DNA from: Naegleria gruberi
Lineage: Eukaryota
DNA: 1,186 bases
Strand: one strand, 5' to 3'
Assembly: GCA_000004985.1 (NCBI GenBank)
Contig: GG739514.1
Numbering within the stretch: position 1 is the stretch's first letter; each line of letters opens with the position of its first letter. Below are positions 1 through 1,186 of the stretch, in pieces. Made by a program: the position numbers and the translations under genes. Below the pieces are notes generated by a model. The model did not search any database. It worked only from the letters and a program-made list of their open reading frames with translations, and was not told the origin of the DNA.

Positions 1-2
1 TT

Positions 3-1013
3 TACATTCATTTCTATGCATGTTTTGTGAGAGCTGTCAAACAATTCTACAGAGATTGGAGAAATTTGATATTTGAAATTCTCATTTCCTTTGTTGTTGG
101 TTTGCTTATTGGAGTATTATTTAATGGTCTTGAATTTATTGGAAGTGTTTCAAGTTCAAAATATAGCAAATGTCCAATAGAAATCAGAGCTGGTTGCATG
201 CTTCCTCAATCGGATACGATTGCTCCATACTCATCTTTCCTCGTTTTGGCCATTGCATTGATATCTATAATGAGAGGTTTGAGAGTTTTTGGATTTGAAA
301 TTGAGAATTTCAAAAGAGAATCTCATGTAGGTCTCAATTCTTGGATGTACTTTTTATCGAAGGATTTGATTTCAATTTTTGTGATTGCTGTCATTTCTTT
401 CAGTACTACATTTGGCATGTTATCTGCATTACCACATACTAACTTTTTCATTCTCTATGCCATTGTATTTCTAACAATTATGGCTGGTTTTCCAATTGGT
501 TATACATTGTCATTCTTCTTTGATCCACAAATAGCTCAATTGGCAGCTGCCTTAGTAGTTGTAGTATTTTACAGTTTTGGAGGAAATAATCCAACCATTC
601 CTGAAATTGAAAAGCTTTCTCCAGTTCTTGCCTACAGTCACGTTATCACCTATTTTAGATATATTAGAGGTTTAATTTATATGGAAGAACTTATTACAAG
701 AAGAGAAGATAACGACATTGCATCAGCTCTTAAGGTGAATGGATATGAAATTGAAGCAATTTCATTCTACTTTTATGCTCTCTTCTTTTGGATTGTAGTA
801 TTCAGGTATATGGCAGTATATTGTATGTGGGCTTGGAAACCACGTTCTCTGTTCAGTAAGATTAATTTCCTATCAAGGAGATTGAGGGCAGCAGCTTTAA
901 AAAAAATCATTCGAAAAATTTACAGAGGATTTTGTTGCATTGAGGATTTTAGTACTGTATCAAAGGCTAATCGGAAGGATGTCTGCAAATTTGAGGCAAG
1001 TGCAAAACGTTAG
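3..1013 (+). CDS. ABCG-family (White/PDR-like, ABC-2 type) ABC transporter, C-terminal transmembrane domain. The gene is 5'-partial, and the NBD would lie upstream of the window.
   Basis: The frame is open from the first in-frame codon of the window (..YIHFYACF-VRAVKQFYRDW..), with no upstream stop, so the GTG at 27 is not a real start. Six hydrophobic helices occur with ABCG spacing: TM1 LIFEILISFVVGLLIGVLF; a loop; FLVLAIALISIM; the ABCG signature 'RVFGFEIENFKRESHVGLNSWMYFLSKDL' (cf. ABCG 'ERElf.rE..sGlY....Yfl(s/a)K.l.dlP'); ISIFVIAVISFSTTFGM; FFILYAIVFLTIMAGFPIGY; LAAALVVVVFYSFGG ('fsGf' motif); the extracellular loop 'NNPTIPEIEKLSPVLAYSHVITYFRYIRGLIYMEEL' (cf. 'ip.wl.Wl.ylS...Y...al..NEf'); and TM6 FYFYALFFWIVVFRYMAVYCMWAW. 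Stop TAG is at 1011-1013. Confidence 0.85.
   Translation, partial: YIHFYACFVRAVKQFYRDWRNLIFEILISFVVGLLIGVLFNGLEFIGSVSSSKYSKCPIEIRAGCMLPQSDTIAPYSSFLVLAIALISIMRGLRVFGFEIENFKRESHVGLNSWMYFLSKDLISIFVIAVISFSTTFGMLSALPHTNFFILYAIVFLTIMAGFPIGYTLSFFFDPQIAQLAAALVVVVFYSFGGNNPTIPEIEKLSPVLAYSHVITYFRYIRGLIYMEELITRREDNDIASALKVNGYEIEAISFYFYALFFWIVVFRYMAVYCMWAWKPRSLFSKINFLSRRLRAAALKKIIRKIYRGFCCIEDFSTVSKANRKDVCKFEASAKR
288..368 (+). other. ABCG signature segment between TM2 and TM3 (E..F.RE...G.Y....Y.LSK), part of the ABC2_membrane domain.
   Basis: Translation FGFEIENFKRESHVGLNSWMYFLSKDL matches the conserved ABCG/White 'ERE(l)f.rE..sG.Y....Y.lsK.l' block. Confidence 0.7.
837..1010 (+). other. Atypical basic C-terminal cytosolic extension of the ABCG transporter after TM6 (KPRSLFSKINFLSRRLRAAALKKIIRKIYRGFCCIEDFSTVSKANRKDVCKFEASAKR).
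   Basis: Canonical ABCG proteins terminate within a few residues of TM6. Here ~58 further residues follow. They are rich in K/R (14 of 58 residues) and include a putative amphipathic stretch LRAAALKKIIRKIYRG and a CC pair. The last 35 nt overlap the next gene. Confidence 0.5.
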
Positions 1014-1186
1014 AGTTGTTGCTCGTTTTAGACCAATAACAACTAAGGAAAAACAAGAGAAAACTTCATACAAATTAACATACGATTTTGACGGAGACCA
1101 TACTGTTAAGGTATCAACTGATGATCAAGCCATTGGAAATAATTCCTTCATTCTTGATAAAGTATTTAAGAACGATACAAAACAGG
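979..1186 (+). CDS. Kinesin motor protein, N-terminal motor domain. Kinesin-1/KHC-like. 3'-partial, continuing beyond the window.
   Basis: The ATG at 979 is the first Met after an in-frame TAA at 898-900, with a purine at -3 (aggATGt). Translation is MSANLRQVQNVRVVARFRPITTKEKQEKTSYKLTYDFDGDHTVKVSTDDQAIGNNSFILDKVFKNDTKQ. 'NVRVVARFRP' is the kinesin motor β1 motif (cf. IKVVCRFRP / IKVVARFRP). 'SFILDKVFKNDTKQ' matches 'SFTFDRVF....Q..V(Y)'. Spacing and content resemble fungal/animal kinesin-1 N-termini (…KF.G.DTV.I..K.Y.FDRVF…). There is no in-frame stop to the window end. Confidence 0.85.
   Translation, partial: MSANLRQVQNVRVVARFRPITTKEKQEKTSYKLTYDFDGDHTVKVSTDDQAIGNNSFILDKVFKNDTKQ
1006..1035 (+). 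other. Kinesin motor β1 strand motif (NVRVVARFRP).
   Basis: Direct translation of frame 1. This is a conserved kinesin N-terminal motif preceding the P-loop, which would lie downstream of the window. Confidence 0.75.

What the first reader, a model, noticed from the sequence alone, without database searches (positions are those of the whole stretch)
979..1013. 35-nt out-of-frame overlap between the ABCG transporter stop and the kinesin start (same strand)
The transporter ORF runs to TAG at 1011-1013. The kinesin ATG lies at 979 in another frame, so the two co-oriented eukaryotic CDSs overlap. Any promoter/5'UTR of the kinesin must then lie inside the transporter's coding sequence. This is very unusual for eukaryotes and typical only of extremely compacted genomes, e.g. 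microsporidia, some apicomplexans and nucleomorphs. In microsporidia, ABCG half-transporters are also the dominant ABC family. Alternatively the transporter's true C-terminus may be upstream, or the kinesin's true start may be a downstream Met or an upstream spliced exon.
Basis: partly seen in the sequence, partly recalled or inferred. Interest (0 to 1): 0.6.

Follow-up and report, generated by a model that had tools for sequence, protein, structure and literature searches.

The report
Gene overlap from a suspect scaffold junction
The 35-base overlap between a transporter gene and a kinesin gene is really in the deposited sequence. It sits on a tiny orphan scaffold of the free-living amoeba Naegleria gruberi, and it exists only because the transporter reading frame runs across an abrupt junction into unrelated DNA, so it is not evidence of a compacted genome.

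Summary
A frame-3 ABC-2/ABCG-type membrane-domain ORF ends at TAG 1011-1013. A frame-1 ATG at 979 opens a kinesin motor N-terminus. The two overlap by 35 nt.

The interpretation does not hold. The window is a whole 1186-bp scaffold of Naegleria gruberi NEG-M (40.9 Mb genome), and GenBank protein XP_002667985.1 is window 199-1010. It is not from a microsporidian or a nucleomorph.

A 98.3%-identical environmental Naegleria contig (L002) is collinear with the window only up to base 885. It then continues into a different C-terminal tail. That tail is homologous to the N. fowleri orthologue's tail (score 48 against 16.6±3.3 for shuffles). The window's 42-codon tail (886-1010) is homologous to neither.

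The overlap is therefore a by-product of the transporter frame reading through a junction at 885/886 into the 93-nt 5' flank of the kinesin. The native downstream neighbour seen in L002 exists in NEG-M on a different small scaffold.

The junction is most likely a chimeric clone or assembly join (about 0.55). Otherwise it is a real, perhaps heterozygous, rearrangement in NEG-M (about 0.33). N. gruberi DNA and reads could not be reached, so I could not decide between the two. Interest is low.

The parts
3..885 (+). 3' part of an ABC-2 / ABCG-type transporter gene (membrane domain). This is the portion that is genuinely homologous to relatives.
   Evidence: Pfam PF19055 and PF01061 score above their gathering cut-offs. 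Window 196-885 is 98.3% identical in nucleotides to L002 1-691, with 8 synonymous and 3 conservative changes. Window 30-870 is about 70% identical to the N. fowleri locus L001.
756..836 (+). Last predicted transmembrane helix of the transporter (AISFYFYALFFWIVVFRYMAVYCMWAW). The junction lies 16 residues after it.
   Evidence: Kyte-Doolittle scan with a 19-residue window. The segment is invariant or nearly so in the alignment with P0001, P0002 and P0006.
885..886 (.). Homology breakpoint (junction). The window reads ...AAGGAGATTGA|GGGCAGCAGC and L002 reads ...AAGGAGATTGA|CTGGACGATTC.
   Evidence: The blastn alignment with L002 ends at window 885. Nothing from window 886-1186 matches L002 or L001, even with 7-base words. 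There is no GT in 876-890 that could be a splice donor.
886..1013 (+). Non-homologous extension of the transporter ORF: 42 codons (RAAALKKIIRKIYRGFCCIEDFSTVSKANRKDVCKFEASAKR) plus TAG. It is most likely non-coding kinesin 5' flank and kinesin codons read in the wrong frame.
   Evidence: The window tail scores 12 against the N. fowleri tail, where shuffles give 17.1±3.3. The L002 tail scores 48 against the N. fowleri tail, where shuffles give 16.6±3.3 and 0 of 5000 reach it. Alignment A1 shows the same. An open run of at least 42 codons occurs by chance in 3-6% of shuffles.
886..978 (+). 93 nt between the junction and the kinesin ATG, presumed to be the kinesin's 5' flank or 5' UTR. It holds an in-frame TAA at 898-900 and no ATG in the kinesin frame.
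   Evidence: Translation of frame 1.
979..1186 (+). First 69 codons of a kinesin-like motor protein, running off the scaffold end. Strand beta-1 (NVRVVARFRP) starts at residue 10.
   Evidence: Pfam Kinesin positions 1-55 and Microtub_bd match weakly. PDB alignments to KIFC3 and kinesin-1. BLASTP to P0009, which has a kinesin motor at residues 22-346. Metagenome kinesins match at 30-37% identity.
979..1013 (+). The reported 35-nt out-of-frame overlap.
   Evidence: Direct reading of the sequence.
199..1013 (+). GenBank/JGI gene model NAEGRDRAFT_77105 (EFC35241.1 / XP_002667985.1, 271 aa), which includes the non-homologous tail.
   Evidence: P0004 is identical to the translation of window 199-1010, and its only contig is 1186 bp long.

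Best explanation
The window is an orphan 1186-bp scaffold of the Naegleria gruberi NEG-M Sanger shotgun assembly. Two unrelated pieces of the genome are joined at base 885/886.

- Piece 1 is the 3' part of an ABC-2/ABCG-type transporter gene, cut 16 residues after its last transmembrane helix and about 40 codons before its native stop.
- Piece 2 is the 93-nt 5' flank plus the first 69 codons of a kinesin gene.

The transporter frame happens to stay open for 42 more codons across the junction. It stops 35 nt inside the kinesin ORF, and that creates the apparent overlap.

Shown: the junction, the missing native tail, and the identity of the organism. Inferred: the most likely origin of the junction is a chimeric insert or assembly join that could not be merged into the main assembly. 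Under that reading the overlap and the 42-residue tail of XP_002667985.1 are not biological.
For: (1) Source. P0004 (N. gruberi EFC35241.1) equals window 199-1010 and sits on a contig of exactly 1186 bp. The assembly has a contig N50 of 159,679 bp across 1977 contigs (PMC6125883), so this is a leftover scaffold.

(2) Abrupt junction. Identity to L002 is 98.3% up to base 885 and then there is no similarity at all. There is no microhomology and no splice donor.

(3) The L002 tail is the ancestral one. It is homologous to the N. fowleri tail (score 48 against 16.6±3.3, 0 of 5000 shuffles). The window tail is not (score 12).

(4) The native neighbour exists in NEG-M. The gene that converges on the transporter in L002 is found in NEG-M at 98% identity as P0011 (NAEGRDRAFT_76755), but on a different 7579-bp scaffold.

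(5) No independent copy. No other protein among 5.8 billion clusters carries the window tail, and no independent contig carries the junction.

(6) Local gene spacing. The N. fowleri locus has gaps of 196-727 nt, none negative, and no kinesin within 8 kb of the transporter.
Against: - The join is 'neat'. Both genes are on the same strand. The cut falls after the transporter's last helix and just upstream of the kinesin ATG. A random ligation chimera gives this only rarely, whereas a selected genomic deletion gives it readily.
- Neither the transporter membrane domain nor the kinesin N-terminus is annotated anywhere else in the NEG-M proteome. This fits one poorly assembled real region better than two independent loci.
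- No read-level or genome-level data for N. gruberi could be reached, so the artefact itself was not demonstrated.
Confidence: 0.55

Rival explanations
1. The junction is real in NEG-M. A deletion or rearrangement, possibly on one haplotype only, removed the transporter's native tail and the DNA between it and the kinesin. The transporter then acquired a new 42-residue read-through tail that overlaps the kinesin start. The 1186-bp and 7579-bp scaffolds would be the two alternative paths of a heterozygous structural variant.
For: - The geometry is neat and preserves function: same strand, cut 16 residues after the last helix, and 93 nt before the ATG.
- Both halves are unannotated elsewhere in NEG-M.
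- The native neighbour sits on another small scaffold, as expected if the assembler broke at a heterozygous indel.
- N. gruberi is reported to be heterozygous (PMC9928731).
- Window and L002 differ by genuine strain divergence, with 8 synonymous and 3 conservative changes. Structural differences between strains are therefore plausible.
Against: - No second sequence shows the junction.
- Only 93 nt would remain for the kinesin promoter and 5' UTR, against gaps of at least 259 nt between same-strand genes in the N. fowleri locus.
- Orphan scaffolds of about 1 kb are where chimeric reads end up.
Confidence: 0.33
2. One reading: a genuine, conserved overlap of two co-oriented genes caused by extreme genome compaction, with the kinesin promoter inside the transporter coding sequence.
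For: - The overlap is literally present.
- Naegleria genomes are gene dense: N. lovaniensis is 77% coding (PMC6125883).
- The two convergent stop codons in L002 lie only 51 nt apart.
Against: - The source is N. gruberi, with a 40.9 Mb genome.
- The overlapping transporter end is not conserved. The closest relative and N. fowleri both carry a different, mutually homologous tail and a different downstream neighbour.
Confidence: 0.03
3. Splicing hides the true structure. Either an intron starts near 885 and the native transporter tail lies further downstream, or the kinesin has upstream exons and 979 is not its start.
For: - Naegleria genes do have introns (47% of N. lovaniensis genes, median length 80 bp; PMC6125883).
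- A TTTTAG acceptor-like motif lies at 947-952.
- The best PDB hit is a C-terminal-motor kinesin, KIFC3.
Against: - There is no GT within 876-890.
- L002 and N. fowleri encode the tail contiguously.
- An intron would have to contain a whole kinesin gene, whereas the median intron is about 80 bp.
- The kinesin frame has a TAA at 898-900 and aligns from residue 6 with the N-terminus of an N-terminal-motor kinesin.
Confidence: 0.04
4. The environmental contig L002, not the window, is the chimeric or derived sequence, and the window shows the normal N. gruberi arrangement.
For: - L002 is a short MEGAHIT-style metagenome contig.
- It carries a frameshift in a T-run.
Against: - The L002 tail is significantly homologous to the N. 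fowleri tail.
- Its downstream gene exists in NEG-M at 98% identity.
- A chimera could not create homology to a distant orthologue.
Confidence: 0.03

Closest known systems
Chimeric clones and false joins on small leftover scaffolds of Sanger whole-genome shotgun assemblies
   Same: The scaffold is an orphan of about 1.2 kb. Collinearity with a near-identical relative is lost abruptly and bluntly, without microhomology. Two unrelated gene fragments abut. The resulting gene model carries a tail with no homologue.
   Different: This was not demonstrated at read level. The join is unusually tidy in strand and position. Neither half is annotated elsewhere in the assembly.
C-terminal tail replacement by a structural variant (deletion or fusion) with read-through into neighbouring sequence
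   Same: A conserved tail is swapped for an unrelated peptide that ends at the first chance stop codon. The membrane domain is left intact.
   Different: There is no population or second-assembly evidence that the variant exists.
Overlapping genes and transcripts in compacted eukaryotic genomes (Encephalitozoon and other microsporidia; PMC4355639, PMC2803860)
   Same: Co-oriented neighbouring ORFs with no intergenic spacer.
   Different: The organism is a free-living amoeba with a 40.9 Mb genome. The overlap is not conserved in relatives. One of the overlapping ends is not genuine coding sequence.

Membership tests
Compaction-driven gene overlap (microsporidia / nucleomorph type) | The source genome is extremely reduced, with very short or negative intergenic spacers as the norm. 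| tested here: not met
   The source is N. gruberi NEG-M, 40.9 Mb. The nine gaps in the N. fowleri locus are 196-727 nt.
Compaction-driven gene overlap (microsporidia / nucleomorph type) | Both overlapping ends are genuine coding sequence conserved in orthologues. | tested here: not met
   The transporter tail 886-1010 is not homologous to the L002 or N. fowleri tails. The kinesin N-terminus is plausible.
Compaction-driven gene overlap (microsporidia / nucleomorph type) | Overlapping transcripts are demonstrated. | not testable with these tools
   No RNA data for N. gruberi are available here.
ABCG-type (ABC-2 membrane domain) half-transporter | ABC-2 type membrane domain. | tested here: met
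   PF19055 scores 47.4 bits against a cut-off of 22.7, and PF01061 scores 39.4 against 26.9.
ABCG-type (ABC-2 membrane domain) half-transporter | The nucleotide-binding domain lies N-terminal to the membrane domain (reverse topology, IHQPS region). | tested here: inconclusive
   This part is not in the window. In the N. fowleri locus, Walker A, a Walker B-like motif and IHQPS precede the membrane domain, but the nucleotide-binding domain looks shortened.
ABCG-type (ABC-2 membrane domain) half-transporter | Sequence similarity to solved ABCG structures. | tested here: not met
   phmmer against the PDB returns only spurious TAL-effector repeat hits. A fold comparison was not attempted.
Kinesin motor protein (N-terminal motor) | Pfam kinesin motor domain above the gathering score. 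| tested here: inconclusive
   The score is 15.5 bits against a cut-off of 29.3. Only profile positions 1-55 of 327 lie in the window.
Kinesin motor protein (N-terminal motor) | The beta-1 motif (RVxxRxRP) and the F-x-[FL]-D-x-V-F motif lie at the right spacing, a few residues after the start Met. | tested here: met
   Alignments to KIFC3 and kinesin-1 and to P0009, with residue 6 opposite residue 12.
Kinesin motor protein (N-terminal motor) | P-loop GQTxxGKT and the switch motifs. | not testable with these tools
   These lie beyond the scaffold end.
Chimeric clone / misassembled scaffold | Abrupt loss of collinearity with a near-identical reference, inside a conserved gene. | tested here: met
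Chimeric clone / misassembled scaffold | The native continuation exists elsewhere in the same genome. | tested here: inconclusive
   The native neighbour gene P0011 is in NEG-M on another scaffold. Whether the native transporter tail lies next to it could not be read.
Chimeric clone / misassembled scaffold | The junction is supported by a single clone or read only. | not testable with these tools
   N. gruberi reads and scaffolds are not retrievable.

The most novel reading that the evidence does not exclude
The junction is a real, possibly heterozygous, structural variant of N. gruberi NEG-M. It gave an ABC-2 transporter a new 42-residue cytoplasmic tail. It also left a kinesin gene with only 93 nt of its own upstream sequence, so the kinesin's promoter and start codon now lie inside the transporter's coding and 3' region. 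That would be a recently born same-strand gene overlap in a non-compacted free-living eukaryote.
Probability: 0.33. Interest if true: 0.3.

Novelty: not a real feature. Interest (0 to 1): 0.12.

Why it matters
The main value is as a caution.

- The overlap is no evidence for genome compaction or for an unusual mode of gene expression.
- The C-terminal 42 residues of the public N. gruberi protein XP_002667985.1 (D2W6R1) are probably not part of the real transporter.
- If the junction proved physically real, it would be a small, tidy example of how a deletion creates a new protein tail and a same-strand gene overlap in one step. That would still be a one-off structural variant and not a new principle.

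Tried and rejected
- **Microsporidian or other compacted source:** rejected. The window is N. gruberi.
- **Alternative genetic code (ciliate-type TAG = Gln):** rejected. The 336-codon ORF has no in-frame TAA, TAG or TGA, and the source is Naegleria, which uses the standard code (own knowledge).
- **Intron at the junction:** rejected. There is no GT in 876-890, and relatives encode the tail contiguously.
- **Independent copies of the kinesin start or of the junction:**
  - The protein word-index search found no candidate.
  - HMMER over 1.84 billion representatives gave only 4 weak hits.
  - JGI metagenomes gave only generic kinesins at 30-37% identity.
  - Viral and prokaryotic genome collections gave none.
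- **Fetching N. gruberi DNA** through P0004, P0011 or the window ORF failed.
- **Synteny between L002's downstream gene and the N. fowleri locus:** no tblastx match.
- **PDB sequence search for ABCG relatives:** only spurious TALE-repeat hits.
- **Literature searches:**
  - The locus tag and accessions gave no hits.
  - The ENA project gave no hits.
  - Searches for Naegleria overlapping genes and for N. gruberi misassembly found nothing relevant.
  - The N. gruberi genome paper is not held.

Full report
**Observation.** The window carries a frame-3 ORF that is open from base 3 to TAG 1011-1013. It also carries a frame-1 ATG at 979.
- The frame-3 product matches the ABC-2 type membrane-domain families above their curated cut-offs. 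PF19055 scores 47.4 bits and PF01061 scores 39.4 bits.
- The frame-1 product (MSANLRQVQNVRVVARFRPITTKEK...FILDKVFKNDTKQ) matches the first 55 positions of the Pfam kinesin motor model. The match is weak, as expected for a 69-residue fragment.
- It aligns with strands beta-1 to beta-3 of KIFC3 and kinesin-1 structures.
- It also aligns with the N-terminus of an environmental N-terminal-motor kinesin, P0009, whose Pfam kinesin domain spans residues 22-346. Window residue 6 lies opposite P0009 residue 12 at 38% identity.
- In the kinesin frame there is a TAA at 898-900, no ATG between it and 979, and no Met downstream within the window.
- The 35-nt out-of-frame overlap (979-1013) is therefore literally present, and 979 is the only available start.

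**Source.** The closest protein cluster contains N. gruberi EFC35241.1 / XP_002667985.1 (NAEGRDRAFT_77105, 271 aa). Its sequence equals the translation of window 199-1010, and its only contig is 1186 bp long, which is exactly the window length.
- The window is thus a complete, tiny scaffold of the N. gruberi NEG-M Sanger assembly.
- That assembly is 40.9 Mb in 1977 contigs and 784 scaffolds, with a contig N50 of 159,679 bp and about 15,700 genes (PMC6125883).
- N. gruberi is a free-living heterolobosean, not a compacted parasite genome.

**The decisive comparison.** An environmental contig, L002 (ENA, 1403 bp), is 98.3% identical to window 196-885.
- It differs by 11 substitutions and one extra T on the L002 side. 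Eight substitutions are synonymous third-position changes and three are conservative. This is real strain divergence under purifying selection.
- Collinearity ends at base 885. The window continues GGGCAGCAGCTTTAAAAAAAATC... and L002 continues CTGGACGATTCTCTACC....
- Nothing from window 886-1186 matches L002 or the 16.8-kb N. fowleri locus L001, even with 7-base words.
- L002 encodes the tail TGRFSTWFSNKIIQPLRMKMKRNKYKEVDNSEVNPFKQ*. The N. fowleri orthologue (P0002/P0006) ends TGRMGVFLDRRVVTPVRAKMSSRRRH....
- These two tails are homologous: the local BLOSUM62 score is 48, shuffles give 16.6±3.3, and 0 of 5000 shuffles reach 48.
- The window tail RAAALKKIIRKIYRGFCCIEDFSTVSKANRKDVCKFEASAKR* scores 12 against N. 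fowleri and 15 against L002. Both values are below the shuffle means.
- The ancestral C-terminus is therefore the L002/N. fowleri one. The window lacks it, and the 42 codons after base 885 are not transporter sequence.
- The junction lies 16 residues after the last predicted transmembrane helix, which spans nt 756-836.

**What lies after the junction.** Bases 886-978 (93 nt) are best read as the 5' flank or 5' UTR of the kinesin.
- The transporter frame stays open through them and through the first 11 kinesin codons until a chance TAG.
- An open run of at least 42 codons is expected in 3-6% of shuffles. That is mildly unusual, but it is the reason the case was noticed.
- An intron cannot explain the break. 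There is no GT in 876-890, relatives encode the tail contiguously, and Naegleria introns are short, with a median of about 80 bp in N. lovaniensis.

**Context in relatives.**
- In L002 the transporter's native stop is followed after 51 nt by the stop of a convergent ankyrin-like gene.
- NEG-M has that gene at 98% identity as P0011 (NAEGRDRAFT_76755). It sits on a different 7579-bp scaffold.
- In N. fowleri the transporter is followed after about 650-730 nt by an Exo_endo_phos gene. There is no kinesin within 8 kb on either side, and all nine called gaps are positive, 196-727 nt.
- The transporter-kinesin adjacency is thus unique to this scaffold.

**Artefact or real rearrangement?** I could not decide this directly. 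No other collection holds the junction or the kinesin start.
- *For an artefact:*
  - The sequence is a leftover scaffold of about 1.2 kb.
  - The join is blunt and lacks microhomology, as in ligation chimeras.
  - The native neighbour is present elsewhere in NEG-M.
- *For a real junction, perhaps a heterozygous deletion:*
  - The geometry is tidy: same strand, cut after the last helix, and cut just before the ATG.
  - Neither half is annotated elsewhere in NEG-M.
  - The locus is evidently fragmented in the assembly.
- I put the artefact at about 0.55 and a real structural variant at about 0.33.
- Under either reading, the overlap is a by-product of read-through across a non-homologous junction. 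It is not a conserved feature of gene organisation.

**Verdict.**
- Observation: confirmed.
- Interest: low.
- Practical consequence: the public protein model XP_002667985.1 probably carries a spurious 42-residue tail and is a partial model on a suspect scaffold.

Noticed in passing
L002 about 85-98 (equivalent to window 280-285): The environmental contig has one extra T in a T-run relative to the window, which breaks the transporter frame. The called protein P0001 therefore starts at an internal Met. The window's frame agrees with N. fowleri (GLRVFGFEIE), so the error or mutation is on the L002 side.
   Followed up: partly
L002 805-861: The transporter's native stop (TAA 805-807) and the stop of a convergent ankyrin-like gene (859-861, minus strand) are only 51 nt apart. 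This is genuine tight packing, so the 3' UTRs probably overlap in an N. gruberi-like genome.
   Followed up: partly
L001 7155-8179 (N. fowleri): The orthologue's nucleotide-binding domain looks degenerate. Walker A (GQSGSGKST) and a Walker B-like motif (LVADEPTSGLDS) lie about 30 residues apart in one 84-aa ORF, with no ABC signature motif between them. The public gene models disagree (222 aa against 360 aa). About 177 extra nt between L001 8273 and 8487, relative to window 617-654, look like an intron.
   Followed up: no
window 558-653 (aa 186-217 of the ORF): A sequence search of the PDB returns only TAL-effector repeat proteins. VVVFYSFGGNNPTIPEIEKLSPVLAYSHVITY aligns with the 34-residue TALE repeat, and the score is summed over many repeats. 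I judge this spurious.
   Followed up: partly
window 3-198: The GenBank model XP_002667985.1 starts at Met 199, although the ORF is open and homologous to N. fowleri back to the scaffold's first codon. The model is a 5'-truncated partial gene.
   Followed up: yes
window 947-952 and 898-905: An acceptor-like TTTTAG lies 27 nt upstream of the kinesin ATG. An A8 run follows 12 nt after the junction. Neither has a demonstrated role.
   Followed up: no
window 979-1185: The kinesin N-terminus has no close relative anywhere. The best of 1.84 billion representatives is 38% identical, and no annotated N. gruberi or N. fowleri protein shares three 5-residue words with it. The rest of this kinesin gene is therefore either missing from the NEG-M annotation or modelled without its first exon.
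   Followed up: partly

What the first reader, a model, noticed from the sequence alone, without database searches (positions are those of the whole stretch)
837..1010. ABCG transporter with an unusual ~58-residue basic C-terminal tail after TM6
ABCG/White-type transporters, such as human ABCG2 ending '...LKKYS', normally stop almost immediately after the sixth helix. Here a K/R-rich extension follows TM6. LRAAALKKIIRKIYRG could form an amphipathic basic helix, as seen in calmodulin-binding or membrane-association segments. There is also a CC dipeptide that could in principle be S-acylated. If real, it is a lineage-specific regulatory or trafficking appendage. If not, it is 3' UTR or intergenic sequence read through because no stop happens to occur (chance open extension in AT-poor-stop context).
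Basis: partly seen in the sequence, partly recalled or inferred. Interest (0 to 1): 0.5.

Follow-up and report, generated by a model that had tools for sequence, protein, structure and literature searches.

The report
ABCG tail, distal part not native
The open reading frame does run 57 codons past the last membrane helix of a Naegleria gruberi ABCG-type transporter, but only the first 15 codons are the gene's own conserved tail; the remaining 42 are the upstream flank and start of a neighbouring kinesin gene, read in the wrong frame after a breakpoint on a tiny 1,186-bp orphan scaffold.

Summary
Frame 3 stays open from the Lys after TM6 (837-839) to TAG 1011-1013, giving 57 further residues with net charge +12.

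The window is an entire 1,186-bp scaffold of the Naegleria gruberi NEG-M assembly. The ORF, tail included, is already public as predicted protein XP_002667985.1 / D2W6R1.

The tail is composite:
- **Codons 840-884 (PRSLFSKINFLSRRL)** are conserved in a 98.3%-identical metagenome contig (L001) and in N. fowleri.
- **At 885/886** all similarity stops. Both relatives continue with TGR...P.R.KM... and an invariant Gly. The window continues with sequence that has no counterpart.
- **93 nt later, at 979,** a kinesin gene starts in another frame. The ABCG stop lies 35 nt inside it.

The flagged amphipathic helix and CC dipeptide therefore sit in non-homologous read-through, whose length is within chance (P about 0.06).

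Whether the join is a cloning or assembly chimera or a very recent NEG-M rearrangement is unresolved; I put it at roughly even odds.

The family-level point survives. In the profile search, 33 distinct relatives carry 29-94-residue, mostly net-basic tails; the named ones are all Heterolobosea. Twenty-three more distant relatives stop 8 residues after TM6. Interest is low.

The parts
3..839 (+). Transmembrane domain of an ABCG-type half-transporter, from just before TM1 to the Lys that ends TM6 (MWAWK). The gene runs off the left edge of the scaffold.
   Evidence: Pfam ABC2_membrane and ABC2_membrane_7 above their cut-offs. 70% amino-acid identity to N. fowleri FDP41_010625. 98.3% nucleotide identity to L001 over 196-885, with 8 synonymous and 3 non-synonymous differences.
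198..1013 (+). Public gene model NAEGRDRAFT_77105 (EFC35241.1, XP_002667985.1, UniProt D2W6R1; 271 aa, 'predicted protein'). It already includes the whole tail.
   Evidence: P0082 sits on a contig of length 1186. Its sequence maps exactly to window 198-1013 in frame 3.
840..884 (+). Genuine proximal tail PRSLFSKINFLSRRL, the conserved start of the family-wide cytosolic tail.
   Evidence: Identical in L001. N. fowleri has PRSLFSKMSFHFKKW. N. fowleri paralogues share the PRSLFSKI opening, and most long-tailed relatives start with a P-x-S motif.
885..886 (.). Breakpoint. The last base shared with L001 is 885 and the sequences are unrelated from 886 on. Codon 885-887 is AGG (Arg) here and ACT (Thr) in L001.
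   Evidence: The BLASTN alignment ends abruptly at window 885 / L001 691 after 85 identical bases. Sequences compared directly. There is no GT at the junction, so it is not an intron donor.
885..1013 (+). Distal 42 codons (RAAALKKIIRKIYRGFCCIEDFSTVSKANRKDVCKFEASAKR) plus TAG. This is read-through with no homologue and holds the flagged amphipathic stretch and the CC.
   Evidence: No alignment to the N. fowleri tail at E<=100, whereas the L001 tail aligns with it at E=1e-6. Gly 16-18 is absent. The open length has chance P about 0.06. Codon usage is no better than open-frame shuffles (P 0.27-0.42), but that test has low power.
886..978 (+). 93 nt of 5' flank of the kinesin gene (untranslated leader or promoter region). 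Contains an A8 run at 899-906.
   Evidence: It lies between the breakpoint and the kinesin ATG. In the kinesin frame there is a TAA at 898-900 and no ATG before 979.
979..1186 (+). First 69 codons of a kinesin motor gene (MSANLRQVQNVRVVARFRPITTKEK...FILDKVFKNDTKQ). It runs off the right edge and is in frame 1.
   Evidence: Translation. Pfam Kinesin (model positions 1-55) and Microtub_bd match, both below cut-off because the fragment is short. All PDB sequence hits are kinesins; the best is KIFC3 at E=0.0012, aligned from the start of the motor domain. Three distant kinesin loci were confirmed by tblastn.

Best explanation
The tail is a composite of native and foreign sequence. The window is a whole 1,186-bp orphan scaffold of the N. 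gruberi NEG-M assembly. It carries the 3' two-thirds of the membrane domain of an ABCG-type half-transporter. After TM6 the gene's own cytosolic tail begins (PRSLFSKINFLSRRL, 840-884). At 885/886 the native sequence stops. In a closely related strain and in N. fowleri it would continue with about 38-42 more codons (TGR..., an invariant Gly, then P-x-R-x-K-M and a K/R cluster) and a stop. Here it is replaced by the 93-nt upstream flank of a kinesin gene and then that gene's coding start at ATG 979. The ABCG frame meets no stop for 42 codons and ends at a TAG 35 nt inside the kinesin gene. The K/I/R-rich amphipathic stretch and the CC are therefore what A/T-rich non-coding DNA yields in an open frame (AAA, ATT, AGA, TGT TGC), not an evolved calmodulin-binding, membrane-binding or acylation module. 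Shown: the composite structure, the breakpoint, the neighbouring gene, and the ancestral state in relatives. Not shown: how the join arose. It is either (i) a chimeric clone or mis-join, which is easy in a scaffold the size of one or two Sanger reads, or (ii) a real, very recent NEG-M-specific deletion or rearrangement that gave the protein a brand-new, unselected C-terminus. I rate these about even, with a slight lean to (ii). Inferred for the genuine family tail: a juxtamembrane helix followed by a polybasic cluster, in some paralogues with terminal Cys clusters. This would sit on the cytosolic face of the membrane and bind acidic lipids, or serve trafficking or regulation. Nothing was tested.
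For: Provenance: the 90% cluster of P0001 contains N. gruberi XP_002667985.1 on a contig of length 1186, and its sequence equals window 198-1013. Breakpoint: window 196-885 is 98.3% identical to L001 (11 substitutions, 8 of them synonymous, plus one homopolymer indel) and similarity ends abruptly at 885. Ancestral state: the L001 tail TGRFSTWFSNKIIQPLRMKMKRNKYKEVDNSEVNPFKQ aligns with the N. fowleri tail at E=1e-6, while the window's distal tail gives no alignment. Gly at tail position 16-18 is present in all of the closest relatives (P0001, P0002, P0004, P0005/71, P0006, P0007, P0011); the window has R-A-A. Neighbouring gene: the kinesin N-terminus starts at 979 in frame 1 and the ABCG stop is at 1011-1013. 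Chance: an open run of 42 or more codons has P=0.058-0.061. Context: same-strand gene spacers in the N. fowleri loci seen are about 260-800 bp, against 93 nt between the breakpoint and the kinesin ATG, and a negative spacer if the ORF is real. In L001 the gene downstream of the ABCG is not a kinesin but a convergent gene. Its NEG-M orthologue (XP_002668332.1, 98% identity) lies on another small scaffold of 7,579 bp. No kinesin lies downstream of the ABCG gene in N. fowleri.
Against: The distal tail matches the general theme of the family's tails. It has a high helical hydrophobic moment (0.78, P=0.017). Its CC sits at tail positions 32-33, where N. gruberi D2VBP4 (position 32) and Willaertia KAL9646021 (position 33) also have CC beside K/R. 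Its codon score in the ABCG frame (0.12 per codon) lies within the range of genuine in-frame windows, and two genuine N. fowleri tails also fail the shuffle test, so coding potential cannot settle the matter. No other N. gruberi protein carries this membrane domain or this kinesin N-terminus. The two halves are therefore not obviously duplicated in the main assembly, which argues against a simple chimera of two well-assembled loci.
Confidence: 0.8

Rival explanations
1. The whole 57-residue tail is a genuine, evolved C-terminus of this gene or of a paralogue. It would be a basic amphipathic helix plus a di-Cys acylation site, like those at the ends of other Naegleria and Willaertia family members. 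The sharp loss of similarity to L001 would mark the edge of a gene-conversion tract or a paralogue boundary, not loss of coding sequence.
For: Hydrophobic moment 0.78, P=0.017. CC at tail positions 32-33, as in D2VBP4 and Willaertia KAL9646021, and CCC at the end of D2VBP6. The frame is kept across the junction. The codon score lies within the in-frame range.
Against: There is no homologue of the distal 42 residues among 5.8 billion protein clusters other than the gene model itself. The Gly shared by all closest relatives is missing. The stop lies 35 nt inside the kinesin coding sequence and only 93 nt separate the junction from its ATG. Codon usage is no better than open-frame shuffles. K, I, R and F richness is what A/T-rich DNA yields in an open frame. 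The features were picked out after the fact.
Confidence: 0.08
2. The sequence is colinear and the read-through comes from a point sequencing error (lost stop or frameshift) or from a 3' UTR that happens to be open. There would be no rearrangement.
For: The scaffold is tiny and probably rests on few reads. There is an A8 run at 899-906.
Against: From 886 on the DNA is unrelated to L001, not shifted: BLASTN with word size 7 finds nothing beyond 885. The native 38 codons and the downstream gene seen in L001 are absent from the window. A kinesin gene follows instead.
Confidence: 0.02
3. ABCG and kinesin form one fused gene, joined by a short intron (for example 856-925, GTAAG...TACAG, 70 nt) or by a 1-nt error in the A8 run. 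Either would place the kinesin motor in frame after TM6.
For: Frame 1 is open from 901 into the kinesin. Seven GT..AG intervals give an in-frame junction.
Against: 7 of 24 intervals is the one-third expected by chance. The candidate donors lie inside the conserved coding segment PRSLFSK, which is translated in all relatives. The kinesin has its own ATG 10 residues before the first motor strand, in the same register as the N-terminal constructs of kinesin-1 in the PDB. No family member carries a motor domain.
Confidence: 0.02

Closest known systems
ABCG (White/PDR-type, NBD-then-TMD) half-transporters such as human ABCG2 and ABCG1, Arabidopsis ABCG25, yeast Pdr5 and Candida Cdr1
   Same: The membrane domain matches ABC2_membrane and ABC2_membrane_7. 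In full-length paralogues the nucleotide-binding domain precedes the membrane domain. The best solved-structure sequence matches for paralogue P0070 are Cdr1, AtABCG25, Pdr5, ABCG2 and ABCG1.
   Different: Canonical ABCGs end a few residues after TM6; ABCG2 ending in ...LKKYS is my own recollection, not tested here. In this clade, 33 distinct long-tailed sequences carry 29-94 further residues, and full-length members have a 300-1,000-residue N-terminal extension before the NBD. The PDB matches come through the NBD, not the tail.
The orthologues themselves: metagenome contig L001 (ENA ERZ929261 k127_166004) and N. fowleri FDP41_010625
   Same: Same gene. L001 is 98.3% identical in DNA up to 885 and N. 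fowleri is 70% identical in protein. The TM6 end and the start of the tail (KPRSLFSK) are identical.
   Different: Both continue with TGR...P.R.KM... and their own stop, and a different gene follows. The window switches to kinesin flank at 886. The N. fowleri copy looks degenerate, with frame changes and missing NBD segments.
N. gruberi paralogues D2VBP6 (XP_002678576.1) and D2VBP4 (XP_002678688.1), and Willaertia magna KAL9646021.1
   Same: Same subfamily, with a long basic tail after TM6. Their tails end in Cys clusters beside K/R (KKMCCCFK, KIKCCKKDD, KLCCVKQRK), a theme the window's distal tail resembles.
   Different: The distal tails do not align at sequence level. In those proteins the Cys cluster sits within 2-6 residues of the C-terminus, whereas here 24 more residues follow. 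Acylation has not been tested in any of them.
Read-through C-termini of gene models at chimeric or rearranged junctions in draft assemblies
   Same: Orphan scaffold about the size of one or two Sanger reads. Blunt junction inside a conserved coding segment. The ORF ends at the first chance stop, inside the next gene.
   Different: Chimerism is not proven. No second annotated copy of either half exists in NEG-M, so the join could be real.

Membership tests
ABCG-type ABC transporter | Membrane domain of the ABC-2 type (Pfam ABC2_membrane / ABC2_membrane_7) above the curated cut-off | tested here: met
   39.4 bits against a cut-off of 26.9, and 47.4 bits against 22.7.
ABCG-type ABC transporter | Reverse domain order: nucleotide-binding domain N-terminal to the membrane domain | tested here: inconclusive
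   The window starts inside the membrane domain, so this copy cannot be checked. Paralogues have ABC_tran before ABC2_membrane. The N. fowleri orthologue shows the NPSDEILRTL end-of-NBD segment upstream of TM1.
ABCG-type ABC transporter | C-terminus within a few residues of TM6 | tested here: not met
   57 residues follow TM6 here, 53 and 57 in the orthologues, and 29-94 across the 33 long-tailed relatives. 23 more distant relatives end after 8 residues.
   The window has MWAWK-PRSLF. The same pattern occurs in most of the 33 long-tail sequences.
   The window has R-A-A at positions 16-18. All the closest relatives have Gly there. There is no alignment of the distal tail to N. fowleri, whereas L001 aligns at E=1e-6.
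Basic amphipathic helix (calmodulin-binding or membrane-association type) | High helical hydrophobic moment with net positive charge | tested here: met
   muH 0.78 for LKKIIRKIYRGFCCIEDF, P=0.017 against shuffles; tail net charge +12. This is a property of the sequence only. The genuine orthologous tails do not show it (0.47 and 0.46, P about 0.5).
Basic amphipathic helix (calmodulin-binding or membrane-association type) | Conservation of the segment, and actual binding | tested here: not met
   The segment is absent from both orthologues. Binding cannot be tested with these tools.
S-acylated juxtamembrane Cys motif | Cys residues conserved at the position and shown to be acylated | tested here: not met
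   The CC has no counterpart in L001 or N. fowleri. CC or CCC recurs in three paralogous tails but these do not align. Acylation itself cannot be tested here.
Kinesin motor (downstream gene, 979-1186) | Match to the start of the kinesin motor domain | tested here: inconclusive
   Pfam Kinesin 15.5 bits (cut-off 29.3) over model positions 1-55, and Microtub_bd 17.9 bits (cut-off 27), on only 69 residues. All ten PDB hits are kinesins, best E=0.0012, aligned from the start of the motor domain. The nucleotide-binding motifs lie beyond the window.

The most novel reading that the evidence does not exclude
The join at 885/886 is real in NEG-M and the ORF is translated. A rearrangement younger than the roughly 1.7% divergence from the L001 strain would then have swapped the conserved tail of an ABC transporter for 42 residues drawn from the non-coding leader and out-of-frame start of a kinesin gene. 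That raw sequence happens to reproduce the family's theme of a basic amphipathic helix plus a di-Cys. This would be a freshly born C-terminal extension and a same-strand gene overlap, caught before selection has acted.
Probability: 0.2. Interest if true: 0.4.

Novelty: new variant of a known kind. Interest (0 to 1): 0.15.

Why it matters
The practical point is a caution. The public protein D2W6R1 / XP_002667985.1 ends in 42 residues that are probably not part of the native protein. Motif or localisation predictions built on them (amphipathic helix, palmitoylation) would be spurious.

The real feature is modest. A small clade of ABCG-type transporters carries a 29-94-residue, mostly net-basic tail after TM6, where more distant relatives stop after 8 residues. 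All its named members are Heterolobosea. Some Naegleria and Willaertia paralogues end in Cys clusters beside K/R. This is a testable handle on trafficking or lipid-dependent regulation of ABCG transporters in Naegleria, but it does not bear on a long-standing open question.

Tried and rejected
- **Intron at the junction:** rejected. There is no GT at 886, and L001 and N. fowleri read straight through. The only intron seen is canonical GT..AG, lies elsewhere, and occurs only in N. fowleri.
- **ABCG-kinesin fusion by splicing:** 7 of 24 GT..AG intervals are in frame, which is chance level.
- **Codon-usage test:** the window's distal tail does not beat open-frame dinucleotide shuffles (P 0.27-0.42), while the L001 tail does (P<=0.011). 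Two genuine N. fowleri tails also fail, so the test is inconclusive.
- **Independent copies of the junction or of the kinesin's native upstream region:**
  - The exact-product look-ups of the window ORF found nothing.
  - The kinesin peptide has no word-sharing protein.
  - The GTDB and IMG/VR scans for a 25-mer from 928-952 gave nothing.
  - N. gruberi gene positions are not in the contig index.
- **Synteny:** no kinesin lies downstream of the orthologue or of two paralogues in N. fowleri.
- **Repeats:** none explain the junction.
- **AlphaFold2 on a 3-sequence alignment:** pLDDT 43, unusable. The tail was drawn as a helix at pLDDT 57-58.
- **Literature search (Naegleria + ABCG + ABC transporter):** nothing relevant.

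Full report
**What is in the window**

Frame 3 is open from the left edge to TAG 1011-1013. It matches the ABC-2 membrane-domain models ABC2_membrane and ABC2_membrane_7 above their curated cut-offs. The ABC2_membrane_7 match ends at residue 277 of 336, the MWAWK end of the last helix.

Positions 837-1010 encode K + PRSLFSKINFLSRRLRAAALKKIIRKIYRGFCCIEDFSTVSKANRKDVCKFEASAKR. That is 57 residues after the Lys, with 16 K+R, 4 D+E, and CC at tail positions 32-33.

Frame 1 has an ATG at 979 followed by MSANLRQVQNVRVVARFRPITTKEK...FILDKVFKNDTKQ, which runs off the right edge. This is the start of a kinesin motor:
- It matches Pfam Kinesin (model positions 1-55) and Microtub_bd, both below cut-off because only 69 residues are available.
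- All ten PDB sequence hits are kinesins, aligned from the first strand of the motor. The best is KIFC3 at E=0.0012.

The ABCG ORF therefore ends 35 nt inside the next gene.

**Provenance**

The closest proteins are a metagenome protein (P0001, 98% identity) and N. fowleri FDP41_010625 (P0002, 70% identity). The 90% cluster of P0001 also contains N. gruberi NEG-M 'predicted protein' EFC35241.1 / XP_002667985.1 / D2W6R1 (NAEGRDRAFT_77105, 271 aa), on a contig of length 1186. Its sequence equals window 198-1013.

The window is therefore a complete 1,186-bp orphan scaffold of the N. gruberi reference assembly. The tail is already part of a public, uncharacterised gene model.

**The breakpoint**

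The metagenome contig L001 (1,403 bp) aligns with window 196-885 at 98.3% identity. There are 11 substitutions, 8 synonymous and 3 non-synonymous, plus one T5/T6 indel. The last 85 bases before the junction are identical. The alignment then stops dead at 885.

| | Sequence after ...aaggagattgA |
|---|---|
| L001 | ctggacgattctct..., encoding TGRFSTWFSNKIIQPLRMKMKRNKYKEVDNSEVNPFKQ* |
| Window | gggcagcagcttta... |

In L001 a convergent gene follows 51 nt after the stop.

The N. fowleri orthologue continues, without an intron, with TGRMGVFLDRRVVTPVRAKMSSRRRHLLDTHVSLDPTSGTMV*. The L001 and N. fowleri distal tails align (E=1e-6 pairwise; shared TGR, P-x-R-x-K-M). The window's distal tail aligns with neither.

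The L001 arrangement is therefore ancestral and the window is the derived or artefactual state. There is no GT at the junction, so it is not an intron.

From 886 to 978 there are only 93 nt before the kinesin ATG. Same-strand spacers in the N. fowleri loci I saw are about 260-800 bp. No kinesin follows the orthologue or two paralogues in N. fowleri.

**Is the distal tail more than chance?**

| Test | Result |
|---|---|
| Open run of 42 or more codons from 885 | 5.8-6.1% of Markov simulations |
| Codon usage of 888-977 in the ABCG frame | 0.12 per codon; not distinguishable from open-frame dinucleotide shuffles (P 0.27-0.42 under three training sets) |
| Same codon test on the L001 tail | Clearly coding-like (P<=0.011) |
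| Same codon test on two genuine N. fowleri tails | Both fail |
| Hydrophobic moment of LKKIIRKIYRGFCCIEDF | 0.78, P=0.017 against shuffles |

Because genuine tails also fail the codon test, I treat it as inconclusive.

It is a post-hoc property of a K/I/R/F-rich peptide, which is what AAA, ATT, AGA and TTT-rich DNA gives. The genuine orthologous tails do not share it (0.47 and 0.46).

**The family**

A profile of P0001 + P0002, searched against 1.84 billion representatives, found only 66 proteins at E<=1e-3. All named members are Heterolobosea: N. fowleri (three loci), N. gruberi D2VBP6 and D2VBP4, Willaertia magna and Acrasis kona.

Full-length members are 900-1,650 aa, with an N-terminal extension, then ABC_tran, then the ABC-2 membrane domain. 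By sequence, the closest solved structures to paralogue P0070 are Cdr1, AtABCG25, Pdr5, ABCG2 and ABCG1.

After TM6, 33 distinct sequences carry 29-94 further residues, usually starting P-x-S-aromatic. Most are net basic (up to +10); four are net acidic or neutral. Twenty-three more distant hits end 8 residues after the aligned column. A long, mostly basic tail is therefore a real trait of this clade.

Among the closest relatives, Gly at tail position 16-18 is invariant. The window has R-A-A, and the breakpoint falls one codon before it.

Three paralogues end in Cys clusters beside K/R: KKMCCCFK, KIKCCKKDD and KLCCVKQRK. The window's CC echoes this theme but does not align with any of them.

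**How the join arose (unresolved)**

For an artefact:
- The scaffold is about the size of one or two Sanger reads or one small insert.
- The join is blunt.
- It falls inside a conserved coding segment.
- It leaves a negative spacer to the next gene.
- The NEG-M orthologue of L001's downstream gene (XP_002668332.1, 98% identity) sits on another small scaffold of 7,579 bp. The ancestral region is therefore evidently fragmented in this assembly.

For a real, recent rearrangement:
- No other N. gruberi protein carries this membrane domain or this kinesin N-terminus. The two halves therefore do not look like copies of well-assembled loci.

I put the two at roughly even odds. In either case the distal 42 residues are not an evolved appendage.

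**Verdict**

A lineage-specific tail exists in this clade and in the first 15 residues here.
- Interest is low.
- The useful outputs are the caution about the public gene model and the note that heterolobosean ABCG-type transporters carry long C-terminal tails, some ending in Cys clusters.

Noticed in passing
window 979-1186 (+): Start of a kinesin motor gene that the public annotation of this scaffold apparently does not model. No protein among 5.8 billion clusters shares even three 5-residue words with these 69 residues, so the N-terminus of this N. gruberi kinesin seems to be missing from public proteomes.
   Followed up: partly
L002 about 4500-6850 (N. fowleri VFQX01000006.1; same in L003): The N. 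fowleri orthologue looks degenerate. Against paralogue P0070 the tblastn pieces change frame repeatedly (3/1/1/3/3/1/1). P0070 residues 236-362 and 416-518 (part of the NBD) have no counterpart. A net 20-nt deficit removes the family-conserved NFKRES motif. It is annotated as two separate hypothetical proteins.
   Followed up: partly
L001 91 / window 285-286: The metagenome contig has T6 where the window has T5. This shifts the frame and explains why its gene call starts at MYFLSK. It is either a sequencing error or a real lesion.
   Followed up: no
C-termini of P0010 (N. gruberi D2VBP6), P0027 (N. gruberi D2VBP4), P0029 (Willaertia KAL9646021.1): Tails end in Cys clusters flanked by K/R (KKMLKKMCCCFK, KIKCCKKDD, KLCCVKQRK). 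These are candidate S-acylation sites after a basic stretch.
   Followed up: partly
P0009, P0014, P0031, P0038, P0054 (N-terminal regions): Several family members carry long N-terminal extensions with repeated Cys-rich CPxGxYC-like units before a membrane anchor and the NBD. This is unlike canonical half-size ABCGs.
   Followed up: no
P0016, P0019-P0021, P0033, P0034 and 17 others: More distant hits of the same profile all end 8 residues after TM6, with a shared ..NRDK(K/R)K-like C-terminus. They form a short-tailed sister group of unknown taxonomy.
   Followed up: no
window 899-906 and 901-978: There is an A8 run just after the breakpoint. Frame 1 is also open from 901 into the kinesin, so a 1-nt length error in the run would fuse the two ORFs. 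GT..AG intervals that would do the same occur at chance frequency.
   Followed up: yes
N. gruberi scaffold of 7,579 bp (not readable here): This scaffold holds NAEGRDRAFT_76755, the orthologue of the gene that lies 51 nt downstream of the native ABCG stop in L001. It is the obvious place to look for the missing native tail of this gene.
   Followed up: no
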